The position numbers and the translations under genes were made by a program. A stretch of DNA of 64,000 bases from Nitrospirota bacterium. GTDB lineage: Bacteria > Nitrospirota > UBA9217. Under the pieces are notes generated by a model. It had not been told where the DNA came from, did no database searches, and worked only from the letters and a program-made list of their open reading frames with translations. Shown piece after piece: positions 1-64,000 of the stretch (the first letter of the stretch is position 1; the number at the start of each line of letters is the position of its first letter). The stretch is from positions 860,580 to 924,579 of the forward strand of contig CAWIYV010000011.1 in assembly GCA_963840455.1 (NCBI GenBank), written 5' to 3'.

Positions 1-635
1 TGTTCGCGCAGCTCCATTCTTTCTTCGACGACGTTTTCAACGGCTTTGATCTGGCGCGTCAGAAAATCTATGGACTCCTTGCTGATCTTGCCAGCCAATG
101 CCAGGTCCTCGTTCTGTTCAAGAAACGGCGCAACGCGATCTGTATTCAATGCCTTGACGTCATTCGTCTTGATCCGAAACCCATTGTTGCGGCAAATAAT
201 GTTCTGCAAGCTGATGATGAGCGAAGTCCTGAGCTTTACGAGATGACTTCTTTTGCGTAACAAGTCGCGGATCGGTCTATCTTCTTTCGGGTAAATGTAG
301 CCTTCGGGCAGGATTCCGAGCCGCAGCATCTCGGCCAGCCAGAAGGCATCATGCTGATCGTCTGAATACTTGAGTCCCTTATATTGTTTAATCTCCGTAG
401 GGTTGGCGAGATGAACCTTGTATCCTTCCGCCATGAGTGCATCCACCAACCAGTACCAGTTGTACGTGGACTCGATGACGATGCCGGTAATTGCATCAAT
501 GTAGGGTGCGAGGGCGGAAAGAATTTGTTCCGAATCATTGGGGAGCTTCCTCTTGAACACCCGTTTACCAGTTTCATCGATGATCGCCAGATAACTGTTG
601 CTTGAATGCAGATCAATTCCTGTGTACAATCGCAT
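1..635 (-). CDS. IS110/IS1111-family transposase (N-terminal DEDD RuvC-like domain), runs off left edge
   Basis: Not in ORF track (no stop in window). Hand translation from ATG at 635 (RBS aggagg): MRLYTGIDLHSSNSYLAIIDETGKRVF...IVIESTYNWYWLVDAL...HLANP...YSDDQHDAFWLAEMLRLG, with the GIDLH / EST / DxxDA motifs typical of IS110. Confidence 0.9.
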   Translation of the reverse strand, partial: MRLYTGIDLHSSNSYLAIIDETGKRVFKRKLPNDSEQILSALAPYIDAITGIVIESTYNWYWLVDALMAEGYKVHLANPTEIKQYKGLKYSDDQHDAFWLAEMLRLGILPEGYIYPKEDRPIRDLLRKRSHLVKLRTSLIISLQNIICRNNGFRIKTNDVKALNTDRVAPFLEQNEDLALAGKISKESIDFLTRQIKAVENVVEERMELRE

Positions 636-732
636 ACAGCACCTCCTGGGATGAGATTGGTCTCTTCTCCCAAGAGCATATCAGAGCTTAAACGTTCTGG
701 TATGCTCTGGAGGTGCCCTTTATATGGTTATA
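1..732 (-). mobile_element. IS110-family insertion sequence, upstream end at ~732
   Basis: Transposase plus ~97 bp non-coding end with hairpins (647-672, 673-708). Similarity to the uninterrupted sister sequence at 3885 begins abruptly at 733. Confidence 0.8.
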
Positions 733-895
733 CAGGTCTCTTTTGTTGCATTTCCCTCTTCCCCGCACCTTCGGACGCGGTCCCCTTCCCCTGCGAACCT
801 CTCGCGGTCGGGTCGATACTGTCTCCCTTTATTGATCCATCTACCCCGCACCCCGTTTCACTCCTTCAGTATGCCTCATCAACCAAAGCAGCCGC

Positions 896-1168
896 TCATT
901 TGAATGCGACGGCCGGATGGAGCTGGGCTGTTTCGAAGGTGATCAGTCCCGCCTGGACGAGCGGGTCCTGGTTCACGACCTTGTCGGCTTCCTCCCTCGT
1001 CTCCGCCCTGACGACGATCATACCGCCATGGTCGCCCCACTTGCCGGCCTGCACGAGGACGCCCGCTGCGAGCTGCTGCCTGGCCCATTCCCGGTGCAAG
1101 GGGATCGCCTTGCTGATCTGCGCCCGGTCCGCGTTGGATTTGAACTTGTTGATCGACATGAAGTACAT
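896..1168 (-). CDS. YCII-related protein (copy 1)
   Basis: 90 aa, H-R-E-W...LVQAG...GGMIVV...EEA...DP pattern; RBS gaggga; near-identical paralog at 4048-4320. Confidence 0.85.
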   Translation of the reverse strand: MYFMSINKFKSNADRAQISKAIPLHREWARQQLAAGVLVQAGKWGDHGGMIVVRAETREEADKVVNQDPLVQAGLITFETAQLHPAVAFK

Positions 1169-1248
1169 GCTTGTATCCCTCTTGGGACCCCTCAGGATCA
1201 GGTCTCTTTTGTTGCATTTCCTTCTTGCCGGGAGCCCGCGAGGGTCAC

Positions 1249-1293
1249 GATACTTCCGACACGGTGACAGGGAGACGCGGAGACACGGGGATA
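1249..1293. repeat. GACAC/GACGC-G(G/T)A short tandem repeat tract, left of HEPN/MNT module
   Basis: gatacttccgacacggtgacagggagacgcggagacacgggga; related longer tract at 2200-2270. Confidence 0.6.
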
Positions 1294-1413
1294 AGCAGAA
1301 GTCGTCCGAATCTCAGAGAACCCGTTACGCCGCCGCCTTGCGCGCTCTGTACTTCAGGGTCATGGGGCACGGGCCAGCGGTTCGATCCAGTTCTGCTGCG
1401 ACCGGCAGCCTGG

Positions 1414-1803
1414 TCAACGGGCGCCGATCTTCTTTTCGACAAATGCCCGCAGCGCCCGCACCATGTCCAGAGCGGCCGTGCGGTCAAGTTTCGTCTCCAC
1501 GGAAATGTCTTCATAGCGCAACAGCGTGCCGTAGGGTGTCAGCAGGTCGAGGTCGGCGAGGGAGGACGGCAAGGGGTGTCCGGCATCCGTTAAAAGGTCC
1601 ATCAACAGCCGTAGATTGTGCGTGCGGGGAAAGTGAACGCTGAATTCAGAGAGCAGCGCCTTGAGGAGCTTTTCCGAGGCCTGCTGGGCATGGAATCCGA
1701 ATATCTCATTGCTGATCCGCTCCCGGTCGACCACTTCGGCGAGAAGCGCCTCGTCCTCGACGGCCTTGCGGACGAACAGGAGCGCCTGTTCATGCTGCCT
1801 CAT
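1414..1803 (-). CDS. HEPN-domain protein (MNT-HEPN TA pair)
   Basis: FHAQQASEKLLKA, RTHNL and LRY motifs; overlaps the upstream nucleotidyltransferase stop. Confidence 0.9.
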   Translation of the reverse strand: MRQHEQALLFVRKAVEDEALLAEVVDRERISNEIFGFHAQQASEKLLKALLSEFSVHFPRTHNLRLLMDLLTDAGHPLPSSLADLDLLTPYGTLLRYEDISVETKLDRTAALDMVRALRAFVEKKIGAR

Positions 1804-2107
1804 ACAGCACCTTGCCTTCGCGGAGAGCGTCAAAATACACGTTGCCGGGCGTGGTAGCCCAATACTCGAACGTAGCCTGGCTTACCACGAGGAGGTCGAC
1901 GGAGATGCGGAGCGGGCTCAGAACGCGGTTCAGGCGTGCCATTTCAGCAACGCGGTCCTTGACATCGGCCTCCACGATCAGCAGATCGACGTCGCTGTCC
2001 TCGCGCGGCTCGCCCCTGCCGTAGGAACCGAACAGAATGATCTTGCGCGGACGGGCCGCGTCCGAGAGGATCCTCGCTGCCTCCGCGATCTTTTCCTGTG
2101 CGACCAT
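1790..2107 (-). CDS. Minimal nucleotidyltransferase (MNT)
   Basis: ILFGSYGRG...DSDVDLLIV motif; start MVAQEK chosen after RBS aggagg. Confidence 0.9.
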   Translation of the reverse strand: MVAQEKIAEAARILSDAARPRKIILFGSYGRGEPREDSDVDLLIVEADVKDRVAEMARLNRVLSPLRISVDLLVVSQATFEYWATTPGNVYFDALREGKVLYEAA

Positions 2108-2199
2108 GCTCTCACGGCCTCCTGACCGGTACACCTTTTTGTAGCATAACGGGACGCCAAATACAAGGCGAAACCGGCAGCCACTGCGATCTAAAATCA

Positions 2200-2270
2200 T
2201 GACACGGGGACGCGGTGACACGGAGACGATACTTCCGACAGGGAGACGCGGTGACACGGGGACACGGTGA
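2200..2270. repeat. GACAC/GACGC short tandem repeat tract, right of HEPN/MNT module
   Basis: gacacggggacgcggtgacacggagacgatacttccgacagggagacgcggtgacacggggacacggtga. Confidence 0.65.
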
Positions 2271-2339
2271 TATGACCCCCTGAGGGTCAGTTCTTTCCTC
2301 TCGAAATTCCCCGTTTGCCCACCTGCCTTTTTCTTGAGC

Positions 2340-2567
2340 TCAGCAGCAGGAACTGATCTCAGCGGTTATGTCTATGACCGGGATGTCTTGCAGAAATCGC
2401 TTGAGTTTCTGTTCTTCCTGCGGGGTTATGGACGGATAGGACAGGACTTCCAATTCGGTGATAAAAGAAACGGAGAATTCGCCCTCGGGCAGGGCATCGA
2501 CGGGGATTTTCTTTCCAATCAGGTAGAGCAGGATATTGGTGTCGAGCAGGAACCTATTTCCACTCAC
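2340..2567 (-). pseudogene. VapC/PIN toxin, C-terminally truncated
   Basis: LLDTNILLY...SFITELE PIN N-terminus but only 75 aa; lacks the distal D..I.A..L.T.D motifs. Confidence 0.75.
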
Positions 2568-2769
2568 TCCTTACTCTCCTTTGATAGCTCAACGGTTCTT
2601 CTTCGATATGCACGATCCCGGCATAGTCTCTCAATTTTTCCCTGACCATGCCGTGCTGTCCCGGCTCCAGGATCCGCTCGATCTTCGTCCATTCAGCGTA
2701 GTCGATGATGACTTCCACCGGTTTGTTGTGCTCGTCCAGCACGATCTTTTTATGGATTGTTCCGCTCAT
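2554..2769 (-). CDS. Putative antitoxin of the PIN toxin
   Basis: 71 aa, overlaps the PIN start, ends EPLSYQRRVRSEW, typical of small antitoxins. Confidence 0.7.
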   Translation of the reverse strand: MSGTIHKKIVLDEHNKPVEVIIDYAEWTKIERILEPGQHGMVREKLRDYAGIVHIEEEPLSYQRRVRSEWK

Positions 2770-2948
2770 AGCAGCCGCCGAAAACCACGGTTTTTCCGCA
2801 CCATTCGTTCTCAAAATGACTATAGTACAACGAGAGGGAAAATGCAATGAGAAGTTACCGTTTTGCTCTTCGGCATTCTTCTGCGCCGCCAGACGCGGGG
2901 ATGTGCAGAAGTCCCCCGAATCTTAGACCACCTGCGGGTCAGGGCCAT

Positions 2949-2990
2949 ACGGAAGATCATTCCTTTGCTTTTTCCAGCCGATCCAGCAGT
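2949..2990 (-). pseudogene. 3'-end remnant of the ERPxHP small-protein family
   Basis: Encodes LLDRLEKAKE* plus downstream tcttccgt, matching LLERLAKAKG* and its downstream bases at 15171-15211. Confidence 0.65.
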
Positions 2991-3129
2991 GACCTCATAG
3001 GGTCGGACTTAAAGATTGAATTACTTCCCAGCGCCCAGTTGGGGGTCAACTCTTTACCGTTGACATTCCCCGCTGTTTCGCTTCTGCTGTGCCCATTCTT
3101 CCCCGCTCCCGCCTGCACGACCCCGCGCT

Positions 3130-3903
3130 CTATTTAAGCACATCGACCTGAACATTCCCATAGGGATTTTCATCGGCATCGAGCCTATATCCCATGCAGG
3201 ACGGCATGGGCGTTGCCCCGTCATTGGCAAATATGCCCCACCGCGCGAAAAAGGCGTCGACAACGGCTCCGGTGAAAACAGCCGGGGCCAGGAAAAGATC
3301 TGCATTGCTGGGCTTGACGTGGAAGTGGATATGGCTTCCGATCCCCGCGTTCGGAGGCAGGTACATGTACGCAATGATGTCGCCTTTCGTGACGCGCTGC
3401 CCCCGGGAGACAAGGATGAACTGCTTGTAGAAATCCGTCGACGGTTCGGGGATCATCGGTTCGATGCTATAGGAGAAGCGATAGACCGTTGAGCCTTCCC
3501 GGGCATAGGCGATATCGATGCCGTACCGGTCATTCGACCCGACCGGAAAGTTATAATCGATCCTGTCGATGTAGCCGTCCGCCACGGCGTAGATGGCGGG
3601 ATAATTGGACGGCGCCGTTCCGCCCGTTGGCCAGACGTTCGAGGTATTGTCCCAGTGAACGTGCGCCCCCTGATGGGGTGTGTTCGACCGCCGTCCCTTG
3701 AACGGATGCCCGGCGTCGACATACTGGACGTCTACAAGGAACCGGTCCGAGCGGTTCGCCTGGACCTGCGCGCGGGTGGGCAGGCCCGGGTAGGGATCGA
3801 CCGCGCCGCCGCCTGATCCGCCCCCTCCGCATCCCGGGGACAGGACGAAGGTAAGGGTAATGGCGATGAGGAACCCTATGGGGTCAGGTCTCTTTTGTTG
3901 CAT
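3130..3903 (-). CDS. Lipoprotein with M23-peptidase-like fold
   Basis: Hydrophobic stretch + SPGC lipobox-like, HQGAH...IYAVADG...V.KGD.IA...HIHFH motifs; the only upstream ATG lies within the repeat site. Confidence 0.7.
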   Translation of the reverse strand: MQQKRPDPIGFLIAITLTFVLSPGCGGGGSGGGAVDPYPGLPTRAQVQANRSDRFLVDVQYVDAGHPFKGRRSNTPHQGAHVHWDNTSNVWPTGGTAPSNYPAIYAVADGYIDRIDYNFPVGSNDRYGIDIAYAREGSTVYRFSYSIEPMIPEPSTDFYKQFILVSRGQRVTKGDIIAYMYLPPNAGIGSHIHFHVKPSNADLFLAPAVFTGAVVDAFFARWGIFANDGATPMPSCMGYRLDADENPYGNVQVDVLK

Positions 3904-4047
3904 TTCCCTCTTCCCCGCACCTTCGGACGCGGTCCCCTCCCCCTACGAACCTCTCGGGGTCCGGTCGATGCTGGCTCCCATTATTGATCCATGTACCCCG
4001 CACCCTGTTTCTTTCCTTCAGTGTGCCTCATCAACCAGAGCAGCCGC

Positions 4048-4320
4048 TCATGTGAATGCGACGGCCGGATGGAGCTGGGCTGTTTCGAAGGTGATCAGTC
4101 CCGCCTGGACGAGCGGGTCCTGGTTCACGACCTTGTCGGCTTCCTCCCTGGTCTCCGCCCTGACGACGATCATACCGCCATGGTCGCCCCACTTGCCGGC
4201 CTGCACGAGGACGCCCGCTGCGAGCTGCTGCCTGGCCCATTCCCGGTGCAAGGTGATCGCCTTGCTGATCTGCGCCCGGTCCGCGTTGGCTTTGAACTTG
4301 TTGATCGACATGAAGTACAT
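4048..4320 (-). CDS. YCII-related protein (copy 2)
   Basis: Differs from 896-1168 at 3 of 90 aa. Confidence 0.85.
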   Translation of the reverse strand: MYFMSINKFKANADRAQISKAITLHREWARQQLAAGVLVQAGKWGDHGGMIVVRAETREEADKVVNQDPLVQAGLITFETAQLHPAVAFT

Positions 4321-4619
4321 GCGTGTATCCCTCTTGGGCTTAGAGGTCAGGTCCGTTTGGGGTCGGACTTCAAGACTTAAGGTTCTCTTACTCTGACCAA
4401 CTCTTTAAGATGAAGGACTGAATACGCTCGGGAACAGGTCTTTCATTTCGACATTGAAGCCCCAGGCAGCTGCTGCAGGAAATCTTCGATCCTCGAGGTC
4501 GCACTAATTTCAGGTCCTAATGGCTCGTCTTACTCCGGATCAACCTGGCGGGGACGCGCTCGGTCCTGGATTCTCCTTCTCCCGCTCGTCCGATACGCGG
4601 CCTTGTTCTCACTGATATA

Positions 4620-5055
4620 TCGATCTTTCGCTTCGGCTTATCCGGCACCACCAGAGCTGCCGGATTGCGGCAATGATATCCTGAATCGCTGCATCATGCC
4701 CTCCGACCTTTTGCTCCAGTTCGCCCAGTTTATGCGCCAATTCCCTGCTGGTAGCCAGCAAATCACGAAGTCGCACAAACGTTCTGACGACGTCAATGTT
4801 CTCACGTCAGCGGCCCGGTGCGAGTTCAACTACGACCTGCTTGTCCTCAACGTGTCCGGCATCAGAAGAACCCTGAGGCCAGGTCTTTTCGGGCTGTTGC
4901 CCGAACGGATTCGATCTTCCGGGGTCAGGCTGGAATCCTGGAATGCTATCTCTCCACCGCCCGCTGCCACGCGAACTTGATGTTCCAAAATGGCACTTCA
5001 AGTTGTCGAACTCATCTCTTGCGTGCTCAACCATAAATCATCGGGAACCGCGCAT
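4620..5055 (-). pseudogene. Fragments of an ORF6N (KilA-N-like) domain gene
   Basis: 4950-5055 gives RFP-DD-(F)M...DEFDNLKCHFGTSS (frameshifted); 4620-4800 gives NIDVVRTFVRLRDLLATSRELAHKLGELEQK...IRQL..PDKPKRKI, the typical ORF6N C-terminus. Confidence 0.65.
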
Positions 5056-5083
5056 ATTCATCTTCCCGCCCGATCACTGCCGA

Positions 5084-5485
5084 TCAGGCGCTCCAGTCGA
5101 CAACTTTAAGGTCCTTTATCTGCTTAAACTCTTTGGTATTATTGGTGACGAGGGCCGCGCCGAGCGCGAGGGCGTGGGCGCCGATCAGCATATCCATGGA
5201 CCCGATCGGTTTCCCCGCTTTTTCAAGATCGGCCCGGACCGCTCCATACGCCGCAGCCGACTTTTCATTGAAGTCCTCTATCTCGAGGGGCAGGATGAAC
5301 TCATCGAGGGCCTGACGGTTCTTCTCGACGTGCTGGCTCTTCGATACGCCGTACCGAAGCTCGGCAAGGGTTATGGAGGAAATGCCGATATCACCGACCG
5401 CATGGGACTTGAAATGCTTGAGCACTTTGGGAGGCTTTTGCTTGATGAGGTAAATGCAGATGTTCGTATCCAGCATATACTTCAT
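5084..5485 (-). CDS. vapC: VapC PIN-domain toxin
   Basis: YMLDTNICIY...SSITLAEL...IGSMDMLIGAHAL...LVTNN.KEF. Confidence 0.95.
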   Translation of the reverse strand: MKYMLDTNICIYLIKQKPPKVLKHFKSHAVGDIGISSITLAELRYGVSKSQHVEKNRQALDEFILPLEIEDFNEKSAAAYGAVRADLEKAGKPIGSMDMLIGAHALALGAALVTNNTKEFKQIKDLKVVDWSA

Positions 5486-5712
5486 CAAAACCCCTCCCGC
5501 TTCTGCGCCTTCGGTTGCTTCCTCTCTGACATGAAGTCATTGGTGAATTTATCGAGGCTGTGTATCAGGGTGTCCCAGGAATTCTTTGTCGGGAGCAGCA
5601 CCACGGCATTTCCGGACTTCTTGACGAACACGTGGTCGTCCTCGAACCGGAATTCCTTGGGCAGACGAACAGCCTGACTCTGGCCGTTCTGGAACAGTTT
5701 CGCGGTCTTCAT
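5485..5712 (-). CDS. vapB: VapB antitoxin (AbrB-type)
   Basis: MKTAKLFQNGQSQAVRLPKEFRF signature. Confidence 0.95.
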   Translation of the reverse strand: MKTAKLFQNGQSQAVRLPKEFRFEDDHVFVKKSGNAVVLLPTKNSWDTLIHSLDKFTNDFMSERKQPKAQKREGF

Positions 5713-5729
5713 AATGCACCTCCTCGTAA

Positions 5730-5769
5730 TCTATACTCATAGTATAGACTAAGCTCGGTCGGCGTGCAA
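5730..5769 (-). promoter_or_regulatory. vapBC promoter with palindromic operator
   Basis: Minus strand TTGCAC...TATACT; inverted repeat tctatact-cat-agtataga overlaps the -10. Confidence 0.65.
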
Positions 5770-5867
5770 GGGCTTTTTTGTGCAGCCTGAGAATCTGCAA
5801 GAATGCGGGCCAGGTCTTTAAAACGACCCATGGCAATTAAGAAGTAAGAATTATGAATTAAGAAACT

Positions 5868-5980
5868 CAACTTTTCGTAATCTTTCCTTTTGTATTTTTA
5901 ATGATCGCTACAAATATGGCTATCAGCTCGTCACATTCTTTCTGCAGATCAACAAGCCGCTTATCTTCAACAATCTCGCC
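5868..5980 (-). pseudogene. 3' remnant of a four-helix-bundle (23S IVS-protein-like) gene
   Basis: GEIVEDKRLVDLQKECDELIAIFVAIIKNTKGKITKS*; flanked by heptamer repeats (aattaagaagtaagaattatgaattaag). Confidence 0.6.
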
Positions 5981-6139
5981 CTATTATTTTTCTTCCTTCC
6001 TCATTCTTCCTTGCATCCCCTGCGGTGTCAGATCTTTAATGTTTATATTCCTTCAGCTTCTTCCTCTTTGCCTTCTTCCCCTTCTTCCCCTCCACCAGCG
6101 GACAAGCTGCCGGGCTTACAAGCCAGCATGCTTCGCCGG

Positions 6140-6886
6140 CTAGAGGCCGATGAGCATGCGGACCAGGCGCTTGCCCGTGGGGACCGCGAAGAGGGCGAAG
6201 TCCTTCCCTGTCGCATCCGGGCCGACATAGGTGCCGAACATCCTGTCCCAGACCGTGAAGACAAAGCCGAGGTTCTTGTTGGTCAGCCCCTTCGCCCCGT
6301 GGTGGATCCGGTGATAGTTCGGCGTGATCAGGACCTTTTCCAGGGGTCCGAGGTCCACCCAGATGTTCGCATGGATCCAGATGTTGACCACGACGCCGAA
6401 GGAGAACGCCGCGCCCGCTTCTGCGACCGACAGGTGGAGAAGAACATAGACGATCACGATCTGGGGAACGGCGAACAGGAAGAGGTGCGTGACGCTCGTC
6501 CGCGCACCGGAGAGCCACCAGATCTCCCCGATGGAATGGTGAAAGGAATGGGTGCGCCACAGGAAGGGCGTGTGCATCGCCCGGTGGACCCAGTAGAGAC
6601 CGCAGTCGACCAGGACGATCGCGAACAGTATCTTCGCAGGGCCTGGAAGGCTCCGGAGGCGGTCCACCGACAGCGCGGCATCCAGGTCGAGCGCGGCGCA
6701 CCCGGCCAGGACCAGCCGCTTCGACAGCTCCCCCGCCACGATGACCACGAGGATCGCCGCGATATTGAGCCCGAGCTCGCTGCGCCGGTCCACGGAGAAG
6801 CCCGGACGGCGCCGCTCCAGACGATCGACGATGAACACAACGAGCATGAGGGTGACGCCTTGGTAGAGTTGCTCCGGCTGGACCAT
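6140..6886 (-). CDS. Sterol desaturase / fatty acid hydroxylase family protein
   Basis: YWVHRAMH, WRTHSFHHS, HANI, TPNYHRIHH, NLG...WDRMFGT His boxes; RBS aggag. Confidence 0.9.
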   Translation of the reverse strand: MVQPEQLYQGVTLMLVVFIVDRLERRRPGFSVDRRSELGLNIAAILVVIVAGELSKRLVLAGCAALDLDAALSVDRLRSLPGPAKILFAIVLVDCGLYWVHRAMHTPFLWRTHSFHHSIGEIWWLSGARTSVTHLFLFAVPQIVIVYVLLHLSVAEAGAAFSFGVVVNIWIHANIWVDLGPLEKVLITPNYHRIHHGAKGLTNKNLGFVFTVWDRMFGTYVGPDATGKDFALFAVPTGKRLVRMLIGL

Positions 6887-7203
6887 GGCTCTCCTGTTCT
6901 CCCCGCAGATACGTTGGAGGCGGGGGTATCTGCAGAGCATTTATGAAGTGCACCCCCGCAGCGTCAGTTCTACTTTCTTGTCATCGTGTCCTGCTTGCAG
7001 TGCATTTCTGGGAGGTCGAAGGATGGGATTGGGAAGAACGGGCAGAGCCTCCCGACAAATCGAGAGTACTATAACCGCCTTCTGTTTGCAAGGACTTCGA
7101 TGGATAACAGAGCTTTCTGATATACTCTAAGAAGGAAGACACCTGCCGGGTGTGGTACAAGGCCAGAAAAGCAATTATATCCATATTTGTTGAAGGAGGC
7201 ATT

Positions 7204-8055
7204 ATGTTAAAGCGTATCCTGGGAATTCTGCTGCTGGTCGTGTGCGTAAGCCCGCTGGCTCCGGTCCTGGCGGCCAGCGATCCCAACGATGCCGAGGGCA
7301 GCAAGGACCCGGCCCTGTTCAGCCGCATGCCCGGGTTTCACATCTATAACTACAAGGAGATTGATTTCGATCGCTTCGAATTTGAGGTCGGACCCCGCAA
7401 GACGCAGGCGATCGAGGGCCGGCATGTTTATGTCGATTACTATGCCAACGAGGGCATCAAAGTTCCCAGCGGCCTGCAGATCACCCGGAATTACATCAAT
7501 GCCGCCAAGGCTGTGGGAGGAACATCGGTCTATGAGTTCGAGGACGGCGGCGTTCAGTATGTCACGCTGAAGGTCGTCAAGAACAATGTCGAGGCCTGGG
7601 CCAGGGTCGAAGGGTCCGGGAACGGGACGTACAAGGTCCACATCATCGAAAAGCAGCTTATGAAGCAGGAGGTGGTGGCCAATGCCGAAAGCCTGGCGGG
7701 CAGCATCCGGGAGACCGGCAAGGCCGCTGTCTATGGCATCTATTTCGACACCGGCAAGGCCGAGATCAAGCCGGAGTCGGAGGCGGCCCTGGCTGAGATC
7801 GCCAAGCTGCTCAAGGCCGATCCCAAGCTGAAGCTCTATGTGGTCGGCCACACCGACAACGTCGGCCTCTTTGGCTCCAATATCAAGCTTTCCGATGACC
7901 GGGCAGCTGCGGTCGTCAAGGCCCTGGTCGGCAAATACGGCATCGTCTCCTCCCGCCTTACGCCCTTCGGCGACGGCCCCACGGCGCCGGTGGCCTCCAA
8001 CAAGAGCGAGGAAGGACGGGCCAAGAACCGCCGGGTGGAGCTGGTGGCACAGTAA
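7204..8055 (+). CDS. OmpA-family protein
   Basis: Signal peptide; IYFDTGK...VVGHTD...N..LS..RA...NRRVELV. Confidence 0.92.
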   Translation: MLKRILGILLLVVCVSPLAPVLAASDPNDAEGSKDPALFSRMPGFHIYNYKEIDFDRFEFEVGPRKTQAIEGRHVYVDYYANEGIKVPSGLQITRNYINAAKAVGGTSVYEFEDGGVQYVTLKVVKNNVEAWARVEGSGNGTYKVHIIEKQLMKQEVVANAESLAGSIRETGKAAVYGIYFDTGKAEIKPESEAALAEIAKLLKADPKLKLYVVGHTDNVGLFGSNIKLSDDRAAAVVKALVGKYGIVSSRLTPFGDGPTAPVASNKSEEGRAKNRRVELVAQ

Positions 8056-8549
8056 GAAGGGCACCCCACTGAAAACACCTTTACTACATGCCCGGTCGTC
8101 CTCAGTACATTTCGGAAACTTGCCCTGTGGGCTTCGGACATCCGAAATGCTTTACCCTCGGACTCGGTCGCCTGCCTAAATTTAAGCTCCCAGGTGCAAA
8201 CGGCAGTGGAGCTTCGATCCTCAAGGTTGTGTATTTATTCTAATCGCTTTCTATCCCCGGATACAGCTGCGGGGATGCGCTCGCTCCTGGATTTTCGTAT
8301 GGGACTGCCTCAGCGGCAACGGCCACTGTCGCTGCTTCTGCCTTACCCAAGCGCCGGGCAGCCCGGCTGCGATGACTGTGCGTATGCATGGAACGATCAC
8401 AGAACACAGGACTACCGCATGGCTAAAGCAGACACGGCCGAACTCGGTCTTTTACGGGCGAGGGGAAGTGCTGCGATCGCCACAAAATATCGTTTGCTTA
8501 AACAATCCCCACATGCTTAGCACAGCAAGCCACCGGGTTGCCCAATAAA
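8054..8549 (+). repeat. Composite MITE/REP-like element (family C) with nested family-B insert
   Basis: Highly similar to 9146-9438 and to the reverse complement of 21465-22073. Confidence 0.8.
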
Positions 8550-8607
8550 ACCAAGGAGCCTGAACATCTGCGATGACCCGGATCTTTACGTCATGATGCC
8601 TCTGCCT

Positions 8608-8790
8608 TTTGTCCCCTTTCTTGCGTGCCCAAGAAAGTGACCCAAAGAAGGGCACCCGACGAAAATTCTTCACGGCATGCTCGGTCGTCCTCAGTACATT
8701 TTCGGAAACTTGCCCTACGGGCTTCGGACATCCGAAATGTTTTACCCTCGTCCTCTGTCGCCTGCCTAAATTTTCGTATGGGACTGCTCT
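8608..8790 (+). repeat. Family C copy lacking the nested insert
   Basis: tttcttgcgtgcccaagaaagtgacccaaagaagggcaccc...cctgcctaaatt|ttcgtatggga (empty site). Confidence 0.8.
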
Positions 8791-9145
8791 AGGGGCAGAC
8801 TCACGTCTTTCCCCTTACCCCGCACTTTCCCGGAGTGGCCCTACGCCCTGCACTCGTGATGCCGCTCGTAAACGCTGGGTGCAGGTGAAATTCTTGGGCA
8901 CCCGTCTTGGCCTAAGGTAGCGTCCCCCTGGGGGCGAACGCGCATGTCCGAGGCCGCAGGCTGAGTTTGCGCGGGCGAGCGGACGTGGCCTTAGACGGGT
9001 CAAGAAATGCATTGTCGCCCTCTGCATCACACTGCGGGGGGCTCCGATCCTCAAGGAAGTTGCAATTCTAACCGCTCGCTATGCGCTCGCTCCTGGATTC
9101 AGGACACGAAGGGGTGGTGCAAAAAAGAGCTCAAGATACAAGCTC

Positions 9146-9438
9146 TTTGTCACCTTTCTTGCGTGCCCAAGAAAGTGACCCAAAGAAGGGCACCCCACTG
9201 AAAACACCTTTGCTACAGGCTCGGTCGTCCTCGGTACATTTCGGAAACTCGCCCTGTGGGCTCAGACATCCGAAATGTTTTACCCTCGTCCTCTGTCGCC
9301 TGCCTAAATTTAAGCTCCCAGGTGCAAACGGCAGTGGAGCTTCGATCCTCAAGGTTGTGTATTTATTCTAATCGTTTTCTATCCCCGGATACAGCCGCGG
9401 GGATGCGCTCGCTCCTGGATTTTCGTATGGGACTGCTC
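9146..9438 (+). repeat. Family C copy with nested family-B insert
   Basis: Near-identical to 8054-8310. Confidence 0.8.
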
Positions 9439-9464
9439 AGCCAACTGCTAACTGCTTTTGGATC

Positions 9465-9926
9465 CTAAATTCTTGACGCTATTATTTTCCCGAGCGCTTT
9501 CAGTTGTTCCATGGTTAAAAAGGGCATGACATCCTTGCTATTTATATATGCTGTCAGTTCGACGTATAATTTGTCCTTTTTAAAGGAAAGCATATAGGGA
9601 GTGGCGACGTTGGGGCCGTAATACGCATCTTCTCCAATTCCCTGGACTTCCCCTTTTATCTGCCCTAATTTTGTCGCTTCAGCCTTGTTATAGAAGGAAG
9701 GGCTATTAAACCGCGCCAAAAGAATAACTTTCCCGTCCTTGTTCTTGAATTGCAGAGACCCGGCCGAACCTTGTTGCGTGCTCTTCGATAACTTCACCTC
9801 TTTAAACCTGGTAACTTTTTCGATGTCGGCTGTCGATAAATATTTATCAAATGTTTCCGCCTGCGCAGCCGTACAAAAACACAGGATGAACATCACCGAT
9901 AAGGAAAGAAATGACCTGCTGTTCAT
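9465..9926 (-). CDS. Secreted hypothetical protein
   Basis: 153 aa, signal peptide (AQA-E), RBS aaggagg, visibly AT-richer than neighbours. Confidence 0.75.
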   Translation of the reverse strand: MNSRSFLSLSVMFILCFCTAAQAETFDKYLSTADIEKVTRFKEVKLSKSTQQGSAGSLQFKNKDGKVILLARFNSPSFYNKAEATKLGQIKGEVQGIGEDAYYGPNVATPYMLSFKKDKLYVELTAYINSKDVMPFLTMEQLKALGKIIASRI

Positions 9927-10004
9927 TGTATGACCTCCTTTGAAAATAAATATGGCCCGTTTAGGGTTCAGTTCTTTCTTTTTGACATTCCCCCTCCGCC
10001 TTTG

Positions 10005-10847
10005 CTACCGCCCGAAGACATCCGAGATCTTTGTTATGCTCGGATCATGCGCATGGATGACCCAGGCCGCTCCAAAGGCGATCGCCAGCACGACGAGAAA
10101 AGGTATGTACGTATCCTTGAACACGCTCCCCATCCAGTCAGGCTTGTTCATCTTCCGGTAGCTCCTGATCAGGCTGGTCCCGAGCAGGAAATCGAATGCC
10201 GCCTCGGACAGGATATGCGGCGCGATAGAGATAAGGTAGATCGCTCCGCCGACCGTTGCCGCCAGCAGGATACCGAGGGCGATCAGGATGATGCCGTCGT
10301 CATCGAAGATACCGGACACGGCATCGCCCACCGAGCTCAGCGCGCCGGACGATGATCCTGCGTCTGCTGGAGGAGGCACGACCATTGCCTGGCTATTCGC
10401 CGCCGTGCCATCGAACGCTGCTGATGCTCCGCCGCCTCCGGAACCGCCGCCTCCGCCGCTGAAGGTAGGCGCTGACCCGCCGGAACCGGAGCCCCCGGAG
10501 AAGCTCGGGAGGTCAGGCAGCACGTCGCCCGCGGAATCCAGCCCCTTGAGCGGCTGCGACGCGGCCACGTACTTGAGCCACAGCTTCACGAAGAGAAAGA
10601 ACGCCAGATAGGCGAAGACGACCGCCAGCGGATAGCGGACCATGATGCTGTCCACGTGAAGGAGCAGCAGGACCTTCGCGGTCAATACGCCGGACAATGC
10701 CGTCGCCAGGAGGATCAGGGACATATGGAACCGCAGGAAGAACCGCTCCTGGACCCTCCGCATGAACGTCTTGCGCACCCGGCCGACAGGGTCTTCCTGT
10801 TGGACCGGTTTCCGGGGAACCTTAAGGTCAGATCGTTCTCCGTGCAT
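10005..10847 (-). CDS. Membrane protein with Gly/Ser-rich linker
   Basis: Several TM segments, FSGGGGGSGGGGAS motif; start uncertain (ATG at 10847 lies in the repeat site, alternative at 10763). Confidence 0.75.
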   Translation of the reverse strand: MHGERSDLKVPRKPVQQEDPVGRVRKTFMRRVQERFFLRFHMSLILLATALSGVLTAKVLLLLHVDSIMVRYPLAVVFAYLAFFLFVKLWLKYVAASQPLKGLDSAGDVLPDLPSFSGGSGSGGSAPTFSGGGGGSGGGGASAAFDGTAANSQAMVVPPPADAGSSSGALSSVGDAVSGIFDDDGIILIALGILLAATVGGAIYLISIAPHILSEAAFDFLLGTSLIRSYRKMNKPDWMGSVFKDTYIPFLVVLAIAFGAAWVIHAHDPSITKISDVFGR

Positions 10848-10906
10848 TTAGGGAACCCTTAGGGTCAGGTCAAAAGAAACCAGCGAACAAGCCCGGCTCT
10901 CTCTCA

Positions 10907-11024
10907 ATTGAAGCTCCCTGCAGCAAGCTGCAGGGAATCTTCGATCCTCAAGGTAGTACTATTTATTCTCATCGCTCGCTAACCCCGCAGCAAGCTGCGG
11001 GGAATGCGCTCGCTCCTGGATTCA
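10907..11024 (+). repeat. Family B palindromic element (ccctgcagcaagctgcaggg / ccccgcagcaagctgcgggg hairpins)
   Basis: Other copies at ~4453, 12686-12847, 17525-17574, 48060-48155, 61655-61753 (reverse) and nested in family C. Confidence 0.8.
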
Positions 11025-11042
11025 TGGCATCCGGACCGGGTC

Positions 11043-11276
11043 TCATCGGCTTGGCCCGGGTACCGGCAGCCCGACGCTCAACTCCCTGATCAGGTCATCC
11101 AGGACGCGCGGCAATTTCATCACGAGCTGGAGCCGCAGCTCGTCGCTGAGCATGAGCCTGTGATTCACCCGGGTCCCCACTGTCGGGGCTCCGTTGCAGG
11201 TGCCGGCCGCGACCTCGATCGTGATCGCGCCCAGTGTCTTCATGTCGGGGACATCTTCTTCGTTATCGTATTCCAT
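11043..11276 (-). CDS. Hypothetical protein
   Basis: 77 aa ORF after RBS ggaggg. Confidence 0.5.
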   Translation of the reverse strand: MEYDNEEDVPDMKTLGAITIEVAAGTCNGAPTVGTRVNHRLMLSDELRLQLVMKLPRVLDDLIRELSVGLPVPGPSR

Positions 11277-11330
11277 GGTCCCTCCGCGATACACGGGTCG
11301 CGCCGCTGTTCGCCGGGTTTCCTTGCCGGC

Positions 11331-11864
11331 TCAGCCATACTTCAGCATGACCTCGATGTTCTTTATCTGGGCCTCTGCGCGTTCCCAGATCACCCTGATC
11401 GAATCCCCGGAAATGCTCTTCCAATGAGCCCCCGTGGATTTATATACGTGGGTCTCGGTTGGCAGATCGTATTTTTTCACAAGAGGATCGAGTTCCTGTG
11501 TCACATAGATCCGTCCCTTCGGGATGAACTCAAAACCGGACAAATGGCTGCGGGACCGGCAGAGGAGCAGGCCATCCCGGGAGATGGTCACCAGGCTCGC
11601 GTAGGCCGAGACCAGTTCGCGCTCCGCCTTTGAGGCTGTCTTGTCCTTCAAAGCCGTTATTCCCGCAGTCAGTCGCTGCAGGACCGCATCAGGAAGGCCG
11701 CAGGGATCTCCGGATCTGAGCGCGGCCTTCAGGTCCCGGCTCGCCCAGTCCAGCTCGGCAAATTTTCCCTTGTCCAGGCCCGGCTCCGCTGTACAGCCCA
11801 AAGCGAACAGCAGGAGTGCAGAGAACAGGATGATGACGGAACGTTGTGAGGTCACGGTATTCAT
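11331..11864 (-). CDS. Hypothetical lipoprotein
   Basis: IILFSALLLFALGC lipobox; start MNTVTS. Confidence 0.7.
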   Translation of the reverse strand: MNTVTSQRSVIILFSALLLFALGCTAEPGLDKGKFAELDWASRDLKAALRSGDPCGLPDAVLQRLTAGITALKDKTASKAERELVSAYASLVTISRDGLLLCRSRSHLSGFEFIPKGRIYVTQELDPLVKKYDLPTETHVYKSTGAHWKSISGDSIRVIWERAEAQIKNIEVMLKYG

Positions 11865-12285
11865 TGGCCGCTCGGGGCGAGACTTGAATATTGAGATCAC
11901 GCTGCCGGGACGTTGGTTCTCAGCATGCTTTCCCCGTAACTCCCCCGCGGCCGTTCCTTGCTGTTCCTGTTCCGTCAGCGTCTTCGCCGTTCCTTCTCCT
12001 TCTCCGCCTTCCCCGCCCTGAACAGCGCCGCACGCTGCTTCAAAGAACCGGCCGTGCGAGCACCGCCGGATCATATCCCAGCGCCGCTGCGCCCTCCCTG
12101 CCCGTGGGATAGGAGAACCTCCCTGCCGCTGAACGGGAGACCTCATCGTACTTGCTCCGGATGGCGCTCCTGATCTACTCCCGGTCCGCGGTCGCTCCGA
12201 TCGGGAGTCTCTCCGCTTCTTTTGCGGGATTATGTGAATGAAGAAAGGAGAATTGCCGCAACCTTCATAATTCTTACTTCTTGTT

Positions 12286-12681
12286 TCACGCTCCGGGGAA
12301 CTTCCTGAACAGCTTCTGTTCCTCCGTCTGGATCCTGTCCTTCAGCGTCAGATAGAGCAGCTTGATCTCGCCTGCAAACTCCATTTCGTCCCCGCCCCGG
12401 TCGTACTTATTGAAGAGCCGCATTGCCTTCGCGCTGACAGCCTCCATGTCGGCGATGAAGAACTTCATCAGCACCGCGAGTTCCCGGTCGCTCTCGGCGG
12501 CTTTCCGGAGCCTGGGATAAAAGAGCTCATCCTCTTTCCGCATATGCGCCAGGAGCAGGTCGCGGGCCGACAGCAGCCGTTCCTGTCCGGCCTGCGATGA
12601 GATGCCGAGGGCCTTCACCTCGCCGAGGATCTCGAGGAGCGCGGCATGTTCGTTCTGCAGTTCCTGGATCAGAGCATTCAT
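12286..12681 (-). CDS. Hemerythrin/HHE-domain protein
   Basis: LQNEH...LLAHMRKEDELFYP...RIQTEEQKLF. Confidence 0.85.
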   Translation of the reverse strand: MNALIQELQNEHAALLEILGEVKALGISSQAGQERLLSARDLLLAHMRKEDELFYPRLRKAAESDRELAVLMKFFIADMEAVSAKAMRLFNKYDRGGDEMEFAGEIKLLYLTLKDRIQTEEQKLFRKFPGA

Positions 12682-12685
12682 GGAA

Positions 12686-12847
12686 GTTGAAGCTCCTTGC
12701 AACAAGCTGCAGGGAATCTTCGGTCCTCAAGGTAATAATAGATCATTCTAATCGCTCGCTAACCCCCTGCACTCGCGGTTCCACTCGTAAACGCTGGGGG
12801 CAAGACCCCGCAGCTAGCTACGGGGAATGGGCTCGCTCCTGGATTCA
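12686..12847 (+). repeat. Family B element carrying a further nested ~45 bp unit
   Basis: Extra ccctgcactcgcggttccactcgtaaacgctgggggcaag relative to the 10907 copy; same unit near 48080 and 8846. Confidence 0.75.
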
Positions 12848-12984
12848 AGTAAGAATTAAGAAATTATCTCCAGGTCTTCTCCCTATCAAGCGGGTGATAC
12901 AAGCTTCGAAGTCGGGCATGTTTCTGCCACCGGTTCACAGCTCCGTGCAGTCATGCAGGGCTGGTATTTGCGTCACCGTGGGGG

Positions 12985-13272
12985 TCAAATCTTTGCCGTT
13001 GACACAGTAGCTGCTTCACCCCCTACCACGTGCCCTGCCTTTGCTCGCTTCTTCGCCTTCCCCAGCCTCTCCAGCAGCGCCTGCAGCGTCTCCGCCGCAT
13101 GGTCCTGCGACCGGAAATACTCGGGACGCAGCAGGAATCCGTACTGGCCGGGATGATCCGGCCGCTCGATCGCACATTCGAGGATCTCCTCGTCCGTCAT
13201 GTTCCTGATCTCCTCGACGGACAGTCCGCTGAGGTACCGGTTGTATTCTTTCAGCGGATCATCGTCTTCCAT
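12985..13272 (-). CDS. Hypothetical small protein (ERPxHP family)
   Basis: RBS gggagg; paralog at 15179-15406 (PL.EYN...AIERP.HP..YGFLL.P..FRS). Confidence 0.75.
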   Translation of the reverse strand: MEDDDPLKEYNRYLSGLSVEEIRNMTDEEILECAIERPDHPGQYGFLLRPEYFRSQDHAAETLQALLERLGKAKKRAKAGHVVGGEAATVSTAKI

Positions 13273-13451
13273 CGTGCCTCCCGGACCTTCGGAGGCACCG
13301 CAGAGTGTCAGGTCTTACGATTGACAGTGCCGTTTTTTTCATCGTCCCGTAGACACCAGGGCAAGGTCGACGTTTTTGTCATGCTGCAATCTCTCGGTCT
13401 TAAGCTGGGCCCTCTGAGGGCCGGTCCGCGTGACCGCCGTCGCTGCGGGCA

Positions 13452-14147
13452 TCAGGCGCCGTCGTTCTTCAGGCTCTCCATGAATTGCAGGAGAACCTCT
13501 ACTGCGCTGTCGGTCAGTTCCGTGAACTCCACGCCGACGGCATAGCCTCCCTGGCTCCGATCCCTCGACGTTCGGCAGGAAACGACCCTTCCCATGAAGC
13601 TGACGGGCGCTGCGGCGTTGAGCGACAGTTCCAGAAGGATCATGCTGTCAATGTCCAGTTGCTGCTCGGTCCGGATGATGACGCCGCTTCTGCTGATGTC
13701 CTGTATCGTGAACTGTGCCGGAAATTCCAGGACCTTCTCGTTGGGAGTCGTGAGGTTGAACTGGACGTCGCGGAAGCGCCAGTTCGCGGTCGCCGGCATT
13801 TCCACCTTCTTGCTCTGTTCAATGGAATCCAGGAAATCCCTGACCGTGCCTGCTGATTCGTCCTTGAACACGATGCCGACGAGGTAGCAGGTGACCGACT
13901 TGTTCAGGGACCGCTCGTCGATCCCGCACAGTTCGGACCGGATGACCAGGCCCTTCACGGGATAGTGCGTTCCGCGATATCCGAACAGGATCGAACATTC
14001 TCTTCCGATCGCCAGCCTCCCTTCCGTTCTCAACAAGACCCCGCCCGGGCTTATGTCGACCACGTCCACTTTGCCGACCAGGTTCACTTTGCTCTCAATA
14101 TTGATCAGGCGGATACTGAATCTCTTATGCTTTCTCTGGTTCTGCAC
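13452..14147 (-). CDS. Tandem PilZ-domain protein
   Basis: QRKHKR...DISPGG and a second DISRSG...GVEF. Confidence 0.85.
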   Translation of the reverse strand: MQNQRKHKRFSIRLINIESKVNLVGKVDVVDISPGGVLLRTEGRLAIGRECSILFGYRGTHYPVKGLVIRSELCGIDERSLNKSVTCYLVGIVFKDESAGTVRDFLDSIEQSKKVEMPATANWRFRDVQFNLTTPNEKVLEFPAQFTIQDISRSGVIIRTEQQLDIDSMILLELSLNAAAPVSFMGRVVSCRTSRDRSQGGYAVGVEFTELTDSAVEVLLQFMESLKNDGA

Positions 14148-14221
14148 AAGGGCACCTCTTGTCCTGGAGGCCTGGAGAGCCAGGTCTTTTTTTCACAGCT
14201 GCCGGTTCCCGGCCGCTCCCG

Positions 14222-14977
14222 TCACACCATGAACATCCCGCCGTTGACCGGAATGTACTGGCCGTTGACATAGTCCGAGAGCCGGGACGCGAGGAAGACC
14301 GCCACGCCCGCCACGTCATCCGGCAGGCCGAGCCGCCGAAGGGGCGTGAAGGACGCGATCTGCTCGTGCATCTCCCTGGGCTGGTGCTTCGTGGCGTCCG
14401 TCAGCGTAAGGCCCGGCCCGATGACGTTCACCGTGACGCCCTGCGGCCCGAGCTCCGCTGCCATCACTTTGGCCATGCTGTCCATGGCGCCTTTGGCCGC
14501 CGCATGGGCCGAGAACCCGAAACCCGGCGATCGCGACAGGCTGCTGCTGACGAGGATGAGCTTCCCGGCCTTCTTCGCAAGCATGGACGGCAGCACTGCC
14601 TGGGAGCAGTTCACCAGGGCCTTCATCTCGCCCATGAGCTTGGCCTCGAACTCCTCCCAGCTGAAGTCCGCGAAGGCCTTGACCGGAAAGCTGATGTTCG
14701 CGTTGTTCACCAGGATGTCGATCCCGCCGAGCTCCTTCGTCACGGACTGCACCATTGCGTTCACGGCCGCGCGGTCCCGCACGTCCGCGCAGGCGAGCAT
14801 GGCCGTGCCGCCCTGCTGCCTGACCTCCTTCAGGACGTCGTCAGCCGTTTCCTGGCCGCAGAGATAGTTGATCGCCACCCTGGCGCCATGGGCGGCGAGC
14901 GCCTTTGCCGTCGCCGCTCCGATGCCCCTGCCCGCTCCGGTCACCAGCGCCACCTTTCCTTTCAGTCCCAGGTCCAT
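14222..14977 (-). CDS. SDR-family oxidoreductase (FabG-like)
   Basis: VTGAGRGIG, LVNNA, HAAAK (His in place of the catalytic Tyr), VNVIGPG. Confidence 0.92.
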   Translation of the reverse strand: MDLGLKGKVALVTGAGRGIGAATAKALAAHGARVAINYLCGQETADDVLKEVRQQGGTAMLACADVRDRAAVNAMVQSVTKELGGIDILVNNANISFPVKAFADFSWEEFEAKLMGEMKALVNCSQAVLPSMLAKKAGKLILVSSSLSRSPGFGFSAHAAAKGAMDSMAKVMAAELGPQGVTVNVIGPGLTLTDATKHQPREMHEQIASFTPLRRLGLPDDVAGVAVFLASRLSDYVNGQYIPVNGGMFMV

Positions 14978-15178
14978 AGAAACCTCCGTTCAGGGGGCTG
15001 CCTGGGGACGTTGTTGCTCCTGTTTCTTTCGTCCATGTTCTTGTTCTCTCCGTTCCCCATCATTTCTCCGGTCAGCGCGTGGCTATATAACTGCGAGACC
15101 GCTGAGGGCAGACTTGATTTGCTGACTTAGTCCCATTCCCCGCTTTCGGCGATCGCGACTACCGGCCTGAACGGAAGA

Positions 15179-15406
15179 TCATCCTTTTGCTTTTGCCAGC
15201 CGCTCCAGCAGCGCGTTCATCGTTTCAGCTACATGTGCATCTGACCGGAAAAAGGCCGGGCTAAGCAAAAAGCCGTACTCACGCGGATGACCCGGCCTCT
15301 CGATAGCAAGCTCACGGATCTCTTCGTCTGAAAGGTTCTCGATCTGCTCGCGGGACAGCTTGCTGATGAAAAGATTATATTCCCTTAACGGTTCCTCGCT
15401 ATCCAA
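15179..15406 (-). CDS. Hypothetical small protein (ERPxHP family, copy 2)
   Basis: TTG start after ggag aligns with the paralog start (MDSEEPLREYN vs MEDDDPLKEYN). Confidence 0.7.
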   Translation of the reverse strand: MDSEEPLREYNLFISKLSREQIENLSDEEIRELAIERPGHPREYGFLLSPAFFRSDAHVAETMNALLERLAKAKG

Positions 15407-15456
15407 TTTTTCTCCGGGAGATCGGGTCCCTAAGGGTCGTGTCTTCTTTCTCGTCA

Positions 15457-15828
15457 TCAAGCCCTATACTCCTTCAGCGTCTTTTTCTTCTTCGCCTTCC
15501 CCTTTTTCTCCGGCAAGGACAGCGCGAACTCCTTCCCGATCCCGATCCACTTCGCCAGCCCTACAGCGCTCTTCCACCCCGCTTCCTCCACCATGACCCA
15601 CCCGGCCATTGGCCTGCCGGTGATGTCGAAGGGCTTTACGTTCCTGGCCTTGAGGCTCTTCTCTCCCTGTTCCTTGTCCATCCGCACGATCAGGAAATCC
15701 TTCAAGATGCCGAAGCACATGTTGCCCTTGAGCAGGTAGCACACGCCGCCGAACATCTTCTTCTTGTCCACGTCCTTCCAGCGCTTCACCGCGCTGTCAA
15801 TCGCTGTTTCCAGTTTTTCGTTATACAT
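15457..15828 (-). CDS. TfoX/Sxy N-terminal domain protein
   Basis: KKMFGGVCYLLKGNMCFG...PFDITGRPMAGWVMV. Confidence 0.88.
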   Translation of the reverse strand: MYNEKLETAIDSAVKRWKDVDKKKMFGGVCYLLKGNMCFGILKDFLIVRMDKEQGEKSLKARNVKPFDITGRPMAGWVMVEEAGWKSAVGLAKWIGIGKEFALSLPEKKGKAKKKKTLKEYRA

Positions 15829-15840
15829 TCGAATCTCTCG

Positions 15841-15975
15841 TTATTTTCCGTCTATCAGCCGCTCCAGCACGAACCACGCTGCCACCAGCGCCGCGATCAG
15901 GAAAATGATCTTCCCGATGTTCTTCCAGGCACTGACTGTTTCCTGGTCCCCCGGTCCTGTTGGCTCATTACTCAC
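15841..15975 (-). CDS. Small single-TM protein
   Basis: GTG after aaaggag; KIIFLIAALVAAWFVL helix. Confidence 0.5.
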   Translation of the reverse strand: MSNEPTGPGDQETVSAWKNIGKIIFLIAALVAAWFVLERLIDGK

Positions 15976-16040
15976 GGTGATCGCTCCTTTCGTCTTTTCA
16001 AGCATGACCCCGCAAAGGCCTCCAAGAACCACTGTCTCTT

Positions 16041-16190
16041 GAAGGTTCTGATGACCTATGGCATGAACAACCATGCAGCTTTGCATTAAGGACAGCGTAC
16101 ATTCGATTGCCCCCGTTTGGTCGGGACGTTCAGCTTCTGCGAGCAGCTCTGACAGGTGATTATGGTCGTTGTCGTCAATTCTCCGGTATC
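16041..16190 (-). pseudogene. Diverged 3' fragment of the Mrr/zinc-ribbon gene
   Basis: Aligns by eye with 19047-19196, including stop codon and downstream bases. Confidence 0.8.
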
Positions 16191-16241
16191 AAGCGCCTTT
16201 GGGGTCAAAATCTCATTTAATGACCCTGTTGATGATATGAT

Positions 16242-17345
16242 CTACCGGGTCTTCTCCGGCGCCTCGCAGGCTGCAGGACCGGCTCCCTTTTCCGACGCCG
16301 GCAGGGCCGGCGAAGGGCACATCTCGGGCCCGAGCAGTACGGCGATCCATTGCGTGCTTTTATTGTTCTCGCATACAAACTTCAGGGTCATGGTCAGCGG
16401 TATGCACAGGACCACGCCGATAAGACCGAGCAGGCCGCCCCAGAAGATCAACGAGAGAAAGACGACCAGCGTGGACAGGCCAAGCCTCCGGCCCATCAGC
16501 ATCGGCTCGACCACGTTGCCAAGAATGAAATTGACGGACAGATATCCGGAAGCCGCGAGCGCGGCAGGACCTATCCCGAGCTGGATGAGGGCGAGAGAGA
16601 CCGCGGGTACGGAGGAGATGAGGGCGCCGATATTGGGCACATAGTGGAGCAGGAATGCCAGGAAACCCCAGAGAATGGGAAAATCCACGCCGAGGATCCA
16701 AAGCCATATCCCGATCAGGACACCCGCTGTCATGCTGATCACTGTCTTGATGCCCATGTACCGGTTGATATCATAGACGAACCGCATAAAGGCGTGAAAG
16801 TCCCTTTGCGGTTGGCCGAGGACCGCGCGGAGCTTGGCGGGAAAGCTCGAGGCTTCCAGGAGGATGAAGGTGACGGTGAGCAGCACCAGGACGACCTCGA
16901 ACAACGTGGAGCCCAGACCCGCGAGCAGGCTGGCGGTCAGGCGCCTCACCGTTTCCGGCGTTACCGGGTCGAACTGGATCGAGTCCGCGAACCGGATCCC
17001 CTTGGTCGCCAGGAACGTCTGGAGCGAAGAAACATGCTTCTGCAGGCGCACCTGGTACTCCGGGAGGTCGGCATAAAAACTGTTCAGGGACGTGCCGACC
17101 AGCACGCCGATGACCGCGAAAACAGCGGCCATGCCCGCCACCACGATCAGCACCGCGGCGGTATAGGGAACGCGTTTCCGCTCGAGCCAGAGGACCGACG
17201 GCGCGCCGATGGCGGCCAGGAAAACAGCGATGAGAATAAATTCCATCACCGATTGCGCCAGATGGATGCTTGCCGTGATGATCGCGAGCGCTGCCACGGC
17301 CACGAGAATGCGCGTTCCGCGATGAGGATCACTTTGTTCAGTCAT
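16242..17345 (-). CDS. AI-2E family transporter
   Basis: LWGFLAFLLHYVPNIG...GNVVEP..MG..LGLS...LSLIFWG signature. Confidence 0.92.
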   Translation of the reverse strand: MTEQSDPHRGTRILVAVAALAIITASIHLAQSVMEFILIAVFLAAIGAPSVLWLERKRVPYTAAVLIVVAGMAAVFAVIGVLVGTSLNSFYADLPEYQVRLQKHVSSLQTFLATKGIRFADSIQFDPVTPETVRRLTASLLAGLGSTLFEVVLVLLTVTFILLEASSFPAKLRAVLGQPQRDFHAFMRFVYDINRYMGIKTVISMTAGVLIGIWLWILGVDFPILWGFLAFLLHYVPNIGALISSVPAVSLALIQLGIGPAALAASGYLSVNFILGNVVEPMLMGRRLGLSTLVVFLSLIFWGGLLGLIGVVLCIPLTMTLKFVCENNKSTQWIAVLLGPEMCPSPALPASEKGAGPAACEAPEKTR

Positions 17346-17653
17346 GGACGATCATCCCTTCGATAAAGAGCTGTGTGGTGACTTTGATGCTTTTCCGAAT
17401 AGCAACGTGCGGCCACTGTTTCTAACTTAGAACCTGAGGGTCAGGTCGATATCACACATTCATAACTCAAGATTCAAAATTCAATATAAATCAACTAACA
17501 AGCTGGCAAGCGCGAGAACAGCGCATTGAAGCTCCCCGCAGCAAGCTACGGGGAATTCGCTCGCTCCTGGATTCAAAGTTCAATGTTCAAGGTTCACTAA
17601 ATCTGCTAAAAGGAGACCCCCTGAGGATCAGGTCTTTCTCTGTGCCTCAGCCA

Positions 17654-18061
17654 TCAAAGGATGTCGATCCCCTCAACCTTCTTATAATGCTTGCTGTCGA
17701 ACGTGGCGACCCTGGTGTACTCCTTCGATCTCATATATGCGATGTTATAGGCATCGATGAAATCCATGTTCCCCGCCGTGTAGAGACCGGCCGCATGGGC
17801 GATCTTCGCATGATTGGCTATCTTGAGGTTCCGTGAAGCAAGGAGGGTGCTCAGCACTTCGACGATCTCTTTCCTTGCAAACCCGTAGAAGGACTCAAGG
17901 ACCCAGACGATCTCGGCGATGACGAGCTCGCTCGTTTCGAGCTTGATCTTTCCGGCTTCGGCCTTTTCGAACAAAGCCCGCGCCTTCTCGTACTGGGCTT
18001 CCACGTCCCTCACGAAGAAACGCAGGAACACGTTGGTATCGACAAAGACGGGATCATCCAT
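17654..18061 (-). CDS. PIN-domain (VapC-like) toxin
   Basis: VDTNVFLRF...VIAEIVWVL...DFIDAY...TFD. Confidence 0.92.
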   Translation of the reverse strand: MDDPVFVDTNVFLRFFVRDVEAQYEKARALFEKAEAGKIKLETSELVIAEIVWVLESFYGFARKEIVEVLSTLLASRNLKIANHAKIAHAAGLYTAGNMDFIDAYNIAYMRSKEYTRVATFDSKHYKKVEGIDIL

Positions 18062-18064
18062 GTG

Positions 18065-18310
18065 CTAGACGCCTTCCCGGGCGATCTTCCGGGCAACCGC
18101 CTTTTTGGCGTATTCCCGCTCGCTCCCGGTCCCCAGCTTCCTTCCCTTTGCGATCCCGCCGAGGTTCAGCAGGGACTTCCGCTCTTTTCGCCTGAGAATG
18201 AGCACATTATCCTTCACCTCGAACTGCAGGCTGTCCCCTTCCTTGATGTGGAACCGGTCACGGACGGGCTTGGGGATCGTGACCTGGCCTTTCTTCGTTA
18301 CGGTCGACAT
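18065..18310 (-). CDS. AbrB/MazE/SpoVT antitoxin
   Basis: STVTKKGQVTIPKPVRD. Confidence 0.92.
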   Translation of the reverse strand: MSTVTKKGQVTIPKPVRDRFHIKEGDSLQFEVKDNVLILRRKERKSLLNLGGIAKGRKLGTGSEREYAKKAVARKIAREGV

Positions 18311-28188: not shown

Positions 28189-29058
28189 CTACCCGATCTT
28201 CCGGTATACGGTTGAGGTAATGCGCCGAAGCGGCAGGTCAAAGCCGTGGACGCTCTCGGAGTGCCCCAGGAACAGATACCCGTCAGGCTTCAGCACGCGG
28301 CAGAAGCGGGAAATGAGCCGCTCCTGGGTGCTCCGGTCGAAGTAGATGATGACGTTCCGGCAGAAAATAATGTCCAGCGGATCGGAAAAGGAAAAGCTCT
28401 CTTCCATGAGGTTCAGCCGTTTGAACTGTACGGCAGCCCGCAGCTCGGGCACGATGCGCACAAGGTTCCTTCCCCGGTCCTTGCTCCGGAGAACGTATCG
28501 CTGCTTGAGCGCGTCAGGTACTGCCGCGATCCGGTCTTCGTCGTAGATCCCATCCCTGGCGCGGTCAAGGACCTTGGTGGAAATATCCGTTGCAATGATA
28601 GAGAAGCGGAGCGCCGGATGCTGGTATGCAAATTCGGAAAGCACCATGGCAAGCGTATAGGGCTCCTCGCCTGTCGAACAACCGGCGCTCCAGAGGAACA
28701 ACGGCCTGTCCCTCAGCTTCGACCCCTCCTTCTCTGAAAGAACCTCGGGGAGGATCGTCTTGGCAAGATATTGGAAGTGGGCCGGTTCGCGAAAAAAGTC
28801 GGTCTTGTTCGTGGTCACCGCGTCGAGCATATGGACCAGCTCGCCGCGCCCGTCCTCACCGCGAATGAGCGCGAAGTACTCTTTGAAGGTGGGGATGTTC
28901 AGGGCCCGGAGCCGCTTCTGGAGGCGGGCCTCGAGCATGATCTTCTTGCTCGGCGGCATCTTGATGCCGCATTGGCCGATGATGAACTCGCTGAACCGGC
29001 CGAACTCGGCCTGCGTCATGGCTTTTGCGACCCCGGGGGAATAAGTTCGGTCGTTCAT
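28189..29058 (-). CDS. cheR: Chemotaxis methyltransferase
   Basis: TTNKTDFFRE, WSAGCSTGEEPY, IFCRNVIIYF. Confidence 0.95.
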   Translation of the reverse strand: MNDRTYSPGVAKAMTQAEFGRFSEFIIGQCGIKMPPSKKIMLEARLQKRLRALNIPTFKEYFALIRGEDGRGELVHMLDAVTTNKTDFFREPAHFQYLAKTILPEVLSEKEGSKLRDRPLFLWSAGCSTGEEPYTLAMVLSEFAYQHPALRFSIIATDISTKVLDRARDGIYDEDRIAAVPDALKQRYVLRSKDRGRNLVRIVPELRAAVQFKRLNLMEESFSFSDPLDIIFCRNVIIYFDRSTQERLISRFCRVLKPDGYLFLGHSESVHGFDLPLRRITSTVYRKIG

Positions 29059-29073
29059 GCGTTCATCTGCCGG

Positions 29074-30684
29074 TTATGATCGCGCTTCGCCGCTGCTTTG
29101 ATGCGGACGGCCCCTGTCCGCACCCGGCCGCGGACTGCCGGGGAGCGCATGCGTTCCGGTCCCGGCCGATAGCCGGTCCGTTTCCCGCTCGGCGACCCGA
29201 AAGAAGGCGATCGTGTTCTGCAGCTGATCGGCCTGCGACGCGAGCTCCTCTGCCGTGGACGCGACCTCCTCGGTAGCTCCCGCGTTCTGCTGCACCACCT
29301 GGTTCAGCTGCTGGATGGCATTGTTGATCTGCTCCGCCCCCGATTTCTGCTCCCTGCTCGCTGCGCTGATCTCCTGCACGAGCTCCGCCGTCTTTTGGAT
29401 ATCCGGCACCAGGCGTGACAGCATGGCGCCGGCCTGCTCCGCCACGAGGGCGCCCACTGCAGACAGCTCGCTGATCTCCGCGGCTGCCGCCTGGCTCCGT
29501 TCCGCCAGCTTGCGCACCTCCGCCGCCACGACGGCGAATCCCCTGCCGTGCTCCCCTGCCCGCGCCGCTTCGATCGCCGCGTTCAGGGCCAGCAGGTTCG
29601 TTTGGCGGGCGATCTCCTCGATGATCGAGATCTTCTCGATGATGTTCTTCATCGCCGTCCCGGCCTCTGCCACGGCATTTCCGCTCTCCCGGGCGTCCGC
29701 CGCGGACTTGACCGCCATCTTCTCGGTCTGGGCAGCATTGTCGGCGTTCTGCCTGATGGTCGCGTTCATTTCCTCGATTGATGCCGATGCCTCTTCGGTC
29801 GAGGCGGCCTGCTCCGCGGTGCCCTGGGACATTGCTCCGGCGCCAACCGAGAGCTGCTCGCTTCCCGAGGCGACATTGTTCGCCGCCGTCCTCACGTCGG
29901 CGACCACGCTCCGCAGCTTTTCGACCATGTGCTGCATGGCGATCAGCAGCTGACCCATCTCATCCTTGCCCCATGCCGCGATCGATACATCAAGATGTCC
30001 CGCTGCCAGTTCCGTGGCGATCTTGACACCTTTCCTGAGCGGCAGCGTGATGCTCCGGGTGATGAGCACCGCAATGCTGATGCCCAGCAGGATGGCGCCC
30101 CCTCCCAGCAGCGCAAGCGTTAACGGGGCCTGGCGGGCGGTTTCCACGTTCCGCTGGGAAAGGATCTGGGCCTCGCCGACCTGATCCAGCCGGAACGCGT
30201 TGACCTTATCCACCAGCAGGTTCGCCGCCCCGTTCACCGGCTCCATCGCCCGGTTGCCGGCGGAGGTGCCTTCCTTGGTATACGTGTCGGCCATGCGTTT
30301 TCCCATGTCGTAGAACCGGTCGAACAGGGTCTCCAGCGCCTCGATCTCCTGTATCCCCTTGGCATTGTTCTCTTTGACGAACATCTCCCGGAACGACCGC
30401 GCTCCGTTCCGGAAGCCTTCCGCCGCAGATTCAGCGCTGTTCATGCTTTTCGGATCGCGCGTGGCAGCCACGTCCGTGAGGAACTGCTGTGTCTGCACTA
30501 CCTTGAGCGCCATGGTCTCGGCGAGCAGTGCATGCGGAAGACGCTCATCAGCGAGCAGGCGGGAGTTTGTCTCGATATCCCTGACCGCAATGCTCGTGAG
30601 GAGGATCGCCAGACCGAATACAGCCAGGAGAACGCCGAAACCGAGGAACAGCCGCATGCCGATCTTGAGATCACCTAACTTCAT
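29074..30684 (-). CDS. Methyl-accepting chemotaxis protein
   Basis: 2 TM + HAMP + [30 protein letters not shown]. Confidence 0.95.
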
Positions 30685-30743
30685 GGTCCTGTTCCGCCTT
30701 TTTTCCGATGGAGGGTGCGATCTGTCGCGCGCGCACGGTAGCG

Positions 30744-31247
30744 CTACACGATGACCTGTGCAGGCCCTTCCCCCTGCTTTACCAGGGCAAGCTCATCCAT
30801 CGAGAACACCCGGTCAATGTCCAGGATGATGATGAAACGGTCCTGCTGCCTGCCCATACCCTTGATGAACTCCGTCCTGAGCTTGGTCCCGATCCTGGGC
30901 GGCGGCGCGATGCTCGCTGCATCGAGATCGAGCACTTCCTGCACCGAATCGGCGAGCGCGCCCAGTACGACCGTATCATTGTCCACTGAGACCTCGGCGA
31001 TGATGATGCAGGTGTTCACCGTCTTCTCTGTTGCGGTCATGCCGAACTTGAGCCGCAGATCGACGACCGGCACCACGCTCCCCCGGAGATTGATGACCCC
31101 CCGCATGAAATCCGGCGTTCGCGGCACCTTGGTCACGGTGGTGAAGTCCAGCACCTCGCGAACCTTGGTGATATCGAGCGCAAAGATCTCGTCATCCAGC
31201 CTGAAAGTCAGGTACTGCGTCATTTCCGTCAGATCGGGTGTGGCCAT
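30744..31247 (-). CDS. cheW: Chemotaxis adaptor
   Basis: QYLTF.L...GVINLRG.VVPV.DLR. Confidence 0.95.
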
Positions 31248-31319
31248 GGCTGCCTCCTGGTGAGATCCGGGAAGCGTGTCACCGCCTGCTTCCCGGCAAT
31301 CCATCGTAGCGCCACTCTC

Positions 31320-33443
31320 TTATGCCTTCGTGTCTTCCCTCTCCACTGTCTGGATGAGCTTGGGCACATCAAGGATGAGCGCAACGCTCCCGTCGCCGAG
31401 GATCGTCGCGCCGGAGAGGCCTTCGAGGCCCTTGTACATCCTGCCGAGGTTCTTGATCACCGTTTGGTGGCCGCCGACCACGTGGTCCACCACGAAGCCT
31501 ACCCGGGCGTTCTCCACCTTCGTGATCACGACCTGTTCGATCGCAGGCCGATCGCCGGATATGCCGAACCGTTCCCGCAGCCGGATGAACGGCACGATCT
31601 CGCCCCGCACGTTCAGGAGATCGCGGTCGCCGGTCTTCGCCAGCGCCGCGGAAAGCTCGACGCATTCATCGACAAGGGACAACGGGAACACGAAGTGGTC
31701 GGTCCCGATCTTGGTCAGGAATCCGTCGATGATGGCGAGGGTCAGGGGTAGTTTGAGCGTGATGGTCGTTCCCGTTCCCCGCGTACTGCCGATCTCCAGG
31801 TTGCCGCGCAGCGCCTCGATCGCCTGCTTCACCACGTCCATGCCGACGCCCCGGCCGGAGACATCGCTCACCTCTTTGGCCGTTGAGAAGCCCGGCGCAA
31901 GAATGAGCGTAAACAGGTCCTTCTCGGACAGCTCCGCGTCCGGGGAGATCATTCCTTTTTCGATGCCTTTTCGGCGGATGGCCTCAACATTGATCCCGGC
32001 TCCGTCGTCCTCGATCCGAATAAGCACGTGTGCGCCGGAGTGGGCGGCCGACAGCCTGATCGTACCGTGGCGCGGCTTCCCCAGAGATTCACGCTCGCCG
32101 GGCATCTCGATGCCGTGATCGATGCAGTTCCGGATGAGATGGACCAGCGGGTCGTGGAGCTTTTCGATGACCGACTTGTCGAGCTCCGTGTCTGCGCCAT
32201 CCATGATGAGCTCCACGCTCTTGCCCAGGTTCTGTGACAGATCGCGCACGACGCGCTTGAACTTCGTGAAGATCGTACCGATGGGAAGCATCCGGATGCT
32301 CATGGTATTATCCCGGAGCTCGGCGGTGAGCCGCTCCACTTCCTCGGCGATGGACAACAGGACTGCGCTTGTCCCTGCCGTCGCCACCTGGGTCAGCCGT
32401 GCCTGTACCGTGACGAGCTCGCCGACAAGGTCCACCAGCTTGTCGAGCTTGCCGGACTGGACCCGGATGCTCATCATCTCTTCGGATTTCTGTCGCTCCC
32501 GCCGGAGTTCGCGCACGTGCTGCTGTTCGGTGAGCGCGGCCTCCACCCGGTCGTTGTCAGCAAGCCCCTTCTCTACAACAATCTCGCCAAAGCGCTTCTG
32601 CTCCGATGAGATGTTCTGCACGTCCGCAGGTGACAGGTCGCCACGCGCCACAAGGATCTCGCCCAGTTTTTTATACTCCTCGTGCTCGGTCAGATCCCCT
32701 TCCATCTCGATTGGCTCGATAAGGATCTCGCTCGAATCCTGCACGAAGATGAACACGTCCTTGATGGCGTTCAATCCGCGTTTTGTGGTCAGGATAACGT
32801 CCCAATAGACGTAGCAGAGCTCGGGATCCAGCGTGTCCAGCGGCGGGATGTCTCCAAGCTGCGCCACGACCCGGCACGAGCCGAGGGAACGGAGCTCGTC
32901 GAGCAGGTTCTGGGGATCGGTCCCGGTCTGGAAAATCGTCCGCGAGGGCCGGAACCGTATCCGATACGTGGCTTGCCGTTGTTCTTCGCTCGCTGACGAT
33001 TCGGCAGGCGGTGCCGGTCGCTTCGTTTTCCGGTTGAAGCCTTCCGGCAGCAGGCCCCGGAAACCGCCGATAATCTGCTCCGTGGCCCCGTGCGCCGCGG
33101 GTTTCTTCCCGTAGAACTCATCGAACAGGGCTGCGATCTGGTCGCGGGCAGCCAGGGTCAGGTCGATGATCTCCCGGGACACCGCCAGCTTGTCATTGCG
33201 AATGGCGTCGTAGACGGTTTCGACCTCATGGGCGAAATGGGATATGTTCTCGAACCCGCAGGCGCCGCCCGATCCCTTGATCGTGTGCAGGGCGCGAAAG
33301 ACCCTGCCGATCACTTCCTTGTCCCGCGGGGCCTCTTCGAGGGCAAGCAGGGCGCTCTCGAGCTCACCGAGGAGCTCGTATGCCTCGCTCTTGAACATCT
33401 CCCGCAGAACATTCAGATCAAAGGCATCGTTCTGTTCGCTCAT
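31320..33443 (-). CDS. cheA: Chemotaxis histidine kinase
   Basis: FRALHTIKG Hpt, HLIRN..DHG, GFSTA..VSDVSGRGVGMDVV, CheW domain. Confidence 0.95.
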   Translation of the reverse strand: MSEQNDAFDLNVLREMFKSEAYELLGELESALLALEEAPRDKEVIGRVFRALHTIKGSGGACGFENISHFAHEVETVYDAIRNDKLAVSREIIDLTLAARDQIAALFDEFYGKKPAAHGATEQIIGGFRGLLPEGFNRKTKRPAPPAESSASEEQRQATYRIRFRPSRTIFQTGTDPQNLLDELRSLGSCRVVAQLGDIPPLDTLDPELCYVYWDVILTTKRGLNAIKDVFIFVQDSSEILIEPIEMEGDLTEHEEYKKLGEILVARGDLSPADVQNISSEQKRFGEIVVEKGLADNDRVEAALTEQQHVRELRRERQKSEEMMSIRVQSGKLDKLVDLVGELVTVQARLTQVATAGTSAVLLSIAEEVERLTAELRDNTMSIRMLPIGTIFTKFKRVVRDLSQNLGKSVELIMDGADTELDKSVIEKLHDPLVHLIRNCIDHGIEMPGERESLGKPRHGTIRLSAAHSGAHVLIRIEDDGAGINVEAIRRKGIEKGMISPDAELSEKDLFTLILAPGFSTAKEVSDVSGRGVGMDVVKQAIEALRGNLEIGSTRGTGTTITLKLPLTLAIIDGFLTKIGTDHFVFPLSLVDECVELSAALAKTGDRDLLNVRGEIVPFIRLRERFGISGDRPAIEQVVITKVENARVGFVVDHVVGGHQTVIKNLGRMYKGLEGLSGATILGDGSVALILDVPKLIQTVEREDTKA

Positions 33444-33474
33444 CGTCCCGCTCTCCCTTCCGCGCGGCGCCCCG

Positions 33475-33831
33475 TCATGGCTCGGGCGCCGGGTCCTGCA
33501 GCCACAGGCAAGGCGTGCGGATATTCTCATGACAGACTGTCTGGCGGGAAAATCCGGAACGGAGCAGCATGGTGCCGAACCGTTCCTGTGCCAGTCCGGT
33601 GATCGTCAGGGTCTTGTTCTGCGCGGCAGCGGTGCGGTGTGCCGAGCACAGCAGTTGCGGAAAGGAGACATCCATGGTGCCGATGTCCTCCACGGCCACC
33701 TCCACCGCGGAGGAGCTCCGTACCGCTGCGAGGAGCTCCACCTTCAATGCTGCGGCGCTGGATACGGTCAGGTCGCCGCCCAGGGTCACGATCGTCCGTT
33801 CACCTTCCTGCCGTCGACGAATGTCCGCCAT
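33475..33831 (-). CDS. STAS-domain protein
   Basis: L.GDLT...D.S..QLL.SAH, located between cheY and cheA. Confidence 0.8.
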   Translation of the reverse strand: MADIRRRQEGERTIVTLGGDLTVSSAAALKVELLAAVRSSSAVEVAVEDIGTMDVSFPQLLCSAHRTAAAQNKTLTITGLAQERFGTMLLRSGFSRQTVCHENIRTPCLWLQDPAPEP

Positions 33832-33848
33832 GGCTCATGACCTCGCTC

Positions 33849-34214
33849 CTATTTCATGAATTTGCTGACGACCGCCAGGAGCTTTTCGGGCGAGAAGGGC
33901 TTCACGACCCATCCGCTCGCGCCCGCGGCCCTGCCTTCTTCCCGCTTCACCACCTGGGACTCCGTGGTCAGCATCAGGATCGGGACGAACTTGTAATCGG
34001 CCATCGACCGGAGCTCCCGGATCAGCGTGATCCCGTCCATCTCCGGCATATTGAGGTCGGTGATCACCATGTCCGCCTTCGCGCTCTTCAGCTTGTCGAG
34101 GGCTTCCCGGCCGTTCGCCGCGAGCAGCACTTCATGTCCGGCCTGCTGGATGGTGAACGCGATCAGCTGTCGCATGGATGCCGAATCATCGATGATCAGG
34201 AACGTTTTCGCCAT
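33849..34214 (-). CDS. cheY: Chemotaxis response regulator
   Basis: IIDDS..MR, TDLNMP.MDG, MLTTES, VKPF. Confidence 0.92.
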   Translation of the reverse strand: MAKTFLIIDDSASMRQLIAFTIQQAGHEVLLAANGREALDKLKSAKADMVITDLNMPEMDGITLIRELRSMADYKFVPILMLTTESQVVKREEGRAAGASGWVVKPFSPEKLLAVVSKFMK

Positions 34215-34710
34215 GCTGCCTCCCGTGGTCAGCGGAAACGGTGCCGCGCCGGCCTGGATCGCTGCCGCCTTTCCGCTACGATACAGGTCCTGCGGTCCTG
34301 CCAGGTCTGCAGCGATCCTCCTCCGGCCGACGATGGTCGTCAACGTCCCATCATACAGGAGGCACCCGGCATCGCCGGAAAAGATCATAGGCCTCAGGAA
34401 AAATGGTCGGTTGCGACCAGACATTGTACAGGAGGAGGCCCTGTACCGGCATGTTGTATTATAGCAAAATATCGCAAAAAAAGGCACCCGGTGCGGCGGA
34501 TATCGCGTTGATAATCAAACGAAGTTCCGGAAGCGGTGAGGCAGGCGGTCCGGGAATGTGCAGTCGGACAGGACGTCCGCTGACGGCAGGAAATGGCTTT
34601 ATAGAGAGCATCCTGGGAGGGCGGCGGGACACGGAGCGGCGATGCCGCGGCTGATGAGCTGAGATTGCTGGAGTGATGCGCTCTCGGGCGCTTTATTTAC
34701 TGTAGCGCAA

Positions 34711-35508
34711 TCAGGCGGCTGCAACGGGAGGCAGCAGGAACACCGGCCAGTGCAACCGCTCGGACTCATCGAGCAGGATCGTAGCGGCCTTCGTCAGCTC
34801 GGACGGGATCGTGCTGCCCGACGGCAGAAGAATGAGCGACACGGCGTGCTCACCGGCGGCCTTCAGGATCTCCTCGTCGGGATAGCCGGAGCGGATCGAT
34901 TCCAGGACCTCGATGCCCTTGTCGGCAAGCGTCTTCTTCAGCTGCTTCACGCTGGAAGCCGTTTCCTTCTTCACGCGCTCCAGCTCCTTTTTCTCTTCCC
35001 TGCTGTAGAGATGGACCGGAACAACGCCGAGCGCCAGCACTTTCGAGCCGGTCGCCAGGGCCTCGTGAACGATCGTATCAAGCGCCGCCGCGGAACTTTT
35101 CGTGTTGTCCACCGGCACGAGAATGGTCCCGGGGACCATGGTGACCGGGCAGGGCAACGATGAAGCGATATCGCGGAACCGGGGCGGAGCGAGCACCAGG
35201 TCCGGCCGAACTGCGCCGACATGGTAGGCGACCCTCTCGCTGGCCGCACCTTCGTCCGTGATGAACGAGACCGTGATTCCGGCAGACATTTCGCCAGTGA
35301 TCGTCTTGGCCTCTTCGAGCTGCCGTGCTGATTCTGAGCGGGCCATCTCTTCCGCCCGGAGACCTGCGTCATAGTCGACATAGAGGTTGCGATCGAAGAC
35401 CTGCAGAACGGTCAGCGACCCGCCGCCTGAACTCTGCACCTTCTGGATGCCGTATTTCAACGCCTTCTTGGCGTGCAATGTACCGTCATAAGCAACAAGG
35501 ATATTCAT
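34711..35508 (-). CDS. Tandem universal stress protein
   Basis: ILVAYDG and ILVPVD USP domains. Confidence 0.88.
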   Translation of the reverse strand: MNILVAYDGTLHAKKALKYGIQKVQSSGGGSLTVLQVFDRNLYVDYDAGLRAEEMARSESARQLEEAKTITGEMSAGITVSFITDEGAASERVAYHVGAVRPDLVLAPPRFRDIASSLPCPVTMVPGTILVPVDNTKSSAAALDTIVHEALATGSKVLALGVVPVHLYSREEKKELERVKKETASSVKQLKKTLADKGIEVLESIRSGYPDEEILKAAGEHAVSLILLPSGSTIPSELTKAATILLDESERLHWPVFLLPPVAAA

Positions 35509-35555
35509 ATGGTCACTCCCTTCTGAGCTCTTATCTTATTCTTATGAACCTATAT

Positions 35556-35572
35556 AGCATGTACCGTGCCAT
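35556..35572 (-). promoter_or_regulatory. sigma54 promoter
   Basis: TGGCAC-GGTAC-ATGCT upstream of the USP gene. Confidence 0.7.
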
Positions 35573-35831
35573 ACTTTATATCATGCAAATACAGATACTT
35601 GGAATTACATCCGCAGTACTTTGACTGCAATCTAGATGCAAGAAAATCCTTAATTGCATTATTTGCTAATGCAAATCGTCGAAATACGCACTAAATAGTT
35701 GCACCAATGGCCAATTCAATCTATTTAAATATCAATAAATTACTAGATGCATAGAGCAAGACATGCATTAATGAAGTGCACCTATTGTCATTTGAAATAA
35801 GTAATATGCATATAATCAATATGATGCCGTA

Positions 35832-35847
35832 TGGCATAGCCATTGCT
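35832..35847 (+). promoter_or_regulatory. sigma54 promoter
   Basis: TGGCAT-AGCCA-TTGCT upstream of the 46-aa ORF. Confidence 0.7.
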
Positions 35848-35882
35848 TTATAGTTATCAAGTTAATTCCAAGGAGGCCGATC

Positions 35883-36023
35883 ATGAAAGAGCTGCTCAAG
35901 AAGTTCGAGAACCTGTGGGTATCAGTGGCTTTCGCTGAAGCCGGTGAGCATGAGACCTTGCAACAGATCCTGGCCGAGGAAACGCATGATGAGACCAGCG
36001 GGGAGATCTGCCCGGCAGCATAG
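35883..36023 (+). CDS. 46-aa FAEAGE-motif small protein (below ORF-track cutoff)
   Basis: RBS aaggagg; MKELLKKFENLWVSVAFAEAGEHETLQQIL...; paralog at 43995-44156. Confidence 0.75.
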   Translation: MKELLKKFENLWVSVAFAEAGEHETLQQILAEETHDETSGEICPAA

Positions 36024-36062
36024 GCAGCCCTGCCGGATCGCAGACCAGGAGGTCGTGCAGAT

Positions 36063-36284
36063 ATGGACAACAACGTGCTTTTCGATGTTCGCTTTGCTGT
36101 GATGTGCAGCATGCTGTTCATGACGGTCGTCGCCGTGACCGCGGAAGAACCGGCCGCCGTTCCCGGTATATTCCAAAAGATGTGGCTCAGGTATCAGCTG
36201 TTCTGGGAAATGAGAAAGATGCGGGCGTCGTCGGCCTCGACAGAGAAGTTCTGGGAGATCGACATGACGAAGTTCGAGCCGTAA
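36063..36284 (+). CDS. Hypothetical small membrane protein
   Basis: RBS aggagg; one hydrophobic segment. Confidence 0.55.
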   Translation: MDNNVLFDVRFAVMCSMLFMTVVAVTAEEPAAVPGIFQKMWLRYQLFWEMRKMRASSASTEKFWEIDMTKFEP

Positions 36285-36298
36285 ACAGCCTCCCTTGC

Positions 36299-36499
36299 TT
36301 ACGCCAGCCGGGACACTTCAAAGAGGACATAGACGAGCAGGCCGAAGGGCCCGAAGCTCACGACATTTGATGTCGCACTCCTGACGAACGACCGATACAG
36401 ATCGACCCTTCCGATCATCGCCGGCACCATGAGCGAGCCAATCAGCATCTGCATGATGAGAAACCAACCTGACTGCTGCATTACATGTTCCAGTTCCAT
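36299..36499 (-). CDS. Hypothetical small membrane protein
   Basis: RBS ggag; two hydrophobic segments. Confidence 0.5.
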   Translation of the reverse strand: MELEHVMQQSGWFLIMQMLIGSLMVPAMIGRVDLYRSFVRSATSNVVSFGPFGLLVYVLFEVSRLA

Positions 36500-36550
36500 T
36501 GCCCTTCTCCCTTAGCTGCTGTTCTTGTCTTCTGTTGAAATACGTACAGC

Positions 36551-36578
36551 AAAGCCTCCCCCTGAGGGGAGGCTTTTT
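36551..36578. terminator. Rho-independent terminator
   Basis: aaagcctccc-cctga-gggaggcttttt hairpin. Confidence 0.7.
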
Positions 36579-36594
36579 GCGTATACCCTCGTCG

Positions 36595-37026
36595 TTACAT
36601 CGTCTTCGTTGAGATCGCCGCGACGTTCATCTTCGCTGCTTCGCCGGCCAGTTCGGACCCGGCAAGGGCCTTCTGGTACTTGTTGATGATGGTTTTGAAC
36701 TTCGGCGGGCAGAGCAGCACGTCGACATGCTCGGCCTTCGCGAAGCTGATCATTTCCTGCTCCGGATCCCCTTCGGTGCTGTAAAGGCTCGCCTTCACGC
36801 CCGTGCCCTTCTCACGGATGATGATCTTGGCCTCTTCGACGAAACGAGCCGCCTCCGCCTTCGCCGCGTCACGGGTGTTCACCGTGGCATCGTAGTCAGC
36901 GAACATCGGGCTGTTGAACACATGGAGCGCCACCACCTCGCCGCCTTTTGCGCGAGCCTTATCAATCCCGTAAGCCAGAGCTTCCTTCGCCTGCAGTGTC
37001 CCGTCATAAGCAACCATGATCTTCAT
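36595..37026 (-). CDS. Universal stress protein
   Basis: MKIMVAYDG; paralogous to the N-domain of 34711-35508. Confidence 0.88.
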   Translation of the reverse strand: MKIMVAYDGTLQAKEALAYGIDKARAKGGEVVALHVFNSPMFADYDATVNTRDAAKAEAARFVEEAKIIIREKGTGVKASLYSTEGDPEQEMISFAKAEHVDVLLCPPKFKTIINKYQKALAGSELAGEAAKMNVAAISTKTM

Positions 37027-37084
37027 TTTTGTATCCTCCTTGAGATTTTTTATGAGTTCTTTGCTTGCTCTTTGCCTTGTATAT

Positions 37085-37100
37085 AGCAGGACGCGTGCCA
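37085..37100 (-). promoter_or_regulatory. sigma54 promoter
   Basis: TGGCAC-GCGTC-CTGCT. Confidence 0.7.
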
Positions 37101-37217
37101 AAATATTGCGCCTGAAATATCAATGGGTTGCGGAATAGATGCAGTTTTTCTACTGCACAAGGATATGCAAAGTATTACTGCGGAGCAGGCAGAATAGGGA
37201 TTAGGAAAGGTAAACAG

Positions 37218-38609
37218 CTACTTGGCGGTGGCTATGGACTCCAGGTCGATGCCGAGAAGTCGGACCTTCTGCTGGAGGTTCTGGCGGTGGATGTGGAGCA
37301 GGCGCGCTGCCTCCGAGATGTTGCCACCGGATTCGATGAGCGCGGCCATGATGATGCTCCGCTCGAACTGGTGCTTGGCGTCCCTGAGCGGCATGAGCGG
37401 TATCGTCCGGGCCTCTTCGCCCAGCTTTCGCTCCTCGGATATGTACTTCGGCAGGTCTTCCTTCTGGATCGTCGGGCCCGCGGTGAAGGCGATGGCATAC
37501 TCCACGGAATTCTCGAGCTCCCGGACGTTGCCGGGAAAATGGTAGTTCATCAGCGCCTGCATGGCGTCCTTGGTGATACCATTGAGGTTCTTTTCCGTGA
37601 CCTTGACCTTGTGCTTGTCGACGAAGTGGTTGACGAGCAGCGGGATGTCCTCGGTGCGTTTCCGAAGCGGTGGCAGCTCGATGGGGATCACGTTCAGACG
37701 ATAGTAGAGGTCCTCGCGGAACAGCTTCTCAGCGATGGATTTTTTCAGGTCCCGGTTCGTTGCCGCAATGACGCGGACGTTGACCCGCCGGGGCTGGGTG
37801 TCGCCGATGCGCGTGAACTCGCCTTCCTGCAGAATGCGCAGGAGCTTGACCTGCAGCTGAGGCGCCAGCTCGCCGATCTCGTCGAGGAACAGGGTCCCCT
37901 TGTCCGCCTCCTCCACCAGGCCCCGCTTGTCGGCCACGGCTCCGGTGAACGCGCCCTTCACGTGGCCGAAAAGCTCGGACTCGATGAGGCCCTCGGGAAT
38001 GGCCCCGCAGTTCACGGTCACAAACTTCTTCCGGGCACGGACGCTGTTGGAATGGATCGCGCGCGCCACAAGTTCCTTGCCGGTCCCGCTCTCTCCGGTG
38101 ACCATCACGCTGGACTCGCTCGAGGCTGCGTGGCGCATGATGCGGAAGACCTCTCGGATCTCGGGGCTGTTGCCGATGATGTTCTGGAAGGAGTACCGCG
38201 TCTCGATCTGCGTCCGGAGGGCGATGTTCTCCTGCTCGAGCCGCTTTTTCTCCAGGGCGCGGCGCAGCGGCAGCCGCACCTCGTCGGGCGTGAAGGGCTT
38301 GGGGATGTAGTCGTAGACGCCCTTCTTGACCGCGTCCACGGCCGATGGAATCGTCCCGTAGGCGGTAATGATGATGAAAATGCTGTCGGACTCGATCTCC
38401 CGGACCTTGTCATAGAACTGGAGGCCGTCCATGACCGGCATCTTGAGATCGGACACGATCAGGTCGTAAACGTCCTTCCGGACCATCTCCACGGCGTCGA
38501 CGCTGCTGATCGTGGTGGTCACGTCCAGTCCTTCGAGCTCAAGGATCGCCTTGACGGCCTCGCACACGCTTGACTCGTCATCGACAACGAGCGCCCGCAG
38601 CTTATCCAT
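37218..38609 (-). CDS. sigma54-dependent response regulator (NtrC-like)
   Basis: REC + GESGTGKE + GAFTGA + HTH. Confidence 0.95.
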   Translation of the reverse strand: MDKLRALVVDDESSVCEAVKAILELEGLDVTTTISSVDAVEMVRKDVYDLIVSDLKMPVMDGLQFYDKVREIESDSIFIIITAYGTIPSAVDAVKKGVYDYIPKPFTPDEVRLPLRRALEKKRLEQENIALRTQIETRYSFQNIIGNSPEIREVFRIMRHAASSESSVMVTGESGTGKELVARAIHSNSVRARKKFVTVNCGAIPEGLIESELFGHVKGAFTGAVADKRGLVEEADKGTLFLDEIGELAPQLQVKLLRILQEGEFTRIGDTQPRRVNVRVIAATNRDLKKSIAEKLFREDLYYRLNVIPIELPPLRKRTEDIPLLVNHFVDKHKVKVTEKNLNGITKDAMQALMNYHFPGNVRELENSVEYAIAFTAGPTIQKEDLPKYISEERKLGEEARTIPLMPLRDAKHQFERSIIMAALIESGGNISEAARLLHIHRQNLQQKVRLLGIDLESIATAK

Positions 38610-38677
38610 GGGACCCGTCCTCGTCGTGCATGCTCATCAGCATCAGCCCCGCTCCTGCCCGGTCACCGCCGGCCGCC

Positions 38678-39109
38678 TCAGCGGCCCGGCGCATCATTTC
38701 CCTTCCGGCCATTGTCCGTTCCGCCAGCCGTCTGCCGGTCCTGCAAAAGCTTCAATCGCTGGCGGATCGACAGGCGGAGCTCCTCGGGTGTGAAGGGTTT
38801 CTCAAGGAATTCGTACATGCCCTTCTTCACCGCATCGACGGCCGTACCCATCGAGCTGTACGCCGTGATCAGAATGAACATACTCGTATTCCCGAGCTCC
38901 CGGACCTTCTCATACAACTGCATACCGTCCAGTTCGGGCATCTTCAGGTCGGACACGATCAGGTCATAAGCGTTCTCCCGCACGAGGTTCAGGGCGTGCG
39001 TGCTGCTCGTCGTGGTCGTGACCGCAAAGCCCTCTGGTTCGAGTATCGACCTGACCGCTTCGCAGACGCCTTCCTCGTCGTCGATCACCAATGCATTGAA
39101 CTTACCCAT
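38678..39109 (-). CDS. Stand-alone response regulator receiver
   Basis: VIDDE, SDLKMP, KPF; close paralog of the downstream REC domain. Confidence 0.9.
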   Translation of the reverse strand: MGKFNALVIDDEEGVCEAVRSILEPEGFAVTTTTSSTHALNLVRENAYDLIVSDLKMPELDGMQLYEKVRELGNTSMFILITAYSSMGTAVDAVKKGMYEFLEKPFTPEELRLSIRQRLKLLQDRQTAGGTDNGRKGNDAPGR

Positions 39110-40625
39110 AGATCGGCAGCCTCACAGTGAAGGTGGTCCCTTTTCCTACGACGCTCTCGACGGTGATCTCCCCGCCGTGTTTCTTAATAATACCATAACT
39201 GACGGCCAGACCGAGCCCCGTTCCCTTGGTTGCGGTCTTGGTCGAGAAGAAGGGATCGAAGATCTTGTGCATATGCTCTTCCGGTATTCCCTTCCCGGTG
39301 TCCGCGAAAACGACTTCGATGCAATTTCCCCCCAGACGCTTCGCGATCTCGATGCACTTATTTCCCAGCCGCGTCTCGACCTCGATCCTGCCGGGCGGGG
39401 TGATGGCGTGGATGGCGTTCAGCAGGATGTTCAGCACCACCTGGCCAACCTGGGCCGGGTCGGCATAGATCTCCGGGAGCCCGTCTGCGAGCTTCATGGA
39501 AAGATCGATCCCCTTGAATGCCTCCTGGGCCACCAGCGACTCCGTGATCTCGGTCACCGGCTGGTTGATGTTGATCTTCACCGGCTTGATTACGCTCTCG
39601 CGCCCGAAATTGAGCAGCTGGCGCACGATGGTCCTCGCCCGGTCGGTCTCCCGCACCATGAGCTTGAGTCTTTCGTGCCGGGGGTCCCCCGGCGGGCACT
39701 GTTCCAGCATCAGGTTCGAAAAGGTGAGCACCGAGGTGAGGGGGTTGTTGATCTCGTGGGCGATCCCAGCGGCGAGCTTACCGATGCCTGCCAGCTTCTC
39801 CGCCTCGACAAGCTGGGACTGCTTCTCCCGCAGCTGCTTGATGATCTCGTCCAGGGCCGTCATTGCCTGGTCCAGCTTGTCCTCCATCTGGTTGAAGGAC
39901 TCCGCCAGCGCTGCTATCTCATCGTGCCCCTTGACCTTGATGCTCTCGGAAAAATCGCCGCGGGCGATCTTCTTGGTGATCCGTTCCAGGTCATGGATGG
40001 GATTGACAATGCTGCGAGCCAGCTTGCTGTTGATCACCGTCCCCATAACCACTATCATTCCCAGGGTAATAACCAGCAGGATCGTGGAGACCTTCAGAAT
40101 CCGGGCAATATCGGTCCGTTCCGCCCGCGCATTCTCTTCGACATAGACCTGGACCTCGCGGGCGACCATGCGCAGCTGCTCCACTTCGGTCTTTTCCTCG
40201 CTCTGCAACGCGAGCAGCCCTGCGCCGGACCCGCCGCCCGTCCGTCGCCGGAGCTGCTGCTGATCGCTCCGCACCTGGCCGAGCCTGCCGATGCGCTGCT
40301 CGTACTCGTCGATTGCCCGCATCATCTTCGATACATGCTCCTCACCGATGTTCCTTGCCGCCTCGTCCTTGATCTTCACGACGGCAGCCTTCAGTGCGGC
40401 GATGTATTTCCCGATCTCTTCGAGGCTGTCCGTATCGCCATAGAGCAGGTAGTTCTTCTCATATCGCCGTACTTCCAGCAGGGTGTTCGTGATGTCGTCG
40501 GCGATCTCAAGATGCCCCAAGTGGGTGCTGATCGTGTTCAGGTCCTTGTACGCGAGGGCACCGAACGCGATCGCAAAGAGGAGGTAGAACCCGAAGCCGA
40601 GGAAGAGTTTGTCACGGATCTTCAT
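39102..40625 (-). CDS. HAMP sensor histidine kinase
   Basis: AHEINNPL, N box, D.G.G, GTGLGL. Confidence 0.95.
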   Translation of the reverse strand: MKIRDKLFLGFGFYLLFAIAFGALAYKDLNTISTHLGHLEIADDITNTLLEVRRYEKNYLLYGDTDSLEEIGKYIAALKAAVVKIKDEAARNIGEEHVSKMMRAIDEYEQRIGRLGQVRSDQQQLRRRTGGGSGAGLLALQSEEKTEVEQLRMVAREVQVYVEENARAERTDIARILKVSTILLVITLGMIVVMGTVINSKLARSIVNPIHDLERITKKIARGDFSESIKVKGHDEIAALAESFNQMEDKLDQAMTALDEIIKQLREKQSQLVEAEKLAGIGKLAAGIAHEINNPLTSVLTFSNLMLEQCPPGDPRHERLKLMVRETDRARTIVRQLLNFGRESVIKPVKININQPVTEITESLVAQEAFKGIDLSMKLADGLPEIYADPAQVGQVVLNILLNAIHAITPPGRIEVETRLGNKCIEIAKRLGGNCIEVVFADTGKGIPEEHMHKIFDPFFSTKTATKGTGLGLAVSYGIIKKHGGEITVESVVGKGTTFTVRLPIYG

Positions 40626-40703
40626 GTGGCGCTATTATAGCGTAACCGGTGTGGAAAAGAAATAGGGGCCCGGCAACGATGCCGGACCCCTGTTCGTGGA
40701 CGA

Positions 40704-41147
40704 TCACAACCAGCAGGGTTCTTTCACCACATACACGCAGCAGTGGCTGTACTTGACCACTTTCGAAGCAACGCTGCCGAGCAGGAACCGCGCGGTCGCG
40801 CTCTTGCCCTTGCTCCCGATCACAATGAGATCGATCTTTTCCTTCTCCGCAAAGGACACGATTTCCTGTGCCGGCGAGTCGGCAGTGGCGAGGACGGTGT
40901 TGATGTCCGTCACGCCGTGGGTCTTCATCTGGTCCTTTGCCTTGGCCAGGAGGTCCTCGCCCCGGCGCTTCAAGCTTTGGAGCAGTCTGTCGCGCTCGGA
41001 CGCCGAAAGCTCCAGGTCCACATCGGCCACCGAGAGGATGACGTTGAGGATAAAGATTTTTGCCTTGTTGGTCTTCGCGAAATGCGCAGCGACGCGGAGG
41101 CCTTCCGTGGAATGCTTGGATCCGTCGATCGGCACCAGTACTTTCAT
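40704..41147 (-). CDS. Universal stress protein
   Basis: VLVPIDGS...IVIGSKG...LLGSV. Confidence 0.92.
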   Translation of the reverse strand: MKVLVPIDGSKHSTEGLRVAAHFAKTNKAKIFILNVILSVADVDLELSASERDRLLQSLKRRGEDLLAKAKDQMKTHGVTDINTVLATADSPAQEIVSFAEKEKIDLIVIGSKGKSATARFLLGSVASKVVKYSHCCVYVVKEPCWL

Positions 41148-41154
41148 GGTTCTC

Positions 41155-41868
41155 CTAGACCTCCTTCTTCACTTTGGCTTTTTTCATGGTAAGACCGATC
41201 CCGTCGAACATGTAGAAGATGGCAAATCCCCACCACATGGTGTAAGCCACATAGAACACGAGCAGCCCCGTCATGATACCGGCCTTGTCCACGACGTTCT
41301 GCGCCTCGACCTTATAGTAGTTATAGGCCGGTTCAACTGCTTTTTTCATGACATCCGAAACGATCTTCGCTTCCTCGATCTTGCCCTGCTTCTTGAGAGC
41401 TTTGTCCACGCCCTTGAGCATGTTATGCCAGGACTCCATAACCTTCTTTTCTTCGACCCCGTAGCGAGCAACAACTGCAGCGCCGTTGTTTTTATACATA
41501 TCGTCTGAGTCTTGGAGGATCTTCGTCATCAGCGCGCCGAGGTTGCCATTGAGCTGGAGCTCGGGATTAGCATTTTTCGCCTCGATCCCCGCGGCAGCAA
41601 GAAGCTTCACCGTACCGTCGATCTGCTCCGGCTTCTCAAACTTCACGCTCACGGCGATGTCGGTATTCGCGAACTTCTCATTACTCTTTGTGACTTTTGG
41701 GATAAAGTAGGACGACCCTTTCGAAAGCTTGTTGAACATATCGTCGGCGTATACGAGCCCATTCCTACCGTCACCAAAGACAGGCGAGAAGATAAGCGCG
41801 AGCACGCCGGCAAACGTCACGGCAAGGAATGCTCCTTTGGCAAATTCCATCTTATTCTTGACAATCAT
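41155..41868 (-). CDS. Membrane protein associated with TauE/SafE transporter
   Basis: N- and C-terminal TM helices; starts 2 bp after the TSUP stop. Confidence 0.8.
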   Translation of the reverse strand: MIVKNKMEFAKGAFLAVTFAGVLALIFSPVFGDGRNGLVYADDMFNKLSKGSSYFIPKVTKSNEKFANTDIAVSVKFEKPEQIDGTVKLLAAAGIEAKNANPELQLNGNLGALMTKILQDSDDMYKNNGAAVVARYGVEEKKVMESWHNMLKGVDKALKKQGKIEEAKIVSDVMKKAVEPAYNYYKVEAQNVVDKAGIMTGLLVFYVAYTMWWGFAIFYMFDGIGLTMKKAKVKKEV

Positions 41869-41870
41869 GG

Positions 41871-43115
41871 CTATGCCTCCTCCCTGAGCGTTTTAATGTT
41901 CGCAAAGAACTTGCTGAAGATCCAGAGGCCAAAGATAGCGACAACGATCCAGAACACGTAGTTGCCTAGGGTCTCGATGAAGTTGATTGTGTCCTTGGAC
42001 ATGGTGATCATTTCGAGCTCTACCATCTTCTTGGGCAGCGTTGCAGCGCGATTGATAAATCCCGCAATGATCGAGACGGCATAGAAACCGCGGATCTGAA
42101 TGCCCTTTACCACTTTCGTCGTGAGTGCGCCGACCTGAATGCCGATCAGCGAGCCGATCAGCATGCCCATGGCTAGAGTATAGAACACATATCCGTAGAT
42201 GGCGTACTGCGCGATGGAGGCCAAGCCCGCGGTAAAGATGATCTGGAGAATATCAGTTCCGACGGTAGTTGCCGTGGACACACCGAAGGTGTACACGAAC
42301 ATGGGAAAGGTGACGAACCCGCCGCCCACGCCCATGATGGCGGCCAGTATGCCGACGATCATGCCGCCTATGGCGATAAACACGCCGGAGATCTTCTTGC
42401 CGCCCTCGACATAATCTTCGTCAAAGGTGATCATGGGCGGGATGTTCATCTTCTGGAGCTTCAGTGCGAAGTCGGTCGTGCCTGAGGATCCGCCGTGGGC
42501 GTCGCCGCCCGTTGCATGGCGGGATTTCCAGAAGTCCATCATCGCATAAAAACCAAGGAAGCCGAGCAGGACAGCATAGACTAGGCTGATGAAGGCCTCG
42601 GAAAGAATTGGGTCTTTGTCATAGAGAAATCTGTTGATGGCGCCGCCGATGAACGTGCCGCCGCCGGAGCCCACGAGGAACGCAAGGGCCAACTTCGTGG
42701 AGACGTTCCCGAGCTTCTTGTGCACCGTGGTGCCCATGATGGCCTTGGCGAAGATATGGAACACGTCCGTGCCCACGGCCAGGATGCCCTTCACACCCGC
42801 AGCCATGAGCGCCGGGGTGATGATGAACCCGCCGCCCGCGCCGATGCAGCCGGTGATCAGTCCCGCGGCCAGGCCGATGGCGATGGAGGCCATGAAGATG
42901 GTGGTCGAATAAAACGCCGGCGCATAAGCCGTTTTGCCGCCCAGCATGCTCCCGGCGTCGGCCAGCGAAACCACAACGATCGGCAGCAGCAGCAGCAGCA
43001 GGATCCACATCTTCTTCCGGTTGTGGATGATACTCATCGAGACCTCATAGTCCCATTTGGCGTGAGCAATGGAAGCCTGTTTCATAAACTCATAAGTACT
43101 GCGAAAGATACCCAT
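41871..43115 (-). CDS. Sulfite exporter TauE/SafE (TSUP) family
   Basis: Repeated G.GGGF...P...VGTD motifs. Confidence 0.92.
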   Translation of the reverse strand: MGIFRSTYEFMKQASIAHAKWDYEVSMSIIHNRKKMWILLLLLLPIVVVSLADAGSMLGGKTAYAPAFYSTTIFMASIAIGLAAGLITGCIGAGGGFIITPALMAAGVKGILAVGTDVFHIFAKAIMGTTVHKKLGNVSTKLALAFLVGSGGGTFIGGAINRFLYDKDPILSEAFISLVYAVLLGFLGFYAMMDFWKSRHATGGDAHGGSSGTTDFALKLQKMNIPPMITFDEDYVEGGKKISGVFIAIGGMIVGILAAIMGVGGGFVTFPMFVYTFGVSTATTVGTDILQIIFTAGLASIAQYAIYGYVFYTLAMGMLIGSLIGIQVGALTTKVVKGIQIRGFYAVSIIAGFINRAATLPKKMVELEMITMSKDTINFIETLGNYVFWIVVAIFGLWIFSKFFANIKTLREEA

Positions 43116-43147
43116 ATAAAAACCTCCCTCCTGTGTAGTGTATTTCC

Positions 43148-43888
43148 TTATGCGATCTGGATCAATTCGGTCTGTAATTTGTATTTCTTGCCGTCCCCCA
43201 TGAGCCGCGTATAGGCCAGGGGCTTTCCGTTAGTTCCCACCAGGAGCCGGTGCAGCACCAGCATGGGCGCGCCCTTTCCGCTCTTCAGGATCGCCGTGGC
43301 ATCACCGCTCATCTCGGCGATCTCGATCATCTGGACGACCTTCTGGATCTTTTTCGCCGCCTTCTGCTGCATCATCTCATAGAACGGGGTCTGGCAGACA
43401 TCGACCTCGTCGATGTCCGGTACCACCTCGAGCGGTATGAAGGACTCCTCAAGATAAGCTGGTTCGCCCTCAACAACGCGCTTGCAAAGGATATAGTAGA
43501 TATCTCCGTCTGCTTTAAGATAGTTCCGCACGTCCTCAGGCGGGACCTTGACACCCTTCACCAACACCTCTTTTTTCGCGATCACCCCCTCACCGAACAT
43601 GTCCTCCGACAGTTTGGTCTTCATCGTAATACCGCGGTCGGGAAGCGATGGACTGACGAAGGTGCCTTTGCCCTGCTGTTTCCGCAGGTAACCGTTCCTC
43701 ACCAGTTCCGTGATTGCCATCCTCACCGGTGCCTTGCTCACGTCATGGGCCTTGCAGAGTTCGTCCTCCGTCGGTATCTGGGAGCCGGCGGGCCACTCGC
43801 CCGTTTCGATCTTTTCCTTGATGATCGAGTACATCTGGACGTAGAGTTTTTGCTGGCTCTCTCTATCTATGGTCTTTTCTGTCAACAT
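43148..43888 (-). CDS. GntR/HutC-family regulator (UTRA)
   Basis: IPTEDEL...VS...R.A..EL...G....QGKGTFV. Confidence 0.92.
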   Translation of the reverse strand: MLTEKTIDRESQQKLYVQMYSIIKEKIETGEWPAGSQIPTEDELCKAHDVSKAPVRMAITELVRNGYLRKQQGKGTFVSPSLPDRGITMKTKLSEDMFGEGVIAKKEVLVKGVKVPPEDVRNYLKADGDIYYILCKRVVEGEPAYLEESFIPLEVVPDIDEVDVCQTPFYEMMQQKAAKKIQKVVQMIEIAEMSGDATAILKSGKGAPMLVLHRLLVGTNGKPLAYTRLMGDGKKYKLQTELIQIA

Positions 43889-43900
43889 AATTTCATTTCT

Positions 43901-43914
43901 TTATAACGTTATAA
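43901..43914. promoter_or_regulatory. Candidate GntR operator
   Basis: Perfect palindrome TTATAACGTTATAA 12 bp upstream of gntR. Confidence 0.55.
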
Positions 43915-43994
43915 TCTTTGCTTATGGTTAAAAAATTCGGGGCTTATAGCATAAGTCCCGAAAATTGCTTTATCAAGATCGCAAGCAGGCTACA

Positions 43995-44156
43995 TTATGC
44001 CTTCTTGGCAGCTCTCACGTCCGTGGTAGCCGGAATTGTGGCTGCCTCTTCTTCATGCGCCTGGCTTGAAATCTTGCGCGCCTCATCATACTCTCCAGCT
44101 TCCGCGAAGGTGACCGCTACCATCATGTTTTCAAAGGCCTTGATGAGTTTTTGCAT
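43995..44156 (-). CDS. FAEAGE-motif small protein
   Basis: MQKLIKAFENMMVAVTFAEAGEY; RBS ggaggg; sigma54-like TGGCAT-AAACA-TTGA at 44188-44203. Confidence 0.75.
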   Translation of the reverse strand: MQKLIKAFENMMVAVTFAEAGEYDEARKISSQAHEEEAATIPATTDVRAAKKA

Positions 44157-44336
44157 AATACCCTCCATCTTACTTACGCAATTAATATTCAATGTTTATG
44201 CCATTATGCAATACATTGAAAAAATGTATAAATAAATAATAACTCGACTATGGTGCAATCATATATTGCATGCCATAAAGAAAAATAAGGGGTTTATGTG
44301 ATGTGTCGGCGCAGTGAAATGTTGCGATTGGGCGAG

Positions 44337-45641
<1,305 letters not shown>

Positions 45642-45709
45642 GTGTTTTACGTTTCACGTTTCCCATCTCACGCTTTGACTTTTGCCCCTTGCCCCTGACC
45701 CTGCCTTTC

Positions 45710-46603
45710 CTATTTCCCTTTCACCACCAGCACCGCGCATGCCGCAAGCACGATTACCCGCTGGGCAATGCTGCCCATGAGCAGCCGGTCCAGGCCCGTC
45801 CTGCCGTGGCTGCCCACGACCACCAGGTCGGCGGACTTGTCCTTCGCGATCTCCATGATGGCGTCGGCGGGCTTGCCGGTCATGACAAAGGCCTGGGCAT
45901 CCACGCCCGCCTGCTGCGCCGCTTCCTTGACAGTCTTGGCATTCTTCTCCGCGGCCTGCATCTCCTGGTCGGCGAGCTTCTCACGCTGCAGCGCGGCGAA
46001 ATCGATATCCGTTGGCATGGCGATGTCCGCCGGAACGACTGCCAGGACCGTCAGCTTCGCGTTGTTGCGCTTCGCGATGCCGATGGCCTCGGATGCAGCG
46101 GCTGCAGAATATTTCGATCCATCCGTTGCCATGACGATGCTCTTGAACTCCACCTGCGCTGCCCGCGGCACGACCAAGACGCTGCACGGGGCATGACCGA
46201 TGGTCCACGATGTCGTGCTACCCATCACCAGCCGCCGGAAGCCCTTTCTACCGCGTCTGCCCATGATGATCATCGTGCATTTCCGCGCGATTGCCTCGTC
46301 AACGATGTACTTATACGAGTCCTCCCCCTCATGGATCGTGATCTCGCAGTCAACGCCCTCTTTCTTGGCCCTGTCCTGCACCTCGTTCAGGTGCTTCCGG
46401 ACATCCTTCTCCATTTTTTCAAGGGCCGATGGCGCTGTTGATTCGAACTCGGGGTTCGTCTCGATGACGCGGATAGCCGTCAGTTTGCTTCCACACCGCT
46501 TGGCAAGTCGGATCGCCTCCCGGGTCGCCCCTTCGCTGAACTCGGAGCTGTCGGTCGCGAGCAGCAGTCTTTCCGTATTCACAATCGGACATATCTCGGC
46601 CAT
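45710..46603 (-). CDS. Tandem universal stress protein
   Basis: Two USP domains with MG.RG...MGS and GSHG...MGS. Confidence 0.92.
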   Translation of the reverse strand: MAEICPIVNTERLLLATDSSEFSEGATREAIRLAKRCGSKLTAIRVIETNPEFESTAPSALEKMEKDVRKHLNEVQDRAKKEGVDCEITIHEGEDSYKYIVDEAIARKCTMIIMGRRGRKGFRRLVMGSTTSWTIGHAPCSVLVVPRAAQVEFKSIVMATDGSKYSAAAASEAIGIAKRNNAKLTVLAVVPADIAMPTDIDFAALQREKLADQEMQAAEKNAKTVKEAAQQAGVDAQAFVMTGKPADAIMEIAKDKSADLVVVGSHGRTGLDRLLMGSIAQRVIVLAACAVLVVKGK

Positions 46604-46886
46604 GATGATCCCTCCTCAAATGGTGTCGTTATTTGGAATATCCGCATGAATGCCCGGACGCAACAAATTGTAGCGCCAGCACATTCTGATGCATGGTTAA
46701 AACTATAATGGCAATTTCGCGGTATGTCAACCTTTTTGGGAAAAGAGTAGAAGAAACCACTGCTGATTCGAATTGGGGAACGCGGAATGGATACGGCCAT
46801 GCGAGGGACACGGGGATGGGAAGACGCAGAAAGCGAGTTATGTCGAGAAGCTTAATGTCGTGAGCAATTACGAATAGGAGGAAGAA

Positions 46887-46962
46887 TGGTGGTCCCAACG
46901 GGAATCGAACCCGTGTCTCCGGCGTGAGAGGCCAGCGTCCTAGGCCGCTAGACGATGGGACC
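46887..46962 (-). tRNA. tRNA-Glu(CTC)
   Basis: GGTCCCA...CTGGC-CT-CTC-AC-GCCGG...GGTTCGATTCC...TGGGACC-ACCA. Confidence 0.95.
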
Positions 46963-47076
46963 GTGAAGAGAGTTACTATTGATGAGTTATGAGATGTGAG
47001 TTACCAAGTACAGAGACAGCATGACGCCTCCGGCTTGCTAACTGATACCTATGAGCTCATAACCAGGAACTGACAA

Positions 47077-47150
47077 TGGTTGGGGGAGGAGGATTCGAAC
47101 CCCCGTAAACAGGTTCAGAGCCTGTCGTCCTACCACTGGACGATCCCCCA
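47077..47150 (-). tRNA. tRNA-Gln(CTG)
   Basis: TGGGGGA...ACAGG-CT-CTG-AA-CCTGT...GGTTCGAATCC...TCCCCCA-ACCA. Confidence 0.95.
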
Positions 47151-47249
47151 GGCAACAGGGACACAATATATCCAAAACGCATTTGAGTGTCAAGCGGAAA
47201 AAAGAGTAAAATTGCGGAGTTGTGCCCAACTCCCGGTGGAGCGAGTGTG

Positions 47250-47954
47250 CTACTCCTTCTCGAGCAATGCCGAAAAGTAGGGCTTAAGCCGTTTCAGGGT
47301 GTCCTCGGCAGCAAGGGTCATCATGCTCGCAAACACATCGAGGTTCACCAGGGCGTTCACATTCGCATCCTTCTTGGCGGCCGCGCGCATCCGGTTCGCG
47401 AAGTCCCGGTTGACCTGGCCAACCTCGGTGTAGATGGTCCCGAGGCCGTCGATTGACCATTCTGCAGTCTTGCCTTCGTGATGACGGAAGTACTGGGCCG
47501 TGAGGAACATGGTGATCCCCCGATAAATCGTCTCATCCAGGGATGCGAAAGGGAGGTGGAACCGCACCATGGGCTTGAGCTGCTCCATGATCGGGCACCC
47601 GCTCGTGGTCATGATAATGCCGAGCAGAGGGCTCAGGCCCCCCTGCACCGTGGTCTCCTTCCCGTAAAACCGCTCTTCGCATGCGACTGTCACGCTCACG
47701 CGTTCGTGAGAAAGGAAGTTCTTGAACTGCTCCACGATCCCGGCGAGGTTCGCGCAGATGGGGCAGTAGATATGGTCCTTTTCACTCAAGGGACAGATCG
47801 CGCACTTGTTGAACGGAAGCAGGGCCCAAAGGGGCAGGTTCTCCTGTTTCTTCGTGGTCAGCAGGAGATTCGCCGCGTTGAGTCGCAGGTCGAAATGCTT
47901 GGTCGTGCCGTCGTTGAACTTGTAAATATAGACAAAACGGAACTCGTTGTCCAT
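47250..47954 (-). CDS. Conserved hypothetical Cys-containing protein
   Basis: C..CPL...CP, SGCP, RFHLPFA motifs; normal codon pattern. Confidence 0.8.
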   Translation of the reverse strand: MDNEFRFVYIYKFNDGTTKHFDLRLNAANLLLTTKKQENLPLWALLPFNKCAICPLSEKDHIYCPICANLAGIVEQFKNFLSHERVSVTVACEERFYGKETTVQGGLSPLLGIIMTTSGCPIMEQLKPMVRFHLPFASLDETIYRGITMFLTAQYFRHHEGKTAEWSIDGLGTIYTEVGQVNRDFANRMRAAAKKDANVNALVNLDVFASMMTLAAEDTLKRLKPYFSALLEKE

Positions 47955-48269
47955 GCGGCCCCTCGCGACGGAATGAGCATCAAAATGGAACCCCTACTCT
48001 TATGCCCGCAAATCAGCCTTTTGTCAAGAATGTTCGTGGAAGCCCGCGGGTAGTTTCTTCATCCTAATCGCTCGCTAACCCCCGGCCTCGCGGTTCCACT
48101 CGTAAACGCTGGGGGCAAGACCCCGCAGCTTGCTACGGGGAATGCGCTCGCTCCCGGCCTCAGAACAGCTTTCTGGTACAGAGCTAACAAAAAAGCTGCT
48201 GAAGGTTCGCTTCAGCAGCTTGTGGCAGAACATGAATGAGGACCGTCGTCCGCAGAGGTTATTCCCGAC

Positions 48270-49241
48270 CTATTGTTTGAACAGGAGCTTGTCCTCGGCA
48301 TACTCGCCCTTGCCGCTGCTCTTGATCCGGTAGCTTCCCCTCAGTTTCGTCTCGTCGCCGGACAGGGTCATTTCATAGTCCTCGGTCTTCCAGTACGACG
48401 GAATGGTCGCAAGCTTCCAGGTTACCTGGATGCGAATGGTGTCATCGGCAAGCTCGAATACCGTAACCGTGCCGGTGGCGCCGGTGCTGCGCCGTGGAGC
48501 CGACGCTACGAGCCTGCCATCCGAGCCCATATTGATGATGAACGCTTGTGTGGTGACATCCTCGCCGCCGCGAGGCGCCGTGTCCTTGTAGAACCAGCCC
48601 CCGACGAAGGCCTTTGGATTCGTCCTCTTCTCCGGTGCCGCCGCAGCCTGAGGCTTCTTGGCGGCAGGGGCCACCTTGACCGGTGTCGGAGGAGGCGGAG
48701 GCACCAGCGGGACGCTCGGGCTGGTCTTCAGCGCCTGCTTGGCGTCTTCGGCATAGACCTCCAGCTCATAGATATGGTTCCTGGTCTCCCGAGCGTTCTT
48801 GGCATACGGGTCGGCCAGGAGGGCGAAGTTCAGGTTCTGGATCGCCTCGGCGAACATTCCCGCCTTCTCCTGCGCCTCTGCGAGATTGGCATACCCGTCG
48901 GCCACCCACGGCGCGAGAGCAACGGCCGACTGGAACTCATCCACGGCCTTTTTGAAGCCGTCGGCGTCGTTCGCTTTTTTCATGAATGCGCTGCCACGCG
49001 CCATCTGCCGCTCGAACTCCTCCGGTACCGGCGGTTTCTGCTTCAGGGTCTGGGAATATTTTATGACCTTCTCCCGCAGCTCGACGCTCTCCGGACTCTT
49101 CTTGAGGTCGAGCACATACTGCTTCAGCGTATCGAGGGAGCCGCCTCCGCCCTTTTCCGCGGCCGGGACAGCTGCCGGCCCCACGAGAAGCGCTGCGGCC
49201 AGCATGAGCAACATCATTACCTTTCCTTTTACCTGTGCCAT
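48270..49241 (-). CDS. Secreted TPR-containing protein
   Basis: Signal peptide, TPR-like helices (A..LAPW....Y.NLA), Pro-rich linker. Confidence 0.8.
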   Translation of the reverse strand: MAQVKGKVMMLLMLAAALLVGPAAVPAAEKGGGGSLDTLKQYVLDLKKSPESVELREKVIKYSQTLKQKPPVPEEFERQMARGSAFMKKANDADGFKKAVDEFQSAVALAPWVADGYANLAEAQEKAGMFAEAIQNLNFALLADPYAKNARETRNHIYELEVYAEDAKQALKTSPSVPLVPPPPPTPVKVAPAAKKPQAAAAPEKRTNPKAFVGGWFYKDTAPRGGEDVTTQAFIINMGSDGRLVASAPRRSTGATGTVTVFELADDTIRIQVTWKLATIPSYWKTEDYEMTLSGDETKLRGSYRIKSSGKGEYAEDKLLFKQ

Positions 49242-49407
49242 ATTCCCACTCTCCTTGATGAAAAGAAAGAACCGTGCCGCGAAATGACGGCGTGCGAAAC
49301 AGTGTATAAATTATGCCCTAATTTTAATGCAAATTCAAGAAAAATTATGAAAAATCGTCATATCCTAAAAATACCCTGTTATCAAGTCCAACCGCGGGGT
49401 AAGCCAT

Positions 49408-49437
49408 AAAAAAGGCGGGGAACAGAGTTCCCCGCCC
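49408..49437 (-). terminator. Rho-independent terminator of the nitrite reductase gene
   Basis: ggcggggaac/gttccccgcc stem followed by T-run on the minus strand. Confidence 0.75.
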
Positions 49438-49460
49438 TCGTGAACAGGTTGTACTACTGG

Positions 49461-51170
49461 TCATTTCGCTGCTGCAGGCGCCGATGCTGCCGAAGCTGTC
49501 TTTGTGCCCAGGGCGTCGTTGATGATCTTGATTCCCTTGGTCGACTCGTCGACGGACCGGGTGAGCGATTCTCGGGCGAGCTCAGGATTATGGAAGCCGT
49601 CGGAGTTCTCGGCGGTCCAGTATTCCCAGAGGATGTGGGCCTTCAGGTGCTGGTCCTGTGCCTGCTTGATCACGTCTTCCGAAAGACCGGCCTTCTTGCC
49701 TTCCACGATCTTATCAATGAGTGCGGCAAGCCAGAACTCGGCCTTCCGCATCTTGCCCTTGCCGAATGCCTTGATCGAATCGATGGAGTACTTCGCCTGC
49801 TCCTCGGTCCACGTGGGATGGCACTTGGCGGCAAGGCAGGTCTCCTTCAGCTGCACCCGCGGCGTCACCGCAAAGTGCGAGGTGTAGGTCTTGCCGCTCT
49901 TCTTTCCCTTCATCTTTGGCGTATGGCAGTCAGCACAGCCCACGCCGGCCTTGCCGTGCTTGGAGTTGTAGTAGGTCTCCGACTCGGGATGCTGCGCCTT
50001 CCAGAGCAGCCCTCCGGTCAGGGCGTGCTTGAAGTCCAGGAAGCTCACCTGGTTCACATAGTGGTCGTAGAGGCCGAGCACGTCCTTGTAGGGAAAGTGG
50101 TTCGTGCGCTGGTCCGCCATCGTGACGTTGTACTTTGACGTGTCGGGGTTCTTCGGGTCATAACCCGGATTGCAGTTGTATTCCACGTGGCACTGGCCGC
50201 AAAGGAGGCGGGTGTCGTACTTCTCCAGGATCGCGATCTTGCGCGGGAAGCCCCGGAGCCCCATGTCCATGACCTTGAAATTCGTGTGCTTCTGGTCCTT
50301 GTGCCACAGCGTGTCGGCCTGCGGCCGCGTGAGCGCCTGGATCAAGGCATCTCGCACAATGCGCGGCTTCGCTGCATGCGGGTCGTGGCAGTAGAAGCAG
50401 TTCAGGCCGTGCTGAAGATCGCGCACCAGCTCCACGGGCTTCGAGGTCCTGGACCACTGGGCGCCCGGCACGGGGTCGCCCATATAAGACCACTTCAGGA
50501 TCTGGTCCTGGGACTTGCACTGCAGACAGACGGGGTTCGCCGCCGTGGCGCTCTGGGGCATATAGGTCTTCTGGTCGCTTGTGGTCGGATCACCGTCCGC
50601 CAGGATATCCCAGGCCCTGCCTGTCTCGAGGATGTAGTTCCAGCCTCGCCTGCCCTGGAACCTGCCGCCGTAGGCGCGGTCCACCACCAGGTGGTCCGGC
50701 AGCATGTTCACATGGCTCCGGGTGAGGTTGTGCTCCTTGGTGAACCCGTGGCCGGCCATGAGCTTGTCCCAGAAGGGATTGGGCGACCGGTTCGTGAGCT
50801 GGGACTTCTCGTCGCGTGCGGGGCGGTGCATGGCCACCTTCATGAAGCTCTCGAACTGCTCCTTGTGGCACGCTCCGCAGGCCTCCCAGGACGTGTCCGT
50901 CACAGGTCGATTGTCCGGTCCTGGATTTTCCGCATGTTTCTTGAAGTCGCCGGAGTGGCAATTGACACAGTTATTCTTGCTGTGCTTGCCCATGGTGTGG
51001 AGCTGCTTGATCGGATCATGGCATCCATAGCAGGTGTCAACCTTCACGTCGGCCTGTTTCTTCTTTTTTGCGCCATCCGCCTTATACTGCGCGTCGGCGG
51101 TGGTGAGCCATGCCCCGGTGACGACCAGCGCCATGATGAGAATGAGAGCGCCAAGATCTCGTTTTCGCAT
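49461..51170 (-). CDS. Octaheme cytochrome c nitrite reductase (ammonia-forming, TvNiR/ONR-like)
   Basis: 6 CxxCH, one catalytic CxxCK (CLQCK), one CX4CH; CGQCHVEYNC, KAQHPE, AENSDGFHNP. Confidence 0.9.
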   Translation of the reverse strand: MRKRDLGALILIMALVVTGAWLTTADAQYKADGAKKKKQADVKVDTCYGCHDPIKQLHTMGKHSKNNCVNCHSGDFKKHAENPGPDNRPVTDTSWEACGACHKEQFESFMKVAMHRPARDEKSQLTNRSPNPFWDKLMAGHGFTKEHNLTRSHVNMLPDHLVVDRAYGGRFQGRRGWNYILETGRAWDILADGDPTTSDQKTYMPQSATAANPVCLQCKSQDQILKWSYMGDPVPGAQWSRTSKPVELVRDLQHGLNCFYCHDPHAAKPRIVRDALIQALTRPQADTLWHKDQKHTNFKVMDMGLRGFPRKIAILEKYDTRLLCGQCHVEYNCNPGYDPKNPDTSKYNVTMADQRTNHFPYKDVLGLYDHYVNQVSFLDFKHALTGGLLWKAQHPESETYYNSKHGKAGVGCADCHTPKMKGKKSGKTYTSHFAVTPRVQLKETCLAAKCHPTWTEEQAKYSIDSIKAFGKGKMRKAEFWLAALIDKIVEGKKAGLSEDVIKQAQDQHLKAHILWEYWTAENSDGFHNPELARESLTRSVDESTKGIKIINDALGTKTASAASAPAAAK

Positions 51171-51296
51171 AACCGTTCCTCCTTGTCGGTAAATAGGGTG
51201 CGCATCCTTCCGCCTGTTGCGATACAATCCGGAATAACCTCCTTTGTCCTTTTTTTAAAAAAGCGACACAGTAAAACATGATCTCGGGTCCGGGAG

Positions 51297-51312
51297 TATG
51301 ATGTAAATCATA
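51297..51312. promoter_or_regulatory. CRP/FNR-family-like site upstream of the nitrite reductase
   Basis: TATGAT-GTAA-ATCATA palindrome, resembling TTGAT-N4-ATCAA. Confidence 0.45.
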
Positions 51313-51541
51313 GCACAACCCCCGACGCACATTTGTGTACATAATGCATCTATTTGCAGCGCTTGATCATGCTCCTTCGCCGCCGGCTTCTTTAATAGAG
51401 GACCGATGATGTTCGCACGGTTCCTCGCTTGGCCGGCCCCGCATAATTCGCATCCTGTGCCTTGACAAAGACCCCCTATCATCATATTATTAGGCTTCCG
51501 GCCGGGCACTGATGCCCGCGGGAAAGTCCCCGGAGAGGCTC

Positions 51542-51973
51542 ATGAAAGCAGACCAGATCTCCATATTTCTCGAGAACAAATCAGGGCGTCTTGCCGAGGT
51601 CACAGACCTGCTCGCCCGGAACAGCATAAACATCCGCGCCCTGTCCCTTGCCGATACGGCCGATTTCGGTATCTTCCGCCTGATCGTGAGCGACCCGGCC
51701 CGCGCGGCGGCGATCCTCAAGGACAATGGGTTCACAATCGGAAGGAACGAGGTCGTCGCGGTGGTGGTGCCCGACCGGCCGGGCGGCCTCGCCGGAATCC
51801 TCGGGACGCTCCAGGGCAAGGGCATAAACGTGGAGTACATGTACGCCTTTGTGCAGAAGAGCGAAGGCAACGCCGTGCTCATCTTCCGGTTCGACGAGGC
51901 GGACAAGGCCATCGCGGTGCTCCAGAAGGCCGGCGTGCGCGTCCTGAGCGGCGAGGAGATGCAGAAGCTTTAG
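51542..51973 (+). CDS. Tandem ACT-domain protein
   Basis: [13 protein letters not shown]...PDRPGGLA...INVEYMYAF. Confidence 0.92.
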
Positions 51974-52024
51974 ATTTTACCCCCTCGGAACACGGGGATA
52001 CCTAACAGAGGAGGAACAAGGACC

Positions 52025-53167
52025 ATGAGAATCATGAAGCTCGTTACCGTAGCGCTGGCGATCGTCGCCATGTGCGTCGCGCCCGCCCTGGCGGCCGATA
52101 CGATCAAGGTGGGGGCGATCCTGGCCGTGACCGGACCGGCGTCGTTCCTGGGCGCGCCCGAGGCCAAGACCCTCGAGATGCTGACCGAAGAGCTGAACGC
52201 CAAGGGTGGCATCGGCGGCAAAAAGATCGAACTGATCATCAAGGATTCGGGCGCAAGCCCGGAGAAGGCGATCTCCTTCGCCAAGCAGCTGATCGAGGAA
52301 GAGAAGGTCTTCGCCATCATCGGCCCGTCTACGAGCGGCGAGACCATGGCGATCAAGAACCTTGCCGAGGAGAGCAAGACCATCTTGCTCTCCTGCGCGG
52401 CAGCCGAGGTCATTGTGAAGCCCGTGGCCAAGTATGTGTTCAAGACGCCCCAGATGGACCGCGACGCGGTCATCAGGATCTTCGAGCAAATGAAAAAGAT
52501 GAAGATCTCCAAGATCGGCGTCCTCTCCTCCAACACGGGCTTCGGCAAGGCCGGCAAGGAGCAGATCGAGAAGCTGGCGCCTGAGCACGGGATCCAGATC
52601 GCCGTGAGCGAGGTCTACGACAAGGCAGCCACGGACCTCACGGCGGAAGTGACGAAGGTCAGCGCCGCGAACGTCCAGGGCATCATCAACTGGTCCATCG
52701 AGCCGGCTCAGTCCATCTGCATCAAGAACGCCCGCCAGGTCTGCTCGAATGTCCCCGTTTTCCAGAGCCACGGCTTTGGGAACATCCAGTACGTCAAGTC
52801 AGCGGGCGCAGCGGCGGACGGCGTGATCTTCCCGGCAGGCCGGTTGCTCGTTGCGGAAACGCTGTCGGACAAGAACCCGCAGAAGGCCGTGCTCGTAGAC
52901 TATAAGAAGAAGTATGAGGCAAAGTACAAGGAGGACGTGAGCACCTTTGGCGGCCATGCCTATGATGCATTCCTGATCCTGACCAAGGCCATCGAGAAGG
53001 CCGGGGCCGACAAGGAGAAGGTCCGCACGGCCATCGAAACGACGAAAGGACTCGTTGGAACGGCGGGCGTGTTCAACTTCTCGGCCGAGGACCACAATGG
53101 TCTCGACAAGAACGCCTTCGAGATGCTGACGGTCAAGAATGGCAAATTCGTGGTCCTGGAGAACTAG
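52025..53167 (+). CDS. Branched-chain amino acid-type ABC substrate-binding protein
   Basis: Signal peptide, IKVGA....TG.A..LG, N..GGI.G..IEL. Confidence 0.92.
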   Translation: MRIMKLVTVALAIVAMCVAPALAADTIKVGAILAVTGPASFLGAPEAKTLEMLTEELNAKGGIGGKKIELIIKDSGASPEKAISFAKQLIEEEKVFAIIGPSTSGETMAIKNLAEESKTILLSCAAAEVIVKPVAKYVFKTPQMDRDAVIRIFEQMKKMKISKIGVLSSNTGFGKAGKEQIEKLAPEHGIQIAVSEVYDKAATDLTAEVTKVSAANVQGIINWSIEPAQSICIKNARQVCSNVPVFQSHGFGNIQYVKSAGAAADGVIFPAGRLLVAETLSDKNPQKAVLVDYKKKYEAKYKEDVSTFGGHAYDAFLILTKAIEKAGADKEKVRTAIETTKGLVGTAGVFNFSAEDHNGLDKNAFEMLTVKNGKFVVLEN

Positions 53168-53291
53168 GGCCCTCTCCGCAATGCGGTAAGATCAAGGGAG
53201 TATCCGGACTGCCGGATACTCCCTGTTGTTTGAAGACCGGGCCCGGCATGCACGCGATCATGCCCCGGCATACTGAGGAGACCTTACTTCC

Positions 53292-54436
53292 ATGAAGAGC
53301 ATGCGCTTTGTTGTACTGACCATCATGATCATCGCCGCTTTCGTCGCGCCCGCCCTGGCGGCCGATACCGTCAAGGTGGGGGCGATCCTGGCCGTGACCG
53401 GACCGGCATCGTTCCTGGGCGCGCCCGAGGCAAGGACCCTGGAGATGCTGACCGAGGAGCTGAACGCCAAGGGCGGCATCGGCGGCAAGAAGATCGAACT
53501 GATCATCAAGGACTCCGGAGCGAGCCCGGAGAAGGCGATCTCCTTCGCCAAGCAGCTCATCGAGGAGGAGAAGGTCTTCGCCATCATCGGCCCTTCCACC
53601 AGCGGCGAGACCATGGCCATCAAGAACATCGCCGAAGAGAATAAGACCATCCTGCTCTCCTGTGCGGCCGCCGAGGTCATCGTGAATCCCCTCGCGAAAT
53701 ACGTCTTCAAGGTCGCGCCCCGGGACAGCTATGCCGCCGAGAAGATCTATCATCAAATGAAGAAAATGGGCATTTCCCGAAGATCGGCGTGCTGTCCTCC
53801 AACACGGGCTTCGGCAAGGCGGGCAAGGAGCAGCTGGAGAAATACGCTCCCGATCATGGCATCACCATTGCGCTGAGCGAGGTCTATGACAAGTCGGCCA
53901 CGGACCTGACCGCCGAGGTGACCAAGCTCAAGGCGGCGAACGTGCAGGCGATCGTGAACTGGTCCATCGAGCCGGCGCAGGCGATCGTGATCAAGAACGC
54001 CCGCCAGATCGGGCTGACCGTGCCGATCTTCCAGAGCCACGGCTTCGCCAATATCCAGTACGCCAGGTCGGCAGGCGTGGCCGCGGAAGGCGTGATCTTC
54101 CCGGCGAGCAGGATCGTCGTTGCCGATCTGCTGCCCGACAAGCATCCGCAGAAGGCGGTCGTTGTGGCGTACAAGAACGCCTATGAGTCAAAGTTCAAGG
54201 AGGATGTGAGCACCTTCGGCGGCCATGGCTACGACGCCCTGATGATCCTGACCAAGGCGATCCAGACGGCGGGAACGGACCGCGAGAAGGTCCGCTCGGC
54301 CATCGAGAACCTGAAGGGCTTCGTGGGAACGGCCGGGATCTTCAACCTGTCCCCCACGGACCACAACGGCCTCGACATTGATGCCTTCGCCATGCTGACC
54401 GTGAAGAACGGCAAGTTCGCACTGTTGGAGAAATAA
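53292..54436 (+). pseudogene. Second substrate-binding protein, frameshifted at ~53777
   Basis: Two ORFs (53292-53876, 53789-54436) together align to the upstream paralog; ATT TCC CG AAG ATC vs ATC TCC AAG ATC. Confidence 0.8.
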
Positions 54437-54591
54437 CACCTATTTTTTCACAGCGAAGGCGCGGAACAAACGATGCGAGAGGCGAAAAATAGTATTTACC
54501 GCAGAGATCGCGGATACCGCAGGGAAAATAATTGTTTTCGAAACACCTCAGCGTGCTCGGCGTTCTCTGCGGTGGACATGGTTCTTAGAGA

Positions 54592-55482
54592 ATGTTCTTA
54601 GAATTGTTCTTCCAATACCTTGTCGCCGGCCTGACGTACGGCACCATCTACGCCATCGTCGGCATCGGGTTCAACATCATCTACAACACCACGGGCATCA
54701 TCAACTTCGCCCAGGGTGAGTTCGTCATGCTCGGCGGCATGACCGCCGTGACCCTCTATGCCTTCCTGCCACTGCCGCTTGCCATCGTCGGCGCCGTCCT
54801 CATCACCATGGCCGTCGGCGGGCTGATCGAGATGGTCTTCATCCGGTGGCTCGTGAAGCCGTCTGTCCTCCGGATGATCATCATCACCATCGGCATCTCC
54901 ATCCTCGTTCGCGAGGCGGCGCTCCTGATCTGGGGCGAGGGTGTCCGCTCCCTGCCCTACTTCACCGGCAACGAGATCTCCGCGCTCTCCTTCGGCGGCG
55001 TCCGCGTCTCGCCCCAGGTCCTCTGGAGCCTGGGGGTCTGCGCGGTGGTCGTCATCCTCCTGAACCTGTTCTTCAAGTTCACCATGCTCGGCCGTGAGAT
55101 GCGCGCCTGCGCCGCCAATCGCGACGCGGCCACGCTCTGCGGCATCCCGACACGGAACATGGTCACCCTGTCCTTCGTGCTCTCCGCCGGCATCGGCGCC
55201 CTGGCCGGGTGCGTGGTCTCGCCGATCACGCAGACGCAGTACTCCATTGGGAGCGGGCTCGCCATCAAGGGCTTTACCGTGGCAATCCTGGGCGGCCTCG
55301 GCAACAGCATGGCGGCCGTCGCCGCCGGCTTCATCCTCGGCATCCTCGAGTCCTTCAGCATCTGGGTCATGCCTACGGCATACAAGGACGCGATCTCCAT
55401 CTCCATCCTGCTGGCCATGCTGTTCCTCCGGCCCAGCGGCCTCTTCGGGAATCGCGAGGCCTTCAAGCTGAAGGAGTTCTGA
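54592..55482 (+). CDS. livH: Branched-chain amino acid ABC permease
   Basis: INFAQGEF.MLGG, G...RA...N...A.L.GI. Confidence 0.9.
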   Translation: MFLELFFQYLVAGLTYGTIYAIVGIGFNIIYNTTGIINFAQGEFVMLGGMTAVTLYAFLPLPLAIVGAVLITMAVGGLIEMVFIRWLVKPSVLRMIIITIGISILVREAALLIWGEGVRSLPYFTGNEISALSFGGVRVSPQVLWSLGVCAVVVILLNLFFKFTMLGREMRACAANRDAATLCGIPTRNMVTLSFVLSAGIGALAGCVVSPITQTQYSIGSGLAIKGFTVAILGGLGNSMAAVAAGFILGILESFSIWVMPTAYKDAISISILLAMLFLRPSGLFGNREAFKLKEF

Positions 55483-56540
55483 TGCGTAGCGGACGACACT
55501 TCCATATCCTGTTCCTCCTCGCTGCCGTAGCCGCGGTGCAGCTCCTGACGCTCGTCATGGGCAAGGGCTTCTATCTCACTCAGCTCACCATGACGGCATA
55601 CTATTCCCTCATCATCATCGGGCTCTGCCTGCTCATGGGATACGCGGGGCAGATCTCGCTCGGCCACGCCGGGTTCTTCGCCATCGGCGGCTATACCTCG
55701 GCGGTCCTTACCACGCTGGACCTGTCCGCATACAAGAGCTCGGCGATTACCGGGGTCCTCACCAAGCTGTCCGTCCTGACGGCCCGGCAGGACCTCTACG
55801 GGGGCCAGGTGCTCTCGCTCCACCCCTGGGCGGCCTGTATCGCCGCCGTCCTGCTGACTGTTGTCATCGCCTATGCCATCGGGATACCGGTCCTGAAGCT
55901 GAAGGGCCACTATCTCGCCATGGCGACGCTGGGCTTCGGCACCATCATCTACAGCATCGTGCTCGGTACGCAGCGGTTCGGGGCAGCCGACGGCATCTCG
56001 AGCGTGCCGGCCTTCCCGCTCCTGCCCGGCCTCACGGTGAGCGGCGGCGCAGGCCTCCGCATCTCGAACTACTACATCGCCTGGTGCCTCGTCGCCTGCG
56101 GCATGCTCCTGCTCCTGAACCTCATCAACTCGCGCGTCGGCAGGGCGCTCCGCTCCATTCACAGCGCCGAGGATGCGGCGAGCGCCATGGGCGTCGACAC
56201 CGCGCGCTACAAGCTCAGCACCTTCGTGCTTTCCGCGGTGCTCGCGGCCATCGCGGGCGTGTTCCTGACGCATTTCAATGGCGGCATCGGCCCCTCCGAG
56301 GCGTCTATCATGAAATCAGTCCGCTATGTCGCCATCGTCGCCGTGGGCGGCATGTCGAGCCTCTGGGGTACCCTTATCATGAGCGCGGTCCTGAACTTCC
56401 TGTCGCTTCGGGGATATTTCGGATCGCTCGACGACGCGGTCTTCGGGGCCATTCTGATCATCGTCATGCTTTTTTCGCCGGAAGGCATCCTGCAGTTCGA
56501 CGCGAAGGCGATGGTGAAGAAGCTGTTAAGAAGCATATAA
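55482..56540 (+). CDS. livM: Branched-chain amino acid ABC permease
   Basis: GYAGQISLGHAGF, LKGHYLAMATLGF. Confidence 0.9.
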   Translation: MRSGRHFHILFLLAAVAAVQLLTLVMGKGFYLTQLTMTAYYSLIIIGLCLLMGYAGQISLGHAGFFAIGGYTSAVLTTLDLSAYKSSAITGVLTKLSVLTARQDLYGGQVLSLHPWAACIAAVLLTVVIAYAIGIPVLKLKGHYLAMATLGFGTIIYSIVLGTQRFGAADGISSVPAFPLLPGLTVSGGAGLRISNYYIAWCLVACGMLLLLNLINSRVGRALRSIHSAEDAASAMGVDTARYKLSTFVLSAVLAAIAGVFLTHFNGGIGPSEASIMKSVRYVAIVAVGGMSSLWGTLIMSAVLNFLSLRGYFGSLDDAVFGAILIIVMLFSPEGILQFDAKAMVKKLLRSI

Positions 56541-56650
56541 AGCCACGGCGTTTTCACCACGGAGAACGCAGCGTCCGCGGAGTAAGGCCAGACGCCATCC
56601 GGATGTGTAAAATAGGTGATCAGCGCGCTCTCTGCGGCAATACGAATTCT

Positions 56651-57415
56651 ATGAACTTGCTTGAAGTACAAAATATCAGCAGGCGGTTCGGCGGGCTCCA
56701 GGCAGTAAAGGACGTGAGCTTCTCCGTACGCCAGGGCACGATCAAAGCGGTCATCGGGCCGAACGGGGCAGGTAAGACCACGCTCTTCAACGTGGTCTCC
56801 GGTTTCCTTGCCCCCGACACCGGCACGGTCCTGTTCCGTGACCGGCCGATACACGGCAGGAATCCCTTCGAGATCGCAGGCCTCGGACTTTCGCGGACCT
56901 TCCAGCATATCAAGCTCTTCTCTCACATGACCGCGCTCGAGAACGTGATGGTCGGGCGGCATGTGCGAAGCCGCGCCGGATTCGCGGCCGGGATGCTGAA
57001 CCTTCCCTGGACGAGGCAGGAGGACCGGGAGGTGCGCGGCCGCGCACTCGAGATCATGGACTTTCTCGGCATCGCCCCCTTCGCCGATATTGAGGCCACC
57101 AGCCTTTCGTACGGGCAGCAGCGTACCGTCGAGCTGGCGCGCGCACTTGCCTCGGAGCCGTCCCTGCTGCTCCTGGACGAGCCCGCCGCTGGCCTCAACA
57201 TGCGCGAGACCGCGGACATGGCGAAGCTGATCGCGAGGATTCGCGACCACGGCATCACGGTCCTGATCGTGGAGCACGATATGCAGCTCGTCATGAACAT
57301 CTCCGACGAGATCGTCGTGCTCTCCTACGGCGAGAAGATCGCCGACGACTGTCCGCTGGCGGTCCAGCAGGACCCCCATGTCGTCCGCGTATACTTGGGA
57401 GAGGACGATGCTTAG
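56651..57415 (+). CDS. livG: Branched-chain amino acid ABC ATPase
   Basis: IGPNGAGKTT, RTFQ, LSYGQQR, LDEPAAG. Confidence 0.92.
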   Translation: MNLLEVQNISRRFGGLQAVKDVSFSVRQGTIKAVIGPNGAGKTTLFNVVSGFLAPDTGTVLFRDRPIHGRNPFEIAGLGLSRTFQHIKLFSHMTALENVMVGRHVRSRAGFAAGMLNLPWTRQEDREVRGRALEIMDFLGIAPFADIEATSLSYGQQRTVELARALASEPSLLLLDEPAAGLNMRETADMAKLIARIRDHGITVLIVEHDMQLVMNISDEIVVLSYGEKIADDCPLAVQQDPHVVRVYLGEDDA

Positions 57416-58142
57416 GATACAGAACCTCGGCGCGGGATACGGGAGTTTGAACGTTCTCCGCAGGGTGTCCCTCCATGTCAAGGACGGCGAGATCGTCACG
57501 ATCATCGGCGCCAACGGCGCGGGCAAGACCACGCTCCTCAAGACCATCACCGGGCTGCTCCGTGCGCAGTCCGGCGAGGTCCTGTTCCGCGGCGAGGACA
57601 TCCAGCGCATCCCCCCGGAGCAGGTGGTCTTCCGGGGATGTTCTCTCGTGCCCGAAGGCCGCCAGGTCTTCGCCGCCATGCCCGTGAAGGAGAACCTGCT
57701 GCTCGGCGCCTACGTGCAGCACAAGCGCGGGAGGCACGACGAAGTAAAGAGCGACCTCGAGCGGATGTACGGCCTGTTCCCCGTGCTCAGGCAGCGGGAG
57801 CACCAGCTCGCCGGCACCTTGTCGGGCGGAGAACAGCAGATGCTTGCCATCGCGCGTGCGCTCATGGCACGGCCGTCGCTCATCATGCTCGACGAGCCAT
57901 CGATGGGTCTGGCGCCCCTCATCGTGAAGGACATTTTCGCGATCATCAGAAAGCTCCGCGAGGCAGGCAACACGGTGCTCCTCGTCGAGCAGAACGCGCG
58001 GAGCGCGCTCAGGATCTCGGACCGGGGGTACGTCCTTGAGACCGGCAGGATCATCCTCGAGGGCGAGGCAGGCGATCTCCTGGCGAACCGGGAGATCCAG
58101 CGGGCCTACCTTGGCAAGGACCTGGATGCGGAAAATATCTAA
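57408..58142 (+). CDS. livF: Branched-chain amino acid ABC ATPase
   Basis: GANGAGKTT, VPEGR.VF, LSGGEQQM, LVEQN. Confidence 0.92.
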   Translation: MLRIQNLGAGYGSLNVLRRVSLHVKDGEIVTIIGANGAGKTTLLKTITGLLRAQSGEVLFRGEDIQRIPPEQVVFRGCSLVPEGRQVFAAMPVKENLLLGAYVQHKRGRHDEVKSDLERMYGLFPVLRQREHQLAGTLSGGEQQMLAIARALMARPSLIMLDEPSMGLAPLIVKDIFAIIRKLREAGNTVLLVEQNARSALRISDRGYVLETGRIILEGEAGDLLANREIQRAYLGKDLDAENI

Positions 58143-58275
58143 ATGCAAAATCCGAATCATTAAACAAGCTCAAATGGTCAATACGGCAACGATGAAACAG
58201 CATTATGCGTCTTTTTTTATTCGTTTCGTGTTTCGATATTAAAGTTTCGAATTTGACGTACGCTGGGAGGTTCTT

Positions 58276-59574
58276 ATGTACTGGCAGCAGGAAAGCGAAT
58301 GCATGGACCGGAAGGAGCTGGAGCAGCTGCAGCTCGAGCGTCTCGAGTCCACCCTGAACCGGGTGTATCTGAACGTACCCTTCTACCGGAAGAAGTTCGA
58401 CGAGGTCGGCTTCAATCCTGACGACCTTCGCTCCCTCGACGACCTCCGGAAGCTGCCCTTCACGGTCAAGAACGACCTGCGGGACAATTACCCCTACGGC
58501 CTGTTCGCCGTTCCCCTCCGCGAGGTTGTGCGGGTCCACGCTTCGTCGGGGACAACGGGCATGGCCACGGTCGTGGGCTACACGCGGAACGACATCAAGA
58601 CCTGGTCGAACCTTGTCGCGAGGGTCCTCGTGGCCGGCGGCGTCACTGCCGACGACGTCATCCAGATCGCGTTCAACTATGGCCTCTTCACCGGCGCCTT
58701 CGGGCTTCACTACGGCTCGGAGCGCGTGGGCGCGTCGGTCATCCCGGCGTCGAGCGGCAACACCAAGCGCCAGATCAAGATCATGCAGGACTTCAAGACC
58801 ACGGCGCTCGTGTGCACGCCGAGCTACGCCATGCTGATCGCCGACACGGCCCGCGAGATGGGCATCAGCCCGAATTCCCTCTCGCTCAAGTGGGGCCTCT
58901 TCGGCGCCGAGCCCTGGTCCGACGCCATGCGCCGGGAACTGGAGGATAAGCTAAAGATCAAGGCCACGGACAACTACGGACTGTCGGAGGTCATGGGGCC
59001 GGGTGTGGCCGGCGAGTGCCTGCAGCAGAACGGCCTGCATATCAATGAGGACCACTTCCTCGTCGAGGTCATCGACCCGGACACCCTGGAGCCGGTAAAG
59101 GTCGGCGAGGTAGGCGAGCTGGTCATCACGACGCTCACCAAGGAGGCCTTCCCGATGATCCGCTACCGGACACGCGATCTGACGCGTCTCATCCCCGAAC
59201 CCTGCCCCTGCGGAAGGACCCTGCGCCGCATGGCGCGCATCACCGGCCGCACGGACGACATGCTGATCATCCGCGGCGTGAACGTCTTCCCACAGCAGAT
59301 CGAGGCCGTGCTGTTCGAGATCGAGGGCACCGAGCCCCATTACCAGATCATCATCGACCGGAAAGGCGCCCTGGACGACGCGACCGTGCTGGTGGAGGCT
59401 TCGGAAAAGATCTTCTTCGACGAGATGAAGAAGCAAAAGGAGCTCATCGACACGATCAAGAAGCGCATGGCGACTGAGCTTGGCATCGCGGTCGAGGTCA
59501 AACTGGTGGAAAAGAAGTCCATCGAGCGGTTCGAGGGCAAGGCGAAGAGGGTCATCGACAACCGGAGGCTCTGA
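58276..59574 (+). CDS. paaK: Phenylacetate-CoA ligase family
   Basis: [36 protein letters not shown]. Confidence 0.92.
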
Positions 59575-59722
59575 GCAGGAACAGGTCCCGCCACGAGGCA
59601 GGAATCGCGGAGAAGAACAGCATCAGGATATCAAGCCTCGGCTTTACCGTTAAGACCTTCCTCTGCGTTCTCTGCGTCCTCTGCGGTGAAGGCAGTTGAC
59701 GTGTAATGGATATAATACTTTC

Positions 59723-60535
59723 ATGAACATCATCGACTTTCATACCCACATCTTTCCAGACCGGATCGCGAAACAGGCCGTTGAGCGCCTTGCCGAGGAG
59801 TCGGGCGAATACACGCCGCGCACCGATGGGACGCTCAAGGGACTGCTGGCATCCATGGACCATGCCGGCATCGGAGTGAGCGTCGTGGCGAACATCGCGA
59901 CGCGTCCGGCCCAGATGCTGCCGATCTTCGATTTTTGCAGGAACATCGCGGGCAAGCGCATCGCTCCCCTCATTTCGGTCCATCCCGGGAACAGCATGGA
60001 CGAAGTGAACTCGCTCTTTCTGCAGGCTGCAGATGCTGGCATCAGGGGCGTCAAGCTCCATCCCATGTATCAGGGGTTCTTCATCGACGACCGCAGGATG
60101 TATCCGATCTACCAGCTCATCGAGCACTTCGGGTTCTTCGTGGTATTTCACACCGGCTACGACATCGCTTTTCCGGGGAACACCCAGGCCGACGTGGAGC
60201 GCGTCAGCACCATCGCGAAGGAGTTCCGCGATCTCTCGATCGTGACCACGCATGTGGGAGGCTGGCGGCAGTGGGAACGGGCGGGCATTCTGGGAACATG
60301 CGAGAACGTTTACACCGAAACGTCTATGACGCTCACCGAGATGGCCGACGATGAGTTCGTGAAGGTCCTGTCGGAGTTCGACGAGGACCGGGTCCTTTTC
60401 GGAAGCGACAGCCCCTGGACGGACCAGAAAGAGATGCTTGACCGTACGCTGCGGCTCAGGTTGGCGGATGGAAGAAAGGAAAAGATGATGTATCGGAACG
60501 CGGCGGCATTGCTGGGGACCGGCGGACCATCATAA
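59723..60535 (+). CDS. Amidohydrolase_2 family metallohydrolase
   Basis: IDFHTH, G.KLHP, FHTG, LFGSD.PW. Confidence 0.9.
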   Translation: MNIIDFHTHIFPDRIAKQAVERLAEESGEYTPRTDGTLKGLLASMDHAGIGVSVVANIATRPAQMLPIFDFCRNIAGKRIAPLISVHPGNSMDEVNSLFLQAADAGIRGVKLHPMYQGFFIDDRRMYPIYQLIEHFGFFVVFHTGYDIAFPGNTQADVERVSTIAKEFRDLSIVTTHVGGWRQWERAGILGTCENVYTETSMTLTEMADDEFVKVLSEFDEDRVLFGSDSPWTDQKEMLDRTLRLRLADGRKEKMMYRNAAALLGTGGPS

Positions 60536-60602
60536 CGCGTCCGCCGATCTGTTTTTCTTGTGGAGATCTCTGACGTATGACGATGAAGACGAAAACAGCC
60601 AG

Positions 60603-60902
60603 CTAGTCTCCGTACGCCTTCGCCAAGTAGTCGGCAAGTGCCTCGAGCTCGTCGTCGGATATATCACAGGTCCCGCGCTGCATCCGGCTGAGCGTGAGCA
60701 CCCACCCCTTTCGGTCGCTGGCCTGCTCCTTGAACTTATCACGCTTGTGGCACTTGAGGCACTTCGTCTCGAACAGGGTCTTCCCGTCCACCTTCTTCGG
60801 TTTTTCGTCACCGCCGAAGGCGCTCGGCAGCATGAGCATCGATACCACCGCTAGAGCACAGACCAGGACCGAAAGAACGATGTTTCTTGTGAGCTTATTC
60901 AT
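60603..60902 (-). CDS. Small monoheme cytochrome c
   Basis: Signal peptide, CLKCH, W.....RM. Confidence 0.85.
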   Translation of the reverse strand: MNKLTRNIVLSVLVCALAVVSMLMLPSAFGGDEKPKKVDGKTLFETKCLKCHKRDKFKEQASDRKGWVLTLSRMQRGTCDISDDELEALADYLAKAYGD

Positions 60903-61247
60903 GGCACCCCCCGGCATGTTTCATTGTTCTGTTCAGGAATCAGCACTACGATGCAAAGCTAGCAGGCATACGGCATTTTGTCAATTATAGCACGGAATAA
61001 TAATCACGTGATGCTCTACGCAGTGATGCAGGAACCTCCCCCATGAAAACGCCTAAGCGGGGAATTATACTGCGATATTGGATGGGATGCCGGTTCTTTC
61101 CCGCTGTAGTGGCCGTTGTCCCTGATCGCTCAATACCGGCAGGGGAAACGAAGACCCTTCGGTCTGCCGGTTCACGGACAACTTTACGCCGGACGGGAAG
61201 TGGTCTATAATGAGCGCGTTCACCCTGGCTTGTCCGGAGAGGCCCCC

Positions 61248-61655
61248 ATGGACACATTGAAGAAGTTCGTTCACAAGGACCATTTTGCCCGTCACCTCGG
61301 CGTCGAAATGCTGGAATATGGCGGAGGCATGGCGCGGGCACGCATGAAGATCGGCGATCATCACCTGAACAGCGCCGGAACGGTCCACGGCGGCGCGATC
61401 TTCTCGCTTGCAGACGCGGTCTTCTCGATCGCCTCGAACTCCCACGGGACCCTTGCCCTGGCGATCAATGTGAGCATCTCTTTTTTCAAGGCCGTGAACA
61501 GCGGAACGCTGTTCGCCGAAGCCGAAGAGGTCTCTCTGAACCCCAGGCTCGCGACCTACCTCATTACCGTGACGGACGAGGCGGGCGGCAAGATCGCGCT
61601 CTTTCAGGGGACCGTGTACCGCAAGAAGGACAGCATCGCGGATATCGTCAAATGA
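61248..61655 (+). CDS. PaaI-family hotdog thioesterase
   Basis: N..G.VHGG..FSLAD....ASNS. Confidence 0.9.
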   Translation: MDTLKKFVHKDHFARHLGVEMLEYGGGMARARMKIGDHHLNSAGTVHGGAIFSLADAVFSIASNSHGTLALAINVSISFFKAVNSGTLFAEAEEVSLNPRLATYLITVTDEAGGKIALFQGTVYRKKDSIADIVK

Positions 61656-61816
61656 ACTGCCCCGTAGCAGGCTGCGGGATTGGCGAGCAATGAGAATAAC
61701 GATCGTTCCTTGAGGATCGAGGATTCCCTGCAGCTTGTTGCAGGGAGCATCAACAAATTGGATAGAGGACCCGATCCAGGTCCTGTTAGGCCTGCTCTTC
61801 TGTCAAGATCAATTGC

Positions 61817-63064
61817 ATGACATATTCAACGCGCTCAAAACTTCCCTTCCATTATGCATGGATCATCGTCGTCAGCGGTACGGTCGTTATCATGGCCTGC
61901 CTCGGGCTGGGGCGCTTTGCCCTGGGCATGCTGCTTCCCTCCATGGCGTCATCGCTCAAGCTTTCCTACGCCCAGATCGGCTACATCAGCACCGGCAACT
62001 TTATCGGCTATCTCGCTTCGGTCCTGCTCTGCGCCCCTCTCGCGCGGAAGATCGGGTCCCGCCAGCTCATCATCATCGCCCTCGCCATCATCGCCTTCTC
62101 CATGATGCTCATCAGCCAGGCGCAGACCTTCAGCGCTGTCCTGGTCCTTTATTTTTTTACCGGCCTGGGAAGCGGAGCCGCCAATGTCCCCATGATGGGG
62201 CTCATCACCGCGTGGTTCGATCGCTCCATACGCGGCAGGGCGGCGGGATTTGTCGTTATCGGAAGCGGCTTCGCCATCATCCTATCGGGAAAGCTTATCC
62301 CCTATGTAAATGGCTTGAAAGGTCCGGAGGGATGGCGGACGAACTGGATGGTCCTGGCCGCTGCCGTGACGGCCATTGCCGTGATCGCCTATCTGGTCCT
62401 TCGGAACCGTCCCGAGGAAAAGGGCTTGCAGCCCCTCGGAAGCGACGAGCGGACGTTCGTCCCGGTCCAGCACAATGCTTTGCCGGCCGGCGACAGCATC
62501 TACCGGAACAGGACGCTCTATCTCCTTGGCTCCATCTATTTCGTGTTCGGGTACACCTATGTCATCTATGCCACGTTTATTGTGACCACGCTGGTAAAGG
62601 AGCGCGGGCTCTCGGAGTCGATCGCCGGGAACTTTTGGTCATGGATCGGATTTCTGAGCCTCTTCTCCGGGCCGGTCTTCGGAACGCTGTCGGACCGGAT
62701 CGGCAGGAAATCCGGGCTCATGATCGTCTTCGCCCTCCAGACGCTGGCATACCTTCTGGTCGCGGCAAACCTGCCGGCGCTTTTCCTCTATCTGTCCATC
62801 TTCTGCTACGGCATCGTGGCCTGGTCGATCCCATCCATCATGGTCGCCGCCGTGAGCGAGTACGTAGGGCCGGAAAAGGCCCTGGCGGCCTTCGGGTTCA
62901 TCACCTTCATCTTCGGGCTCGGCCAGATCACCGGCCCCTCCGTCGCCGGCATCCTTGCCGAACGGACAGGCAGCTTTTCGTCCAGCTTTTTCATGGCCGC
63001 AGCCTTTGCAGCCACCGCCATCCTGCTGACCGCGTACCTTCGCAAGCCCGCGACACAGCTTTAG
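61817..63064 (+). CDS. MFS transporter (YbfB/YjiJ-like)
   Basis: GLGRFA.GMLLP.M, N..GYL, G.LSDRIGR; ~12 TM. Confidence 0.9.
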   Translation: MTYSTRSKLPFHYAWIIVVSGTVVIMACLGLGRFALGMLLPSMASSLKLSYAQIGYISTGNFIGYLASVLLCAPLARKIGSRQLIIIALAIIAFSMMLISQAQTFSAVLVLYFFTGLGSGAANVPMMGLITAWFDRSIRGRAAGFVVIGSGFAIILSGKLIPYVNGLKGPEGWRTNWMVLAAAVTAIAVIAYLVLRNRPEEKGLQPLGSDERTFVPVQHNALPAGDSIYRNRTLYLLGSIYFVFGYTYVIYATFIVTTLVKERGLSESIAGNFWSWIGFLSLFSGPVFGTLSDRIGRKSGLMIVFALQTLAYLLVAANLPALFLYLSIFCYGIVAWSIPSIMVAAVSEYVGPEKALAAFGFITFIFGLGQITGPSVAGILAERTGSFSSSFFMAAAFAATAILLTAYLRKPATQL

Positions 63065-63280
63065 CCGCGCAGAGTGCCGGTTCGCCGCCCCGGCGCGGGA
63101 TCCCCTGCACCGTACCTGGATCGCCGAGCATCCTCAAGGCTCCAGCCCGGACTGCATCGCGATGCGCTAGGAAGAACAGCCCACTCCTCGTTAATCCGGC
63201 TGCGGCCACTGAATAATTCGCTGACGCTTCTTCTGGATCCGATCGACAGCCAACTGTTGCGCCTGATGAGGTTTTGGCTG

Positions 63281-63997
63281 TTACGGCTGTGACACTTGCG
63301 GCGGGAAGGGCTGCGGTACGTATGACGGTCGCTGCGGCCGCTGCGGCTGCGGCGCGTATTGCGGTTGCTGCGGCTGTGGCGGTTGCTGTGGTTGCTGCGG
63401 TTTCTGCGGCGGCTGCTGCGTTCCTTCGCCTGACAGTGAGACACGCCCTTCCACGAGGGTGGCAGTATCCAGGATTACAATAAAATCCTTGTTCGCTTCC
63501 TTGATCTTGTACGTCGTACCAATCTTATCGCCGATCTTCACGATGAAAAGTTCGCCGTCTTTGGATAAGAAGAGCGTCGTCTCTTTCTCGGACAGATACC
63601 CAAGATAGCGGAATTTCGCGAGATCCGCACGTGCAAGGTCCGCGGCGATCTCCTCGGCCGTCTTCACCGGACCGGTGGGTGACGGGGCGGTCACCACGAC
63701 AGGCGCGGCCGGCTTCGGCTTTGGCCGGGCTACGGGATTCTCCATCCGGAAGATGTTGCGAACTACCCCCGGATAGGGCTCGGCGGACCGTTCAAGAATT
63801 ACGCTCAGCGGGTCGGCTGCACCACCGCGGGCCTGCGCGGCCGGCCTCACCGACGTACTGGCAACTGCGCCGCGGTCATACATCAGCGGTGTGGTCCGCG
63901 GCCCTTCTGCAGTCAGGAGGCGATAACCGTTCACCAGAATGATGACCGCGATCGAGGTGCCAAGGAAGAGCTTCTGCTGTTCTTTTGTAAATGTCAT
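63281..63997 (-). CDS. Membrane-anchored protein with Gln/Pro-rich tail, possibly type II secretion/pilus accessory
   Basis: N-terminal TM, RNIF, FRYLG...FLSK....FIVK.GD. Confidence 0.6.
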   Translation of the reverse strand: MTFTKEQQKLFLGTSIAVIILVNGYRLLTAEGPRTTPLMYDRGAVASTSVRPAAQARGGAADPLSVILERSAEPYPGVVRNIFRMENPVARPKPKPAAPVVVTAPSPTGPVKTAEEIAADLARADLAKFRYLGYLSEKETTLFLSKDGELFIVKIGDKIGTTYKIKEANKDFIVILDTATLVEGRVSLSGEGTQQPPQKPQQPQQPPQPQQPQYAPQPQRPQRPSYVPQPFPPQVSQP

Positions 63998-64000
63998 GGG

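Follow-up and report, generated by a model that had tools for sequence, protein, structure and literature searches.

The window analysed here, a stretch of 64,000 nucleotides of a Nitrospirota genome (G000:C11:860580-924579), starts within an IS110-family element. The element is 1527 bp long (G000:C11:859785-861311, when the dinucleotide TG described below is taken as the crossover) and extends in the window up to base 732; its far end, C11:859785, lies outside. It carries a transposase gene of 340 codons (C11:860192-861214), which is preceded by 97 nt and followed by 407 nt of non-coding sequence. Between 1195 and 18558 there are 14 sequences resembling its insertion site; they share one strand and lie between small minus-strand genes. 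The features of the locus are collected in Table 1.

Table 1. Features of the insertion sequence, its target sites and the neighbouring hairpin repeats (window positions unless a contig is named).
Feature	Position	Strand	Remarks
IS110-family (DEDD) transposase, N-terminal 211 codons	1..635 (ORF 3..635)	-	runs past the window start to C11:860192
IS left end, 97-nt leader of the transposase mRNA	636..732	-	nested hairpins sequester the GGAGG ribosome site (642-646)
Left subterminal inverted repeat	712..725	-	ATATAAAGGGCACC on the transposase strand; partner at the right end, outside the window
Terminal extension TATAACC	726..732	-	7 nt; first six bases form a -10-like hexamer
Core dinucleotide	733..734	.	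CA on +, TG on the transposase strand; at both IS junctions, once in the empty site
Target left half	735..750	-	..TGCAACAAAAGAGACC on the transposase strand; guide GAGACC matches the last 5-6 bases
Second intact site	1184..1221	+	variant ..GGATCAGGTC..
Intact (empty) site	3871..3907	+	halves abutted, ..ATGGGGT directly followed by CAGGTCTC..; overlaps the start codon of a lipoprotein-like ORF (3130..3903 -)
9-bp hairpin repeats	4453-4574, 8181-8295, 9309-9423, 10908-11024, 12687-12847, 17526-17579		

The contig sequence itself shows the boundaries of the element, its empty site and another copy inserted in the same site. The 23-mer CAGGTCTCTTTTGTTGCATTTCC occurs three times in the window (733, 1199, 3885) and in none of 100 shuffles; at 733 it is the right part of the site alone, fused to ..TATATGGTTATA. 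The initial annotation had proposed a precise insertion into a repeated site and had predicted that the missing GGGT half would be found at the other IS end; in fact ..CCCCATAGGGT, which contains this half-site (TAGGGT), directly precedes C11:859785. The second copy (C11:837606-838691) has the opposite orientation and an internal deletion of about 490 bp. The two copies agree between ..AAATGGGTG at the right end (transposase strand) and TATAACC.. at the left end, and together with the empty site they fix the left-end boundary. Beyond the element ends, 18 bases on the left (TGCAACAAAAGAGACCTG) and 6 on the right (ACCCTA), 24 in total, are common to both copies, whose sequences then diverge. In the window's intact sites (..GAGACCTGACCCCA.. 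and ..GAGACCTGATCCTG.., transposase strand) nothing separates the two halves, so these 18 + 6 bases belong to the target and not to the element.

TG is the sole stretch with which both the left flank and the element end, and we infer that it is the crossover core. The junction is precise, as had been suggested, but it is not blunt after GGGT: the dinucleotide CA/TG is shared instead, so that the element boundary is ambiguous by 2 nt. Insertion, the chemistry of which is deduced, lies at this core common to donor and target and is without target duplication. The same site is used by both copies in the genome (2/2) and by the nine close relatives in which both flanks are readable (9/9), in agreement with the expectation that other copies would be found there. 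Four diverged remnants of related elements are also present in the genome; three abut site-like halves and the one on C10 is ambiguous. Contigs from other samples lose their match at 700-704 and 2239 of locus L001, that is 2-6 and 7 bases outside the element ends, in a zone where only the conserved half-sites still fit, which is weak evidence for the boundaries. In public sequencing runs a maximum of 0.19 of the sampled words was found in any run; the contigs from such runs (relatives of 90-95% identity) contained neither a right-left (circle) joint nor an empty-site joint and are uninformative on activity. An inversion between the two IS copies, considered as an explanation of the unrelated far flank, is unsupported by the site directions: the sites between the copies (C11:840-848 kb) have the same direction as those outside (806-835 kb).

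The transposase matches PF01548 (E 4e-19) and PF02371 (E 2.1e-11), and the NCBIfam model of IS110-family RNA-guided transposases, NF033542, with 173.7 bits against a cut-off of 140. Pairwise alignment with IS621, allowing for an offset of two residues in the PDB chain, places D8, E55, D93, D96 and S259 opposite D11, E60, D102, D105 and S241, whose roles in the IS621 active site are described in PMC11208158 (in part). These comparisons of protein sequence show a transposase of the family, including its catalytic residues. The catalytic serine S259 is followed in the same alignment by N and not by the G of the family's SG/TG motif. For IS1111 transposases a length of 330-350 aa and the motif GL-P----S(t)G are reported (PMC11187229, in part); here the length is 340 aa and the serine is kept, but the upstream G, L and P positions are not kept in the pairwise alignment with IS621.

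The arrangement of the ends refines the family assignment of the initial annotation. The left subterminal inverted repeat lies 7 nt from the left tip, is complementary to its partner at 13 of 14 positions (one mismatch) and is conserved in relatives. The terminal extensions, when neither TG is counted, are TATAACC (7 bp) on the left and GGG (3 bp) on the right; since one TG must belong to the element, their lengths become 9 + 3 or 7 + 5. In IS1111 elements the subterminal inverted repeats measure about 11-13 bp, the left terminal extension is 7 (or 6) bp and the right one 3 bp long, and the longer non-coding region follows the gene (PMC11187229, in part). On the basis of the subterminal repeat, the 97- and 407-nt non-coding stretches and the 340-aa product, which are traits described in that source, the element is an IS1111-type member of the IS110 family.

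The hairpins and the terminal TATAAC hexamer (727-732, minus strand) noticed in the left end hold up well. The 97-nt leader folds with -44.3 kcal/mol (z -6.32; none of 200 shuffles folds as well) and its GGAGG is paired; according to this folding model, the leader probably keeps translation low. The flank next to the hexamer is without a -35. The right end carries TTGACG, which the joining of the ends would put 18 nt upstream of TATAAC, and a -35/-10 pair across the joined ends, with a spacer of 17-18 nt, is present in 21 of 21 related elements. The element may move through a circle, in which the right-left junction would build a promoter of the sigma-70 type (-35 from the right end, -10 TATAAC from the left end); such a promoter fits the one known for IS621 (PMC11208158, in part).

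The 407-nt region after the gene holds a conserved stem-loop with two guide stretches (L001:1027-1104, minus strand), which lies about 400-470 bases before the first base of the window. The first stretch, TAGGGT, is found at bases 36-41 after the stop codon and is the reverse complement of the right half-site ACCCTA; the second, GAGACCTGA, at bases 54-62, corresponds to the left half-site, the core and one further base, and a small hairpin separates the two. RNAalifold, applied to 25 distinct sequences, predicts 16 pairs, three of them with compensatory changes, arranged as a 10-pair outer stem (which has the three compensatory pairs), an internal loop with both guides, a 3-bp inner stem and a distal hairpin. 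On the 5' side of the internal loop TAGGGT is the complement of the top strand to the right of the core; on its 3' side GAGACCTG, which is the left half-site plus TG, is complementary to the bottom strand. The guides match GGGT(CA)GGTC on both strands, and the complement of the top strand stands 5' of that of the bottom strand, an order also reported for the seekRNAs of IS1111 elements (PMC11187229 section 9, in part). That guide segments matching the site core would be found on a non-coding RNA had been anticipated; they were found on one, but in the downstream region and not in the visible end, where (636-732) the only candidate was an 8-nt match, AAGAGACC, in the leader hairpin, which was rejected in favour of the conserved two-guide loop downstream of the gene. 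An Rfam search with the element and its flanks found nothing at E up to 1, so the RNA is without a curated family. Contigs from RNA libraries cover the non-coding region; they belong to relatives of 90-95% identity and may stem from carried-over DNA.

After the guide loop comes a second stem-loop, built in the same way, which also carries target-like stretches, a point which we count against the model. Its 3' stretch varies with the left half-site (18 elements, mean run 2.28 against 0.21) and has no match to the IS ends. A role as donor-binding loop was considered and discarded, because its stretches resemble the target and not the IS ends. Further on lies a 9-nt repeat of the right junction, composed of the last seven bases of the element, core included, and the first two flank bases. 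This copy was detected in 19 of 21 elements, with one of the others differing by a base and one missed by the search pattern, and its two flank bases take four forms (AC, CA, TC, TA). Excision of IS1111 elements needs target-derived flanks (PMC11187229, in part), and for this reason we would guess that the second stem-loop and the 9-nt junction copy recognise integrated junctions.

Variation among relatives connects the guides with the flanks. One genome per species was searched and 62 loci with relatives of the transposase were retrieved, mostly from Nitrospirota MAGs. Their downstream regions align well, save for short variable stretches exactly at the two guide places. Both flanks are readable in 20 elements, which fall into five target classes on a conserved scaffold and have 73-93% protein identity to the present element. 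Each guide was compared with its own flank and with the flanks of the other classes (274 cross-class pairs); offsets of 0-2 were allowed for the right guide, whose register relative to the core varies between classes by 1-2 nt. Counted contiguously from the core, the match of the left guide to its own flank has a mean of 4.10 against 0.19 across classes, and that of the right guide 5.30 against 0.94; the elements are related, hence these counts are not independent. When each class is represented by one element, the observed total is reached by the true pairing alone among the 120 possible assignments, 1/120 being the floor with five classes. The left guide matches weakly in four loci, with runs of 1 in L012, L026 and L028 and of 2 in L022.

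Taken as a whole, we consider it highly probable (about 0.85) that this is an IS1111-type element inserted at AGACC-TG-ACCCTA, a site chosen via a predicted seekRNA with two guides. The stem-loop would be this seekRNA, a bridge-type RNA which would load onto the transposase and pick the site by pairing with both of its strands.

The repeated site itself appears from its distribution to be a terminal repeat, REP-like, of a family of REP-associated tyrosine transposase elements (RAYT type; Y1, HUH) that is common in this Nitrospirota genus. Four of five sister genomes are enriched in the 13-mer AGACCTGACCCTA with at most one mismatch (20, 14, 46 and 41 matches against 3, 5, 1 and 4 in the control), and the fifth has 4 matches against 3; in the own genome 43 site matches with at most one mismatch compare with 16 in the control. 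In the sister genomes the site flanks a 283-aa ORF which matches PF01797 and, with 95.5 bits against a cut-off of 80, the RAYT model NF047646. At 15 RAYT-type loci of relatives the site is present on at least one flank in all (15/15), on both flanks and pointing outward in 12, and never inward, and the outward sites stand at fixed distances from the gene. The three exceptions are instructive: one has the left end of another IS1111-type element at the core of one flank (L088), one has a 4-base insertion at the core and one has a truncated gene. The own genome has broken rayt remnants only, and solo copies of the site between small genes. The site resembles classical REPs only in part: DNA folding of eight sites gives -1.7 to -7.6 kcal/mol (z +1.0 to -2.0) with stems of 4-6 bp only, so they are not stable G+C-rich palindromes, and rayt-like matches number 12, 19, 25 and 12 in G004, G005, G010 and G011, that is multi-copy, unlike the classical single-copy rayt. 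With its multi-copy gene and the modest number of repeats, the family behaves more like an insertion sequence.

Some further observations concern these sites. In the 5' flank of one RAYT-type gene (L112, G011:C66) the four bases TATA, identical to the first four of the IS left end, are inserted exactly at the IS insertion point and may be an excision footprint. In L088 (G011:C72, 3' flank of the gene) and in L007 relatives of the IS1111 type are inserted at the core of the site directly flanking a RAYT-type gene. At L084, L087, L099, L100 and L110, in flanks of RAYT-type genes of sister genomes, the 8-11 bases that immediately follow the site (after ..TGACC) are tandemly repeated 2-5 times, with a locus-specific unit; we know of no mechanism for such repeats. 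A variant of the site, ..CATTTCATCTTTTCAGGCCTGACCCC.., occurs at G000:C11:859709-859746, C14:231294, C14:237164, C4:120505, C11:832883 and C11:819477; one copy is 50 nt beyond the IS right end and one is beside a RAYT remnant on C14.

A different identity of the site would be that of an attC-type site in a chromosomal integron array which lacks its integrase, and the element would then belong to the attC-targeting IS1111 group with ISKpn4 and ISPst6; we regard this as unlikely. Several facts speak for it: integron-type integrases (TIGR02249 over the cut-off) are present in all five sister genomes and in 12 of the 31 genomes searched, and the own genome has on C7 a TIGR02249 fragment (about 139 model positions, 135.6 bits, the best match there). 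In the first 18.6 kb of the window all sites have the same direction and separate small genes, and a 454-bp module is duplicated from site to site. Some of the small genes look by translation like what we take to be toxin-antitoxin pairs. Targeting of attC by IS1111 members is on record (PMC11187229, in part). Against this, contig C11 has no tyrosine recombinase (no PF00589 match) and no integrase beside the array, the sites flank RAYT-type genes in congeners in the outward arrangement described above, and one intact site overlaps a start codon. An attC is recognised by R''/R' boxes that close an imperfect palindrome of 50-150 nt; the sites here are of about 40 nt and fold weakly in all eight cases tested, and the window has no RYYYAAC/GTTRRRY box pair with a paired stem, in a crude scan that is unvalidated since it also found none beside the integrase genes of relatives. 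In the arrays beside the integrase genes of three relatives the site is absent by a strict pattern. The parallel with attC targeting drawn in the initial annotation is weakened by the tie of the site to RAYT-type genes and by the lack of an integrase on C11, and the support for a functional cassette site derived from it does not hold; what the targeting by the IS shows is a conserved repeat and not a cassette recombination site.

The open frames of the integron-type integrase genes of the sister genomes (L069-L074, L079, L080) reach 450-525 aa, with long N-terminal extensions; these genes are found in several copies per genome, at 80-800 bp from contig ends, and two have identical upstream sequence.

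The duplicated module (733-1186 and 3885-4338, about 95% identity) contains a 90-aa ORF (896..1168 - and 4048..4320 -) which by its translation is presumably YciI-like. It starts at the core of one site and stops about 10 nt short of the next. Because the module is duplicated from site to site and one of its borders is the crossover dinucleotide of the IS, it can be imagined that the site-bounded gene modules are mobile cassettes moved by recombination at the repeat, via an IS1111-type recombinase or a Y1 transposase; we hold this to be improbable. The target-like stretches of the second stem-loop could in that case let the recombinase RNA pair two copies of the site instead of the site and an IS end, and the result would be an integron-like cassette system without an integron integrase.

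As to how the site is chosen, the protein or the DNA structure of the repeat might select the target, with the matching RNA stretches as a by-product of the history of the element. Small hairpins are present at or beside the insertion point in the sites, and a logic of sequence plus structure is reported for ISPpu10 (10.64898/2026.03.19.712850, in part); but the five target classes differ in sequence and each has matching guides in an otherwise conserved scaffold, whose stem pairing is kept through compensatory changes, which makes this explanation very improbable. It is hardly credible, finally, that the 18 + 6 shared bases are part of an element without target specificity and that the intact sites are unrelated look-alikes: exactly these bases are common to both copies in the genome and the termini of IS110-family elements are known to be difficult to locate (PMC11187229 section 13, in part), but the halves adjoin each other in the empty sites at 3885 and 1199, the nine close relatives, which come from other genomes, differ beyond AGACC (left) in all cases and beyond AC (right) in two, and the guides match exactly the shared bases while other classes have other flanks with matching guides.

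The two-guide seekRNA reading, which we prefer, places the element among systems whose mechanism is already known: ISPa11, ISPpu9 and IS621 in REPs, the attC-targeting IS1111 members, and the retargeting of ISEc11/ISXne4. ISPa11 of P. aeruginosa (seekRNA of 96 nt; PMC11187229, in part) shares with the present element the subterminal repeats, the downstream non-coding region, the guide order and a fixed position in a repeated, potentially folded extragenic sequence (REP). It differs in that here the host is a lineage of Nitrospirota MAGs, the target sequence is another one and folds weakly, its transposase genes are multi-copy in sister genomes, and there is no close sequence relation. In ISEc11 and ISXne4 (PMC11187229 section 10, in part) the RNA stem is kept and both target-matching stretches change with the flanks, as here, although in our case the natural reprogramming is seen by sequence comparison alone and with five target classes. 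ISKpn4, ISPst6 and ISPa25 have the same subgroup architecture, and they insert at a constant position of a repeat lying between gene cassettes. That repeat is a genuine integron attC, whereas here no attC boxes were found in the unvalidated scan and the site is tied to Y1 (HUH) genes. IS621, of the IS110 group and inserted in E. coli REPs (PMC11208158, in part), resembles the present element in the DEDD residues with the serine, the 2-nt core common to donor and target, the internal loop of a stem-loop with one guide per strand, and the promoter rebuilt at the circle junction, which is predicted for the element here; in contrast, its RNA is upstream with the guides in the order left then right, its core is CT and it has no subterminal repeats, while here the RNA is downstream, the guide order is reversed and the core is TG. 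ISPpu9 of P. putida REPs (PMC8450116, in part) also has a long folded 5' leader that likely includes the ribosome site, and a small RNA gene downstream of the transposase gene, as is predicted here; the antisense RNA Asr9 is a feature of ISPpu9.

The finding is a clearly resolved example of an established mechanism, in a new lineage, the Nitrospirota; a literature search joining this phylum with IS110 or bridge RNA had no such paper among its eight best matches, by which the existence of one is not excluded. It provides an IS1111-type set from an uncultured lineage in which the guide RNA and its natural targets are readable straight from genomes, and the five target classes on one scaffold are raw material for the engineering of seekRNA and bridge recombinases and for the annotation of IS ends. 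It also corrects the neighbouring reading of a cassette array: the repeat is tied to the RAYT family and an attC-like identity is not demonstrated.

Other features are found around the array. A second repeat family consists of perfect 9-bp hairpins, CCCYGCAGC AA GCTGCRGGG, with conserved flanks, in 6-7 copies that usually lie 50-100 nt from a site; sequence similar to these flanks also occurs near 140.7 kb of C7, at a distance of about 15 kb to the integrase fragment. Repeats with a period of 8 nt (GACRCGGR) lie between genes beside sites at 1258-1300 and 2201-2279 of the window, and runs of this type are also found in a sister genome (L075:9511-9630, 10824-10865). Just before the window, G000:C11:855000-859722 contains large minus-strand ORFs rich in K, N and E, which by their translations we take to be ParB-like/DNA-sulfur-type and SNF2-helicase genes and which would suggest a defence island.
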